Assembly: GCA_965113315.1 (NCBI GenBank)
Contig: OZ220367.1
Origin: Podarcis vaucheri
Lineage: Eukaryota
Direction: 5' to 3' (one strand)
Length of the DNA: 64,000 nt
Shown: positions 1-64,000 of the stretch, one piece after another
Numbering within the stretch: position 1 is the stretch's first letter
Layout: each line of letters starts with the position of its first letter
Position numbers and translations under genes: made by a program
The notes under the pieces: model-generated
The model's input: the letters and a program-made list of their open reading frames with translations, nothing else
The model's database searches: none
Told to the model about the DNA's origin: nothing

Positions 1-840
1 GTGTACAAATCTGGATCAGGATCCGGCTGTGTTCTATTTAGCGAGCATTCTATTTACCGAGAAGTAAGTCCCATTGAAATCAGTGCGACTTACTTATGGG
101 AAAATCCGGGCGGGCTTGGGCTTGAAAACGGCCCTTCTAGAAGCCTGCATCCATCTTTATTTGTTTGTCCGTTTATATCCCTCCTTTTACAGCAAAATTC
201 TCACAAGGAAGCATGCAGAGCTTAATAAATGAATAGCACAGATCAAGCAAACCAAACCCACCAATTTGCAACTAATGCACGAAACCGAATACAGCCATCT
301 ATAAAATGTTGAGTGGAATAATAATAAATTTTGTAATCTGCTTGAAAGCCAGCACTGAGGAGATCCTAGGGGTCTTCACCTCTGGCAACTCCGAAGATAA
401 GGGGCCAACACCGATAAGATCCTATCTCTGGTCTCAGCGCCAATCGGATGGTTCTGAACTGCGAGTCAAACCACAGGCTTTGAGGGTCAATCTCGGGCCG
501 GCTTATATGGGAGCCCGTGATCCTTCACCTAGTACAGTCCCAAACCTCGCTCTACCTTGATTTTTAAATAAAATGTTGGGTTCACAGCGTGAGCCTTTAC
601 GTGTCTTTTCAGAAGTAAGCCATATCAAGTTCAATGGGACTTGGGAGTTAAGTGTGTGTTGTGTTATTCCCTTACACAGTCCTCTTAAAAAATAAAATAA
701 AATTCCCAACAGATTTGTATGGCTCAGGAGCTTAATATAACGGACTCACTGTTAAGTCTGTGTTCATGGAAGACAACCTTACTCGGCTACGAGTGATAGC
801 CAAAGATCCCACGCCTATTTGCATTAACTATAGGCGATAC

Positions 841-1020
841 CTATAGGTGCTTTTTCTGGGGGTACGCAGGGGTACACATACCCCTAAACATTTTGTGACT
901 CTTTACACTTTTGTCCATTTACTGTATTTATTTTCCCCGATTTGAACTATAAAATGGCGATTTTCTTGAGTCAAAATGAGAGTACCGCTAAACATTATTA
1001 AATAGGAAAAAAACACACTG
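841..1020. mobile_element. hAT-type MITE (GGGGTACGCAGGGGTAC family), degraded left end
   Basis: Clearly homologous to 35940-36090. Right end ...AAAAAAACACACTG. Flanks GGCGATAC / GGAGATAC (7/8) look like an 8-bp TSD. Confidence 0.6.
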
Positions 1021-1642
1021 GGAGATACCATAAACTTTAGGGCGAAAAGGGCACAGAGCTGGAGTTGTCAAAAGCAGCGTCTCTCCCCTTCTCTTTCGAC
1101 AGCACGTTGCCTTGGCAAGAAAATTTAAAAAAACAAAAACACAGTAGTGGAGAAAATGAACCACAAGCCTTTGAAATGAAATCTCACTTTAATAAGAAAT
1201 CAAACTTCCCCCATCCCGCTCCTCCTCCCGCCACCTCTCTCCTTCCTCCCCCCGTGGCGAGTCCTCGGATGCTTGGAAACTCAAGATACTACAGACTTCA
1301 ACGAATCCAGACAGACCACAGAGCTACATAGAGAGCTGCCTTCTGCTGAGTAGAAACATTGTTCCATCCAGCGCAGTTTTGTCTACACTGACTAAGACCA
1401 GCTCTAGGGTTCAAGTCTGGAAGTGCCGGGGATCTTCTGCATGCTGTCCATTGTCCACTGACCCCTGGCCTTCTCCGGATTGTTCCTCCCGGGTGTTTTT
1501 CCACGCCTCGTGTCTGGGGAGGGGGGCAGGCAGGCAGGCACCAGTCGCCTAGGCTCCTGTCCCAAAGTGTGGCATTTTTCTTTAATCGCCTGGTGGGAGT
1601 GGCTGTGGAACTTGACGAGGTCGGGCGTCTGTTTCTTCCAAA

Positions 1643-1722
1643 GCAATCTTATACATCTCTACTCAGAAGTAAACCCTACTGAGTTCAGTGGGGCTTACTC
1701 CCAGGTAAGCGGATAGGATTGC
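1643..1722. repeat. ~80-bp palindromic dispersed repeat (representative copy of a family with >12 copies in the window)
   Basis: Outer arms GCAATCTTAT/ATAGGATTGC and inner arms AGTAAACCCTACTGA/TCAGTGGGGCTTACT. Related copies lie near 50, 600, 2400, 3000, 5750, 6780-6930, 11430, 19930, 22320, 27320, 43850, 59090 and 61340-61500. Confidence 0.7.
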
Positions 1723-4640
1723 AAGCCTTCGGTCAGTTACTCCCAGGAGAGCGGGGTGCGTGTAACTATTGGGGCAAGGGGAGCTCGATCGGTCGCAGCC
1801 CCACCCCGTCGCGAATCACCTTCGTCTTCCTCAGTCATCAATACGTATCCTCGTTTAGAGGTCCGAGCGCCGTTTCCTCGCCGCAGGCAGCGTTGCTGCG
1901 CCGCGGGACTGAGCGCTAACCGGAGCCCTCCAGCCGGAGAGGACTGTTCGACGGAAAGGCGCCGCGTTGCGCGAACTGGAGCGAACCCGATTGCGCGCGG
2001 GTGCGAGGGAAGGGATCATGGGCAGGTACATAGAGTCAGTCACATAGAGACCTGCTCCGGGGTACTGGATGCCCCCAAGCCACACTTTCCCCCAGGTGGA
2101 AGGGGACGGCGGCACCACCCACGTCGGAGAAAGGCAGCAAAGCGCTCTCTTCCTTCCACCCCACGCCGCCCCGTCTGCTTTCGCACCCTCCGAGTTCACG
2201 CATAACTGTGGCTCACGCGCGGCGCTCTGGTAGTCGCCCACCGCTCTTTCGTGCTGTCTCCACCCATCTTCAGAGCTAAAGACCCATTTTCAGGTTTTTA
2301 TTTCTATCAGTGTCGCATTATCCTGGTTTTCTACTGTTAGCTCCTTACTTTCCCCGTAAATTGCATCTAGGCAGTGTTTCCTTCCGTTTCCCACAGCGCA
2401 GCCCTAACCATGTTTACTCGGAAGTAGGAGGTATTGATTTTTATTTTAATGGAACTTGGTCGGAAGCGTCTGTTGCGACGCTTGTCCTCCGCCTTTGCAC
2501 CCACTTCCCTTGACAGCTTCTTCACATTTTTTACACACGCCCTCAGGTTTTGCTTTGTTTTTTTAAAAAATTAAGATAGCCTCTATATTTATTTTTAACC
2601 GCAAGTGGTATTTCTTTGTTCGTCTATTGTCCTGTCTGTTTTCGAATCGAGGAATGAAAAAAATTGCAGGATAGTTCCTTATTAGTATCTACGCCCCACT
2701 TTTATTTGGTCTATTTGGGGAGGAGAATAAGATTCCCATTTAGGATTTTTGTGTCTCTGTGTGGACACAAGGAAAGTTATGAAAAGTTTGTTTTTTTAAA
2801 AATAAAAAAAAATCCGTGCTAAACGTTTTGTGTGTTCCTTCCACACCTTTCTGGTATACACCGTTTCTGAATTTCATATCTGTTGCAGCATTCAATATCT
2901 AATACAGGCGTTAATCTCGGGTGGATTATTTTAAAGGATTATTGTATAAACATCTAACTGGTAACAGCGTAGGATAAAACGGAGCCACTGTATCCAAACT
3001 AGCTCTATTCAGAAGAGAGTCCTATTGAATTCAAGGGAGCTTCCTCGCAGGTGAATTGGTTTAGGATTGCATCCTTAGCAAATGAATGCCCTACCTTCGT
3101 ACCGTGTGCCATGATGCTAAGGGCGATGGTGACTTCTGTACACGCTTTCTCTTTTGAGCAAGTTGTCCTTGACATGATCCACTCGTTTCCATTCGCATCT
3201 CGCCTTTCCCCCGCGCAGCTACTTTATTTCTGGAACTATGGGCGCAGGAGACTCGCCGCTGAAGAAACTATGACCTTTAATAAAATATCGGTTAGGAAAC
3301 ACAATCCCGGGGATCCCTCCCCCCTTCTCTTTCACACACACCTATCCAAAAGCCTTACGAGACTGTTGCTTGTGTCTTTTTTCAGAATCCCATCGCAACC
3401 CGCAAAGCCAACAAGAAGACTTTCTCCATCTACTCCCTCAGGCTGAGCAGGTCTGCCTAGCTCCGCACTCAGCAGCGACCAGGCAGGGCTCCCAAGCATG
3501 ATGATGGGCCTTCTCCTGCAGTGCAGCGCCACCGCCGTGCAGAGATACACTGCCACTGCCCATGGAGCCTTTGGTTAGCTGCCTGGGCTAGCAGGCCTGC
3601 TCCACCATGAATATTATTTTTACGAAATAAGGAACTGCAAAGCAGCCAAAAGTGCCCGCTTTGGCAAAGTCAAATCAATTAATCTTTGTTTTTACTGTGG
3701 TTTTCTATAATTTCTTGGAAGCCGCCCAGAGTGGCTTGAGCAACACATAGCAAAGTATTATTACTGCTAGCCCCTATTCCACCCCCGTATCCACTGCTGA
3801 AGAGGAGCAGCATCTCCTTATCTGCGCTGAGACAGAGAAACGCCTCCGTCGAATTTGGGCGAGGGCGGCGCTGCTTAGGCGCCCAGGAATCACCCGGTTT
3901 AGCAGCTCTTCTGCTCAGCAGACACTCTTCCGGGCCCCAGTTCCTTTTGCCCTAAGTGGGGATTCCTCCTCCAGCCCAGACGGAATTCCTAAACGTGGCT
4001 CGGTTCCACTGGACGCAGCGCCCAGAGCCAGGTCTCAACACCGACACCCGTCTAAAGACTCGAGGCTAAATATTTAGGTAGGAAAGATGAAGCGAGCCAC
4101 TGAGCATGTGCAGACGATCTTTGTGTCACTTGAGTAACTAAGAAGCTCCCCTTCCACTTCCAAGTTAGCACAGGAAAGAAGGAACTTTGTAAGCAACTTG
4201 GAGACAGAGCGCCTAACACTCCCCCCCCCCATATAAAACTTCCTGCTCTGTGAAGTTTGTATTGTTTTCTCGACCTCTATTCTGGTGTAAACTCATCAAG
4301 GCTGGCTCCACTTTCGTCTGTCGCCGGTGGAAAAAAATTAAGAAACATTGTATGGGGCCAGCATGGAGAAAAGCTCATCTTTGGCTAGAAATTAATCCAC
4401 CGCATTGGCCTCGGTGCGTGCACGCAGGTTTCGCATACGGACAATTCGCAGGAACAAACGCAGGAACTTGCACGTGTGAATGAACGATCAGATGCTAAAA
4501 CAGTCCGGAAGAAGCTTTCCGATCGCTTCATAGAGAATGGGTTCGTCAATGCACTATAAATAAATGTAAGCCTTCCTGATAAAGTTTAATTGGCTGGCGG
4601 GATAAATCCATCCATCTCAAAGCCTCCGAATCAGGTATCA

Positions 4641-4765
4641 TACTTAGTCGGCATGAGACTCTTAATCTTAGGGTTATGGGTTCGAGACCACGTTGGGCAA
4701 AAGATTCCTACATTATAGGGGTTGGACTAGATGTCCCTGGGACCCCTACCAACTCTACGATTCTG
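4641..4765 (+). mobile_element. tRNA-Lys-derived SINE with CR1-type 3' tail
   Basis: GCATGAGACTCTTAATCTTAGGGTTATGGGTTCGAGACCACGTTGGGC resembles tRNA-Lys(CTT). It is followed by GGGGTTGGACTAGATG...CCAACTCTACGATTCT, a CR1-like tail. Confidence 0.75.
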
Positions 4766-5378
4766 ATATAATATACTGTACCGACAAACCAAGTCCCATG
4801 CGCAGATACCTGCGCGATTCTGCATTAACCAGTTCTGCTTCCCCGCACTTCCCAGAACTAGCTGGGGGGTGGGGTGGGGGGCGTTGACTGAATTCAGCCC
4901 TACCCGCTGTCGCCCACCAATTTTAGTCCAAACGTGCGCCTCCCCCCCGTAGCTGTCAGAACTAGTGACTAAGGTGGTATTTTTAAAAAGTTGTGGGGGC
5001 ATCACGTCCGGGTCACTGCTATCTTCAGTTCCGAAACCCTAGCAGGATCTTAATAATCGCCAAGGGGAAAAATAAACACCGAACCCCATTTCTGCTGCTT
5101 ATACTCCCCCCCTGGCGCCCACCCTTCTCGTCTAGGGTCGAAACACGAGCTCGAAGAAGAACAGTTGCAAAAATCAAATTTGCTCTCTGCCGTTTTGAAG
5201 CGCCGAAGCCGGCATCGCCACACACGTGGTGGGCCTCTGCGAAGTCTCTCCCCACCACGGAAAGATAGTCCAGGGCGCCACTTCTTCAACCCACAAGACA
5301 CACTGGCGCCCGCTCCGTCTCCGCATCTCCCCGCAGCAACACTCGAGCGTCTGCACCGGCCCAGGGAGGGCAGACGCG

Positions 5379-5523
5379 CAGTGGCGTAGCGTGGGTTGTC
5401 AGCACCGGGGCAAGGCAAGTAATTTGCGCCCCCTAACCCGTGGATTTGCGCCCCCTAACCCTAACCCCCAGATGTTGCGCCCGGTGCGGCTGGCCCCCCC
5501 TGCACCCCCACGCTACGCCACTG
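5379..5523. mobile_element. hAT MITE with internal CCCTAA (telomere-like) repeats
   Basis: TIRs CAGTGGCGTAGCGTGGG / CCCACGCTACGCCACTG. Perfect 8-bp TSD CAGACGCG (5371-5378, 5524-5531). A second copy is at 46471-46639. Confidence 0.92.
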
Positions 5524-7169
5524 CAGACGCGCGAGAAAGAAGCTGCCTCGAGGCTCCTCCGCGGGTGCAGCAGAGGCCTGTCTTTCGGGTCAGGGAAAAG
5601 AACAGCCCTCCTGGCTGCAAACATGCTGGTGTTAAAGAATTGTTATGGGGCGAATTTCCCGGGCATTTTACATAAATGGGCAGTGAATAAGGAGCCGCAT
5701 GTAGTCCCACCCATTGTTTATATAGTGTTGCTGGCAGTGCAGTCCTCAGAAGAGAGTTTCACTGAGTTCAATGGGTATAGGATTGCAGTCTTAGGTAAAC
5801 CAGGGAAGTGAGACCTGCTATCTTCCAGCTGTGAAACTGCAGCTCCCATCATCCTGAACATTGGCTGTGTCAGGTGGTCCTGATGGAAGCTGGAGTCGGG
5901 CATCTGAAGGGCCACAGGTTCCCCAGCCCTTGACTAAACATTTCACCCTATCTAATACTGCAAATGTAAAATCTACGGTTGCTAGAGCACAATGTACAAT
6001 CTGTTTTAGGATTGTACAGGTTTTAAAAATGATACAAAGAACACATAATATCAGAGGCTGATAGGGGTTTTACGAACTGACACATTGGCTGGACCTCGAG
6101 CCATTCTTGGCGTCTTTTGCAAAATTCCCTTTGTTGGCACCACATAATTTTATGACCTCCTTGAGAACTGGGATTGCCATGAAGGTGGGGCTGAGTTCAC
6201 TCTTCTGTAAATAGGGACTTGGAAATCCCTTATGAGTTCTGAAATTGTACATGTTTTTGCACCAAATGCAGTATGAGGTAATAACTTTTGACATAGTTTG
6301 TGCCACCTTTATTGAAATTTCTTAATGAACTGCAATGAAAAGAGAACAACTACAGCATATTTGAGGGCTGCAGTTCAAGAATGTGATGCATCCATCAGCT
6401 CCATTCAAAATTTCAAGTTCAATGTGAATGATCATTTCTTTAAGCTTTCCTTTTAAACACAGATAACCTGGGCTCGTTCAGTATTCAACCACACAATTTT
6501 TAAAAGACCGTTACTGGCTATTGCTTCTAAAATGTCTGTTGCTTTAACCTACTTTCAAAGTATAAATTGATGATGCATTCAGTTCAGACTTTCAAGGTAT
6601 TACTTGATGAAAGAAACAAATTTAATAAGCTCTGCAAAAGGGTGTCCATTTGGAATCTGGCTTTATTGAAATGCGTGAATGCTTGACTTGGTTCATGAAT
6701 ATGAAATAGCCCAAAGCTCAGTGTTTCATACAGAGTCTTTCCACTGTTTCTCTCTCTGGCAAAATACATTTAGGTCATAATCCAACTGATAGCCAAGTGC
6801 ACTTATGTCCATCGACATCAATGGGCTTAAGTGCACTTAACTCTTTATTGGATTGTGGCTTTACACTAAGTCCAATCCTGATTTCAATGGGACTAACACT
6901 CAAGTAAGAACGCTTAGGGTTGCAGACCTCTTTAACCTAACAATAGTTAGCCATTTCGTATAACAACAATAACATTTTATACCACACATTTAAAATGTTC
7001 ACAATCCTCCACATATCTTATCTCAGGGGTCTTTACAACAACCCTAGAAGGTGGGCAAATCACATCACACAGTTTCATGGCGCCCTGGTGCTGAAAGAAA
7101 TAGAGCCAAAACAGAGTCAGTGATAAACAAGAGAACTGGCACCCTTGGTGTATGTGGAGTAATCACTTC

Positions 7170-7298
7170 ACAGAATCATAGAATGGCAGAGCTGGAACGG
7201 GACGCTTAGGGTCACCTAGTCCAATCCCTTGCAATACAGGAATATGCAGGGATCCAACCTTGCAATGCAGGAATATGGGGGTCCAACCTGTGACATTG
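7170..7298 (-). mobile_element. Degraded SINE/CR1-tail fragment
   Basis: AGAATCATAGAAT...GGTCACCTAGTCCAATCCC is the reverse complement of the CR1-type tail seen at 4641 and 8303. Confidence 0.55.
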
Positions 7299-7872
7299 GT
7301 GTTATCAGCACCGCGCTTTGAAAAGGAAGAATTGGGAAAGAGAGGGAGGAAAGTGAATGGAGTCCCTTGCAGCTTGTATTCTGGAGGAAGACATGGATGT
7401 CGATGACTTGAATCCTGAAGAGGAGTATTCCTGCTAAGACAGTGATGAGGAGGCTGTGGCCTTCCAGAGGCTGCGGTGTACTGACTCCAGTATGATAAAT
7501 TGTTAGGATGATGGGAGCTGTAGCCCAGGGCAGCAGCATCTGCAGGGCACCAGGATCCCTGACCCTTTGTTACAGAGTGGAGATATGCTGCAATGTTCTG
7601 CTTCTTGTCCTCTCTTTTTTCAGGTACAGGACTAAGATAGAAACATGTTTCACTAAATACAACTAGTCTATCTCTTAGATGTTAATTATCTAATTAACAA
7701 TTTAGATTATATAATTAACATGGCCTAAATGAAACAGTAACTGCTGTATTGATTGCACTTTCTACGCATCCCGCTTGCCATAGTCAACTAGGAGGACCAA
7801 GTTCTTTCCATCCTGACAATCTTCAAAGTGATCAGGTGCCCTCTTGTGGCACAATTAATTATTTCTGCGATA

Positions 7873-8097
7873 AAGTGGTACCTCAGGTTAAGTACTTAAT
7901 TCATTCTGGAGGTCCGTTCTTAACCTGAAACTGTTCTTAACCTGAAGACCACTTTAGCTAATGGGGCCTCCCGCTGCTGCCGCGCCGCCGGAACACGATT
8001 TCTGTTCTCATCCTGAAGCAAAGTTCTTAACCTGAAGCACTATTTCTGTGTTAGCGGAGTCTGTAACCTGAAGCGTATGTAACCCGAGGTACCACTG
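7873..8097. mobile_element. Tc1/mariner (pogo/Tigger-like) MITE, CAGTGGTACC family, copy 1
   Basis: TIR (A)AGTGGTACCTCAGGTTA / TAACCCGAGGTACCACTG with TA on both sides. Internal AACCTGAA repeats. Five copies in the window. Confidence 0.85.
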
Positions 8098-8302
8098 TAC
8101 TTTCAAAGGGCACAAAGTTTCTATAATTAATCACAACAAAGATCCACTACAGATTTGCTAAAGAAGAGATACGGACTTCGTCAAAACTACTCATTGAACT
8201 GTATGGCTAAGAGCTAATTTATACCAGGGTCAACAACAAAGAAGCCTGTGGACCTTAAAATCTTACAAGATTTATTGCGGCATAAATTTTCACGGCCTTC
8301 AT

Positions 8303-8442
8303 CATAGAATCATAGAGTTGCAAAGGACCACCAGGGTCATCTGGTCCAACCCCCTACAATGCAGGAATCTTTCATCCAACGTGGGGCTAGAACCCAGAAC
8401 CCTGAGATTAAGTGTCTCATGCTCTACTGACTGAGCTAGGTC
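8303..8442 (-). mobile_element. tRNA-Lys-derived SINE with CR1-type tail
   Basis: The minus strand reads CTAGCTCAGTCAGTAGAGCATGAGACACTTAATCTCAGGGTTCTGGGTTCTAGCCCCACGTTGG, close to tRNA-Lys-CTT. The tail ends in ATTCTATG repeats. Confidence 0.85.
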
Positions 8443-9190
8443 CATGAGGCTCAAAAGAGCTGCTTTCTTACAGATGTGGGATTTTGCTTGGAGAATCCAC
8501 CTACCCACCACCAATGCCTTTCTTTGAGATAAAACAGAGTTCAGCAATTGAGTGGAGAGTGTTCTAAGGTTGGCACTGCGCCTAATTGTTTCTGGATGGA
8601 GTCAGGAGGTTCCTGCGACTGTCCCGTTCTTGTTTGAGATGCAGAGTAAAGTTCTTAACTGGGGTGGAGGGTGCCCAGGTAGGAAAAGAGGACAGGGCTC
8701 CTCTGCACTTTAGGCAGTTGTGTCAAGGTGGGATTTTCAGAAGGTGTGGCTTGCATGACTATGTTGTTGCTGTTTTGTTTTTGATGTCCTGGTTGTAGAG
8801 TGTTCACACAAGAAAGGACATGACACAGAAGGAATAAGGAATGGGGGGGAGGGGGGAGAGAATAAAAGTGAGCTCACGCACCAGGTCTTAAATTTACAAC
8901 AATTACCATCTCTTCAGTTATTATGCAACGCAGCATCCTGATGGGCAGCACAAGATGATTTTGTCTGGCTGCTGCAACTTGACTGTGGACTCAGCGTACA
9001 AGGAAGGAGGTTGTGAAAGCAGACATGTCTTGGCTATCTCCTTTAACCAGCTGCAATAGGAGCAGAAGTGCCTTGATTTCCTCTACTACCCTTGCATCAC
9101 CAGCTTTGGAGGAGGAAAGTAATGAGGAGACACTTCCACCCTCACAGGTGATTAAAACATCATTTCCATAAGCCTATGAGGAATGGTGGC

Positions 9191-9840
9191 TGTTAGAATT
9201 CCTGCTCCATGATTGCAGTCATGGGATTGTTGTCTATCACATGACGGTCTATGTTTTGACTCCACAGAGTGGAAAGTGACTGAGACAGGATGTTTGTGTT
9301 ACTGTGTTCCGTGAAGTGGGACTATTGTCCTTTGTTCTTTTTCTCTTTGCTGTCTGATGCTAGAGAGGGAGCCATATTGCAGTGCTCCGTGTGTGTTTAT
9401 ATGTAAATAAAGCAGATTAGCCAAAATGCTGAGTTGCTGAGGTCTGTTATACAAGCTGCAAAGACTCTGTGGATCCCTAAGTGTGCTGATGGCTGTTGGC
9501 ATCCGTCGTTGTGATGTTTGGGTTGAAGAAAGCTTTTGAAGCTCCCGAACAAATGATCAGGAGGGAGAGAACATGCCAGTCGGGCATGTGTCTCTACCAG
9601 GGTCCTACTCGAGTGTAGGAGGAGCTCCTGACACTGGCATCCCTGGGTTTCTGATGAGGTCCACACCTCCACAGGGGGCCCACTGCCAAGCCCTGGGACC
9701 TCCTGACTCTGTTCTCCTCCTCGTTGTCATTGGCTTTTGACCTGCCGTCTCTGTGTGGGCAACCAAGCAGGGACAAGAACGAGGAGACAGGGCAGCACAG
9801 GAACACAGGAAGCTGCCCTACGCCACCAAGGTTGTCAACA
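9191..9840 (+). mobile_element. Possible solo LTR
   Basis: Begins TGTT and ends AACA, has an internal AATAAA near 9405 and is 650 bp long. No clean TSD. Confidence 0.4.
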
Positions 9841-10994
9841 ATGTGTGGCTGCAGTTCTCCAGGGTTTCAGACTGGGGACATTCCCAGCCCTATCTGGAGA
9901 TGATGGAGATTGAACCTGGGGGAGCAGATGCTTTACTACTGAGCTATGGCCCTTCCCCAAGCACCCTCCACTTGTCTTGCCTTTTCTTCTCTAGGCAGTT
10001 GTGTGAATTGAGCCCAAAGGGAGAGGGCAACTCAGTGGATAGTGGAAGCAGCCAGACAGGTGCTCCACTAAGAGCATCTTGTCCAAGAGGCTCCCCAAAG
10101 CCTGGAACTGGCACTGCCTGCAATGATCTATATATTCTAGTACCAGAATTTCTCACTAACTCAGTACACATTACAATAAAGTCATATATCTAACCTGAGC
10201 CTGTCTTCACATATATATGCAATGCTTGCTTTTTTCTTTTTCTTTTAACTAAGCGTCAACAGGTTAAGAAATGGAACATGCAAGCTTTGAGAAACAGTAT
10301 ATATGGATTTACCAACAAGCACCGTCTTGGGGATCAACAGGCTATAATTAGAATTTAATAATATGAGTGGAGGAGTGATCTGCATGCTGTTTGAAAAATT
10401 GGAGCTTTTTCTCAACACTTCTGAACATTTTCCTTCCTAGATTGGACTCCAACTTGCCTTGCACAATATCCCTCCAGCTGAGACAAACGTGATACAAATA
10501 AGAACAATGAGATCAGCAACACTCTAGCTTTAAACACCATAAACAAAGGGACTAATTGAAACACCTCTAGCTAGTCCTGATGGAATCTGCACAACTGGTT
10601 AGCTTGGGGAGACAGAAAAGCAAACTGGATTCCCAGACTTCAGAGGGATCCTTTCCTTATAGGCCTTGCCCATGATCATAAACATTAGATCCAGTCTAGT
10701 CATTTATTTATTTGTAACATATTCACTTAAGTAAAGGGTGGCAGTGATATTCTGTAAGCAATGCATAGCAGCAGTGGTGGATGGTGCCCATTTGGGCTGG
10801 TAGAGAGCAAGGCAGGGTGGCTGGCAGTGGGTGGGGCCACAGTCAATGATGGGCAGGGCCAGAGTGAACAACAGGTGGAGCCAACTCATGTGTCTCCACC
10901 CCCTGATGAATTGTACAAGGGACAACATTGAGAATGAGGAGGAGGAAACTGACAGGCAGTGCCTCCCTTTGGGCTGGTTCTAAGAAGGTAGGTT

Positions 10995-11351
10995 GGGATG
11001 CGGGTGGCGCTGTGGGTTAAACCACAGAGCCTAGGGCTTGCCAATCAGAAGGTTGGTGGTTCGAATCCCCACAACGGGGTGAGCTCCCGTTGTTCGGTCC
11101 CTGCTCCTGCCAACCTAGCAGTTCGAAAGCACGTCAAAGTGCAAGTCCAGTGGGAAGGTAAATTGTGTTTCTGTGCGCTGCTCTGGTTCACCAGAAGTGG
11201 CTTTGTCATGCTGGCCACATGACCCGGAAAAACTGTCTGCAGACAAATGTCAGCTCCCTTGGCCAGTAAAGTGAGAGGAGCGCCGCAACCCCAGAGTTGT
11301 TCGCGACTGGACTTAACAGCCAGGGGTCCCTTTATCTTTACCCTTTACCTT
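10995..11351 (+). mobile_element. Sauria SINE
   Basis: Head GGGATGCGGGTGGCGCTGTGG, B-box GGTTCGAATCC, ACCTTT tail. 12-bp TSD TAAGAAGGTAGG (10981-10992, 11352-11363). Confidence 0.9.
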
Positions 11352-11657
11352 TAAGAAGGTAGGCAGGCAGGGACTGGTTGAGGGCAGTGCCCCATTTGCC
11401 CTAATGGACAATGGTGGTGATGTGGGGAGCAACAATTCTGTGCACCCTTTCTTGAGAGTAAGCCCAATTGAGTACTGTGGTGTTTACTTCTGAATGGACA
11501 TACAAGTGTAGATTGCATGGTGCACTATGCTGGCTGAAATTCCCTTTTCTAAAAGTGCAGGAAACATGTCTTCTTTTGTATCTGACAACTCTGTTATGCT
11601 GCAATCCTAAACACAGTTACAGTGAAATCCTATATTTGTCTACCCAGAAGCTAACTA

Positions 11658-11883
11658 CAGTGGTACCTCTGGTTACGTACTTAATTCGTTCCGGAGGTCC
11701 ATTCTTAACCTAAAACTGTTCTTAACCTGAAGCACCACTTTAGCTAATGGGGCCTCCCACTCCTGCTGTACCGCCGCCGCACGATTTCTGTTCTCATCCT
11801 GAAACAAAGTTCTTAACCTGAGGTAATATTTCTGGGTTAGCAGAGTCTGTAACCTGAAGCGTATGTAACCTGAGGTACCACTG
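11658..11883. mobile_element. Tc1/mariner-type MITE, CAGTGGTACC family, copy 2
   Basis: TA-CAGTGGTACCT ... AGGTACCACTG-TA; collinear with the other copies. Confidence 0.9.
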
Positions 11884-14399
11884 TAATTGAATTCATACCT
11901 CCTGGATTAATACATGGCTTTGAATACAGCCCATAAGATTTTGTACTTCTGTGGATTTTGCAATTCGCTTTTCAGCTCGAGAAACATGCCAAAACATCTT
12001 AAGCATGTGCATTTTAGGATCAAATATATTCAGAAATGCATATATCCATGAGACAAATATGCATTTAGATATGAATTTGTGTATATATATTTATTTTTCA
12101 GATTAATGCAGCAATGGGATGGAATAGGCTTTTGAATAATACATGCATTATTGCCATAGACTGGAAATATTACAGGGCAGTTGAATTGGTTTGTTACGCA
12201 TATGGCACATGAAAAGGGGCCCATTCTGTTTTTAATAAAGCCCACACCCCTCCAGAGAGTAAGATGAATCTGCACACAAACATCCTTGTGTGCTATTGTG
12301 TACCTTTAACACACAAGCCGTTTAAAACCAAATTAAAGCTAGGGAATCTTAGACTCATCAGAGAAAGCAATGAATGCTGTTAATTCCAAGTGATGTTAAT
12401 TGTGATAGTTGCTGGAATGTGAGCTTCACTCTCTAATGTGTCATCTCCGGTTAAACTGGTAACAACACAATTATCAGGGCCACTCTTCTAACTTGCAGGG
12501 CCAAACTTGAAGAAGATGAGTACTGTATATTGTAAAAGAAAATATTGACTTGTTGATAGTAATTTTCAGTCAAGCATGCACTATTTGTCTATTTAGAAAC
12601 TTTTTAGCTTGCCTTTCAGTGAAAGCAAAGTGTTCCCAATGCAGGGAATGGCAATATCAAAGAGCCATAATCCAATTAACAAAGCCATCCAATAAGCCAT
12701 AAAAACAAGTAAGTTTCAACTGCAGGGAAAAGCAGCAATTACAAGTCTAATTGATATATTCCATAGTCTGTCTGCTTAAATCTGGTTGCTTTATTGTGGG
12801 AGATGGTTTCCCTATATTGTGTCTTTAAGCAAAACAGCCTCCCACAGAGCTTGCCCTAGGGATCTGTGACGCACAACAGATGCTGATGGACTACAAAGCC
12901 CATCACCCCTGACCATTGGCCTTGGGGTTGATGGGAGTTGCAGTCCAAAATAAAAGGAGGGCCCCAAGCTGTGGTAGCTTATATACAGCAGAGGGTATTC
13001 CTGCAAATGTCCTGAACTCAAGCCATGAACGGCTCCAAAGGCTACCAGCACTTTTAATTGGTCCCAGCCAGTGATGCTCATGCAGTTGTACATTTCCTAT
13101 AACTAGAAGCAACAATCACAACAGCGTCTGCATTCTGCACCTGCCAAATCATTTTCAAGAGGGTGTATCATAGTGGTCTAAATGGAGAGCAAAAGGTGCA
13201 CTTGCAGATTTCCTGTGGTCTAATCTGTGTCTCTCTGGTATTTTGATATCTGAAAGTGTTTAGCTTGATACCTTATTACCTGATCTAATTTAAAGCAAAG
13301 TAAAGGTAAGAAAAATGCAGTGCGGGCTATCTGAATAATCTAAATTTGCAAACATATCTGCCAGAGTTAATACTAAGATGGATCAGGGCGGGGTGGTTTG
13401 GCTCATGAACTAGCCCAGTTTCATAATAATACAGTAAGGGTATGAGTCGAGCTTGCCCAATTATTGATTGTAGCCAAGGACTTTCCTACAGATACTTGCC
13501 TGACATTTTGAAACACCTTTGAGTTGTTGAAGTGAAACATCTTAAATGAGGCTTTCCCCACCTTTCCCTAAAAGCCTGGTTTAACAAATCATGTGTTCCT
13601 TGAGTGCCCTCTTGTGGCTCTTTTTACTTGAGTAAAAAAAAAAAAAAGGCTGTAAATAGCTGAATGGTGCATGTAGGAATTGTGGAGCATTCCTGACAGG
13701 TAAGTTGACTTCCAGGTGGGTACATGGCTGCTGTGCTTTGAATCTTAACAGCAAAAAATTATAAAAGGATCCCATGGAGGCAGCAAAAACGACGCATTTA
13801 CACATTATATAACTTGGTGTCCTATACCGAAGAATGCTTAGAATAATGGATAATCCAGCACAGGTCAAAATCCACGTATTATTCTTTGATCACCATCGAT
13901 TCTATGCATAACAAGCTAGAGGGAATAATCAATAAGCCAAAGTGAAAAAACAATCTTGAAAAATACTCTGGTGATAGCTCATCAATAGTCCTGCAAATTT
14001 CCCGTTGTTTCTGTTACACCACCAAACACTGGGCAGCTTCAGGGTAAATGAGGTCAGAATCTGGCCACAATCCACCACAGACTGACCAGTGCCAGGCAAT
14101 TTATTGTTGTTACTTAACTTTAAATGGCCCATTGGCTTCCTACTATTTGTGGTATGCTTCAGAAGAACTCTCAGTCCCAAATGATTAAATACAAAATAAC
14201 CGTGAAGCAGACAGGTAGATGAAATGGCTCTCTAATGGAATGGGCCTGCTGAGCTAATCACTTTTGCTCATATAAACATTTGATGATATGGAAGGATACC
14301 ATCTTTGTCTAATGCAGCAAAGAAATACTTTGGAGTAACCGTAAACAAAACCTATTTTCCTTCTGGGGTACAACTGTTGCACACTTTGTACAACATTTA

Positions 14400-14650
14400 C
14401 AAAGTGTAAGCATTTAGTGTACAAAGATGTCTAAAGCAACTGATGGTAGTTGCTTCACATATGGCAGAGGGAAGGGCATTCCACAGTACAGGGGCAGCAG
14501 AAGAAAATGCCCTCTGCAGTGAGCTGAGAAGAATTTCCCCATATGATTGAAGTGATCTTACAGTTCTATGCAGGGCCAGGTGGACTTCCAGGTAACCTGG
14601 TCCTGAGTTGTTCAGGGCTTTATATATTGACAATGTGATTCTTTTCATTT
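14400..14650 (-). mobile_element. LINE (L2/CR1 group) ORF2 C-terminal fragment
   Basis: The translation IYKALNNSGPGYL...RAFSSAAPVLWNALP matches the typical C-terminal motif of L2-type ORF2. Confidence 0.7.
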
Positions 14651-14761
14651 TGCCTTGAGAGGGATGTTAAATCAATGTGCATAGTACTCAAGGTTTGTCA
14701 AGTAATGTTGACGTCCATCGGGCAGAAAATCCCACAAATATCTCTTAACCGCCACTCTGAA

Positions 14762-14812
<51 letters not shown>
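14762..14812. repeat. (TTA)n microsatellite
   Basis: About 16 direct TTA units. Confidence 0.95.
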
Positions 14813-15469
14813 TAAACCTCCAATGCAAACAAATTAGATGACCAACAATTTATTGCTCTTCTACCAACTTCCTGAAGTGATTGCTTTACTCTCATTAGCC
14901 GTGCAGCTCAGCTTCCTTTGGAGGCTACCTCAATCTGCCTAATGGTAGGGCTGGACATTGTCCAGGGTTTAATGAGTGAGGCCAGTTTTCTGAGGCCTGG
15001 AAAATCTGGTTTCTAGTTTGGGCATTGGGGCAGAGGTGGCTCCAGTTGTCCTGCTAGATTATCTTCACAAATGATGTCCCCAGGCTGTTGGTTCTGATAG
15101 ACCCCTCCGCAGCTTCCATTACCATCTGCTATGTATCAGGATACATAGAAACAGGTCTCAGAGGCATAGTGTATGGTGGCTCTTGTCAGGGTATGTTTCA
15201 GAAGGTCCTGCTTGGGGATTCTTCTTCCCCATGGACTTGTGGCACATGAGCTGGGGCATTGTCACTGTACTACCCTCTTGGCTGTGATGGCGCTACTGCT
15301 CATCAGGACTAAGATGGGTCAGGGTAGGTGGCAACAAGGGCAGGGGAAACTTTGGGTTGGTGGGAAACTTCGAACTAGAAACTCTTGGGCAAGTCACTAT
15401 CTCTTAGGTGGCCATTGTAGATATCACATTCCCTGTCCCTCTGTATGGTGTCAGCGGACATATAGGTCA

Positions 15470-15877
15470 TGATCACACAATACTTCAAGGACGGCCTCTT
15501 TCCATATGAACTTACCTGGAAGCTGAGATCATCCTCTGAGGCCCTTCTTTGTGTGCCTCCTCCATGGGAGGTCCCGAGGTTGGCAACGCGAGAACGGGCC
15601 CTTTCTGGCTATCCATTTGTGGAATGCTCTCCCCCAGGAGGTTCGGCTGGCGCCTTCATTTTACACCTTTAGGCACCAGGCGAAACATTGCTCTTTAATC
15701 AGGCCTTTGGTTAATTGACATCCGATGCCCTTTTAAATGTTTTGTGGAAGGGGGGGATTATTGGGTTGTCCCTGTTTTTGTTTTTATTTGTGTGTTTTAT
15801 ATTGTAATTTTGTGTTATAAACAGCCCTGAGATCTACAGGTATAAGGCGATATGCAAATTTAATAAATAATAATAAT
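15470..15877 (+). mobile_element. 5'-truncated L2-type LINE 3' end
   Basis: YFKDGLFPYE..LRSSSEALL..RERAL-like translation, T-rich 3' UTR and (AAT)n tail. Confidence 0.7.
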
Positions 15878-17068
15878 ATGTGTTGGTCTTCAAGGTCATT
15901 AGTTTTAAGCCTTTATGTCAAAAGCAAGTGTATTTCTCTCTTAAGATTATTAACCTTCTGCATTGGGAATGAACCACGCATCAAGAGTTGGGAGTGTTCC
16001 TGCTGTTATTTAAATCCACAAGCACAAACTTGTTCTCTAAGCACCATCAATGTTTGCCAGGTGCTGTAGAGCAGAAATGTGACCTGAGTATGAAGATAGG
16101 ATTGTGGTGCAATTTGAGGATGAAGTAATGGCATCTCCCTGTTAAGTATAATAGTGGCACAAAACCACCATTCCCATTTGGCTCTTTTAAATGCTACTAC
16201 AAAACTTGGCATAGTGGGATATGCCCTTGATACTCTAAATGGCATTCCTCAATAAGGCCCATCAATAATTTATCTAAGAGCAATATTTGTAGAAGCATTA
16301 AATTAAACAAAGGTGCCATGGGGAATTTAAAGATCCTCTTCTGCCAGGTTAAATCGGAAGAAGAAGAAAGCAGTAAGCAGATGCCCCATTCCTCTTGAAA
16401 GAAAGATTCCCCCAATTAAGCCAGTATCTCAGTGGCTAACATTAACTCTACCCCATACCGCACAACTGTCCCATTTCAAGCAAGACATCCCAGATTTACA
16501 GAAACTACCCTGGCTTCTGATCCCAACACCAGACGTCCTGTTTGGGCTGTGCCAGAGCGCAGGACCAAAAGACACAGATTTTTTGGTTCCATGCTGTGGA
16601 GCAAGTGTAATTTATCTACTAATTTATCCAAAAGAGATAGAAAAAGCAGATTCATGCTATTACGAGTTGTGTGTGAGATTCCTTCTGCCTTCGTTGCGAT
16701 GTGCTTAGAGCAATCAAAAACAGATTCTTAACCCAGTCAACTCTTCAATACAACTCATTGTTTATTGTTGAATAATTTTCGTATAAAAATCACTGTATCA
16801 ATAGAATAAGGGTTTTTTTAAGAAAAGAAAAGAATCTAAATTGTTCAAATGCAACCAGCACAGACACATAAAAAATATTTTCCTTTTATTTTCTGGTGCT
16901 GCCTAGATCTTGAGAATGGTTTATTTCAGTCCTAAACACACGTATATCCCTGTGGAACATATTCCAAAGTAAGCAAGTATAGTATTTAAGAGCATAAAAC
17001 CACACTGATAACAACAATATTACAGTCAGCCAGGCTTACGATTGTCGCTTATCTTGATAAGATCACCA

Positions 17069-17119
<51 letters not shown>

Positions 17120-17181
17120 TTATTATTTCTACCCCGCCCATCTGGCTGGGTTTCCCCAGCCACTTTGGGCAGCTCCCAACA
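17069..17181 (-). mobile_element. (AAT)n microsatellite plus L2-type 3' end
   Basis: About 17 AAT units followed by CCCCGCCCATCTGGCTGGGTTTCCCCAGCCAC. The same tail occurs at 34945-35010 (+) and 62266-62345 (-). Confidence 0.7.
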
Positions 17182-19228
17182 GAATTATATTATATCTAAA
17201 TGTAAAAGGTTTTCCTTTATGATAACACAAACACAGTGAGCTTCTTTACTCCATAAAATGCACATCTATTGTTAGTTTAACAACATTCAGCTCCTCCATT
17301 TAAGCATTTACAGATGACTTGGTTCAGAGATCTATTTAGATGAATATTTATTAAAGGTAACTGAAAGACACCTTTGGCTGTTTCCACCCTGTTCATTATT
17401 TTTCCAGCTCTATGAGAAGTCTAGTTAATTTATATTCAGGATGTAAAGCATAGTTCATCACATATAAAAACTGTTTGGGAAAGCATGAATTGTAATTTAA
17501 AGGTACTGTGAGATATATAAAAAAGATCATACTTCTGGGTCAAGTCCTATTTATATCTGTACTATTTAAAAAACTAATATAATTGAAGAGAGGCCACCAA
17601 AGAGGTAAAAAAGAAATATAATTTCATGGCCATAAACCAGCGTTGGGTTATGTGAGCTCAAGACCATTGATTTTAGTGTAACGTTAATGTGCATGTGTTG
17701 GCTTTTGATCATTTGGAATGCATTGAAAAGCTACTATCCTGGCCCAGCAATGCCTAATGGAAGATACTATAACCCACCTATTAATATTTCAAGAGAGCAG
17801 CAGGCAAGAGCAGGCAAAATAAGAGATGAAAATCAATGCCCATATAAATGAAATGCGGTTGTTTGGTTATTGGCTATGGCTCTGTCACATCTAACCATAT
17901 GGTTTCAGGTAGTACCAATCTTCACCATAGTAGTCTTATATTGTAAGATGTGAGCCTGGGATAATGGCTCAAAAGATGAAATGGAACAAATAACATGACA
18001 ATCTTGATTTACGTACCCAGATTTGTCTTAGTATTAATATCTGGTCATTGTGACCACAGGGACCCCAAAACATGGAGATAGTGAGTTGCATCAAAGCAAT
18101 AGCCGATCAGAGATTGTCCATTTAGACTGTATACAAGTTGCACCTGCAAGAAAACAGTGATGTGCAGTGTGGTCCTGTTAACAATTCTACCCACTCCAGT
18201 TCATTCCCCAACAAACTATTGGAGTGTGTTTATTATGAATGCATTTGCTTCACCACCACATATCTCCCCCCCCCCCTTATATGTCCTGGCAAGCAGCAGC
18301 AGCAGCAGCATGACTGACAGAAGGACAGGCACATGGTGCCACACTACCATGCTATCTGCCACTGCTTCTGCTCTTGATCTCCAAGGCTTGCCAACCTGCC
18401 CACTCAGTTCAGTGATCTTGAGGGTGGGGGATTCCTGCAGCTGTTCTTGTCCGATGGAATGCCTCGAGCACAGTGTGGCATGTAGCAAACATTGCCCCTT
18501 TCCTTTTACTCCTTCCCCCAATGAATCACTTAGTGATGGGCAGGAAGGGAAGACGTATAGTATATGTATAAATTATATGGACTTGAAATCTGAGCATTTA
18601 ATGCTTGGAAGTACAGCAGTTGACTATAATGGAACACCTAAACAACAGCTCATTGATAAAATAATGCAGAGAGAGTTGTTATTGATTATCTAAAAGCCTT
18701 TCAGTATCCAAAGAAAGAGCTTTCTAATTTGAACTACTGTGATCCAAGAAAATTAGAAGAACTGCCTGCATTCTAATTTGCACTTATCTGACGGAATAAT
18801 AGAATTAGGCTTGTCTGCAGTAATCCCCCTCCCCCTATTTCCACAGAATATTTTCATAGCACAACATCTCTGTGTTAGCAAATGAAGTAGAATTTTGAAA
18901 ATGTGTTGGGCTTTACCTTTTATTAGTACAGACCTGAACATGGGGAGGGAGTGCACAGATACCCAGTTTCTTGATCCATGTAGACTGGATCATGCTCAGG
19001 AATGGGTCAGGTAGTCTGTGCCCAGTCAGAAGGCTACTCAACATCTTCTTATCCCAACATCAGGATGCTTTCAGGAGCAGATTAAACAATGTCCCAGCAA
19101 TTTCATGAAAATACTTCTCAGAGATACAACAGCACATAACAAATAGGGACTGGCAGCCTGGTTTGAGAGAAATGAGTAGAATTCCCAGGCCTAGGAACTG
19201 AATGTGGTCCTTCAGGCCTCTTCCCAAG

Positions 19229-19750
19229 TGTCACACTCTCATCCCAAAACACAACAACAGTGGCTCTTAGTTGAGAATAAGAAAGGGATCTTTATTTCGG
19301 CTAAAAATGTTACAGGCTCAGCAGCAAGCATAGGGCCCAGAAATCAGGATCCCAAGGTAACTCATACAGAACTGAACAGAAGCAATGCAGATGTCCCAAC
19401 AATTTCCCCTCCCCTCCCACCAAGCTTTTAAATATGAGTCAGGGTGAGTTAACTTGCAAGACTCTCTCACTTACATGACCATTTGAAGTCATGCTCTGTC
19501 TGGGTTAGTGCATCTGATCCAGTCCACAGAGGCAGCACTTGGTTACTGGCAACAAGACTGTGTCCTGCTAACTCCTGCTTCTCCTCCACCTCTTCCTGCT
19601 CAGCCCCTCCCGCTGGATGGAGTGTATCCAAACTGTCCAGTACCTTGCTGCAAACACTCCATTTGGGGGGTTTAATGTTGCCTACTGCTGGTGAGAGACT
19701 GTCTGGAGGAATCCTCTTGTCCACTTGGGTATAGGTTGGGCTCCACCACA
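19229..19750 (-). mobile_element. Old LTR-like element, related to 35150-35586
   Basis: TGTCAC...CCACA ends and a minus-strand AATAAA at 19291-19296. Shares the block TGCTCT.TCTGGG..TGCAT.TGA..AGCACTT..ACAAGACTGTGTCCTG with 35230-35302. Confidence 0.45.
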
Positions 19751-20624
19751 GCAGAGCCCCCCCCCCAACTCATCTCTACTCAATAATCTACCCTTCCAGA
19801 ACACATTTTAAAAGGGCCATCAGCCAAAGGCCAGGTTAAAGAGGAACGTTTTTGCCTGGCACCTAAAGGTGTATAATGAAGGCACTTAAGGCATTCTAAT
19901 CTGTATATATACACAGGATACTGACCTACAACACAGTCCTAATCCTGTCTACTACTTGAATTCAATGGAGCTTATTTCCAGGTTTGTGGGGTTGTTGTTG
20001 TTGTTAGGACTGCAGTCTTAGTGCAGCAAACACCCAGAAAGCCAGGATGAAAGGGTGGGAGGAATAGCAAAACAGAGTGATATTTTGAATTCCCTGGGAA
20101 ATAGACATTAATCCATACAATGGCAGAAGCACAATAGATACTACATCTTCACTCCTTGGGGACACCCCCTGATCATATTCCGATCCATTATCTGTATCCA
20201 TTATCTATACTCTGCAGTTTGCTTTCTCTTACTGGAAATTTCGTTTCAGTTGTTGCCAGAGGGCAGATCGCAGGAAGTTATACTGCACAGTACCCAAACT
20301 ATCCCCTCCTTTCAAATATCACGTAACTGTCGGAGAGGCTGTACTGTAGCCTGTCGTCTGCATGCATTATAGCTCCGGTGGAAATCAATAGCCATTCTGC
20401 ACAAAGTATTAACATCTGACAGACGGATATTTCTCAGACATGATTGGTTGCAAGCTCTCTCCAGGCTCCTTTGGGTATTGTGAGGATAACTCCAGTTATA
20501 ATATCAAGAGCGCTTTAAGCATGGAACAGAAATAGTGTATTCTATTCCTCTTAAGCGGAAGAGGTTTCACAGGAGTGCTGGAGCCTTCTTGAGTCTGCTT
20601 TTGCAGAGACAAAGTTTTGAGAAG

Positions 20625-20844
20625 ATGAAGACAGAACCATCGCCTTCCCAGACAGAGAAAAAGTCCTGCAACCAAGTGTTTTGGACAGTCTTCCCTCATG
20701 TCTGCTTCATTTGTTCCTTAGTGATCTACGCATTGCTGGGTGCTCTCATGTTTTCTCATGTTGAAGGCAACAGAGAAAGCAATGAAACAGAAGCATATCA
20801 GACTTTCATGCGACAGCTTTGGAATCTGTCAAAGAATTCATCAG
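20625..20844 (+). CDS. KCNK18: K2P potassium channel TRESK, coding exon 1 (N-terminus, TM1)
   Basis: ATG at 20625. MKTEPS...FPHVCFICSLVIYALLGALMFSHVEG is the K2P TM1 signature. Donor AG|GTATGT at 20844/5, phase 1. Confidence 0.92.
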
Positions 20845-21902
20845 GTATGTGCACAAGTAGCATTGGCAGAGATGTATTAACCCAAGTTTATTTCACAGAG
20901 TGGATGTCAATTCTCTTGTCCTTTTGAATGTCTGAATATATTTGGGCACCTGTGACTCTGCAATATACTGTGTTGGGTGGTTGGTTTGTTTTTTGCTTGT
21001 TTTAATGTGAAAGGATTTCTCATCCTCGGAGGAATCTCTGCTCCCAGTTTCCGAACATCATACTTATCTCTGGTTTATGAAAACAGCAGCTCCTTAGTTC
21101 TTCTTCCCCATTTTATGACTTTACTGTTGTGTAGATCTTTCTCACCCCGCAATCTTGGTCATGGGTTGTGGGGCACTGCCCATGAATGGACATTTTGGTG
21201 TGAAACAGATTCCTTGGTTCCAGTAAAGCAGTTCATCATTTCGAGGCTTTCTTTCACACCAATTACTGTACCATGAGTGCCCTACAATGCTACAATCCTA
21301 AAGTCAAGTTTTGTACACATTCTAAGAAGCAATAAGTCCTTTTCGAGGAATGTGATTGTTCCAGGATGCATCATTTTAAGAAAGAATGGGTTTGGAGCAA
21401 CGGTGATAATTTATTGAAAAAATATTTAAGATCCAAATTTGTCAGGAACATTTTGTTAAAATTATGCTTTAAATTCAATCTCAGGTTTAATTTTATGATG
21501 TTTTCTTTCTTCTGTCACTCCTCAGTATTTTCTCCATGCCTTCGCTCAGTGCTATGGAAAACATGTAAAAGCACATGATTGTGTTACCAAGCAGGTGCTG
21601 TTTGCATTTATTTCAACACCCGCTAGAGTGGAAAACCCCACCCCCATCCAGGAATTAGGGGAGAACAGCTGCCAGATCATAAGCGCCCCCCTCCCGTCCA
21701 ATCATTTCTTTCCTCTCCATGGAATGATGCACTGGAAGAGAGGCGTGTGTGGACTTGTTTTTAAAAAGCTAAATCTCAATAAAAGCCAGCCAGCCAGTCG
21801 GTGCTGAATAATTCAATGGTCCTTAGCGCTTACTTATTGTCCATCATCCAGGACCATAATTTTCAGTTTGTTTAATACTAAATCCCACTTTCTTATGAAC
21901 AG

Positions 21903-22046
21903 GAAATGAGATCTCCTTTGATGAGTTCAAGGAAGAAGCACGTAAGCTGATTGAAACAATTGAATGGGAATGGTTTGGCGACCCTAAAAAGAAATGGTCC
22001 TTTCTGGGCTCTCTCTTTTTCTGCTGCACTGTGTTCACAACAGTGG
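21903..22046 (+). CDS. KCNK18: TRESK coding exon 2 (cap, pore helix 1)
   Basis: Acceptor ...TCTTATGAACAG|G. Translates NEISFDEFKEEARKLIETIEWEWFGDPKKKWSFLGSLFFCCTVFTTV. Donor G|GTAAGT. 144 nt, so the phase is preserved. Not in the ORF track. Confidence 0.95.
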
Positions 22047-22899
22047 GTAAGTATGAGTTTTTGAAAGTATTTTGCACTTGACTTGTTAAGATAATTGAGC
22101 TCATCAGCATGTCTGCAAGAAATATATAAACCCCAGTGGGGACCTGTAGCTTCTTCAGCAACAGCATATGCCACCAGAATCTCAAAGTTACCTACATTAC
22201 ACCGTGAATATAGTCATTTGAGGGTGAATGTCGGTGTCCGTGTACATAGGAGTAACTCTTATTGAACTCAGAGAGATTACTTCCAAATATATATATGCAT
22301 AGGGTTTACGGTTGCAAAACTACAATCCTGTGCTCATTTATCAGGCAGTAAGTCACACTGGATACAGTGGGATTTACTTCTGAGAAAACATGTGATTGTA
22401 CTGCAAGTTACATCAAGGACCTCTCATAAAGTTTTTACGTACAACGTGTTATAAAAATAGCTGAAACAAACAAGTAAGTTAAGTCATCATTGGCTGCAGA
22501 AACTTCCCATAGAAAGATGGGGTAAAGCTCCCAGGATTATTCATTGGGGCAGCTATATAAGGGCGTACAGGATGTGTGACTCATGAGGGTCCCCAGGTAC
22601 ACCAAATCTAGAAATCTTCTTACATTTCTGTTTGGAAAAGGTTTAAAGTTATTGCTGTTAAAAAAAATAACATTTGCAATATTCGAATATAACTTTATTA
22701 TGTCAGTTAGTATTATGTGTAAAGACATGTCTCTAATTTATATACATTCTGAAGATTTGTGCTTCATATTTTAATCCCCAATCAAATCACATCACATCAA
22801 ATCTTTACTAATCTTGTTGATGAACAACATTTAGAGAACAGGATAAAACACATGTAAAACAAATTCATTTTATATTTAATTATATTCCAACAGAATATT

Positions 22900-23168
22900 A
22901 ATACAGTATTAATAATAATAAAGTGATAAAATATCAAACATTAAAAACTTCCCTAAACAGGGCTGCCTTCAGATGTCTTCTAAAAGTCAGATAGTTGTTT
23001 ATTTCCTTGACATCCAATGGGAGGGTGTTCCACAGGGCGGGCGCCACTACCGAGAAGGCCCTCTGCCTGGTTCCCTATAACTTGGCTTCTCACAGTGAGG
23101 GAACTGCCAGAAGTCCCTTGGAACTGGACCTCAGTGTCCGGGCAGAACAATGGAGGTGGAGCTGTTCC
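22900..23168 (-). mobile_element. L2-type LINE 3' fragment in KCNK18 intron 2
   Basis: GGGAGGGTGTTCCACAGGGCGGGCGCCACTACCGAGAAGGCCCTCTGCC is the reverse of the RAFSVVAPALWN.LP motif. Confidence 0.7.
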
Positions 23169-23174
23169 TTATTA

Positions 23175-23915
23175 ATTTTGTTGGCCTCCATCTATCTTGA
23201 GAGACAATGGAGTGTGCCTGGGGGGCAGGCGCAAGTCAAACTGCTGTGCTAGCAGCACTGAAGTGACTCCCCTGGGGCACAAACCAGGGCAGTGTGTATG
23301 GAGGTCCAGGGCTGCCAAGATGACAAGACAAGATCCCCCTCTCAGCCTCTCTGTTGTGGTTCAAAGGAAAGCCGAGCAATATGTTTGGCACCAGCATTGC
23401 TGCAGGAAGGAGGTGTACAAGATGCTGTCCAACTGTCTTAGGGACTCCACTCAGGATTTGTGTAGGGTTTAGTCCTTAGCTTTCTCTTCTCCCAAAGATA
23501 TCCCGCAAGGCAGCAGAGGTTTAGGATCAGAGTTCTCCTTCTCCTAGATGGGCTGCCTTCCCAGGTGTATGAGCCCCATCTGCCCGTCACTTCCCTCTAC
23601 AGCATGTGCAGAAACCCCCTTCTTTCTTCACCATTGGACCCACTACTAGTCTTGCCCACTCAATCTGGCAGCGCCTGTCTTCACGGGCAGGAGAAGTCCC
23701 TAACTCACCATGGGTTTGAGACCCATCGGCTACCCTCACCTGGTTTCGCCAGCCAGTTGAAGTCATTCCTGGGATATGGCTGCTGTCATGTGCTGACAGC
23801 TTCTAAGAGCCACAGGTGAGAGCTGAGTGCAGGGTGGGGACCAAAGTGGACAAACTACCCCAGAAGGAGAACCACGTGTCCCCCACCACAGGTACTACCC
23901 CTCTCTTAACACCCC
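23175..23915 (-). mobile_element. RTE-clade-derived non-autonomous element (probable)
   Basis: GC-richer block within AT-rich intron DNA. Contains TCCTTCTCCTAGATGGGCTGCCTTCCCAGG, which I recall as an RTE 5'-region motif. No intact ORF. Confidence 0.5.
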
Positions 23916-26669
23916 ATTCACCCCTCATATTTAATTCAGCTGCTAATAATATTATTTCATCTCCTGTCAGAATATACTGGTATATAATCAAATTAAATTG
24001 GGAGCTCCCCCTGCAGAAAAAAACCCAATTTTTTCTCAGTGAAATATGATTGCCACTACCTCAAACCAGGAAGAAGAAACCAGTCAGTAGTCTCAAACCG
24101 CCATAGTGCATAATGTATAAATGATGATTTGGTTTCAGTGTCAGAGCATTGATGCCTCTCTTAGTGCTTAGGCTATGTGCACTATGTATATTCTTGTGAT
24201 GCATGCACCAGAGATAGATTCCCTACCTCTGTATGCACAGATAGCCTGTATGGTATAGTGCTTAGAGTACCTGGCAGACTGGAGTTCAAATCCCCACTCA
24301 GCCATGAAGCTCACTGGGTCACTACCTCTCCACCTAACCTACTTCACAGCATTGTTGTGAGGGTAAATGGGAAGGAAGAGGAAATATGTATGCCACCTTG
24401 AGCTTACTGGAGGAAATGTGGAGTATAAATGTAAGAAATAAATGAATGAATCTTCAGGTCATCAGGGTATATGGTATACCCCAATTTATTTCCTGAGATT
24501 GAGGTAAAGACAATAACTTATAGGGGCCACTTCAATAAACATATTATGTGGGTAACCAATGATATTCAAGGAGCAAGTAAAATCTCACTTGGAGTTCTCT
24601 TAAAGATATATTAGCAAGGAGCAATGTTAGTTTTTAACATTTGCATTTTCCTTCCAGTGTAGTACATCATATGGGGAAATCTAGTCTTCTTCTGCTAGCT
24701 AAGTCATTTAAGATGACTGTTTCAAGAAAGAATCACCTAAGCAACATATGCATACCAAAAGATTCACAGTAATAGGGACCTAATTCGTTTTTGGCTGACA
24801 AATGTCATATTGCTATTTCTAGCAATTGAATTTATAGTAAAATAAGCAACAGGGTAGATCCAAAAGGTATCTCATAACAGAAATATTACATGACATGTAA
24901 TAATACATGACAATTTTAAACAAAAATAAAATATAAATATTAGTATTGATGTCATATGATGATTTTCAAAAGTTAAGACGTGATTGACACTGTTCTGCAT
25001 TCTCTCCCCCTCTCCTCACTTGTGGCTGGTTGCTATACATTGGCAACCTATTTCTTGATTGTGAGCACTTTGTAACTACACCAACTTTTTGCAATTATCA
25101 TTTTTGCTGTCGTCAACAATTCTGGGATTACAAGACAGTGCATGTCTGATTGAATCCAGGCAATAAGGATTTGGGAGTTAATGGCCAATTATAGTCTGTC
25201 ATTGATTTCTGTTTAAAAAAAATTCCCAAACTGTTTAGACAACAGTTTGGGAAAGAGGGGATGTTCACTGAGACCTTTCATGAGCACCAGAGGAGGTACC
25301 AACTGGCACAGCCATCCTTTGAAATTCGCACATCTTTGAATTTTTCAAATCACTCCTCCAGGGTAAAATGTGCATAAGAATCAACTTATTGTTGAAATAT
25401 ATATATTAAAATACATTATACTCAAGAAAACTGCTTTCCAAAAATGTGTATATTAGGTAAAACTGTGTACAAAAATGTGTATATTAGAAGAAAAAGAATA
25501 TAAAGGGACAGAAGAGTAGAGACTACTTAGCTAGATGGACCTGATATGTGGCAAATTCCTACTATCTAACTGAGATCCAGTGTAGTATAGTATTTAGAGG
25601 GCCAGGGAGTTCCACGTTCAGACACCTGCCCTCTGTCCTTGGGCCAGAAGTTATATCTCAGTCTAGCCAAGACTGCTGTGAGGATTAAAATGGACCATAA
25701 GACATTTTATTTTTGACACCATACATTGCAATCCAGCAACAGCATTCCAAGTGAGATGGGCTGAATCAGTTAAACAGCTGGCCCACTGCAGTCAGTGAGG
25801 CTGCAACCCACAACCCACTTGCTAGGGTAGAGCATGACAGGTGTGTTTGGATCTTATGGCCTTTAGGTTGCAGAAAGCTATTGGATCAGATGTCTGTCAA
25901 GAGCCATCTGTCCCCGTCCCCTTGAGTAGGCAGAAGCGTGGAAGAGAGAGAATAAAGACGAGGATGGGTGTGAGGGTTAGGTCCACTTTCAGCTCTGGTT
26001 ATGCCAACTGATGGCATTCAGCCCAGCATAGCTTATTCTCAAAGACAGATGAAAGATTGACCATCCTTGTACTAAGGAGTAAGTCTCATTAAACTTGGTG
26101 AGATTTGCTTCTGTAAGCATGCAAAGGGAGTTTGCAGTGATGCAAGTAGTTCATGCAGAGTGACCTTACTCATTCTGACTTTCCCATGCTGTAGCCTCAC
26201 AGTTAGAAAAGCCGTAGAAATGTTTCTATAACTGAAGTATCAAAAAGTTGATTGTAAAAAATATTTCCAGTGAAATACTAGTTTTCAAATCCTGTTAGGG
26301 CGCAAATGATAAATGAGCAAATAAAGGAATCCAGTTTGAATATGACATTCTTAGCAGCTGCAGCAAAGTCCATTTGTATTAACCTAGAATAAAATCATTA
26401 TAAAAATTCATATGTTGGGTATTTGCCACCTTATATGTTGAACAGAATAGATAACATTGACTATTAAAACTACTGGAAACATACAGGTGTTGTGAATGAG
26501 GCAGAAAAATAAGAATCTATCTTTTAAGGAAAGAAAACCTCCAAGAAATTTGAAAATATTTTCGTACAGCAGGTTTTTCAACGTTATCTTAAAGCAGCAA
26601 ACATATAAAAGGATATTTGTCCAGCTGTAGACTTGCACTGGAGATTTCATACTATCATAAAGCTGGAAA

Positions 26670-26702
<33 letters not shown>
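26670..26702. repeat. (AAT)n microsatellite
   Basis: Direct AAT units. Confidence 0.9.
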
Positions 26703-26704
<2 letters not shown>

Positions 26705-28037
26705 TAGTTCTCTGCTCCAAAAGAAGGCTTATCCTTCTACCAGTTCTCTTCCCCTTCCTGTTCCAATCCATATACGTAATCCAGACTGTTGTGGCTCATG
26801 AACTAGAAGGTGCCTGTAAGGCAAATACCCCTGGACTCAGGAAATCAAGCCAAGCCAGCAAAATCATGAAAGCAATGCCAATCTATTTGCTGAGGGTCTT
26901 TTTTGTTTATTTGAGATAGGAAAGGAGGACACTCTCTTTTGCCTGTAACCTCAGGCAGAATTTGTTAGTATTTGGGTGGACTGTATTGTTAAAGTATTTT
27001 ACAAATAACAACCCCACCCCACCCCCCAAAAAATCCCAGAGTCTGGGCTTAAGCCTTTTCAATTACTATCATTAAGAGATAAAAAGGAAACAAAAAAACC
27101 CCACTCCATACATTTAAATTATAGCAATTAACTCCCTCCTCTAGCCAATCCCTGAAGTCTACATTATTAGTTGCTTCCAGGTGGGAAAGTAAGGAGGGAA
27201 GGGCATTCCAAGCTTCAAGGCCACACATCAAGTTGGCTGTAAAGTTGAGAATGGAATCTAAAGACTGTAGGAACGCTTAGTAGCAAGAATGCATGCAGTA
27301 TTTGGACGTACTTCTATAAGAACTTTTCTGGGAGTAAGTCCTATTGAACTCAGTGCAACATGCTTTTGAGTAGACACAAATAAGATATGCTGTTAAACCT
27401 TTGGTTTGCTAACATCTCTTGATGAACTAAGTAGCATATGTAGTGACAGATCTCCTCATAAACTATCTTCATATTGTACTTTGTATGCAGTGTGGAATCA
27501 CTGTACCCCCCCCAACCCAATTTTCTATTAGTTCTTAGGAGGAAAGGATTCTGATCATAACATATAGGAATGTTATTAATGCAAGTTGACATTATATGAT
27601 TTGATTTGTTGACACTTTGCCCTTTGCTGCTAGATCTTTAAGGGAGAGTGAGGCCACTGCCTCAGACAGCAGATACTAAAGAGAAGGGAGCAGGCAGAAC
27701 TGTGTGACCCATACAGACTGCCCTGAAAGCCCTAAGGTAGCTTGCTGTCCTCAGATGGGGTGGATAATTTTGTCCCATTGCCAGATGTAAGAGTCAAGTA
27801 CAAGTTTGATCAACTTCCGTGCATGGAATGGGAGAAGTACCATCTTTCCCTTTGCCTCAGGCAGCAAAATGTCTTGGTCTAGCCCTGTGTTGTAGTCAAC
27901 CGGTGTATTACAAAGAGATGAAGTTGAAGTATGCTAACATCTTGCTAAATCACCTACCAGCACTTAAAAAAAGAAAAATCAACCAAGGATTAGCAATAGT
28001 CAGCCTTTAGTTGAGCAAAAGATACCCAAGTTAGATA

Positions 28038-28263
28038 CAGTGGTACCTCGGGTTACAGACGCTTCAGGTTACAGACTCCGCTAACCCAGAAATAGTACCT
28101 CGGGTTAAGAACTTTGCTTCAGGATGAGAACAGAAATCACGCGGTGGCGGCACGGCAGCAGAGGGAGGCCCCATTAGCTAAAGTGGTGCTTCAGGTTAAG
28201 AACAGTTTCAGGTTAAGAACGGACCTCCAGAACAAATTAAGTTCTTAACCCGAGGTACCACTG
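28038..28263. mobile_element. Tc1/mariner-type MITE, CAGTGGTACC family, copy 3 (opposite orientation to copies 1, 2 and 4)
   Basis: TIRs CAGTGGTACCTCGGGTTA / TAACCCGAGGTACCACTG with TA TSD. Confidence 0.92.
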
Positions 28264-28629
28264 TACTGGAAGAATGTTGTTATTTGCAGAAAAGCATGAA
28301 GAAACTAAGGATAAACTCTACAAAAGGAGGCAACTTTCCCAAAAAAAATTTTAAATGCACATAAGGGGACTTAAAGAAACCATTTCGTCTTGCATTGTAG
28401 GTAGGAAAACTAAATTCTGCATAGTATTTGTCACCTGCAATAGAAATACATGAATGTAGTAGAGCTGTCTGTTTTTAGACTTCACGTTCTGGGTGGCAGG
28501 GAAGCAATATTGGATAAACGGAAGAAATTCTTTGCATATTTCAGCAGCTTGGATTTAATTGACATACCAGTGAAAAAAACAAATCAAATGGAATTTAAAT
28601 TGTACTTCTCTGATTCTGTTTGGTTTCAG

Positions 28630-29441
28630 GTTATGGTCATACCTACCCTGTGACAAGACCTGGGAAATACTTGTGTATGCTGTATGCATTATTTGGCATC
28701 CCTCTAATGTTCTTAGTTCTCACTGATATGGGAGACATCCTCTCATCTATATTATCCACATCTTACAATAAAGGGAGACAACTACAGTCAAAAATATTAG
28801 CCAGACTTTCTCTTGCATCCTGCTGGAAGAAGAAGAGAGACTCAAAATCTGGATCCTTAGCCCTCAGGCAAACCAAAGTAGTCCTTCATGAACCTTTAAA
28901 CATCAAAGAAGTGCTAAGACATCATTCTTCACTGAAAATAAAGCCTTGCCAAAGTCGAAATGCTGAAATATTTGAACAACTTATTGCCAGGGAGAACCAG
29001 TTCCTTGCACCACCGAGACCTGGCAAGTTTGAACGATGGAGTTCATGCCCTGAACTGGATTCAGGGGCAATGATGAACCACATGATTGACAATATTGACA
29101 ATATAGGGAAAAGAGTAGAAAAGCTGGATGTGCCATTTTGGTTGATGATGCTCATTGTCTTTGTATACATTTCCTGCGCTGCCGCCATCCTTCCGCGCTG
29201 GGAAAGCCGTTTGAATTTCGAGGGCGCTTTCTATTTCTGCTTCATCACCTTAACAACAATTGGCTTTGGTGACGTTGCCCTGGAACACCCCAACTTCTTT
29301 TTGTTTTTGTCATTTTATATTGTGGTCGGCATGGAAATTGTCATCATCGCTTTCAAGCTGGGACAAGACAGGCTCATTTCTCTGTACAAAAAGTTGATCT
29401 GCTGCATCGGACGAAAAAATACCCCACCAAAAATGGTATGA
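28630..29441 (+). CDS. KCNK18: TRESK coding exon 3 (GYG filter, TM2, long cytoplasmic loop, TM3, GFG filter, TM4)
   Basis: Acceptor TTTCAG|GT completes TVGYG. Contains SCPEL, LDVP, FYFCFITLTTIGFGD and a short C-terminus. Exons total 220+144+812 = 1176 nt = 391 aa plus stop. Confidence 0.96.
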
Positions 29442-29687
29442 AGAATGTCCATCTAACTAAAAGGAGAGGCAGCAACATCAGTTCCAAACTCATGTTGATG
29501 GGCAGCTGCTGCAGGCTATTGCAAATGCTTTTGTTTTTCGACCTTTGATTCAGTAATGGAAAATCACGATGGGTGATTATTTTCATTGACAGTGGGATCT
29601 GCTGTAAACTAGTGAAATGATTATGTAGCAGCTGAACACAAATGATAGTGAGGGCATTCCTCCCCTTTAAGGAGTTAAAACTGATGG

Positions 29688-29916
29688 AATAAAACTATTC
29701 TTTGGAACACTAGGAAATATAGAAGGTGCCTCTCTGTTAAATATGAATATTTACAATTGTGTGGACATATCAACCATTTGGCTCCCCCCACTCCATTGGC
29801 AATGACAGTGGTGAGCTAGAATAATTGATAATAACCATGAAATATTTACAATATTAATATACCACATCTTACTGAAATTGGTTCCATGTACGTTTACGCA
29901 ATTGAAATAAAATAAA
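29688..29916 (+). terminator. Candidate KCNK18 polyadenylation signals
   Basis: AATAAA at 29688 and tandem AATAAA at 29906-29916, downstream of the stop codon. Confidence 0.35.
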
Positions 29917-30009
29917 ACAGACAATTGGTAAGATTTCAAAATGTTTAAAGTTTAAAAGCCTGGGATAATAAAAGGGGGGTTGTTTGGCACCTAAAATATG
30001 ATGGTGATT

Positions 30010-30037
30010 AATCAATCAATCAATCAATCAATCAATC
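30010..30037. repeat. (ATCA)n microsatellite
   Basis: Direct tetranucleotide repeat. Confidence 0.9.
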
Positions 30038-31329
30038 TATATAACACTTGATGCAAAAAAAGGACTTCAACATGGTTTACAGGTATATAAAAATTACAGA
30101 ATCATTGAAATATAGGCATCCAAAATTAAAATGTGCAATAAAACAATTTCATCAAAATATAGACAATTGAATCTGCAATTAAGGGGTCATCCATAACAGC
30201 AAGAACTCCTTGATGGACACTGGTGTGGAAGCTGTTTTTCTCTCAGCTGTCCCTGATCTAAGCATGGCAAATGGCTTTGAAAACCACTGAGAAGAAATCC
30301 AGAAGAACCCACCATGTTACATTCCCTCTGTATCTCCTAGAGGTGGTTATCAACCAGGGCAACCAAGGCAGTTTCAGATGGCAACATTACTACCATGTGA
30401 ACTTCCTGGGGCATGCCATTCCATGAATGAGGCACCATGGCTGAGAAAGCCCCCTCTCCAGTTATCACTCACTTCACTGATGTCACCCAGGTCTATTTTT
30501 TGTGTGTCACATCTGAACCAGAAGTGGCTGTATAAGCTCTGGACTGGATGCTGTGGTGGGCTGGATGAAGGCTAGGAAACTGAGTGAATCCTGGCATGAC
30601 AGAGCTTCTGTGGGCAAGTGGTTTCTGTTGTCAGAAGATAGGCCAGCTGTCTGTTCTGGGCAGGGTTGCATGACCTTTGAAAGTGCAGGCATGCAGTCTG
30701 GGGGATGCTCCTACAGGTGTCTGTCACTGGAAACTCAGGTATCTTCCTAGGCTTGAAAAATCTGCCAATAAGCCAATATGCTACTGGGTCCAATCTCTTC
30801 TTCTTCTTTCTTTGGCAATCACTCATAGCCAAATATGGTCTTAACAGTGTGTCCGTAAGTGACTGTGGAGGCCAATTCTGGACCCACAGATCAAATTTAA
30901 GGTGCTGCTGTTAGTATGTATATAAAGCCTTAAACAATTTGGGGCCACTGCCAGGCAAAGCCACCCCCTGAATGGTCGGCAGCAAGAAAGTGGACAGGTG
31001 AGAGATGGCTGAGGGCAATCTGAGGTTGGTGGGCCAACTGCCCATTTGCCCTAACAGATCAACCTCTACCAGTAGCAGCACTGATGTTATGGAATTCCCT
31101 GCCAAAGAAGATCAAGCAAGTTCCATCTGTATTAACTTAGAAGCAAAGATCTTTGTTTAATCAAGCTTTCCTGAAATGTGACCAGTTTTGTATTATTAGT
31201 TACTTGACTGACAGCACAGTATTCATGTTTGAATTTTATATTGTTTCATGTAATGTTTTGTATCATTCAGCACTTAGGTGGGACTTTCCTTTTGACTGAA
31301 TGGTGTATAAATTTGCTAAAGAAAATAAA

Positions 31330-31700
31330 GAATAACAGGAAAGAACCTTAGCTAATGATCTGAGAGTGCAAGCAGGAAGGCACTCCTGCAAGTACTGGGA
31401 TCCCAAGCTGTTTAGGCTTTAAAAGTCAATGCTAGCACTTTGAGTGGGCATAGAAGTGGGCAGCCAGCCAGTTGAGCTCTTTTAATGATATATGACCTGA
31501 ATAGGCTGTGCCAGTTAACATCCTGGCAGCTGTATCAGCTCAAGCTTCCAAACTGATGCCTTCAAAGGCAGCCCCAGATGGAACACATTATAGGAATCCA
31601 ATTGGGAGGTTATCAGGGCATGGGCAACTGTGGACAGACTAGCCTTGTGCAGGAGAAGCCACAGATAATAAACCAGGCAAAGCTAATGAAAAGCACTATG
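31330..31700 (-). mobile_element. Degraded L2-type LINE fragment
   Basis: GGCAGCCCCAGATG...TAGGAATCCAATTGGGAGGTTATCAGGGCATG reads on the minus strand like HAL.TS.LD.YN...GLP of L2 ORF2. Confidence 0.55.
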
Positions 31701-34700
31701 ACAGCCTAGGCTGTAGCTTGCCCCATGAGAGAGAGAGAGAGAGAAGGAAGGCAACTAAACCAGTCCAACCAACCCCTTCTTGGCCACTTCACCTCTGTCA
31801 CAAAGGGGATGTCTTTATTTTTCTCCGGGTGCCTCTGCTAAAAAGCCCTTTAATTGGCACAACTTGCTCCTAATACTGAGTAGTGTGGCATTTAGGGTGC
31901 AATCCTAATCCTGGCTGCCAAGCAGCAAGGCTTTATCAAGCAACAGGCCACATCTCCAGCCCCGACACACACAGCAGCCGACGTGGAAGGTGGAGGGAGG
32001 CAGCAAAAGTGCTGGAGCTGATGCATCAACTGGGCCCAGTGTCATCACACAACAGCAGTGGCTCAGGATGAACAGATCCTAGGGCAGCTTCCCTCCTCTA
32101 CAAAAATACTCCATTTCAGGGTAGAGGAGATCCCGTAGGAAGCACTGCTGCACACCGAACATTTCGTAGGCAGAAGGATAATAACATCAATGGAATGAAA
32201 CCTGCAACATTTCACCAGTGGCAGAAGGCTGGAGGCTAGCTTAGCCAGGAGAGCTGGGTGGAAATGACTGAACACTCCCACCCCTGGGCCTGGTGCAAGA
32301 GAGAAGATTGAATTGGTTTGCCAGGCACTGAATGAATAACAAGGTCTCATACCCCGCCCCCCCCCATGAAGCTTTTCACAATGTGTTCCTTGGAAAATAT
32401 ATGTGGCTGAGAGGGATATGTCAAATTTTCCTGCATATGTCCAATCTTTGTTTGTTACTTTGCAGAGAATACTTGGATAGAGTTTAAGCACTCCTCACAC
32501 ATCCTGATCTTCTTCTTTTTATGGCTCAACTATGTATTATGTGCTGCTGATAATGGATGGTGTTCAGAATTGTGTGTGTGTGTTACTAATAGCTTTTGTG
32601 GAATGTGGAGGTGAAGGGCCAACTGATTCTCATGCTTACAGAGCTCAAGAAATGAAACATGGCTGAGAGCAAAAAAACCCCAACAACCCAATAAATTCTC
32701 AAAATCATAAAAACCGCAATTTTTCTTATTAAGCATAGTGAATGCATTTCTTCTATTTCCTACAGTACTATCACTAGAAACTTTCTTTCACAACAATGTA
32801 CTCCTGTTATTAAAGCACATAATGAAAACTCACCTTGCAAACAGCAAAGATTCCTCCCCCCAGGCATGCACTTGCTTTGAGTTAGCAGTCATTGTGTGCA
32901 CAACTAACCTGATTTAATGTTCTAGCTGCAGTTACAATAATATTTTCAGAGAGTCAGAGTTGGGCATGCATTGTCAGTGTTTCTGTAAAACTGCAGTCTG
33001 AAAAGCACTTTAAATTCTTATACCAAATTTTACCAATAATAACTTGGCTGAACAGACTGGTGCCTTCTCACCAACCTTTCATTTTCACAGTGAAATCATC
33101 TCATAGCAGGGCTGTTACAAAGATTAAATCAATGACTCTTAATGTATACCTTGATCACAGAAAAGCGTTGTCATCCTAATGCATGAATATTTTCCCAATG
33201 GTGCTTACACTTGGTCTCGAAAGTGGGTTTGATTCTCTTTGTCACACAAATCCTATATACAAGTGCATTTTGATTGTCAGAAAGTTCAGTAGTGCAGAAC
33301 TGGGTATACAGGCTTTCGTATCAGTGAAGTATTCCTGGTAGGGTCACTGCTCTGACTTTTAAAACCCTGCTTCAATACAAATGGGCAGTTCTTCAGTATG
33401 TATCATTTGATTATGCTGGACTCCTTTTACAGTTGACATTTTGATCTGAGCTGATTGTTTTTCCCGTATAAGAAGCAGGAGCACTGCTAGGTACTTAAGA
33501 GATTAACAACCCAGGCCCATGCCACAAATTGGCACAACATATGCATATGCTAATTTATATGCATAGATGCAAGTTTAGGTGTCTGAGTGAATTAAGATGG
33601 TGTGGCTGGGGTCTCTGCCACTGTGCTTCATAGCATCCCCAGCATGCCCTGTAAGCAAAGGCTCCCCTCCCACAACATGACACTAATTTATTGCCCTGCC
33701 AGTGCAAGGATTTCTGCTTGCACAATGGGACTTGCCCCCTTCCCCATGTGTGCCCCTCCCCAAATCTGCTCCAGAGGCTAGGGGATACCCCCAGATCAGA
33801 TTTAGGGGGCCTGTGAGGGAAGAAAGTCCCACTGCACAAGCAGAAATCTTTGTGCTCATGGGACAGTTCCTTAGCACTACATTCAATGCAAGCCCAAGCA
33901 GATTTTTTAAAAGTTTGTTTTTAATGGTAAAGGAGTCCAGAGATCTGGGGCCCAGCATAAAAGATGTGGGTCTTGGAGGGGGCCTGCTAAACCACCCACT
34001 AACCACACCCCTGGTAAGAAGTGAGAAAATAAAAATCCACGTTCTGAGTTCCTGATCTTTTTGCAAACTGTTAATGACGTTTGTCCAATAAAAGCAGTTA
34101 TTTTATGTTTGTTTCCTATGGTTTAAGCAAAGAGTATTTAGATAAACGGGCTTTCAGTAACCTCAATAATCATGATTGATTGCTAGGAATTAATGAATAA
34201 TTTATCATATGCTTTAATGTATGCAAAACAATACTAATAAAGGTTATGCCTGCATCACACCATTCTAGGTATTTAATCTTTAGTTTCATTTGGCAGCTGT
34301 TGTTCCAAAATAACAGCACTGTTTGGAGTGACTTACGGATTTCTTTCAGGTTGCCTGATATTTACTTATGCTCTACAATGCCTCTAAGCTTGCCCTGATA
34401 TAACTGAAAAGTAACGAAACAATTTCACCCAAAGCTCAACTAGGGCTTCCAGGAAAACATAGGTAAATATGAAGCTGTCTTGAAATTACTCTGGAGATGT
34501 AAATTTGGGTGGCCCCTCTGAAGTGGCACTTAGTATGGACTCTTAAGTCCCCAAAACAGCACCATACACACAGAAGAGGGAGATATCAACAGACCTGGTG
34601 CAACCCCAAGGCTTGCAGATAAACAAAAGGAAACCTTTAGAAAAAACCTTAGGCGTGGAAACCCTAAAGCAAACGAAACACAGTGGAAAGGGAAAATTGA

Positions 34701-35149
34701 AAATAGGCGTGGGTGGGAGATGGAATAACATAGGAGCACCAGAAGCTGCCTTATTGTCAGACTCACATACCCCAAACACCACCGCTGAATGTCCAGCACT
34801 CATTCAGCAATTGGGTTCTCTCCAGATTGACGTTTGCTCCAATTTTGCATAAAAGAGCAGGTTTTCTCCGGGAAGGGCAAGGGGGAAAGGCACAGCACAA
34901 ACAGAAGTGTGGAACACTTAAGAGGTGTTTTTAATATTTCGTTGAGAGCCACCCAGAGCGGCTGGGGCAACCCAGTCAGTTGGGTGGCATATAAATAATA
35001 AAATTATTATTGTTGTTGTTGTTGTTAAGTGTAAGAAAGACTAATAGCAGTATAGGCTCAGCAGCAAACCTAAGGTCCAGAAGTCTAGATTCTAAGAGAT
35101 TCATAACCTAATGGATGCTTCGAAGATGTCCTGAAAGGTAACATGTCCC

Positions 35150-35586
35150 TTCTGCCAAACTTTTAAAGACGAAGCAGGCTGAGCTTCCTCATTACACACT
35201 CTTGTTCTGTGGGCCTGCTTTGTAGACATGTGCTCTCTCTGGGTGCATTTGAACCCACCAAAGAAGGTAGCACTTTGTTTTCAGTGACAAGACTGTGTCC
35301 TGTCCCTCTGCCTCCAGCACCACTGCCATCTCCTCCTGTTCTGCCCCTCTCTTTGACTGGTTGAAGTCCTGCCTGCTCCCTGACAAGGCTCAGTACTCCC
35401 TGGAGGGGCAGGGGAGAGAGCTGGCCCATCTGCTTCTCTCTCTTTGACACCCAGAGGCAAAAGCAGAGGACTTCCCTTCTCCATGCCTTTGTGCCAGCCT
35501 TCCAGCCCTCCATCGGCTCTTCCTCCTTGACCATCTGGGGTAACCAAACTATGACACATCCTGATGGAACCACAGAGTCCATGACA
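35150..35586 (-). mobile_element. Old LTR-like element, related to 19229-19750
   Basis: The minus strand starts TGTCA (35586 or 35556) and is purine-rich. It has a homologous block with 19490-19620. Confidence 0.45.
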
Positions 35587-35939
35587 CCTATTCTGAGCCA
35601 GACAATTGTTCCATTTAACTCAATATTATCTAAATTGATGGGCCACAGCTTTTCAGGGTTTCAGGCATGATTGAACCTGGGTCCTTCTGTACATAAATCT
35701 GTGCTCTTCCACTGAGCTCTAATGTCAGAAATGTCAAACAAGCATGCTCAACTGTTTGAAGTGTCTCTCACAATAATGTGGAAATGAAAGAGAATGGAAC
35801 TTGATCTAATATCACCACAATTCTGAGGATAGTTTCTCCCAGGAAGACACCAACAACGTAAAATATAATATATTCTTTGACATAACAGAGCTATGTCAAA
35901 GCCTGATATTGGTTTGGAAAGGAACATTCTCAATAGTGA

Positions 35940-36090
35940 CAGTGCTTCTTTTCTGGGGGTACGCAGGGGTACGCATTCTTCTAAACATTTTGTGAATCTA
36001 AGTTTGGCCTCCTTGAGGGGGAGTATTTCAATATGAGTAGGAAAATGAGAGTACCCCTAAACATTTTTTTTTTTAGAAAAAAACACCCTG
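35940..36090. mobile_element. hAT-type MITE (GGGGTACGCAGGGGTAC family)
   Basis: Ends CAGTGCTTCTTTTCT / AGAAAAAAACACCCTG. Flanks AATAGTGA / AATAGTGG (7/8 TSD). Confidence 0.75.
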
Positions 36091-38254
36091 AATAGTGGCA
36101 TCCCAGTTTGGAATGCCCTCACCTCCCATGATAATAAAGTGTCAGCTCCACATAAAAATGTGACTATTCACACAGCCATTTGGCTAAACTAGTGCCCTCT
36201 CTTGGCTGATGGAGTTACTGTACATTGCTAGCACATTGCTTGGTGTTTGTTTTTTGTTTTTTACATTAAGTTGTATTTAAATGAAATATTTTTGTTGTTG
36301 TATTTTAATGTTGTTCCTTGGCCTGAGATTGTGTGAAGAATAAAGGGCTGCCGCAAATGAACAAATAAAATTATGCTGGGAACGTCTTCATGTAGTGGGA
36401 GCAAAATGCTCTTGTAAAAGTCTTGGGGGTGGGGGGAGATCATCTGAATGTATCCGTAATTCCATGGAAACAAGATAATCAAGAAAAGCTATAGCACAGA
36501 CCTTCTTCTAAAAGCTGGTGATACTTGATTCTCTGCTTCAGCAGAATTACTTGGCTTTCATGCTATGTTGGCTGTTGGCTGGCTCCATGCTGAGTGCTCT
36601 GAAGGAGCAACTCATTGACTTGTGGAAAGAATAAGTGACTGTTGACACTGCTGCCTATTGCCGTATGTGATACAAGGTCTCCAGAAACAATCACATGTTT
36701 AGAGGATTGTGCTTCCAGACGGCACATACTACTCTTCCATAAGCTTGCCTTGCTATTCATTTCAAACAATGGGTCAAGTACTGAGAGACTAAAATGCAAA
36801 CAAGACCAGCAGTGTTAATTCAGGTGAAGGCTTTCACATTTTAGGTGGTTTTGTCCTGCAGAAACATACTTCAATACTGTAACTGATAACTAGGAGTTTC
36901 TGATTTGCTCTATATCAACTTCAGCTGGTGGAAACTGTGCTTCCGCTTTGGGTATGGTTCCAACATTTGATAAACTGGGAGCTGTCTTTAAAAAGTGCAT
37001 CCTGTCTGCAAGAAATTAAACCATTTCCTTCAGTAGTGGCTGTGTATGTAATATGTTTAAAAAGTGAAAAGCGACTGGCCTGAAGTCACCCAGTGAGCTT
37101 CCCGGCCAAGTTGGCATTTGAACCCTGAAATGCCTTCTCATGAGTGGAGGGCAAGTCCTCTCTTTGGGCCCAACCTGCTGAATTATATTTTGTGTTTTCA
37201 TTTCACATTATTATGGTACAACAGATTCTAAGTTATAATTTGATAATTATTCTAGGTAGGTCCTTGAAGAAATATTTAAAATTAGTATCCTGTTCAATTC
37301 CAAATCTACTGCTACTTAGCTCAAAATTCCTGCAGCATATGCTTTTAAGTGCTTTGTTTTCATTGGCCAAATCTCTCCCCCCCCCTCAGTTAATTGTATT
37401 CTAAGCCACATAATGAATTTAAATTTTAAATTAAAGAACTTACATCAAATTTCAAAATGTGGATGTATTCATATTTTTAAAAAATCAGCTTGCCCTAATA
37501 ATTCCTCTAGGGCTGCCACTACAGTATCTATCACATCTACATCATATGTAATGAAAATGCATTTATGGCTTGGTAGCAAATATATTGCAGTATAGCTTAT
37601 TAAAGCATGTCCATGTCATAAATTTGGCCAATTTGCTAACATAAAAGAGTCTGGTGACATCAGCATTGTTGTCTGTCTATGTCCAAATGATGCAATTAAA
37701 AAGCATTGCAAATAAAGCATGTGCAGCATGCAATTGTCCAAATGGAAAGTGTTCCAGCTGTACTGCCTTTATTTTTTCAAATTACATCTTGGAGCATAGC
37801 CATTTGACCAGCATTTATAAAAAGGCCAATGTCTTATCAGAGCATTCATTTTTTGTGTGCTTCCATTAATAAATACACATTATGATCATTGTGCAAACAC
37901 ACTGGAGCCTTCCAGCAAGCACCAGGGAGAAGAATGCAAAGGTTTCAAATTATAGCACTTTCCATTATGAACCAGCTATCTTGAACCTAGCAGGAGGGCA
38001 GAAGTGGGCTATTTGAAAGGAGCAACAAAGCAGGATTCCCCCCCCCCCCAGCAAGGGAGGAAATAAATATAGTGAGCCTATTTGTGAACAAATATGCAAC
38101 TTCTGGTATATGGATAAAAGTTGTAGTTGTTTTGTTGTTGCTGCTGTTGCAATGCTCACACTTTTGAAGGACTTTTCAGGCCTGTGCTCACTCGGTTCTG
38201 TTAAAAAACAACAAGCCAACAACAACAACTTGGGATTTTCATTAGGAAAAACTA

Positions 38255-38513
38255 CCGTATTATTCGCTCTATAAGACACACCAGACCACAAGACGCACCT
38301 AGTTTTTGGAGGAGGAAAACAAGAAAAAAATAATTCTGAATCTCAGAAGCCAGAACAGCAAGGGGGATTCCTGCGCAGTGAAATCAGCAATCCATCTTGC
38401 TGTTCTGGCTTCTGGGATAGCTGTGCAGCCTGCATTCGCTCCATAAGACGCACACACATTTCCCCTTCCTTTTAGGAGGGGGAAAAGTGAGTCTTATAGA
38501 GCAAAAAATACGG
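38255..38513. mobile_element. Tc1/mariner (Tigger-like) MITE, CCGTATT family
   Basis: TA-CCGTATTATTCGCTCTATAAGAC ... GTCTTATAGAGCAAAAAATACGG-TA. Internal 19-bp inverted repeat CAGAAGCCAGAACAGCAAG. Confidence 0.85.
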
Positions 38514-38519
38514 TATATA

Positions 38520-38750
38520 CAGTGGTACCTCAGGTTAAGAACTTAATTCGTTCTGGAGGTCCGTTCTTAACCTGAAACTGTTCTTAACCTGAGGTACCAC
38601 TTTACCTAATGGGGCCTCCCGCTGCCACCGCGCGATTTCTGTTCTCATCCTGAAGCAAAGTTCTTAACCCGAGGTACTATTTCTGGGTTAGCGGAGTCTG
38701 TAACCTGAAGCGTATGTAACCTGAAGCGTCTGTAACCCGAAGTACCACTG
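38520..38750. mobile_element. Tc1/mariner-type MITE, CAGTGGTACC family, copy 4
   Basis: TA-CAGTGGTACCTCAGGTTA ... AGTACCACTG-TA. Confidence 0.9.
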
Positions 38751-38759
38751 TATGTGCCT

Positions 38760-39150
38760 TAAGAACATGAAAACATAAAATGGGCCTGCTGGATCAAGCC
38801 CATGGCCCATCAGGCCCACCTTCCTGTTCTCACAGCAGTAGCCAACCAGATGCCCATGGGAAACTTGCAAGCAGGATTCAAGCACAGGAGCACGCTCTCT
38901 CCCTGTGGTTTCCAGCAACTAGTTTCAGAAGCATGATTACCTCTCTGGCCATGGAGGCAGAACATAGCTATCATGGCTAGTAGACTTCGATAGCCCTCTC
39001 TCCTCCAGGAGTTTATCTAATCCTCTTTTAAAGCCATCCAAGGTTGGTACCCACCACTGCCCGTCCCCCTGGGAGTCAGTTCCATAGTTTAACTGCACCC
39101 AGAATGAAGGAGCACTTTCTGTAATCTGTCCTGAATCTCCCAACATTCAT
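38760..39150 (-). mobile_element. CR1-type LINE 3' end
   Basis: Minus-strand translation LDGFKRGLDKLLEER is typical of the CR1 ORF2 C-terminus. The tail is TTCTTA/ATGTT-like. Confidence 0.7.
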
Positions 39151-42100
39151 TGGACATCAGGCTTGCCTCTTCTTTTCCGTTTCAGTAGAGGGCTTGCTAC
39201 AAACATTATTCAGAACCTGCTGATTCAAAGAATGAATTGGTGGCATGGTCTGGAAGGCAAGCACATCCCCCCACCTGCTATTTTCATAGTTTGAAAGTAG
39301 TGAAGTGACCTGGTCTCCTCCTCCTCCAATCCTGCTACAGAAGGCACATAATTTTTTCCCTCTTGTTCTTGGTACATGGCCAAATAGTTGAGGGAAGATG
39401 GACAGTCGTGCACGATTTCTGCAGGAACAGCAGCCTCACTATCTCATAGCGATATTTTCTAATTTTGAGAGAAGTTGTTTTCTCACCCAAACAGCAACAA
39501 CAAACTGCACTGTAATTCCAAAGCTATGGCTTTTGTAAGAGTGATTTCAGGCCACATCAAACCATTACCTGCTTTCACATCTATGGTAATTGCATCCCTG
39601 ATGTAATCTCATTGGCTATTCTTAAGGTACCCAAAGCTGACTCATAAATTGTGAGCTTAAAAGCCCACATGAAGAAGTGCTAAGTCTTACATATTAGACT
39701 ATATGCCTGCAGGCAGGTCTATTGTCCTTTTTTTTAAAAAAAAATCTGTACAGTGCATCACTGTAGGCATAATTTGTTATATGGTGCATTAAGGAAACTC
39801 ATATCAATATAGTGAATGCACAGTGATAGCAGAATACTCCATCGTCACTGTAAATATGCAGCACATGGGCGAAGCACCATTTTTCGCTGGCAAAATCTTC
39901 CCAGACATTTAGTCAATTTCTGCCCGGACACTTTTTGCAATATTCTGGCTATGTCCAGGAAATTCCAGACATATGGCAACATAAGATGGTTTGGACAAAG
40001 CAGCTGTTAAGGCACAGGAGCTCTGGAGTGGAGGTGGGGAGGGACCACCCTAGCAATAACTTGCTTTCTAATACATCCTCCCAAGGACTTTTATTGCGTG
40101 CTTCCAAATGCCTATCCTTTTGTTTGGAAGGCTGGCCTCTGTTCTATGTGCAACACAAGTTGACTCATCAGACAGACTTAGCAGTGGCCACCAGATGGCA
40201 TCACTGAAACATATAGTTTTGAAACACAAATTGCTCGTGGACATAAAAAATAAAAAGACACCAAATGGAATCCTCTGACACAAACTGTTATTCTTTGATC
40301 CCTTGCTTCAGCATTCTCATTCCATCATTATTTTTGTAAGCATAAAATGTCATGCAAAGACCAAGACCTTAACTGATTTTAATGTTGCAGGTAAATCCCA
40401 TGGTGCAGTGATTTACAAAGCCATTATTTGGGGAAAATGAGGTAGTAGTAGTAGTAATAATAATAATAATAATAATAATAGGCCCAGAGCCACAGTGCAG
40501 CTCTGTGACAGCAAAGCCCTCAATTTTCAAAACAATTTGGCTAGTACTTTAGTATACTGTTCTTAATATTAGCACATTTTCATTCAGAATTGTTATTGAG
40601 AAACTATGTAGAAGTACCCAGTATATTCTGTCAACTCAAAAGTGCGCACTTATAATCTAGGTAATAATTAACATTAGAAGACAATGTGAGGAATAAAAAA
40701 AGTAAAAATGCATTTTAGGAGAATTAGAAATTAATCTTCATTAAACTTTTGTATATTGATATTGGGGCATCAATATACAGGTCTTAGGCTGCACTCCTAT
40801 AGACACTTACCTCAGAGTCTCATCAAAGTTAAATTGGCAGGTATAGGATTGTGCTGTTAGGCTGCAACTCTGTGCAAGTTGAAAGCAGGCTGCTCAGGTA
40901 AAAAAGAACACAGGGCACCTGCACCTTTAATAGCTGTATAAAAGAGAGAACTTCAGCAACTATTAAAGATACAAGAGCCCTTTCTCCTTTTTTCACCTGG
41001 CCACCCTGCTTAGAAGTAATTCAACCCAATGGAACTTATTTCCAAATAAGCACCTATATTGTTGTGTTCATATTTCTTTTAGGGAATTAAATATTGTTCG
41101 TATTTTGTATAACAGCATTTATTCAAATATTGTTATATGGCATGTTTCAAAATACAGAGCCAGCAAGAGCATTTCTGAGCATGTGCAAGGAATACCTCCC
41201 TTGCCATTGAATGCTGACTGCCTACAACATCAAGCTCTGAGACGAGAGACAGGGGATTCTGCTCAGAGGTTGGGCTTCCAGTCATGCACAGGTATGTTAG
41301 ATATTTAAGGCATAGCAGTCAGTCAGAATAAAGCAGGCCTATGGTCTCATTGATTTTAATGGGAGGTATTTAAGCTATAACTCTCTTCCACTGAAATGAA
41401 ATGCTTTGGTTGGATCATGCCATTAGAGATTAAACACTGACTATATATAAAACACATGTCATATCTTAAAACAGTTTTAACAAGTGACTTAAATATTGGC
41501 TCAGTGCTTGCTCTACAAGGGATGATAAACTCTGATGCATTTAATAAGATGCTTATGATAAAAGCATACCCGACTAATGCCAGGTGTTCAAATGATGGAC
41601 TGAGAAACATATTTTCACTACCGCCTTTTTGGTTTTGCTCTGTGACTGTGTGGGTAGCCAGAAAAAGGGCAGGGTTTCAGCAGCTAGGGTTTTTACAACT
41701 AGTAAAGGGGGTCTGGGAATAGCTCCCTTTCCTGCACAACTAGTGTGGAGAGCCTGTTTGCAAGTCACTGGTCCCTCAGCCTGCTAGCCAAAGCTTCTCC
41801 TGTTTCTTGAACTTATTTTGGGTAGGGCAGCCAGAAGCAGCATCTCTGTGCATGCCTCCAAGTTGTGCAAAGGACTATGGTAAGTGGTGTCATGCTTGGG
41901 GATGCTTGAGGGGGGTGTCTGATGATTTGGGACAATATTAGCAGATGGCAATGACCTAGAAGGGTGTGCCTTTTTGTGAAAAAAGGCCTTCAAGATTGAA
42001 GTTGTCATTACTGCCCTGTTCCCTTGCTCCTGCCTGCAGTGCCCTGGGATGCCTTTCAGATCTTTCGTCAAACATCTCGTCAAAATCGAACAAGGTAGCA

Positions 42101-43991
42101 AGTGAGTCACATAATTAAATGTTCATCTTCTGCTTAAGCTTTTCATTCAGCGGTGAATCTCCTCCTTTACTGGTTGCCCGTTTCCTGGAATTTTAAGCCC
42201 TGTGCAGGTTTTGATTAGTCCACCCTTTGTCTCAGACGGCAGCATATGATTCACAGTCTTGATGGTACAGCTGATTGCAAGTGTTAGCAGTGCAGCAGGC
42301 TTGTAAAATGTCAGCTGTTGCACAAAGGTCTAATTGCAGAATGACAATGGTCTCCCCTCCCCTTTAAGTACTACTGTGACCACCACTGAACCCTTCCTGC
42401 CCCAAACACTTAAGAAAACACAGGAAGGCCAAAACACCAGTGATTTTGCACCTGTGAGACACATATGCTGCCTATTATGGTCTTGACTTCCTGAAAAATG
42501 AAACGCTGGAGATTTTTGCATAACATACTTTCATTAAGAAAAGAAATACGGTCTCTCTTATACAGATCTGATAAAACAGCTGACAACTTAGCCAGAACCA
42601 GGAGGAATGAGAGACGGAGATCTGTACTGAACAGCTCCATATATCCATTCCTGTGTCTTTGGGAATCAGCCTTCCCCAACTGGGTGCCCTTCAGAGGTTT
42701 TGCTCTAGAATTCCCATCAGCCCCAGCTAGCAGTTAATAAGTATTTTAAATAAAAGCAATAAAATATTTATATAAAAGGAATAACAGAGTTCACATTCTC
42801 CTGGTCATTCTGACCGGTCCATAGCAACCTGGAGCATGCTCAGGGCTGTAAAATTCTGCAAACATGGGTCAACCATTTTAATGCAACTTGGATTTCTGTA
42901 GAGCTTAGTCATATCAGAACTCCTGTTGTTAGTGTCAGCAGGAGATAGATCGGGCCTCTGTCTCTTGCTTAATTATGGTCTCCTGTACAAAATGTTTTGC
43001 ATTGCAGTAGTCCAGGGATGTTGAAACAATCCTCTGCTTAGATTCAAACTTTAAAGCTGACTTTCTCAGAAGAACAAAGCGGCAGCAGGATGTAATGAGC
43101 ATCCAATGATCGTAAATTACTTATTTTATCTCTAATTTGCCCCTTTATTACTTTGTCTTTGTCCTCCCCCCCTTTTTTTACAAGGAGGGAATTCGTACTA
43201 ATATTGCAAATTTAAGGATGGAAGCAACAAAGGCAGTCTTTTGAGGGTTGTTTTTTTTAGCCCTAGCAGGTCTGTCTGGTTCGAGGAGACTAAAACTGGC
43301 ATATTTGAAAGGGTCTTATCTGCCAAGATTCAGAATATCAATGTATTTATAAAATATATGATCCAAATACTCTGGATCCACATACTTCACACATACACTG
43401 TGCAAGTATTATTATTAAATAAAAATGTGTGCTTTATTATTTAAAGAAGAGGTGGCATGGTTTACACTTGCTTCGAAGCCCTTCCCAGATGTGCAGAAGT
43501 TTGTAGGACTGACTTAGTTGTGAGGAAAAGGTACTCTGTACATGCTCATGGCGTATTTCAGTTTTCACATACAAATAATAATAATAATAGTTCCAGCTTA
43601 ACAGGAAATTGAAAACAACAATGCCTGATCATAAAAGAGACTTCAGAAACGGTTGCATTTGTAACATTCTGAAAATCATATTACATGGTCATAAATTACA
43701 TGGTGGACATGCTATGAACATCTGGGTGAGAATTAACCTATACAATGTCCTAAATTCCATCTAAATTTCAGGAAATTTGGAAGCCTCCAGCTGAGGTTTA
43801 TCTCTGTGGTCTCTGCGGTTCCAAAAAAAATGGCTTGACTGGTTATAGCTGTGCCACCCTGTGCATGTTTACTTGGAAATAAATCCCAGTGGGTTCAGTG
43901 GGGTTTACTCCTCAGTAAATGTGTATACGATGGCAGCCTGAATCTTATTGATGTGATTGCACAGTTTTTAGCTTCTTCTAAGCTTTGGCTC

Positions 43992-44359
43992 GGGACGCGG
44001 GTGGCGCTGTGGGTAAAACCTCAGTGCCTAGGACTTGCCGATCGCATGGTCGGTGGTTCGAATCCCCGCAGTGGGGTGAGCTCCCGTCGTTCGGTCCCAG
44101 CTCCTGCCCACCTAGCAGTTCGAAAGCACCCCTAAGTGCAAGTAGATAAATAGGTACCGCTTTATAGCGGGAAGGTAAACGGCGTTTCCGTGTGCTGCGC
44201 TGGTGCCGACTCGCCAGAGCAGCTTCGTCACGCTGGCCACGTGACCTGGAAGTGTCTTCGGACAACGCTGGCTCCCGGCCTCTAGAGTGAGATGAGCGCA
44301 CAACCTTAGAGTCTGTCAAGACTGGCCCGTACGGGCAGGGGTACCTTTACCTTTACCTT
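43992..44359 (+). mobile_element. Sauria SINE (young, full length)
   Basis: Head GGGACGCGGGTGGCGCTGTGG, B-box, (ACCTTT)3 tail. 13-bp TSD TAAGCTTTGGCTC. Confidence 0.93.
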
Positions 44360-46470
44360 TAAGCTTTGGCTCAATCTTGTTTAGAAGCCATATCTTCTGA
44401 CGCAGAAGCCCAGTCTCCTGATCCCAGATGTGTGGGAAGTACTGTATTTCTCTCTGTGATGAAAGCAATACATTCTGTGCTAGTGCAGAGGCGCTTTCTT
44501 CTTCATTGAATTTTGCAGGCTGAAGACAAGTTCTCTGGCTAAGCCCTGAACCAAATTACATCCCAGTTCTTTTCTTCTTTCTATTCCTCTCTTGGTTCAC
44601 ATTGCATGGCAAGTAGCCAGAAGCAAAATGGCCTTTGCAGTGAGAGAGAGAGAGAGAGAGATAAGAAAACGGAAGCTACAGTTGACTCAGCACTAGCATT
44701 GTGGTTCAGTTTGCTAAAGATCTTGATTTATCTATCGAGCCTAAACATGCATCCGCTTCCCTCAACTCATCTTTATTTTCAATCTCTGCTGCAGGAAGAG
44801 GCTTTAAAGGTAGATCTATGAAACTGTTCTAATGGTGTTTCAAATAAATGGTGTTTTGGATGTTTTCCATCTGGGTGGTGGTGGTGGTGGTGATTACCTG
44901 CCCTTCACCCTAAAGTCCCAGGTGGGTTAAAACTATTTAAAATACAACATTAAAAGCAGTCTTAAAATAAAGTATTTTAAAAATACAATAACAAAGAAGA
45001 AGGTGGGTCCTGAAAATATACAGGTCAGGTACATTCCACAACAATGGACATATATCAGGAAATCTAATGAACATTTGTAATTAACACAAGGACAGTGATC
45101 CAATGAAAGGGTGTTTAGTTCACAAATCTGTCATTTTAATAAATGAACTGAGTAATCAGTTACAATTAAATGAATTTGCATATTACCAAACACTGATTAT
45201 TTGTGCCTTTTGGAGATACTGAAGGGAGTATAAGCGGATATACAATTTGTTGAACAAAAACTGCCATCCATTGTTAGTAGAAAGGCTGCTGCTTTATGTT
45301 CTTTACTCCTTTTTACAGCAGAAGCAAAATAGCCTCACCATCCTCCCAAAAAGGAAGAAGTTGAAAGTGCTTAAACTCACAGCTCCAGCAATTAAACCTT
45401 TCCCAGGTTGAAAATTGCCCCGACTCAATAATTTATTCAGTGTAGGTAACCGAGACTGCCATTCCTATGAACACTTAGCAAAAAGTAAATGCTGTGGGTT
45501 TTGGATCTTGCTGCATTCCACTGATAAAACATATTAATTGTTGTAGCCCTAATTACGACTTTCAGCTTCAGAACCCACTGGTATATTTTCACCATGTCTT
45601 TAAATCCTCCATCATAGGATATTTCACTGACTGTTCCTTCTCTTTGCAGTAAATGTATAAGGGACAGGAATATTAAACCTCTGTCCTAAACAGATACTGC
45701 TAGACTACCTATCCTAAAGAGCAGCTGTTTGCCTTAGAAAAAGCTGCCCATCCATTCCCAGGCAACTTACTTAGGATTTTCTAATAGCAATGTGTACATC
45801 ATCTGAAAATGTCTGGAAGGTGGAAATTACTTGTACGTGCTGGGGACAATGTTCCATTAGCAGCAATTTATTATCCTTAAGAGCCTCACAGGAGCATTTA
45901 TTAACACAACAGAACACAGACATTCACAATCTCTTGTAGTATCACATTGCATTTGCCCATTTATGAATCAGCACTATATTGCTCGTTTTATTCCTAGACC
46001 AATCCTTCTATTTCTTAAAATCTGTCCTAAATCCATAGGACCAATTGAGGGAAGGGAGGGTGGTGGGATTAATCCTGTGACAAAATAAATTGCCGTAATT
46101 GAGAAAATACACAAAGCAGGCACATGACATTACCCTTGGTGTTAGTGCTTATAAAATGCATGCGTTTTCCAGCGATATTTTAATTACATTCAACTAAGCT
46201 AAGGAACAGTTTTCAATTCTATGTAAAAAGCTTTGAGAACTTGTTTAAAAAGCAATATAAACATTCTGTATGAATAAGACTGCAATCCTACACTTACATG
46301 AGTTCAATAGGGTCTGCAGTGCAAGTTTCAGGTAGGACTTGCTGCAAGATTATTTGCACCTCCTAACATCAACCACTGGCCTGTGGATGAAAGAGTATCT
46401 GTGTGTGAACGCAAGCAATGTGTACATCCAAACATATTGGCTTGGAGCCTAAGAAAAGTTAACCTCAGGA

Positions 46471-46639
46471 CAGTGGCGTAGCGTGGGGGGTGCAGGGGGG
46501 GCCGGCCGCACCGGCCGCAACATCTGGGGGTTAGGGTTAGGGGGCGCAAATCTACGGGTTAGGGGGCGCAAATCCACGGGTTAGGGGGCGCAAATTACTT
46601 GCCTTGCCCCGGGTGCTGACAACCCACGCTACGCCACTG
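46471..46639. mobile_element. hAT MITE with TTAGGG-containing tandem units (inverted relative to 5379-5523)
   Basis: Same TIRs as 5379-5523. Perfect 8-bp TSD CCTCAGGA (46463-46470, 46640-46647). Confidence 0.93.
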
Positions 46640-49600
46640 CCTCAGGACATTCAGGGAGGTGAAGTTTCCCATTCCTCCCTCCCAGCTGCAGGCAGCTGCA
46701 AGGCTTTTCAGAGGTTGGGGAGCCCGCCTGAAGAACATGGCAGGAGGTGTCAGGAAGGGCTGCTGAAGTGCAGAAGGAATGGGAAATGGTCCTTCTGTGA
46801 CTTAATTTTAGCTTCATTCTGTAAGCTTTCTTAAATTAACTCTGCCCCCCCCAACACGACCCTCAGACATCTTCCCTTTGTACTGTCTCCTGTCCCTCCT
46901 AATTTTTTATTTTAAAATTTATGGGGTTTGCTTTGCTTTTTCTTTATTTGAAGGGGCTGCCTTTGCATGGGGGGGGGGGTTGCCTGCTTTTTTGTCTGGG
47001 CTTTATTTGTTTTGGGTGGTTATGTTTTCCCTCTTTTTTGGTGGTTCTGAGCATCACCAGTTGTTATTTTGTGAGATAGGTATTTTGTGGTGCCTTAACA
47101 GTTCCTTAGATTTCCAAACAAGTCTCCAAGCCTCTGAAAGTTAACTTACCTTAGGATTCAGGTCATTGTCATTATACCAGTTTAACTGATATAACTACCC
47201 TGGCTTATAGTCTGAAGAAGGCACAGACAATTTCCTCTTAGAGATACTCTTTCCACCCCCATAAAGGATTCATTGGAGAGATAATAATGGTTAAACCAAC
47301 TGCCATCAAGCCAGTTGTCTGTGGGAAGAGCTGTGTGAAAGAACCAGCCCTGACCTAGACATTGATACCTGCTCAACTTCTGGGTCAGGTCTGGGATGCT
47401 TTGGAGGGAAGGGTTGTTCTTGAGTCCTGAACATCTACATGTGAAAGCCCACATTATCTGACACTCTGCACTTTAGTCAATGTCTTGATGAAGCATGTTT
47501 GCAAGCCTCTGTGGACCTACTGATGCCACCTAGAGAACTTTTATATGTATTAAAAAACAGTATATGAACTTCAAAGGAATAAACAAACCAGTCACTATGA
47601 AAGCCCAGCTAGATCTTATATGGGAGAACTGATATTATATCTTTCCACATTGCTTTCTTTTCCTAAAAGCAAACCTTGGGCTGGATTTGCATCAGAAACA
47701 TGGCACAGAAGAGGTGGTTTGAACCCTCCCCCACCACCCACCAGAGCCTCCCTATCCAACTCCTTATGTAAGAAAATAACATGTAGGGAGATCCAATAGC
47801 AGTTCTCCCATGTTATGTCTTGTTTAGTCCTTAAGTCTATAAATTTGAATGAATTTGGGAAACTCATCAGTTTTAAAAGGGGAAATTCAGTATCTGATTC
47901 AAGCGAGCCACAATTTTCCCCATGGATCTCATCTGAGATACTCATGTATATACAAAACACAAAACACTGATGTGTGAGACATACTGTAATTATAATCCAG
48001 CATGTAATTCACATTTAGCATCGTAGCTGCCACGATGGTGGTGTTTTGGCATTCCTATATTCTTTTGCTTTAACCTTGTTGCCTTGGCTTATTTATCCCT
48101 GATCCTAAATCTCTGTGTGTACGTGTGTGGACACACACACACACGTGTCTGTACATGCACTGATTTCTCAGTCTACTTCGTGCATCCAGTTAAGTAGTCT
48201 CTTCCCCATGAAAGCTCATGCCACAGCAAATCAATTCATCTCCAAGTTGCCACTGCACTTTCTGCCTTTTTCGATGCTCATGGAAAGTTTGCTTTGTACC
48301 TTTCTTTCTACCTCTGTGCTCCTGACGAAAACTGTTTATGGGCTGAAGGCAAGATGTGACATTTTCTTTTCAAAGTTCAGGGCCCAGAGGAGCACAGATG
48401 ACTGTTTCCCTTTCTTAGCTTGCCCAATGCACAGTTAAGCTACATGTGCTTGTCAAATGAACACAGAGGGGTGCACCCTGATGTAGCCAATATTTAACTG
48501 AGGAAGCATATTGCTATTTTATTTTTATTTTATTTTTTTAAATGTGGACCGTTGCACACAGGTCATCATGCAAACATAATCACATTTGAAACATAGATCT
48601 ATAGTTACATCCATTTGTACTTCCACCATGCCTAGAAGGTGGTATTTACTGCTCGGTGCTTAGAAAACTAAATGCCAAAAGGTTTCAAGAGCAGTGTAAA
48701 CAGTCAATATAAACACAATTTGCATGTAATGACTGGATTCCTCTAACCTCAAGCGATGGGAAGATTATTTGTCAGATGCCTTTTTGTGAGAGACAAATTT
48801 CCAGAAACAAATAATTAGGTTTGTAACACTGCAGTCAGTGTGGCTTCTTATTGATTATGAAGCTAAAGCAAAGTTGCCCTCAAGGCTGTGTCAAGTGTTA
48901 ACGGAATACTAGGTTTGAAAAGACAGATAAAACAATGTGAGATTTAGCCTGGTTGTTAGCCGGCTTTTATTTTGCTTGACAGAGCCTCTCTTCTTGTTAG
49001 AGTAACGAGACATGGCAATAGAGGCCTTCCTTTCAGGGCGCAGAATGGGAAGCAGTGTGTGTCTGTGTGTGTATAATGATATAGCCAGCTGCTCCTGAAA
49101 CCATTGGCCATTAATATTTCCCCATTGAATGGATTGCCTGACAAAGTTTAAATGTTGTGTTTTTAAATTCCATTGAGGTTGTATTGTTAGTGCTTGATAT
49201 GATTCCTCGGAAGAAAACTTTTTATGGTGTCAAAAGGATGCAATGGAAATAACAAGAATGGGACAATACTTGGCCGCAACAGAATTTAACAGGAGAAAAG
49301 ATTGACACAGGAATCCAGTCAAGGAGTAGAGAACAGGGGAAATGATTTGGAAAAGCACTGCACAGGTCAAGAGTCCATGGAATTAAGACAGTCTCTTAGG
49401 AATTAAATATAACATACGAGAAATCAGTTCTCTGAGTGCTGGTCCTTAGCTAGCCACAATGAAAATCACGAGGGGACGTTTTGATAGGGTTGGAGCATCT
49501 CCATGGTTTGTAGACCTTTTAAATGATACTATCTTACATTTGGCACTTTATTTTATTATATTATTGGACTGGTTAAAGGTGTGTTAATCTTGACATGAAC

Positions 49601-50312
49601 TTGTATGACTGCTCTGTATACTGTTGTGTTATATTCTTTTAAAAAATATTCTTATTGTAAACCTGAAATAAAAACATTTTCTCCCAACAAGGGGAAAACT
49701 ATATCTATCTAAAAACAGCCCAGTGGGCAAGTGATGCTGACTTTTTCTAAGGGAAAACAGAGAGGTGCTAGGAAGAGATAATGGAACTTAAACATTCCAT
49801 GCCACAAACATTCTGTTGCAGATCCCACTAGTTCAATACAACATCTGTAGCGATACAGTTGGGATGTGGAGTGGGATTGCTGACTCCTCATCCTGACTCA
49901 GTGGTTTTGCAAGGTCAGTTTTGAAAGTTGTTCTAAAATAACAGGAGACTGAAGTGGTAGAATTGTGGGTGGTAGTATGTCAGGCTGCCGGTAGACCCTG
50001 TATTTTGAACCCTTGCCTGTGTAAAAAGCTTGCTGAATGCAGTGAACAGTGGCACCTAAACTATTTTGCTTCATGCAAGGAGAAACTAGTTTTCTAGATT
50101 TTGAAAGGTGGGAGCATTAAAAATGCATACCTCTCCCAAACCTAATGGTGGCATCTTTATGCCATTTTAATGGAACCATGGAATGAATTGCACATCCACA
50201 ATAAAGTTTGTGGTATTTGAGAACATTTGTAGAGTTATTAAGGGAAAATAAATTTATCCCTACTGTGTTTTTAATTTTTCAAAGGGTTAATCAGACACAC
50301 AAAACCAAAATA

Positions 50313-50389
50313 CAGTGGTACCTTGGGTTACATATGCTTCAGGTTACATACGCTTCAGGTTACAGACTCCGCTAACCCAGAAATAGTAC
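50313..50389. mobile_element. CAGTGGTACC MITE copy 5, left part (interrupted by the LTR retrotransposon)
   Basis: TA-CAGTGGTACC...CCCAGAAATAGTAC. It continues at 56961 collinearly with the intact copy at 28038. Confidence 0.93.
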
Positions 50390-51146
50390 TGTCAGAGCTG
50401 CTACCAGGTCCCAGCTCACATAGGACCACGCCACACAGCGTCCACTTTAAAAGAGTCTTTATTGAGTTACAGGTTTCATTTCCGAACTGCAGCGTGCAGC
50501 TCTACACCTTCTGCCCTAGGTCGGCGAAGACCCATCTGAGTCCCCGCCTCTTGCACACCAGCTTAATACCCTAGCCTTGCTCCACCTCCTTCGCCTCTCC
50601 CTACGTCTCTGGGTCCTTCTGCCCTCCTGGGACTCCTCCCTTCTACTCTCCTCTGACGCTGACCCCCCTGATCCTTCCGCTTCCTTTCGGCGGGCTTTGG
50701 GACCTGGCTCACTCTCCGGGCTGCTTACTGCTCCAGCTTCCGCTGCATTTGAACTTGGCGCGCGCGCCCAACTCTCTACTTTCCTCTTGACCGTTGCCTC
50801 GCTCTCTGAGGAGGGCGTGACCACCCCTGACTCGTGCCCTCCCTCCTGCTGACGGCCTCCGGAACCCGATGCCTGGCTGCCTTCCTCCCTGCTGCTCTCA
50901 GTCTTGAGCGTGGGTCCCGACTTCCAGCTGCTGCTCTCTGAATCTCCTCTGTTCCCTTCCTCCTGGGGTGTCCCCCCGGATCCCCCCCTTGCTCTGCTCA
51001 CTGGGGCTCCCTTTTGGGAGTCCTCTGACTCACTGCTTAGGCTTGGAGATCTCGGGTCGTCATCATCACTCATTCTCCCTTCGGCTTCCTCCCCCTCGCT
51101 CTCTGTTTCCACCCTTCTCTGCTTCTCTGCTTCTGAACCCCTGACA
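50390..51146 (-). repeat. 3' LTR (757 bp)
   Basis: Direct repeat of 56199-56955 with no difference found by eye. Minus-strand TATTAA at 50568-50563 and AATAAA at 50463-50458. Confidence 0.97.
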
Positions 51147-54100
51147 TCCATCCCCCCCTCGAAGCCCCCCCTTCCCCCCTCCCCGCTGTCAGGTGTGGGT
51201 GCTGGGTGCTCCATCATCATGGGAGGGAATGCTGGATACAGGTCGCTCCCCGTGGGTGGCCGCCAACTGAAGACCTCCGAGTCTTCCCCCTCGCGGTCGT
51301 CGACGTTGACTTGTTGCTCTTCCATCTCTGTACCGCCGTGCTCGAACCCGAGGTCCTCCCCGAACACGTCCATGTCAGTCTCTGCGTCGGTCGCTCGACC
51401 TGGCATCTCCAGCCACTTCCTGCGCCATTGCTCCTCTGGTCGATCGTCCCACCAATACGAGTTGCCTGATGCCGAACCTGCCGGTGAACCTTCTGGGGAA
51501 CGGGTGCTCCGTGCGGGTTCCCCTTCTGAGTCGAATCCATGGAACGTGCTGGAAGAAAGTGTGGGTGTGAACAACCAGTCGTCGAAGAAGCTCGCTGGCA
51601 TGGGTTTGTGTGGGAAGAGGGCATGAAACTCGTCCTTGAGCAGGGGTTCCTCCAAAGCGTAGTCTGGTACCCAGGTATTGGCGCTGGCCCGGGTGCCCTC
51701 TCTGGCTAAGAGGTATTCGACTCCCTCTTCCCCCCATCTGGAGTCCAAAATCTCCGTGACCTCGTTGATGTGGTCCTGGTGCTTCACCTCCCGCGTCTCC
51801 GTCCGTTCCCGGAGCGGACTTGGCGCCGTCCCTGGCTCCTGGAACCTGTGAGGTGCCTTGTAGGGAGTGAGCACCGACCTGTGGAACACCGGATGCATTC
51901 TGGAACCCTCCGGCAGCGCCAGTCGGAAGGCTACCGGGTTGATCTGCGCTTCGACTTGGTACGGACCGATCTGCTTGTGCCCCAACTTCTTCTTGGCAAG
52001 TGACCTGGTCGGCACTGCGTGGGCTGCCAACCAGACCCAGTCTCCCACTTGGATCACTTCGCCAACCCGCCTGTGCTTGTCAGCTTGCACCTTGTAGGCG
52101 TGCTTAGCTAGCTCCAGCTGCCGTCTGAGTTGATCGTGGACCGCCTGCAGCTCTGACGCGAACGCGTCCGCCGTCTGTGGTTCTCCTTCCCCCACTCTCT
52201 CCAGTCCCGGGAAGGTTCTGGGATTCCTCCCATTGTTGGCAAAGAACGGCGTCACTCCTGTGGACACGTGCTTCGTGTTGTTGTAAGCGAACTCGGCTAG
52301 CGGCAGGTAATCCACCCACGTCGCAGGCTGTTGATTGGCATAGCATCTCAGGTACTGCTGCATGATGGCATTGACCCTCTCTGCTTGCCCGTTGGTCTGC
52401 GGGTGTCTTGCTGATGCCAGATTGACCTTGACATTTAGAAAACCCATCAGCTTCTGCCAGAAAGACGAGATGAACTGGCGTCCGCGGTCGGACAGGATAG
52501 ACCGTGGCAGGCCATGCACTTTGAACACGTGATCTATGAACAGTTTGGCGGTTTGTTCCGCCGTGGCCACCTTCGCACACGGAATGAAATGTGCCATCTT
52601 GGTGAACAAGTCCACCACCACTAGCACAGCTGTCTTGCCTCTCGAGCTGGGTAGATCCGTCACAAAGTCCAGGGCCACCCTCTCCCACGGTTCAAACGGT
52701 GTTTGCAGCGGTTCTAACAGTCCCGCCGGTGGTCTGTGTACCGGCTTGGCCCTCTGGCAGGTGTCGCACCTCGCGACGTAGTCCGCGACCTCTCCTCTCA
52801 GCCTGGGCCACCAGAAGTCTCTCGCGACTAATTCCATCGTTTTCTCTGTGCCAAAGTGACCGGCCGTGGGTGCGTCGTGCAACTGTTGCAATACCTTGGC
52901 GCGAAGGTCGTCTCCTGGTACATAGACAGCCCCTTTGCGTAGGAGCAAGCCGTCCCGCACCTGGAACTCGTCCGTGGTAGCCGTGCCTCTGAGCAGTTCC
53001 GCCATCTTGTCTTGCGCGAATGAGTCGTCCCGCAATGCACGTCGCACCGCATCCAGGTCTACTGTAGCTGAGGCACACGCCCACGCCGTCGGTGCGAAGA
53101 TGTGCATGGCCGCCGCTGGCGTCACCTCTTCTAGGTATTGCGGTTTTCGGGACAGTGCATCCGCCATGATGTTGGTGTCGCCTGGGACGTACTCTATTCG
53201 GAAATTGAAGTCAGCAAAGAACTCCGCCCAACGTATCTGCCTCTGGTTCAGGAACTGAGCCGTGCGCCAGTGCTCCAGATTCTTGTGGTCCGTGCAGACC
53301 TGCACCGTGTGCTTGGCGCCGATTAGGAAGTGCCTCCACGCCTTGAAAGCTGCATGAATGGCCAGCAACTCCCTGTCCCAGATGGTGTAGTTCTGCTCCG
53401 ACTTGCTGAGCTTTCTGGAGTAGAACGCTCCCGGCCGCCACACCCCCTGCGGGTCTCGCTGCAGCAGGACAGCTCCCACGGCTCTGTCTGACGCGTCTGT
53501 CTCTACCCTCAACGGTTTACTGGGGTCGATATGCAGCAGTTGCTTCTCCGATGCGAAGAGATGCTTGAGCGCTTGAAAGGACTGTTCCGCCTGCTCCGTC
53601 CAGATGAATTTCTTTTTTTTGGAGCTGAGCGTGTCCGTAATTGCTGCCGTCTGCATCGCGAACCCCTTGATAAACTTGCGATAGAAGTTGGCGAAGCCGA
53701 CAAACCGCTGGACCTCCTTCCGGTTGCGCGGGCTCTTCCAATCCAATACCGCACGAACCTTGGTGCTGTCCATGGCTATCCCCTTGTCCGACAACTTGTA
53801 TCCCAGGAAATCCACCTCCGTCGTGTCGAACTGGCACTTCTCCAGCTTGGCGTACAGTCTATGTTGTTGCAACCTGCTGAGCACCTCCCTCACGTCTCGG
53901 TCGTGAGCTTGCTGCGAGTCAGAGAAAATCAGGATGTCATCCAGGAAGCAGACGCATGTCTTGTAGAGGAGTCCCTCCAACACGTGATGCATAAAAGCTT
54001 GAAAACAGTGAGAGCCATTTTGTAATCCAAAGGGCATAACTCTGTATTCGTAGGTGCCCAGCGGTGTGAACATGGCCGTCTTCCACTCATCGCCCTCCCG

Positions 54101-55066
54101 CATGCGGATGAGATTGTACGCCCCTCGCAGGTCCAACTTGGTGAACACGCGTCCCTTGCGCACCGTCGCGAGGAGGTCGTCAATCCTGGGCATGGGGTAA
54201 TCAGACGGTTTGGTCATCTGGTTCAAAAGGCGGTAGTCCACAACGAGTCTTTTTTGGGGCGTGTCTTTCTTTTTCACGAAGAAAACGGGACTGCCCCCCA
54301 CTGCCTTGGACTCTCTGATGAAGCCACGCTCCAGATTATGCTCGATGAACTGTTTGAGTTCCTGCATTTCATCTTCAGACATGGAGTATAGCCGCCCCTT
54401 CGGCAGCGTCGCCCCCGGTAGGAGGTCAATCTTGCAGTCATATGGCCGGTGAGGGGGTAGCTTGTCCGCCTCCTTCTCGCAGAAGACCTCCAAAAAGCTC
54501 GCGTATTTGTGGGGGACCGCTTGCAACGTTCCCAACTGCAGTTGTGATTCCTCCTCCTCTCCCTCCCGTCGGGGCAGGATGCAGTGTTCTGCGCAATAAG
54601 AGGAGCCGAAGATCAGTTGTCTCTGGTACCAAGCCAGTGTCGGACTGTGCCTGTCCAGCCAACTCATGCCCAACACAATGGGCGTGTCCGACAGTTGGGT
54701 GACATTAAAACTGATGACTTCCCTGTGGTTGCCAAGGCGCATCACCATCGGTGGCGTCTGCTTCACCACCTGCCCCCCTAGCAACTCTCTGCCATCCACT
54801 GTGACGACTTGCAGGGGCAGAGTGGCAGGCAATAGCTGTATAGCGTGCTGCTCCACAAAGCTCTGCGCTATAAAGTCTGCGTTGCTTCCAGAATCCACAG
54901 AAAGCGGCACTTCGATAGTGACGCCGTCGGGTAGCTGGAGAGATGCTGTGAGCTGCACTACTGGTTTGGGTGGGAGGGGATCCGTGGGTTGCAATATCGC
55001 TGGGGACTGCTTCACAGATGCGTCTGGCTGGGCCCCAGTGCCTCCGTCTCCAGCCAGACATCGTCG
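50516..55066 (-). CDS. pol: Pol polyprotein (protease, RT, RNase H, integrase, degenerate chromodomain, long acidic C-terminal extension), expressed as Gag-Pol by -1 frameshift
   Basis: Protease VDSGS. RT KLDLRGAY, MPFGL, FLDD. RNase H TDAS, RELLAI, TDHKNL, ADALSR. Integrase H-H-C-C (HDAPTAGH/CDTC), D-D-E (ALDF, SDRG, QAER) and GPY. Open frame 55189-50516 with no stops. Confidence 0.96.
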   Translation of the reverse strand, partial: RRCLAGDGGTGAQPDASVKQSPAILQPTDPLPPKPVVQLTASLQLPDGVTIEVPLSVDSGSNADFIAQSFVEQHAIQLLPATLPLQVVTVDGRELLGGQVVKQTPPMVMRLGNHREVISFNVTQLSDTPIVLGMSWLDRHSPTLAWYQRQLIFGSSYCAEHCILPRREGEEEESQLQLGTLQAVPHKYASFLEVFCEKEADKLPPHRPYDCKIDLLPGATLPKGRLYSMSEDEMQELKQFIEHNLERGFIRESKAVGGSPVFFVKKKDTPQKRLVVDYRLLNQMTKPSDYPMPRIDDLLATVRKGRVFTKLDLRGAYNLIRMREGDEWKTAMFTPLGTYEYRVMPFGLQNGSHCFQAFMHHVLEGLLYKTCVCFLDDILIFSDSQQAHDRDVREVLSRLQQHRLYAKLEKCQFDTTEVDFLGYKLSDKGIAMDSTKVRAVLDWKSPRNRKEVQRFVGFANFYRKFIKGFAMQTAAITDTLSSKKKKFIWTEQAEQSFQALKHLFASEKQLLHIDPSKPLRVETDASDRAVGAVLLQRDPQGVWRPGAFYSRKLSKSEQNYTIWDRELLAIHAAFKAWRHFLIGAKHTVQVCTDHKNLEHWRTAQFLNQRQIRWAEFFADFNFRIEYVPGDTNIMADALSRKPQYLEEVTPAAAMHIFAPTAWACASATVDLDAVRRALRDDSFAQDKMAELLRGTATTDEFQVRDGLLLRKGAVYVPGDDLRAKVLQQLHDAPTAGHFGTEKTMELVARDFWWPRLRGEVADYVARCDTCQRAKPVHRPPAGLLEPLQTPFEPWERVALDFVTDLPSSRGKTAVLVVVDLFTKMAHFIPCAKVATAEQTAKLFIDHVFKVHGLPRSILSDRGRQFISSFWQKLMGFLNVKVNLASARHPQTNGQAERVNAIMQQYLRCYANQQPATWVDYLPLAEFAYNNTKHVSTGVTPFFANNGRNPRTFPGLERVGEGEPQTADAFASELQAVHDQLRRQLELAKHAYKVQADKHRRVGEVIQVGDWVWLAAHAVPTRSLAKKKLGHKQIGPYQVEAQINPVAFRLALPEGSRMHPVFHRSVLTPYKAPHRFQEPGTAPSPLRERTETREVKHQDHINEVTEILDSRWGEEGVEYLLAREGTRASANTWVPDYALEEPLLKDEFHALFPHKPMPASFFDDWLFTPTLSSSTFHGFDSEGEPARSTRSPEGSPAGSASGNSYWWDDRPEEQWRRKWLEMPGRATDAETDMDVFGEDLGFEHGGTEMEEQQVNVDDREGEDSEVFSWRPPTGSDLYPAFPPMMMEHPAPTPDSGEGGRGGFEGGMDVRGSEAEKQRRVETESEGEEAEGRMSDDDDPRSPSLSSESEDSQKGAPVSRARGGSGGTPQEEGNRGDSESSSWKSGPTLKTESSREEGSQASGSGGRQQEGGHESGVVTPSSESEATVKRKVESWARAPSSNAAEAGAVSSPESEPGPKARRKEAEGSGGSASEESRREESQEGRRTQRRRERRRRWSKARVLSWCARGGDSDGSSPT
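51147..51160 (-). other. Polypurine tract
   Basis: GAGGGGGGGATGGA immediately precedes the TGTCAG start of the 3' LTR on the minus strand. Confidence 0.9.
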
Positions 55067-55072
55067 TTTCCC
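55000..55072 (-). other. -1 programmed ribosomal frameshift signal (GGGAAAC plus predicted H-type pseudoknot)
   Basis: G GGA AAC lies in the gag frame at 55072-55066, and pol is in the -1 frame. Stem GTCTGGCTGG/CCAGCCAGAC; loop CTGGGG can pair with downstream CCCCAG. Confidence 0.85.
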
Positions 55073-56088
55073 TGCTGTGGTTCTCCTTGCTGCGTTGCTG
55101 CAGTCACCATTGCTGAGGCTGCAGTGTGCTTGTGGAGCCTCCGGGGACACTCCTTCGCCAAATGGCCTGGATCCTCGCAGATGTAACACTTCCTGTTCCC
55201 TCTAGGAGGCTTCGCTTTCACTGCTGCCGGTGCTAGGGCTCTGGCTGCTGACTGAGCCCTTGCACCTCCAACCTCCATCGGTTCCCCTCCCCCTCCTGGC
55301 GGAGGTGTGGATTGCGCACGCGCTGCTTCCCTCGGAACGAAAGAGAAACTTCTCGCTGCTTCGCGCCCTCCACGTCCTTCATCTCTGCACCATGGACGTT
55401 CTTCCAGCCTCACCCCCACAGTCAGCGCCCTTTGGACCACCTCCTGCGTGCTTCGGGGCCTCTCCCCCCTTGCAATTTCATCCTTAACCGCAGAACTTAG
55501 ACCCTCCCAGAAGAGGTCTCTGACAGGGGGCGAATCCCGATCCCATTCTAAAGCACTGACCAGCGCAAAAAATCGGGCGTGATACTGCCGGACGCTCGCC
55601 CTCCCTTGTTTTAGTCCATGAATCTCCCGTCTGGCAAGATCCACATCGATAGTAGACAAAAAACACGCATCCATCGCTTTGATAAAGGCATCTGCATTCT
55701 GAAGCGCCGGATCTTTATCCCTCCACAAATTGCGCAGCCAGGCTTTGGCATCCCCATGCAAATGGGACAATATGAACCCCACCTTCTCTTCCTCATCTCT
55801 AAAGTCTTTTGCCAGCAGTTGCAGTGCGCACATTACGTCTGCTCTAAAATTAGGGTACTGTTGCAAAGTCCCATCGAAATGAGCCACAAGCCCTCCTGCT
55901 CTCCGTGCCAATCCCACGCCCTCCGGTCTGGGTCCCGGTTGCCCTTGCTTAACAAGCATTTCAAACCTGGCGTGTAGGTCTCTGTAGGCGGCTGTAGTCT
56001 CCTCCTCCCGTTTCTTGGAAGCCAATACCTCTGAGGACAACTGGGTCACTGCCTCTTGCAGCGCGGAGATCCTCTGTTCTTCCGTCAT
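55012..56088 (-). CDS. gag: Gag (coiled coil, retrotransposon capsid, CCHC zinc knuckle), 358 aa from the first ATG
   Basis: ATG at 56088 (MTEEQRISALQ). Motifs FDG, LKQG..SV..Y...F, F..GL and EPMEVG. CYICEDPGHLAKEC fits CX2CX4HX4C. Confidence 0.95.
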   Translation of the reverse strand: MTEEQRISALQEAVTQLSSEVLASKKREEETTAAYRDLHARFEMLVKQGQPGPRPEGVGLARRAGGLVAHFDGTLQQYPNFRADVMCALQLLAKDFRDEEEKVGFILSHLHGDAKAWLRNLWRDKDPALQNADAFIKAMDACFLSTIDVDLARREIHGLKQGRASVRQYHARFFALVSALEWDRDSPPVRDLFWEGLSSAVKDEIARGERPRSTQEVVQRALTVGVRLEERPWCRDEGRGGREAARSFSFVPREAARAQSTPPPGGGGEPMEVGGARAQSAARALAPAAVKAKPPRGNRKCYICEDPGHLAKECPRRLHKHTAASAMVTAATQQGEPQQGNDDVWLETEALGPSQTHL

Positions 56089-56185
56089 CTTGCTAACCTT
56101 TGTGAGCTTGCTTACAGACACCCCTCTTCCTCCCCTAGCGGCTTCTGCTCCCGCTGCGAGGTTTCAGGTTTCTGAAGCTTTAATG

Positions 56186-56196
56186 AGATGGGACTT
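56186..56196 (-). other. Primer-binding site, self-priming type (not tRNA-complementary)
   Basis: AAGTCCCATCT starts 2 nt after the 5' LTR and lacks TGG. It is complementary (10/11) to AGATGGGTCTT, located 31 nt downstream of the LTR TATA-like box. Confidence 0.7.
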
Positions 56197-56198
56197 AC

Positions 56199-56955
56199 TG
56201 TCAGAGCTGCTACCAGGTCCCAGCTCACATAGGACCACGCCACACAGCGTCCACTTTAAAAGAGTCTTTATTGAGTTACAGGTTTCATTTCCGAACTGCA
56301 GCGTGCAGCTCTACACCTTCTGCCCTAGGTCGGCGAAGACCCATCTGAGTCCCCGCCTCTTGCACACCAGCTTAATACCCTAGCCTTGCTCCACCTCCTT
56401 CGCCTCTCCCTACGTCTCTGGGTCCTTCTGCCCTCCTGGGACTCCTCCCTTCTACTCTCCTCTGACGCTGACCCCCCTGATCCTTCCGCTTCCTTTCGGC
56501 GGGCTTTGGGACCTGGCTCACTCTCCGGGCTGCTTACTGCTCCAGCTTCCGCTGCATTTGAACTTGGCGCGCGCGCCCAACTCTCTACTTTCCTCTTGAC
56601 CGTTGCCTCGCTCTCTGAGGAGGGCGTGACCACCCCTGACTCGTGCCCTCCCTCCTGCTGACGGCCTCCGGAACCCGATGCCTGGCTGCCTTCCTCCCTG
56701 CTGCTCTCAGTCTTGAGCGTGGGTCCCGACTTCCAGCTGCTGCTCTCTGAATCTCCTCTGTTCCCTTCCTCCTGGGGTGTCCCCCCGGATCCCCCCCTTG
56801 CTCTGCTCACTGGGGCTCCCTTTTGGGAGTCCTCTGACTCACTGCTTAGGCTTGGAGATCTCGGGTCGTCATCATCACTCATTCTCCCTTCGGCTTCCTC
56901 CCCCTCGCTCTCTGTTTCCACCCTTCTCTGCTTCTCTGCTTCTGAACCCCTGACA
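56199..56955 (-). repeat. 5' LTR (757 bp)
   Basis: Direct repeat of 50390-51146. TATTAA at 56377-56372; predicted TSS about 56346. Confidence 0.97.
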
Positions 56956-56960
56956 AGTAC

Positions 56961-57125
56961 CTTGGGTTAAGAACTTTACTTCAGGATGAGAACAGAAATC
57001 GTGTTCCGGCAGCACAGCGGCAGTGGGAGGCCCCGTTAGCTAAAGTGGTGTTTCAGGTTAAGAACAGTTTCAGGTTAAGAACGGACCTCCAGAACGAATT
57101 AAGTACTTAACCCGAAGTACCACTG
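56961..57125. mobile_element. CAGTGGTACC MITE copy 5, right part
   Basis: CTTGGGTTAAGAACTTT...AGTACCACTG-TA completes the MITE begun at 50313. Confidence 0.93.
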
Positions 57126-60100
57126 TATTTCACAAATCAACAAACATTTTCATAATAATTGCTTTGCATTAGCCTTTCCTCAAAAAAGCTTTACAGTCAT
57201 AGTTCCAGTAGATTAAAACTACGTTCTAATGTAGATAGAAGCAAATCTGCATTTGTAAGTTAATATTAAATGTTCACAAAATGTTCACCTAAATAAGGTG
57301 AGGCTTAAAATTGACTACTTTGAAAACAGTAGTAATTCAGTGCTTGAATTGTTATGCTTAATTTTGACTTAATTTAGGAGGATGCTAGAAAGTGTGATAT
57401 GTTAAGGATGAATGAAACACACAGAAAGAACTCTGCTGGACACAAGCAAAATAATCTGATGATTATTCTAAGTTCACTCGTGTTGATCACAACCTGTTCT
57501 ACAAGGGCCCAAGACATTATTCAAGGGAAATTTAGCAGTTAGGATCACATGTAGTCGCAGTTGGTACAGTCACAGTGCTTCCAAGTTTGAGTAACCAGAT
57601 CAGCACCTGAGAGAGCTCCCAGTGAGCCAAACCTGGCAGAAGTTTCTTCCCTCATTGGATAACATGGGAAGATGCTAACACAGCAAGTTGTTGTTCTCCT
57701 TGGATTTTAATGGCATTTCCAGGCTATAACATTATTACTCCTCTATTCTAATTGTTCATAAATCCTACAACAAGGAGTTGCCTGGTTTTGTATTCTTAAG
57801 CTTTTGTGAAGCTGAGGAGAGGGGTTGTGCGGTTGGTAGCTCATCCTCTGACAATGTGGTTATGTATTTTGGCTGGGACAGTGCAAAAGAGGGTCCCAAA
57901 GGATCCCACTTTGAGACAACACCCCAAACCTTCTGCTTGTCTGCAACATCCCTCATGCCTTGTAAGAACCCAGAGCCAGGGGTTGTGACACACATAAATT
58001 ACGGTACTATAATTTCTCAAAATTCCATTCAGGTTAGACCCTAAATTTTGTTGCACATTCTCAGGGCTGCAGAGTATTATATATATATTCTTAAAATTGC
58101 TTCACTTTATAATATAATTTCATCTGAAGCCACACTGCATCATGCTTTTTGTAGTTTTGAACTTCCTTTTCCTTTGACTCTGAATGGAGTAGAGGTCACT
58201 TGGGAGTAAACATTCAATATTTTAAGTGTATCTTAAGTGCAAAAATGTGGTGCTGTTGGGATGGACAAAATTATGGGATGGACTCGAGGCAAAGGACTGA
58301 AAATATTACAATAAATATGGCATGCTGGTAGCTCTTATATTGAAAATCCTAAATTACCAAAATCTTCCAGAATGAACATACAGAGTTTCCTCAAAAAACT
58401 ATGGATTTCAGTAAGGCTACATGAATTTCCAGGCAAGCATACTGATGCAGCCATAGTATTTGAGTATGATTTTACTATTGATGGATTTTGGCTGTGGTCG
58501 TATTATTTGAAATTTAGTTTACAATTATAATATAAATATTGTGCAGAGAGAATAACCAAATGTTGCCATATTGTTCCACAGATATTGACCTCTGGATAAT
58601 GAAATGATAACTTTGGAATGATTTCTATAGGTCCCTTGCAAGAAAAAGAGAGTGAGATGTGAGTAGCATCCAGGAGCTGATTGGCAGACCTTTGTCTTTT
58701 CTGTGAGCAGACATCTATTTTCTTCCTTCTCATTTAAAGATTCTAGTCATAACTGTGACTCAAAGCCTAATGATCTTGGAGATCTTGGCTGAACTGTGCC
58801 CATCAGAGGAGGCTGTTAACAGAAGTACTTTAAAATACTTCATCTATATTTCTTTTGTTTTAGCATCAAACGTTAAATGAACCACATCAAATAAGAACAA
58901 AATAGCACTTCTGCCCACTTAATGGGCTAACTGCAGTGCAAAGTGCCCAGGGCAGCATGCAGTTACGCTTCAAATACATCTTCACTCACTGATAAGATCC
59001 AGACCAGACTATAATGAAATTAACAGTGTATATCACTGGCCCTAGCACACATACACACTTCCTAAAGCATCAGATTAAAACAAGGGCAGTATCCAACTAA
59101 GTCCTACTTAGAGTAGACCATTGAAATTAACGTACCTACATTAATCCTACCCATAGATTTCAGTGAACCTTTTCAGATAATTATTGTCATGTGGGCAGGG
59201 TAGGGGGGAAGAGCTATTTTCCCTCAGACTTACAAACAAAACGAATGCACACTATGGAAGGAGAGTGGAGGGAAAAGGTAGAGGAGAGAGATCAATGTGA
59301 AAAGATCAGAATTTCAGCAGAAAGTTAAAGTATATGCCCTGACTGGAAATGAAGTTGTATGGCTGCCCCCAAAACCTTTGCAGGCACAAATATTAATAAT
59401 AATAACAGTAATAATACATTTATTGTCATTGTACAACCTGTGTACAATGAAATGAAATTAAATCATATTGAAAGGGGGATTGTACATGACTGTCCCGATA
59501 GTATGCCTTGTGAGCACAGATAACCATGAATGCACAATAAAAAGAACACCCTTAATTCACATGGATACTTGTGAATAAACAGTTTGTCCAAATGTCCATG
59601 CATGTTCTGCTGTGGCAATGGAAACCTGTCCAAATTGACCTTTAGATGTTACCACAATGCAAGTATTAATAATATATCTGTGCACAAATAAGTACTCTCA
59701 GAAACAATTTCAACCATTTGTGCCTAAGGTACTGACAAGATCCCTTTTAATATATATTGGCTTTTTGTATCTGGCGGTGAGAATGTCAGCTCCTTGGAGG
59801 CAAGGAGGGCTTGAGAGACTAAGAAAGCCGACGATTTAAACTTGAGCAATACTAAATAGCCATTGTCAACATGGACTGCAGTGAGATGGGGCAAAGAATA
59901 GCAGTCTACAGATCAGAAGGCCTTTCATGTCACGATGTTCGCAGTACAGTATATTCTGTCACAAGCAAATTTGTTCCTCTCCATTCTATCTACAAAACAT
60001 GTGGAAATACAACTGAAGGCTAATTCTGCTTTGATGTTCTATGAAAGCCCAATTCCTTTTTCTTCTGATGCAATATTTCTATTGATGTTTCATTAAAATG

Positions 60101-60684
60101 CATTAAAAATGTGATTCCCTATCACCAAAGCATTATCTACACAACTATTCATTTTTTGATGGACTAGGACTTCAAATACAAATGTAATTACACATATGTT
60201 TACAGCTAAACCTTCAACTTGAAATGCATGTCTGTCCCTGTCACTCTGGTCAGTTTTTGTACATAAGGAGGTTTCAGAAGGCATTTACATATCATGAGGA
60301 GAATTATTTTCTATCCCAGGAAAATATATTAATACACACTTTGATATGACTTCTTACGTATTTTAAAAATGCCTTATTTATGCCTAATGCTTTACAGACC
60401 TTTACAGACCTAATGCTTTACATGAGTCTGACCCAAACATGCCATGATAGTTAAGCAATGCCTTTCAGTCTCTTTCATTCTCTCAAGAGCCAATGTGGGA
60501 TTTAGGTTAGAGTAGTGGGCAAGGATCTGGACCTTGGGGCATTCATCACATCACATCTCAGCCTAACCTAATTCACAGGATTGTTGTGAGAATAAAACGA
60601 GAAGATAGAACAACCATGCTGGCTACCTTGAGCTTCTTGGAAGAATAAATTAAAAAGAAGTGACCAAAATGGTTAGATAGAAAT

Positions 60685-61033
60685 GTAAAGGTAAAGGGAC
60701 CCCTGACCATTAGGTTTAGTCGTGGACGACTCTGGGGTTGTGGCGCTCATCTTTCTTTACTGGCCAAGGGAGGCAATGCACAGCTTCCGGGTCATGTGGC
60801 CAGTATGACTAAGCCGCTTCTGGTGAACCAGAGCAGCGCATGGAAACGTCGTTTACCTTCCCGCCGGAGCGGTACCTATTTATCTACTTGCACTTTGACA
60901 TGCTTTCGAACTGCTAGGTTGGCAGGAGCAGGGACCGAGCAACGGGAGCTCACCCCGTTACGGGGATTCGAACCACTGACCTTCTGATCGGCAAGTCCTA
61001 GGCTCTGTGGTTTAACCCACAGCGCCACCCGCG
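60685..61033 (-). mobile_element. Sauria SINE
   Basis: Reverse complement of the copy at 10995, with near-identical translated text in the ORF track. The GTAAAGGTAAAG tail is the reverse of ACCTTT. Confidence 0.9.
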
Positions 61034-61509
61034 AAACATATAGAACACTAAAATAAGGACACTTATAGTCCACTACCTTCTGATGGCTAGAAAAATCTGC
61101 TCAAGTACTCTTTTCTTGAAACTCATTGTATGAAGTCTGCCTTCTAATGGAGACTTCATCACAGAGCAAACCAAGGCGTAGTTGGCACAAAAATGTTTGG
61201 TGATGGAAAATCTGACTTTATGAATTTAAAGCATTTTCAAATTCTGGAAGAGAGATTTTTAGTGGCAGCCAAGAATGTAACTCTGCTTACAAAATGCAAG
61301 TTGTATATTTACTAGTATGGTCATAGAAACACATTAGGTGGGATCCAGGCTAAGTTAGGTGAAGTTCCTACTGAAATCAGTAAGACTCCATGGCTAACTT
61401 GCCTGGATTCCAATGGGACCTAAATTCAGCTAATTTACTGACATTAATGGGATTTACTCTCAGAAAAGTGGGCCCAGGCCTTAGTCTGGTTCCACCCCAG
61501 TGATCATAA

Positions 61510-61636
61510 TCCATGTTATTTTTCTGTAAAAAGAGGTGCCAGAACTTCTCCCTTGTTCTCTTATCATCATCATCATCATCATCATCATGGCAATGGTGCC
61601 CACCTGAGAGGTGCTTAAACTGAGTTCCGCCAAGTT
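61510..61636. mobile_element. Degraded hAT-like MITE containing an (ATC)n run
   Basis: Imperfect ends CATGTTATTTTTC / GAAGAAAAGCTCTG, internal GAGGTGC/GAGTTCC repeats, and ATC repeats at 61563-61587. Confidence 0.4.
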
Positions 61637-62499
61637 CCAGCTGAAGAAAAGCTCTGATCATAATTATTATCATAGGTATGCCAATGATAATGATTATGTT
61701 CAAGCAAAGAATAGTGAACTATGTCTACCAATGGCCTGAGAGAATCGGCTGTGAGTCTTGCTGGACCTGCCCCCTTCCTTGTGCTACATTACTTGTGTGG
61801 TGGACAAATGATCAAATCAGCTGTGGAACCTGCTGAAAGAGATTAGTCAAATGTTGACTTCTTTTAGAAATTAGAATTCAATTATTTGTTTGGAGGGGGA
61901 AGAATAACCATGAGATTCTCCTTTCCTCACTGCCATCTGAAAACTGTTCCTAAATATATTTTGTTGGGAGTAAAATCAGTATTTTTTCTTTATTATTTTA
62001 CTTCCAAGGAATTATATGTAGGATTCGGCTGCAACCAGTACCCTGCAAGAGTCCTTGGGTAAGTGAATATATATAATGGTGTAGAAATAAACTGGCTAGC
62101 ACATTTGCAAAGCTAAGCAGGGTCTGGTATGGTTTCAAATTGGATTGGAGACTGTGTGTTGAGATTCGGGGGTTGGGCTAGATGACCCTTGGATTCCCTT
62201 CTAGCTCTATGACTCAGTGACTCCATATATAGTCATTATAATTCAGGGTGATCCCTTATAAAGCATAATAATAATATAATAATAATAATAATATATTATT
62301 TATACCCCACCCATCTGGCTAGGTTTCCCCAGCTACAATGAATGCCAACAGGGAAACATAGGAGTTTAATTTGTTGTTGTTGTTGCTGTTGTTGTTGTTT
62401 AAAAACTTATGCTATTTTAAAGGTCCCTGTGGTTTAACAAAGCTGCTAAAGGACCCATGCCGTTTCTAAATATTTACACATTTGTCTATAACAAAGGAA

Positions 62500-63260
62500 G
62501 GTGCATCTGCTATTAGCAGCAGCGTGGAGGAGGCGAGGAGTGTCAGTATCCTGCTCAATGAGTCCCAGCTGGAGACGCCAGAAAAACCCAGCTGGCGGAG
62601 TGAGTTCTTTACACATCGCGCCCCTAGTATTTATCCCTCGCCTCGCAGCTGCAACAGGGACCAAGTGCACGGCAGCAAGCGATGGTTTTGCTGCTTTCTT
62701 CCCGGACCTCCAAGCCAGGCGCTTGCCAAAGTCTGGCAGAGCCGCCTGAGTAGAGCATCCTCCGGGAGCTCCTTGCAAGCGGGGAGCATTTGGTCCAAGG
62801 CAGCGGCGAGGTGACGCGGGGAGTAAAAGCGGGGGCTGGGTGGAGGTGGGGCTGGGAGAGACGCTTGAGTCGAGCTGGGTGCCTGCTTGGAACAAGCAGC
62901 GCCCCAGAGGAGTCTATTGGGAGCGATAAGGATCTGGCGTGACGTCAGAGAGGAGTCTGGTAAGTGGAGCTGCCCAGAGGCGCTGGGAGCTCTTTCGAGT
63001 TCTGCTGGAGAGGACGAGGCAGCGTTTTGCTGAGGCGGAGGGCAGCAGGCAAGCAGCGGCTGGGGGAGCCTCGCCCGCCCAGGAGGGTAAGCGAAGCCCC
63101 TGGCGCGTGGGGAGGGAATTTAGGCGGGAAAAGGGAGCAGGCGAGAGAAAAGGCGGGGAAAAAGTGAGGGCGAGTGGCGCGCCCAGAGGGAGAGGCGTGG
63201 GGTGGGGCTGGGAGTGGGGGGCGCTCACGTGGAGAAGTGAGTGAGGGGGGCGGGCAGGAA
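62500..63260 (+). promoter_or_regulatory. SLC18A2: CpG-island promoter with a perfect CRE; probable SLC18A2 (VMAT2) promoter and non-coding first exon
   Basis: GC/CpG-rich. TGACGTCA at 62940-62947, GC boxes, and a candidate donor G|GTAAGC at 63087. Identity is inferred from synteny downstream of KCNK18 and from the known CRE in mammalian VMAT2 promoters; no coding sequence is in the window. Confidence 0.5.
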
Positions 63261-64000
63261 AAAAGGGGTCACGAATGTGAGGTATACTTGGGAGGGAAAC
63301 GTCGAGATTTAGGCCTTGCAAAGCAGGGGTGGGGGGAAGCTGTGCCCATGGCTGGACTGGAACACCCATCTCCCTCGACATTTATTTATTCATTGCGCAC
63401 GCGGTTCTCTTCCTCCTTCAATCCCCACAACAACCCTGTGAGGCAGGGACTGACCCAGGTTCACTCTCTATCCATTACGCCACACATGCTGGATGGGGTG
63501 GCTGATGGGTTTTGGAGTCCAGTAGCATCTGTAGGGCTGCAGCTGCCCCACCCCTTCTGTGTGGGATACTGAGATGGAGCAGGGAAAGTATCTAGTTGGG
63601 CAATGAAGGTGACAAAATACTCAAACAAGTATTGAAAAAAGGGCAATAGAAGTGGTCTAGAAGCGTTAATCCCAGTAACCTTGGTTGCTGTGGCTGGCTC
63701 AAAAATTGATACTGGCACCTGTGGGTTATTAGCTTTGTAAATTGGCTGCTGTTTTTTGAAGTCCTTAAAGTAAAGGGGTGAATAGTGTGTTTTCCGCACT
63801 AAGGTCAGACCTGAAATTGGGCGAGAGTTCTTCTGAGCATGTACAAAGAACATTTGGCTCACTGCTGGACTTTCAAAGCATCTAGGTTTAGAAAGCTGCT
63901 TGTAGGTTAGAGAGAGTGGCTTCCAAGCTGGTTTAATTGTTGGCAGTTATATTTCAGCACTTTGTAGGAGAGGACAGTGGGGGAAAACAGGGAGCACAAA

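What the first reader, a model, noticed from the sequence alone, without database searches (positions are those of the whole stretch)
50516..51622. Pol reads through the PPT and the entire U3: a protein-coding LTR giving integrase a ~370-aa tail
Seen: after the chromodomain (ending about 51623) the pol frame stays open for about 158 codons to the LTR edge. It runs through the PPT and then about 209 more codons inside the 3' LTR. It stops (TAG, 50518-50516) only past the TATA-like box and predicted TSS, about 50 nt before AATAAA. The TATTAA box itself is coding (RVLSW). The LTR-encoded part is Ser/Glu/Gly-rich and low-complexity, with CK2-like sites (SSESED, SDDDD) and a basic cluster RRTQRRRERRRR near its end. 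Known: Ty3/Gypsy pol normally ends before or near the PPT. U3-overlapping ORFs are familiar from retroviruses (HIV nef, MMTV sag, foamy bel/bet), but as separate accessory genes. Inference: here U3 doubles as promoter and as coding sequence for a disordered integrase tail with a possible NLS, so every solo LTR would also scatter a ~200-codon open frame. I cannot tell without a search whether this has been described.
Basis: partly seen in the sequence, partly recalled or inferred. Interest (0 to 1): 0.85.

Follow-up and report, generated by a model that had tools for sequence, protein, structure and literature searches.

The report
Lizard retrotransposon promoter encodes integrase tail
In this young lizard jumping gene, the promoter half of the end repeat is also protein-coding DNA kept by selection, adding a long, predicted floppy tail to the integrase that likely grips host chromatin proteins to guide where new copies land.

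Summary
Confirmed. The window holds an intact, very young Ty3/Gypsy chromovirus (757-bp identical LTRs, 5-bp target duplication). Pol stays open 368 codons past the chromodomain, 209 inside the 3' LTR, and stops 20 nt into R. Composition does not explain this: nine subfamilies in the genome end at the same stop, and U3 shows dN/dS 0.35 in the pol frame (RT 0.05), against 0.85-1.6 in the other two sense frames. Two more distant lizard families (one with 60% pol identity) also read into their own unrelated LTRs. Pol entering the LTR is known from plant CRM chromoviruses, so this is a variant. What is new: it is in a vertebrate and spans the whole U3, and the tail carries a helix-linker-FxGF motif like those that bind LEDGF/HRP2, textbook-like in sister families whose chromodomain has also decayed. 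The tail ends in an arginine cluster (RRSARL in one family). Translation, binding and targeting are untested. Many older copies have slipped frame in G runs, so the distal tail may not be essential. Solo LTRs carry the frame, but upstream of their own inferred start site.

The parts
56199..56955 (-). 5' LTR, 757 bp, TGT...ACA, identical to the 3' LTR
56956..56960 (-). 5-bp target-site duplication, upstream copy (other copy 50385-50389)
56186..56196 (-). [quoted passage not shown]
   Evidence: 22 of 34 full-length copies pair 11/11, 11 pair 10/11, 1 pairs 9/11, with compensatory changes between subfamilies
55012..56088 (-). gag (Retrotrans_gag, Ty3_capsid, CCHC knuckle)
55066..55072 (-). G GGA AAC heptamer in the gag/pol overlap; likely -1 frameshift site (same heptamer as PEG10, recalled)
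   Evidence: pol lies in the -1 frame of gag
50516..55201 (-). pol frame: protease, RT, RNase H, integrase, SH3/GPY, chromodomain, 368-aa tail
51623..51763 (-). Degenerate chromodomain (first cage aromatic and the W-x-G-Y residues replaced; cage positions recalled)
51147..51622 (-). Tail before the LTR, 159 codons, acidic, dN/dS 0.28
51524..51589 (-). Helix-linker-FxGF motif (FFDDWLF TPTLSSST FHGF DSE), like TND-interacting motifs
51413..51460 (-). Conserved aromatic motif SYWWDD..EEQWRRKW; aligns with the helix of the second such motif in sister families
51151..51160 (-). Polypurine tract, read in frame as EGG(M); further G runs 51165-51185
50390..51146 (-). 3' LTR; 50538-51146 is U3 and is entirely coding (dN/dS 0.35)
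51008..51043 (-). Conserved SLSSESEDSQKG block in U3 (CK2-type sites, predicted), with silent variation at its invariant residues
50570..50620 (-). Arginine cluster RRTQRRRERRRRWSKAR (net +10 in a 30-residue block)
50563..50568 (-). TATA-like box, 31 nt before the start of R, inside the coding frame
50527..50537 (-). First 11 nt of R (inferred start site and self-primer), also coding (DGSS)
50516..50518 (-). pol stop codon; TAG or TAA in this column in 70 of 72 aligned copies
50458..50463 (-). AATAAA polyadenylation signal

Best explanation
This self-priming Ty3/Gypsy chromovirus keeps its pol frame open through the polypurine tract, all of U3, the TATA box and into R under purifying selection, so its integrase likely carries a 368-residue, predicted disordered tail that probably tethers the integration complex to host chromatin in place of a decayed chromodomain. 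Shown: the frame, the shared stop, the selection and the motif conservation. Inferred steps: the genomic RNA runs from R of the 5' LTR to the poly(A) site in the 3' LTR, so it holds the whole frame; a -1 frameshift makes Gag-Pol; protease releases integrase with the tail attached; the helix-linker-FxGF motif, once its serines and threonines are phosphorylated, binds the TND (IBD) domain of LEDGF or HRP2; the terminal arginine cluster serves as nuclear-import signal and/or nucleosome acidic-patch anchor. U3 can afford this because its fixed DNA signals (PPT, att end, TATA, 11-nt primer) are short and a disordered protein tolerates most changes.
For: Same stop column in 70 of 72 unique copies taken regardless of frame state; U3+R frames of 209-234 codons in nine subfamilies that differ by up to 35% in DNA. 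Codon model, one natural copy per subfamily: omega 0.346 in U3 (2dlnL 125 against omega 1), 0.275 before the LTR, 0.13 SH3+chromo, 0.06 integrase, 0.05 RT-RNase H. Pooled dN/dS 0.29 in frame against 1.59 and 0.85 in the other sense frames. Gap-free A-versus-B pairs: third-position excess p 3e-4 to 1e-6, also without CpG sites. 44 of 59 invariant U3/R residues vary silently. All large U3 indels between subfamilies are multiples of three; all 6 length classes after the stop are not. Family H (60% RT-IN identity, 430-bp LTR) reads about 110 codons through U3, TATA and primer, U3 omega 0.475; family J reads about 115 codons into its LTR and ends in RRSARL, the HMGN acidic-patch motif (PMC12487698, passages). 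FxGF intact with a variable middle residue in 66 of 72 copies; family H and P0183 carry helix-acidic linker-FxGF motifs matching JPO2, PogZ and MLL1 (definition PMC9987994). 12 of the 13 tails with FxGF among 103 scored relatives belong to this clade. Families with FxGF have the decayed cage; J, Anolis and Vipera relatives keep the cage and lack it.
Against: No RNA, ribosome or peptide data. Only 10 of 20 full-length copies with an intact core keep the whole tail (set partly picked for long frames), and only 2 of 22 anchored copies of one old subfamily do, those two being duplicates. Some shifts sit in both LTRs (L127, L129, L142, L150) and two near-identical copies share one truncation (L181, L182), so truncated templates were copied. 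4 of 11 modal length differences in the tail are 1-nt shifts. Close B-versus-B pairs give weak signal (p 0.008-0.08). In this family the FxGF linker is Ser/Thr-rich rather than acidic and the helix hydrophobe is one position off the human pattern. The cage/FxGF link rests on one clade. The only target bias seen points to TTAGGG arrays, not gene bodies.
Confidence: 0.6

Rival explanations
1. The tail is translated and selected, but works mainly as nuclear-import signal plus acidic spacer, or is cut off by the protease as a separate accessory protein; it does not choose sites through LEDGF/HRP2.
For: Arginine cluster at the end of all three families; NLS candidates reported in CRM integrases (PMC3605345 section 15); moderate omega and length-tolerant middle.
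Against: Does not explain the invariant FxGF with free middle residue or the doubled textbook motifs of family H.
Confidence: 0.25
2. The tail tethers integrase to telomere-type chromatin (TTAGGG arrays) rather than to transcribed genes.
For: 13 of 120 flanks of this family are TTAGGG arrays against 0 of 86 for families H and J (Fisher p 0.0008), across at least five subfamilies.
Against: Found after the fact: the fresh sample alone gives 2 of 40 against 0 of 40 (p 0.49). The array pentamers GTTAG/CTAAC resemble the family's general 5-bp target preference. 107 of 120 flanks are not arrays.
Confidence: 0.08
3. Only openness of the frame is selected (for example a short 3' UTR protecting the RNA from decay); the amino acids do not matter.
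For: Stop lies about 50 nt before AATAAA in this family and near the primer in family H.
Against: omega 0.35 and invariant blocks with silent variation show selection on residues; family J stops before its TATA box.
Confidence: 0.05
4. A by-product of G/A-rich, T-poor promoter DNA.
For: U3 is 10% T and 41% G.
Against: Shuffles p 0.0004; other frames carry stops; frame-specific dN/dS; same layout in unrelated LTRs.
Confidence: 0.02

Closest known systems
Plant CRM group A chromoviruses (CR motif) and Beta vulgaris Bingo1-4 and 7; PMC3059260, PMC3605345
   Same: The polyprotein frame extends past the PPT into the 3' LTR, and the LTR-encoded part is held to be the targeting domain. In Bingo the chromodomain precedes the PPT, as here.
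   Different: Plants; CRM elements use a tRNA-Met primer and TGATG/CATCA ends. Here a reptile, self-priming, no family match for the tail, the frame covers all of U3 with TATA and primer, and a decayed chromodomain plus FxGF motif precede it. I did not see in the passages read how far the plant frames reach.
Tf1/Sushi group chromoviruses (V-clade: Sushi-ichi, Amn-ichi/ni/san); PMC6317226, PMC3601003
   Same: Domain order, GPY/F motif, chromodomain, self-priming, TGT..ACA LTRs.
   Different: 77 of 103 scored relatives end within 80 residues of the chromodomain, and Sushi U3 is described as T-rich, here 10% T. No named reference element was in my tree.
TND-interacting motifs of JPO2, PogZ, MLL1 binding LEDGF/HRP2; lentiviral integrase tethering; PMC9987994
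   Same: Order helix, 8-16 residue linker, FxGF, acidic tail; serines open to CK2.
   Different: Described in host proteins; I found no report of such a motif in a retrotransposon integrase (listing only). HIV integrase binds the same domain with its folded core, not this motif (recalled). Binding here is untested.
Retroviral U3-overlapping genes (HIV nef, MMTV sag, foamy bel/bet; recalled)
   Same: U3 DNA serves as both promoter and coding sequence.
   Different: Those are separate accessory genes on their own mRNAs; here the frame is continuous with integrase.

Membership tests
Ty3/Gypsy chromovirus, Tf1/Sushi group | gag then PR-RT-RNase H-IN order between two LTRs with a target duplication | tested here: met
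Ty3/Gypsy chromovirus, Tf1/Sushi group | GPY/F module and chromodomain at the integrase C-terminus | tested here: met
   SH3_Tf2-1 E 1e-15; Chromo E 2.6e-4, below cut-off and with cage residues replaced
Ty3/Gypsy chromovirus, Tf1/Sushi group | Self-priming: PBS complementary to the 5' end of the transcript | tested here: met
   33 of 34 full-length copies pair at 10 or 11 of 11 positions, with compensatory changes; group feature per PMC6317226
Ty3/Gypsy chromovirus, Tf1/Sushi group | Placement with named V-clade elements in an RT tree | not tested
   No named reference sequences on hand; the integrase tree (quick method) only shows the long-tail families as one clade
CRM group A chromovirus | [quoted passage not shown] | tested here: met
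CRM group A chromovirus | tRNA-Met PBS and TGATG/CATCA termini | tested here: not met
   Self-priming PBS and TGTCA..TGACA ends
CRM group A chromovirus | CR motif and centromeric location | not tested
   No CR sequence was aligned; the tail has no Pfam match; no centromere map
TND-interacting motif (LEDGF/HRP2 type) | FxGF | tested here: met
   66 of 72 copies, seven different middle residues; 10 of 11 rows for each of two motifs in family H
TND-interacting motif (LEDGF/HRP2 type) | Amphipathic helix followed by an acidic linker of 8-16 residues | tested here: inconclusive
   Linker is 8 residues but Ser/Thr-rich in this family; clearly acidic in family H and P0183. Pattern in shuffled tails 0.05-0.24%, pattern chosen after seeing it
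TND-interacting motif (LEDGF/HRP2 type) | Binds a TND domain | not testable with these tools
   Needs a pull-down or calorimetry
Retroviral U3 accessory gene (nef/sag type) | Separate ORF with its own start, not fused to pol | tested here: not met
   Frame is continuous with integrase; definition recalled

The most novel reading that the evidence does not exclude
A squamate clade of LTR retrotransposons turned its whole U3 promoter into integrase-coding sequence and replaced a decayed chromodomain with a mimic of the host TND-interacting motif, so it reaches LEDGF/HRP2 chromatin by a route independent of HIV integrase; sister lineages use an LTR-encoded HMGN-like RRSARL anchor instead.
Probability: 0.4. 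Interest if true: 0.85.

Novelty: new variant of a known kind. Interest (0 to 1): 0.68.

Why it matters
How vertebrate Ty3/Gypsy elements choose their integration sites is largely open. Here a young, high-copy family offers named, short, testable motifs and two named host candidates. It also shows that a promoter, an att end, a PPT and a self-primer can all sit inside one selected reading frame, so U3 variation in these elements cannot be read as purely regulatory. If the FxGF motif binds LEDGF/HRP2, retrotransposons and lentiviruses reached the same host tether by different molecular routes.

Tried and rejected
Complex prediction of the lizard LEDGF domain with the motif peptide: no verdict (score 0.21, mark 0.34; alignments not used), no evidence either way. 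AlphaFold2 on the 9-row alignment: pLDDT 32, even for folded domains, unusable. Sequencing runs: no RNA holder listed, so no reads were laid. ESM Atlas: only chromodomain clusters under 0.8. Pfam: nothing for the tail. Codon-model values (tree part), 36 and 37 included one row (L093) out of register by a codon; found and replaced; the pairwise counts did not use that row. Row L051 is out of frame upstream and inflates the integrase-core value. The P0183 family was not found in G000 with one query. Anolis and Vipera tails were seen as proteins only; their LTR edges were not checked on DNA. The tree is the quick version. Rows dropped: 21 loci without a detected LTR end and 26 near-identical subfamily-A loci before the 72-copy alignment; 19 of 122 proteins with no chromodomain found by pattern. 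The antisense frame 50853-51626 has no Pfam match and was taken as a shadow of the sense codons. Literature searches that found no description of this layout in vertebrates; Repbase, GyDB and subscription papers were not searchable, and no supplements were read.

Full report
1. Observation. The minus strand carries a complete LTR retrotransposon from 56955 to 50390, with identical 757-bp LTRs and a 5-bp target duplication. gag (56088-55012) overlaps pol in the -1 frame; pol is open from 55201 to 50516 with protease, RT, RNase H, integrase, an SH3/GPY module and a weak chromodomain ending at 51623. After it the frame runs 159 codons to the LTR and 209 codons inside it. U3 is 41% G and 10% T, yet dinucleotide shuffles expect 6.9 stops in the tail and give none in 0.04% of 5000 trials; the other two sense frames have 8 and 11.

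2. The family. 32 of the 40 best hits to an 801-nt query are 100% identical, so the subfamily is very young. The nearest named proteins are from Podarcis lizards, so the host is likely a lacertid. Protein searches with diverged relatives gave older subfamilies, up to 35% apart in DNA. The PBS matches no tRNA end that I tested for; it is complementary to 11 nt in the LTR, 31 nt after the TATA-like box, at 11 of 11 positions in 22 of 34 full-length copies and 10 of 11 in 11 more, with both sides changing together between subfamilies. That is the self-priming of the Tf1/Sushi group (PMC6317226, passages) and puts the start of R at 50537. U3 (51146-50538) is therefore wholly coding and the stop lies 20 nt into R, inside the genomic RNA.

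3. Selection. In 72 unique copies aligned as DNA regardless of frame, 70 have TAG or TAA in the stop column. One natural open copy from each of nine subfamilies gives omega 0.346 for U3 (2dlnL 125 against 1; both halves alike), 0.275 for the part before the LTR, 0.13 for SH3 plus chromodomain, 0.06 for integrase and 0.05 for RT-RNase H (which replaces earlier runs with one mis-registered row). Pooled dN/dS is 0.29 in frame and 1.59 and 0.85 in the other sense frames. Protein-guided alignment could bias this, so I used A-versus-B pairs, which need no gaps: differences by codon position 31/31/63, 26/30/69 and 29/29/68, and 47-57 silent codon changes against 22 expected. B-versus-B pairs are weaker (p 0.008-0.08). 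Of 59 invariant U3/R residues 44 vary silently, which argues against selection on the DNA alone. Large indels between subfamilies keep the frame (U3+R 209 to 234 codons); all six length classes after the stop break it.

4. Results against. Four of 11 modal length differences in the tail are 1-nt shifts. Only 10 of 20 core-intact full-length copies keep the whole tail, and 2 of 22 anchored copies of one old subfamily. These breaks are a slippage effect: 50 of 52 within-subfamily 1-2 nt indels lie next to a run of four or more like bases, against 16% of positions, and shifted groups still show third-position excess and no stops downstream in the old frame. But some shifts sit in both LTRs and two near-identical copies share one truncation, so truncated templates were copied, in trans or because the distal tail is dispensable. 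No expression data were available.

5. A clade trait. A profile search found distant relatives with long tails. Family H in the same genome (60% RT-IN identity, LTR about 430 bp, unrelated U3) reads about 110 codons through U3, TATA and primer, with U3 omega 0.475 in 11 open copies. Family J reads about 115 codons into its LTR and stops just before the TATA box. Anolis and Vipera proteins have tails of 110-125 residues behind a PPT-like motif, not checked on DNA. Of 103 relatives with a located chromodomain, 77 end within 80 residues. The long-tail families group together in a quick integrase tree.

6. Mechanism. The tail is acidic, low in complexity and has no family match; disorder is predicted from composition. 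Its best conserved part, just behind the chromodomain, is FFDDWLF-TPTLSSST-FxGF-DSE, with FxGF intact in 66 of 72 copies and seven middle residues. That is the order helix, linker, FxGF that defines motifs binding the TND domain of LEDGF and HRP2 (PMC9987994, passages; JPO2, PogZ and MLL1 sequences). The linker here is Ser/Thr-rich and would need phosphorylation to be acidic; family H has two copies with fully acidic linkers and P0183 one. The host genome encodes both readers. Families with the motif have lost chromodomain cage residues; J, Anolis and Vipera keep them and lack the motif (cage positions recalled; one clade only). All tails end in an arginine cluster, in J the HMGN motif RRSARL that binds the nucleosome acidic patch (PMC12487698, passages). 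CK2 phosphorylates Ty1 integrase, without effect on mobility when the sites were removed (PMC9673352, abstract). I therefore read the tail as a chromatin tether, with import signal or cleaved accessory protein as main rival. The only target bias I saw is towards TTAGGG arrays (13 of 120 flanks against 0 of 86; fresh sample 2 of 40 against 0 of 40), which the LEDGF reading does not predict.

7. Known and new. Pol reaching into the 3' LTR and encoding the targeting domain is described for plant CRM group A and some Beta elements (PMC3059260, passages and section 7; PMC3605345, passages and section 15). The element is not a CRM member (self-priming, other termini). Sushi LTRs are described as T-rich in U3 (PMC3601003, passages). 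Searches found no account of a vertebrate case, of full-U3 read-through or of a TND-type motif in a retrotransposon; repeat databases, subscription papers and supplements were not seen. The solo-LTR idea is true of the sequence only: the frame lies upstream of the LTR's inferred start site.

8. Verdict. Real, selected and clade-wide; a new variant of a known layout, with an untested but specific mechanism. Interest 0.68.

Noticed in passing
flanks of L002, L005, L007, L008, L021, L034, L036, L040, L051, L069, L096, L284, L315: Copies of this family inserted inside (TTAGGG)n arrays: 13 of 120 flanks against 0 of 86 in two other families; fresh sample alone 2 of 40 against 0 of 40.
   Followed up: partly
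G000 contig C41 and contig ends: 13 of the 40 best hits lie on C41 (2.6% of the genome); 7 of 20 others lie within 2 Mb of a contig end, 0.9 expected. The order of tied hits is arbitrary, so this is a lead only.
   Followed up: partly
L268-L273 (family J): A second young family whose pol reads about 115 codons into the LTR, ends in RRSARL and stops just before the TATA box; intact chromodomain cage; self-priming PBS. Anolis relatives end in RRSARI.
   Followed up: partly
window 28614-29438 +: Exon of a two-pore potassium channel gene (Ion_trans_2, two stretches, E 1e-21). Whether the element lies within this gene was not determined.
   Followed up: no
window 56945-57127 and 28083-28265: The element sits inside a short dispersed repeat that recurs at 88% identity; it looks like a mariner-type MITE (recalled, untested).
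   Followed up: no
window 55066-55072 -: GGGAAAC heptamer in the gag/pol overlap, likely the -1 frameshift site.
   Followed up: no
window 62446-63946 -: GC-rich stretch with four stop-free frames of 155-162 codons and no Pfam match.
   Followed up: no
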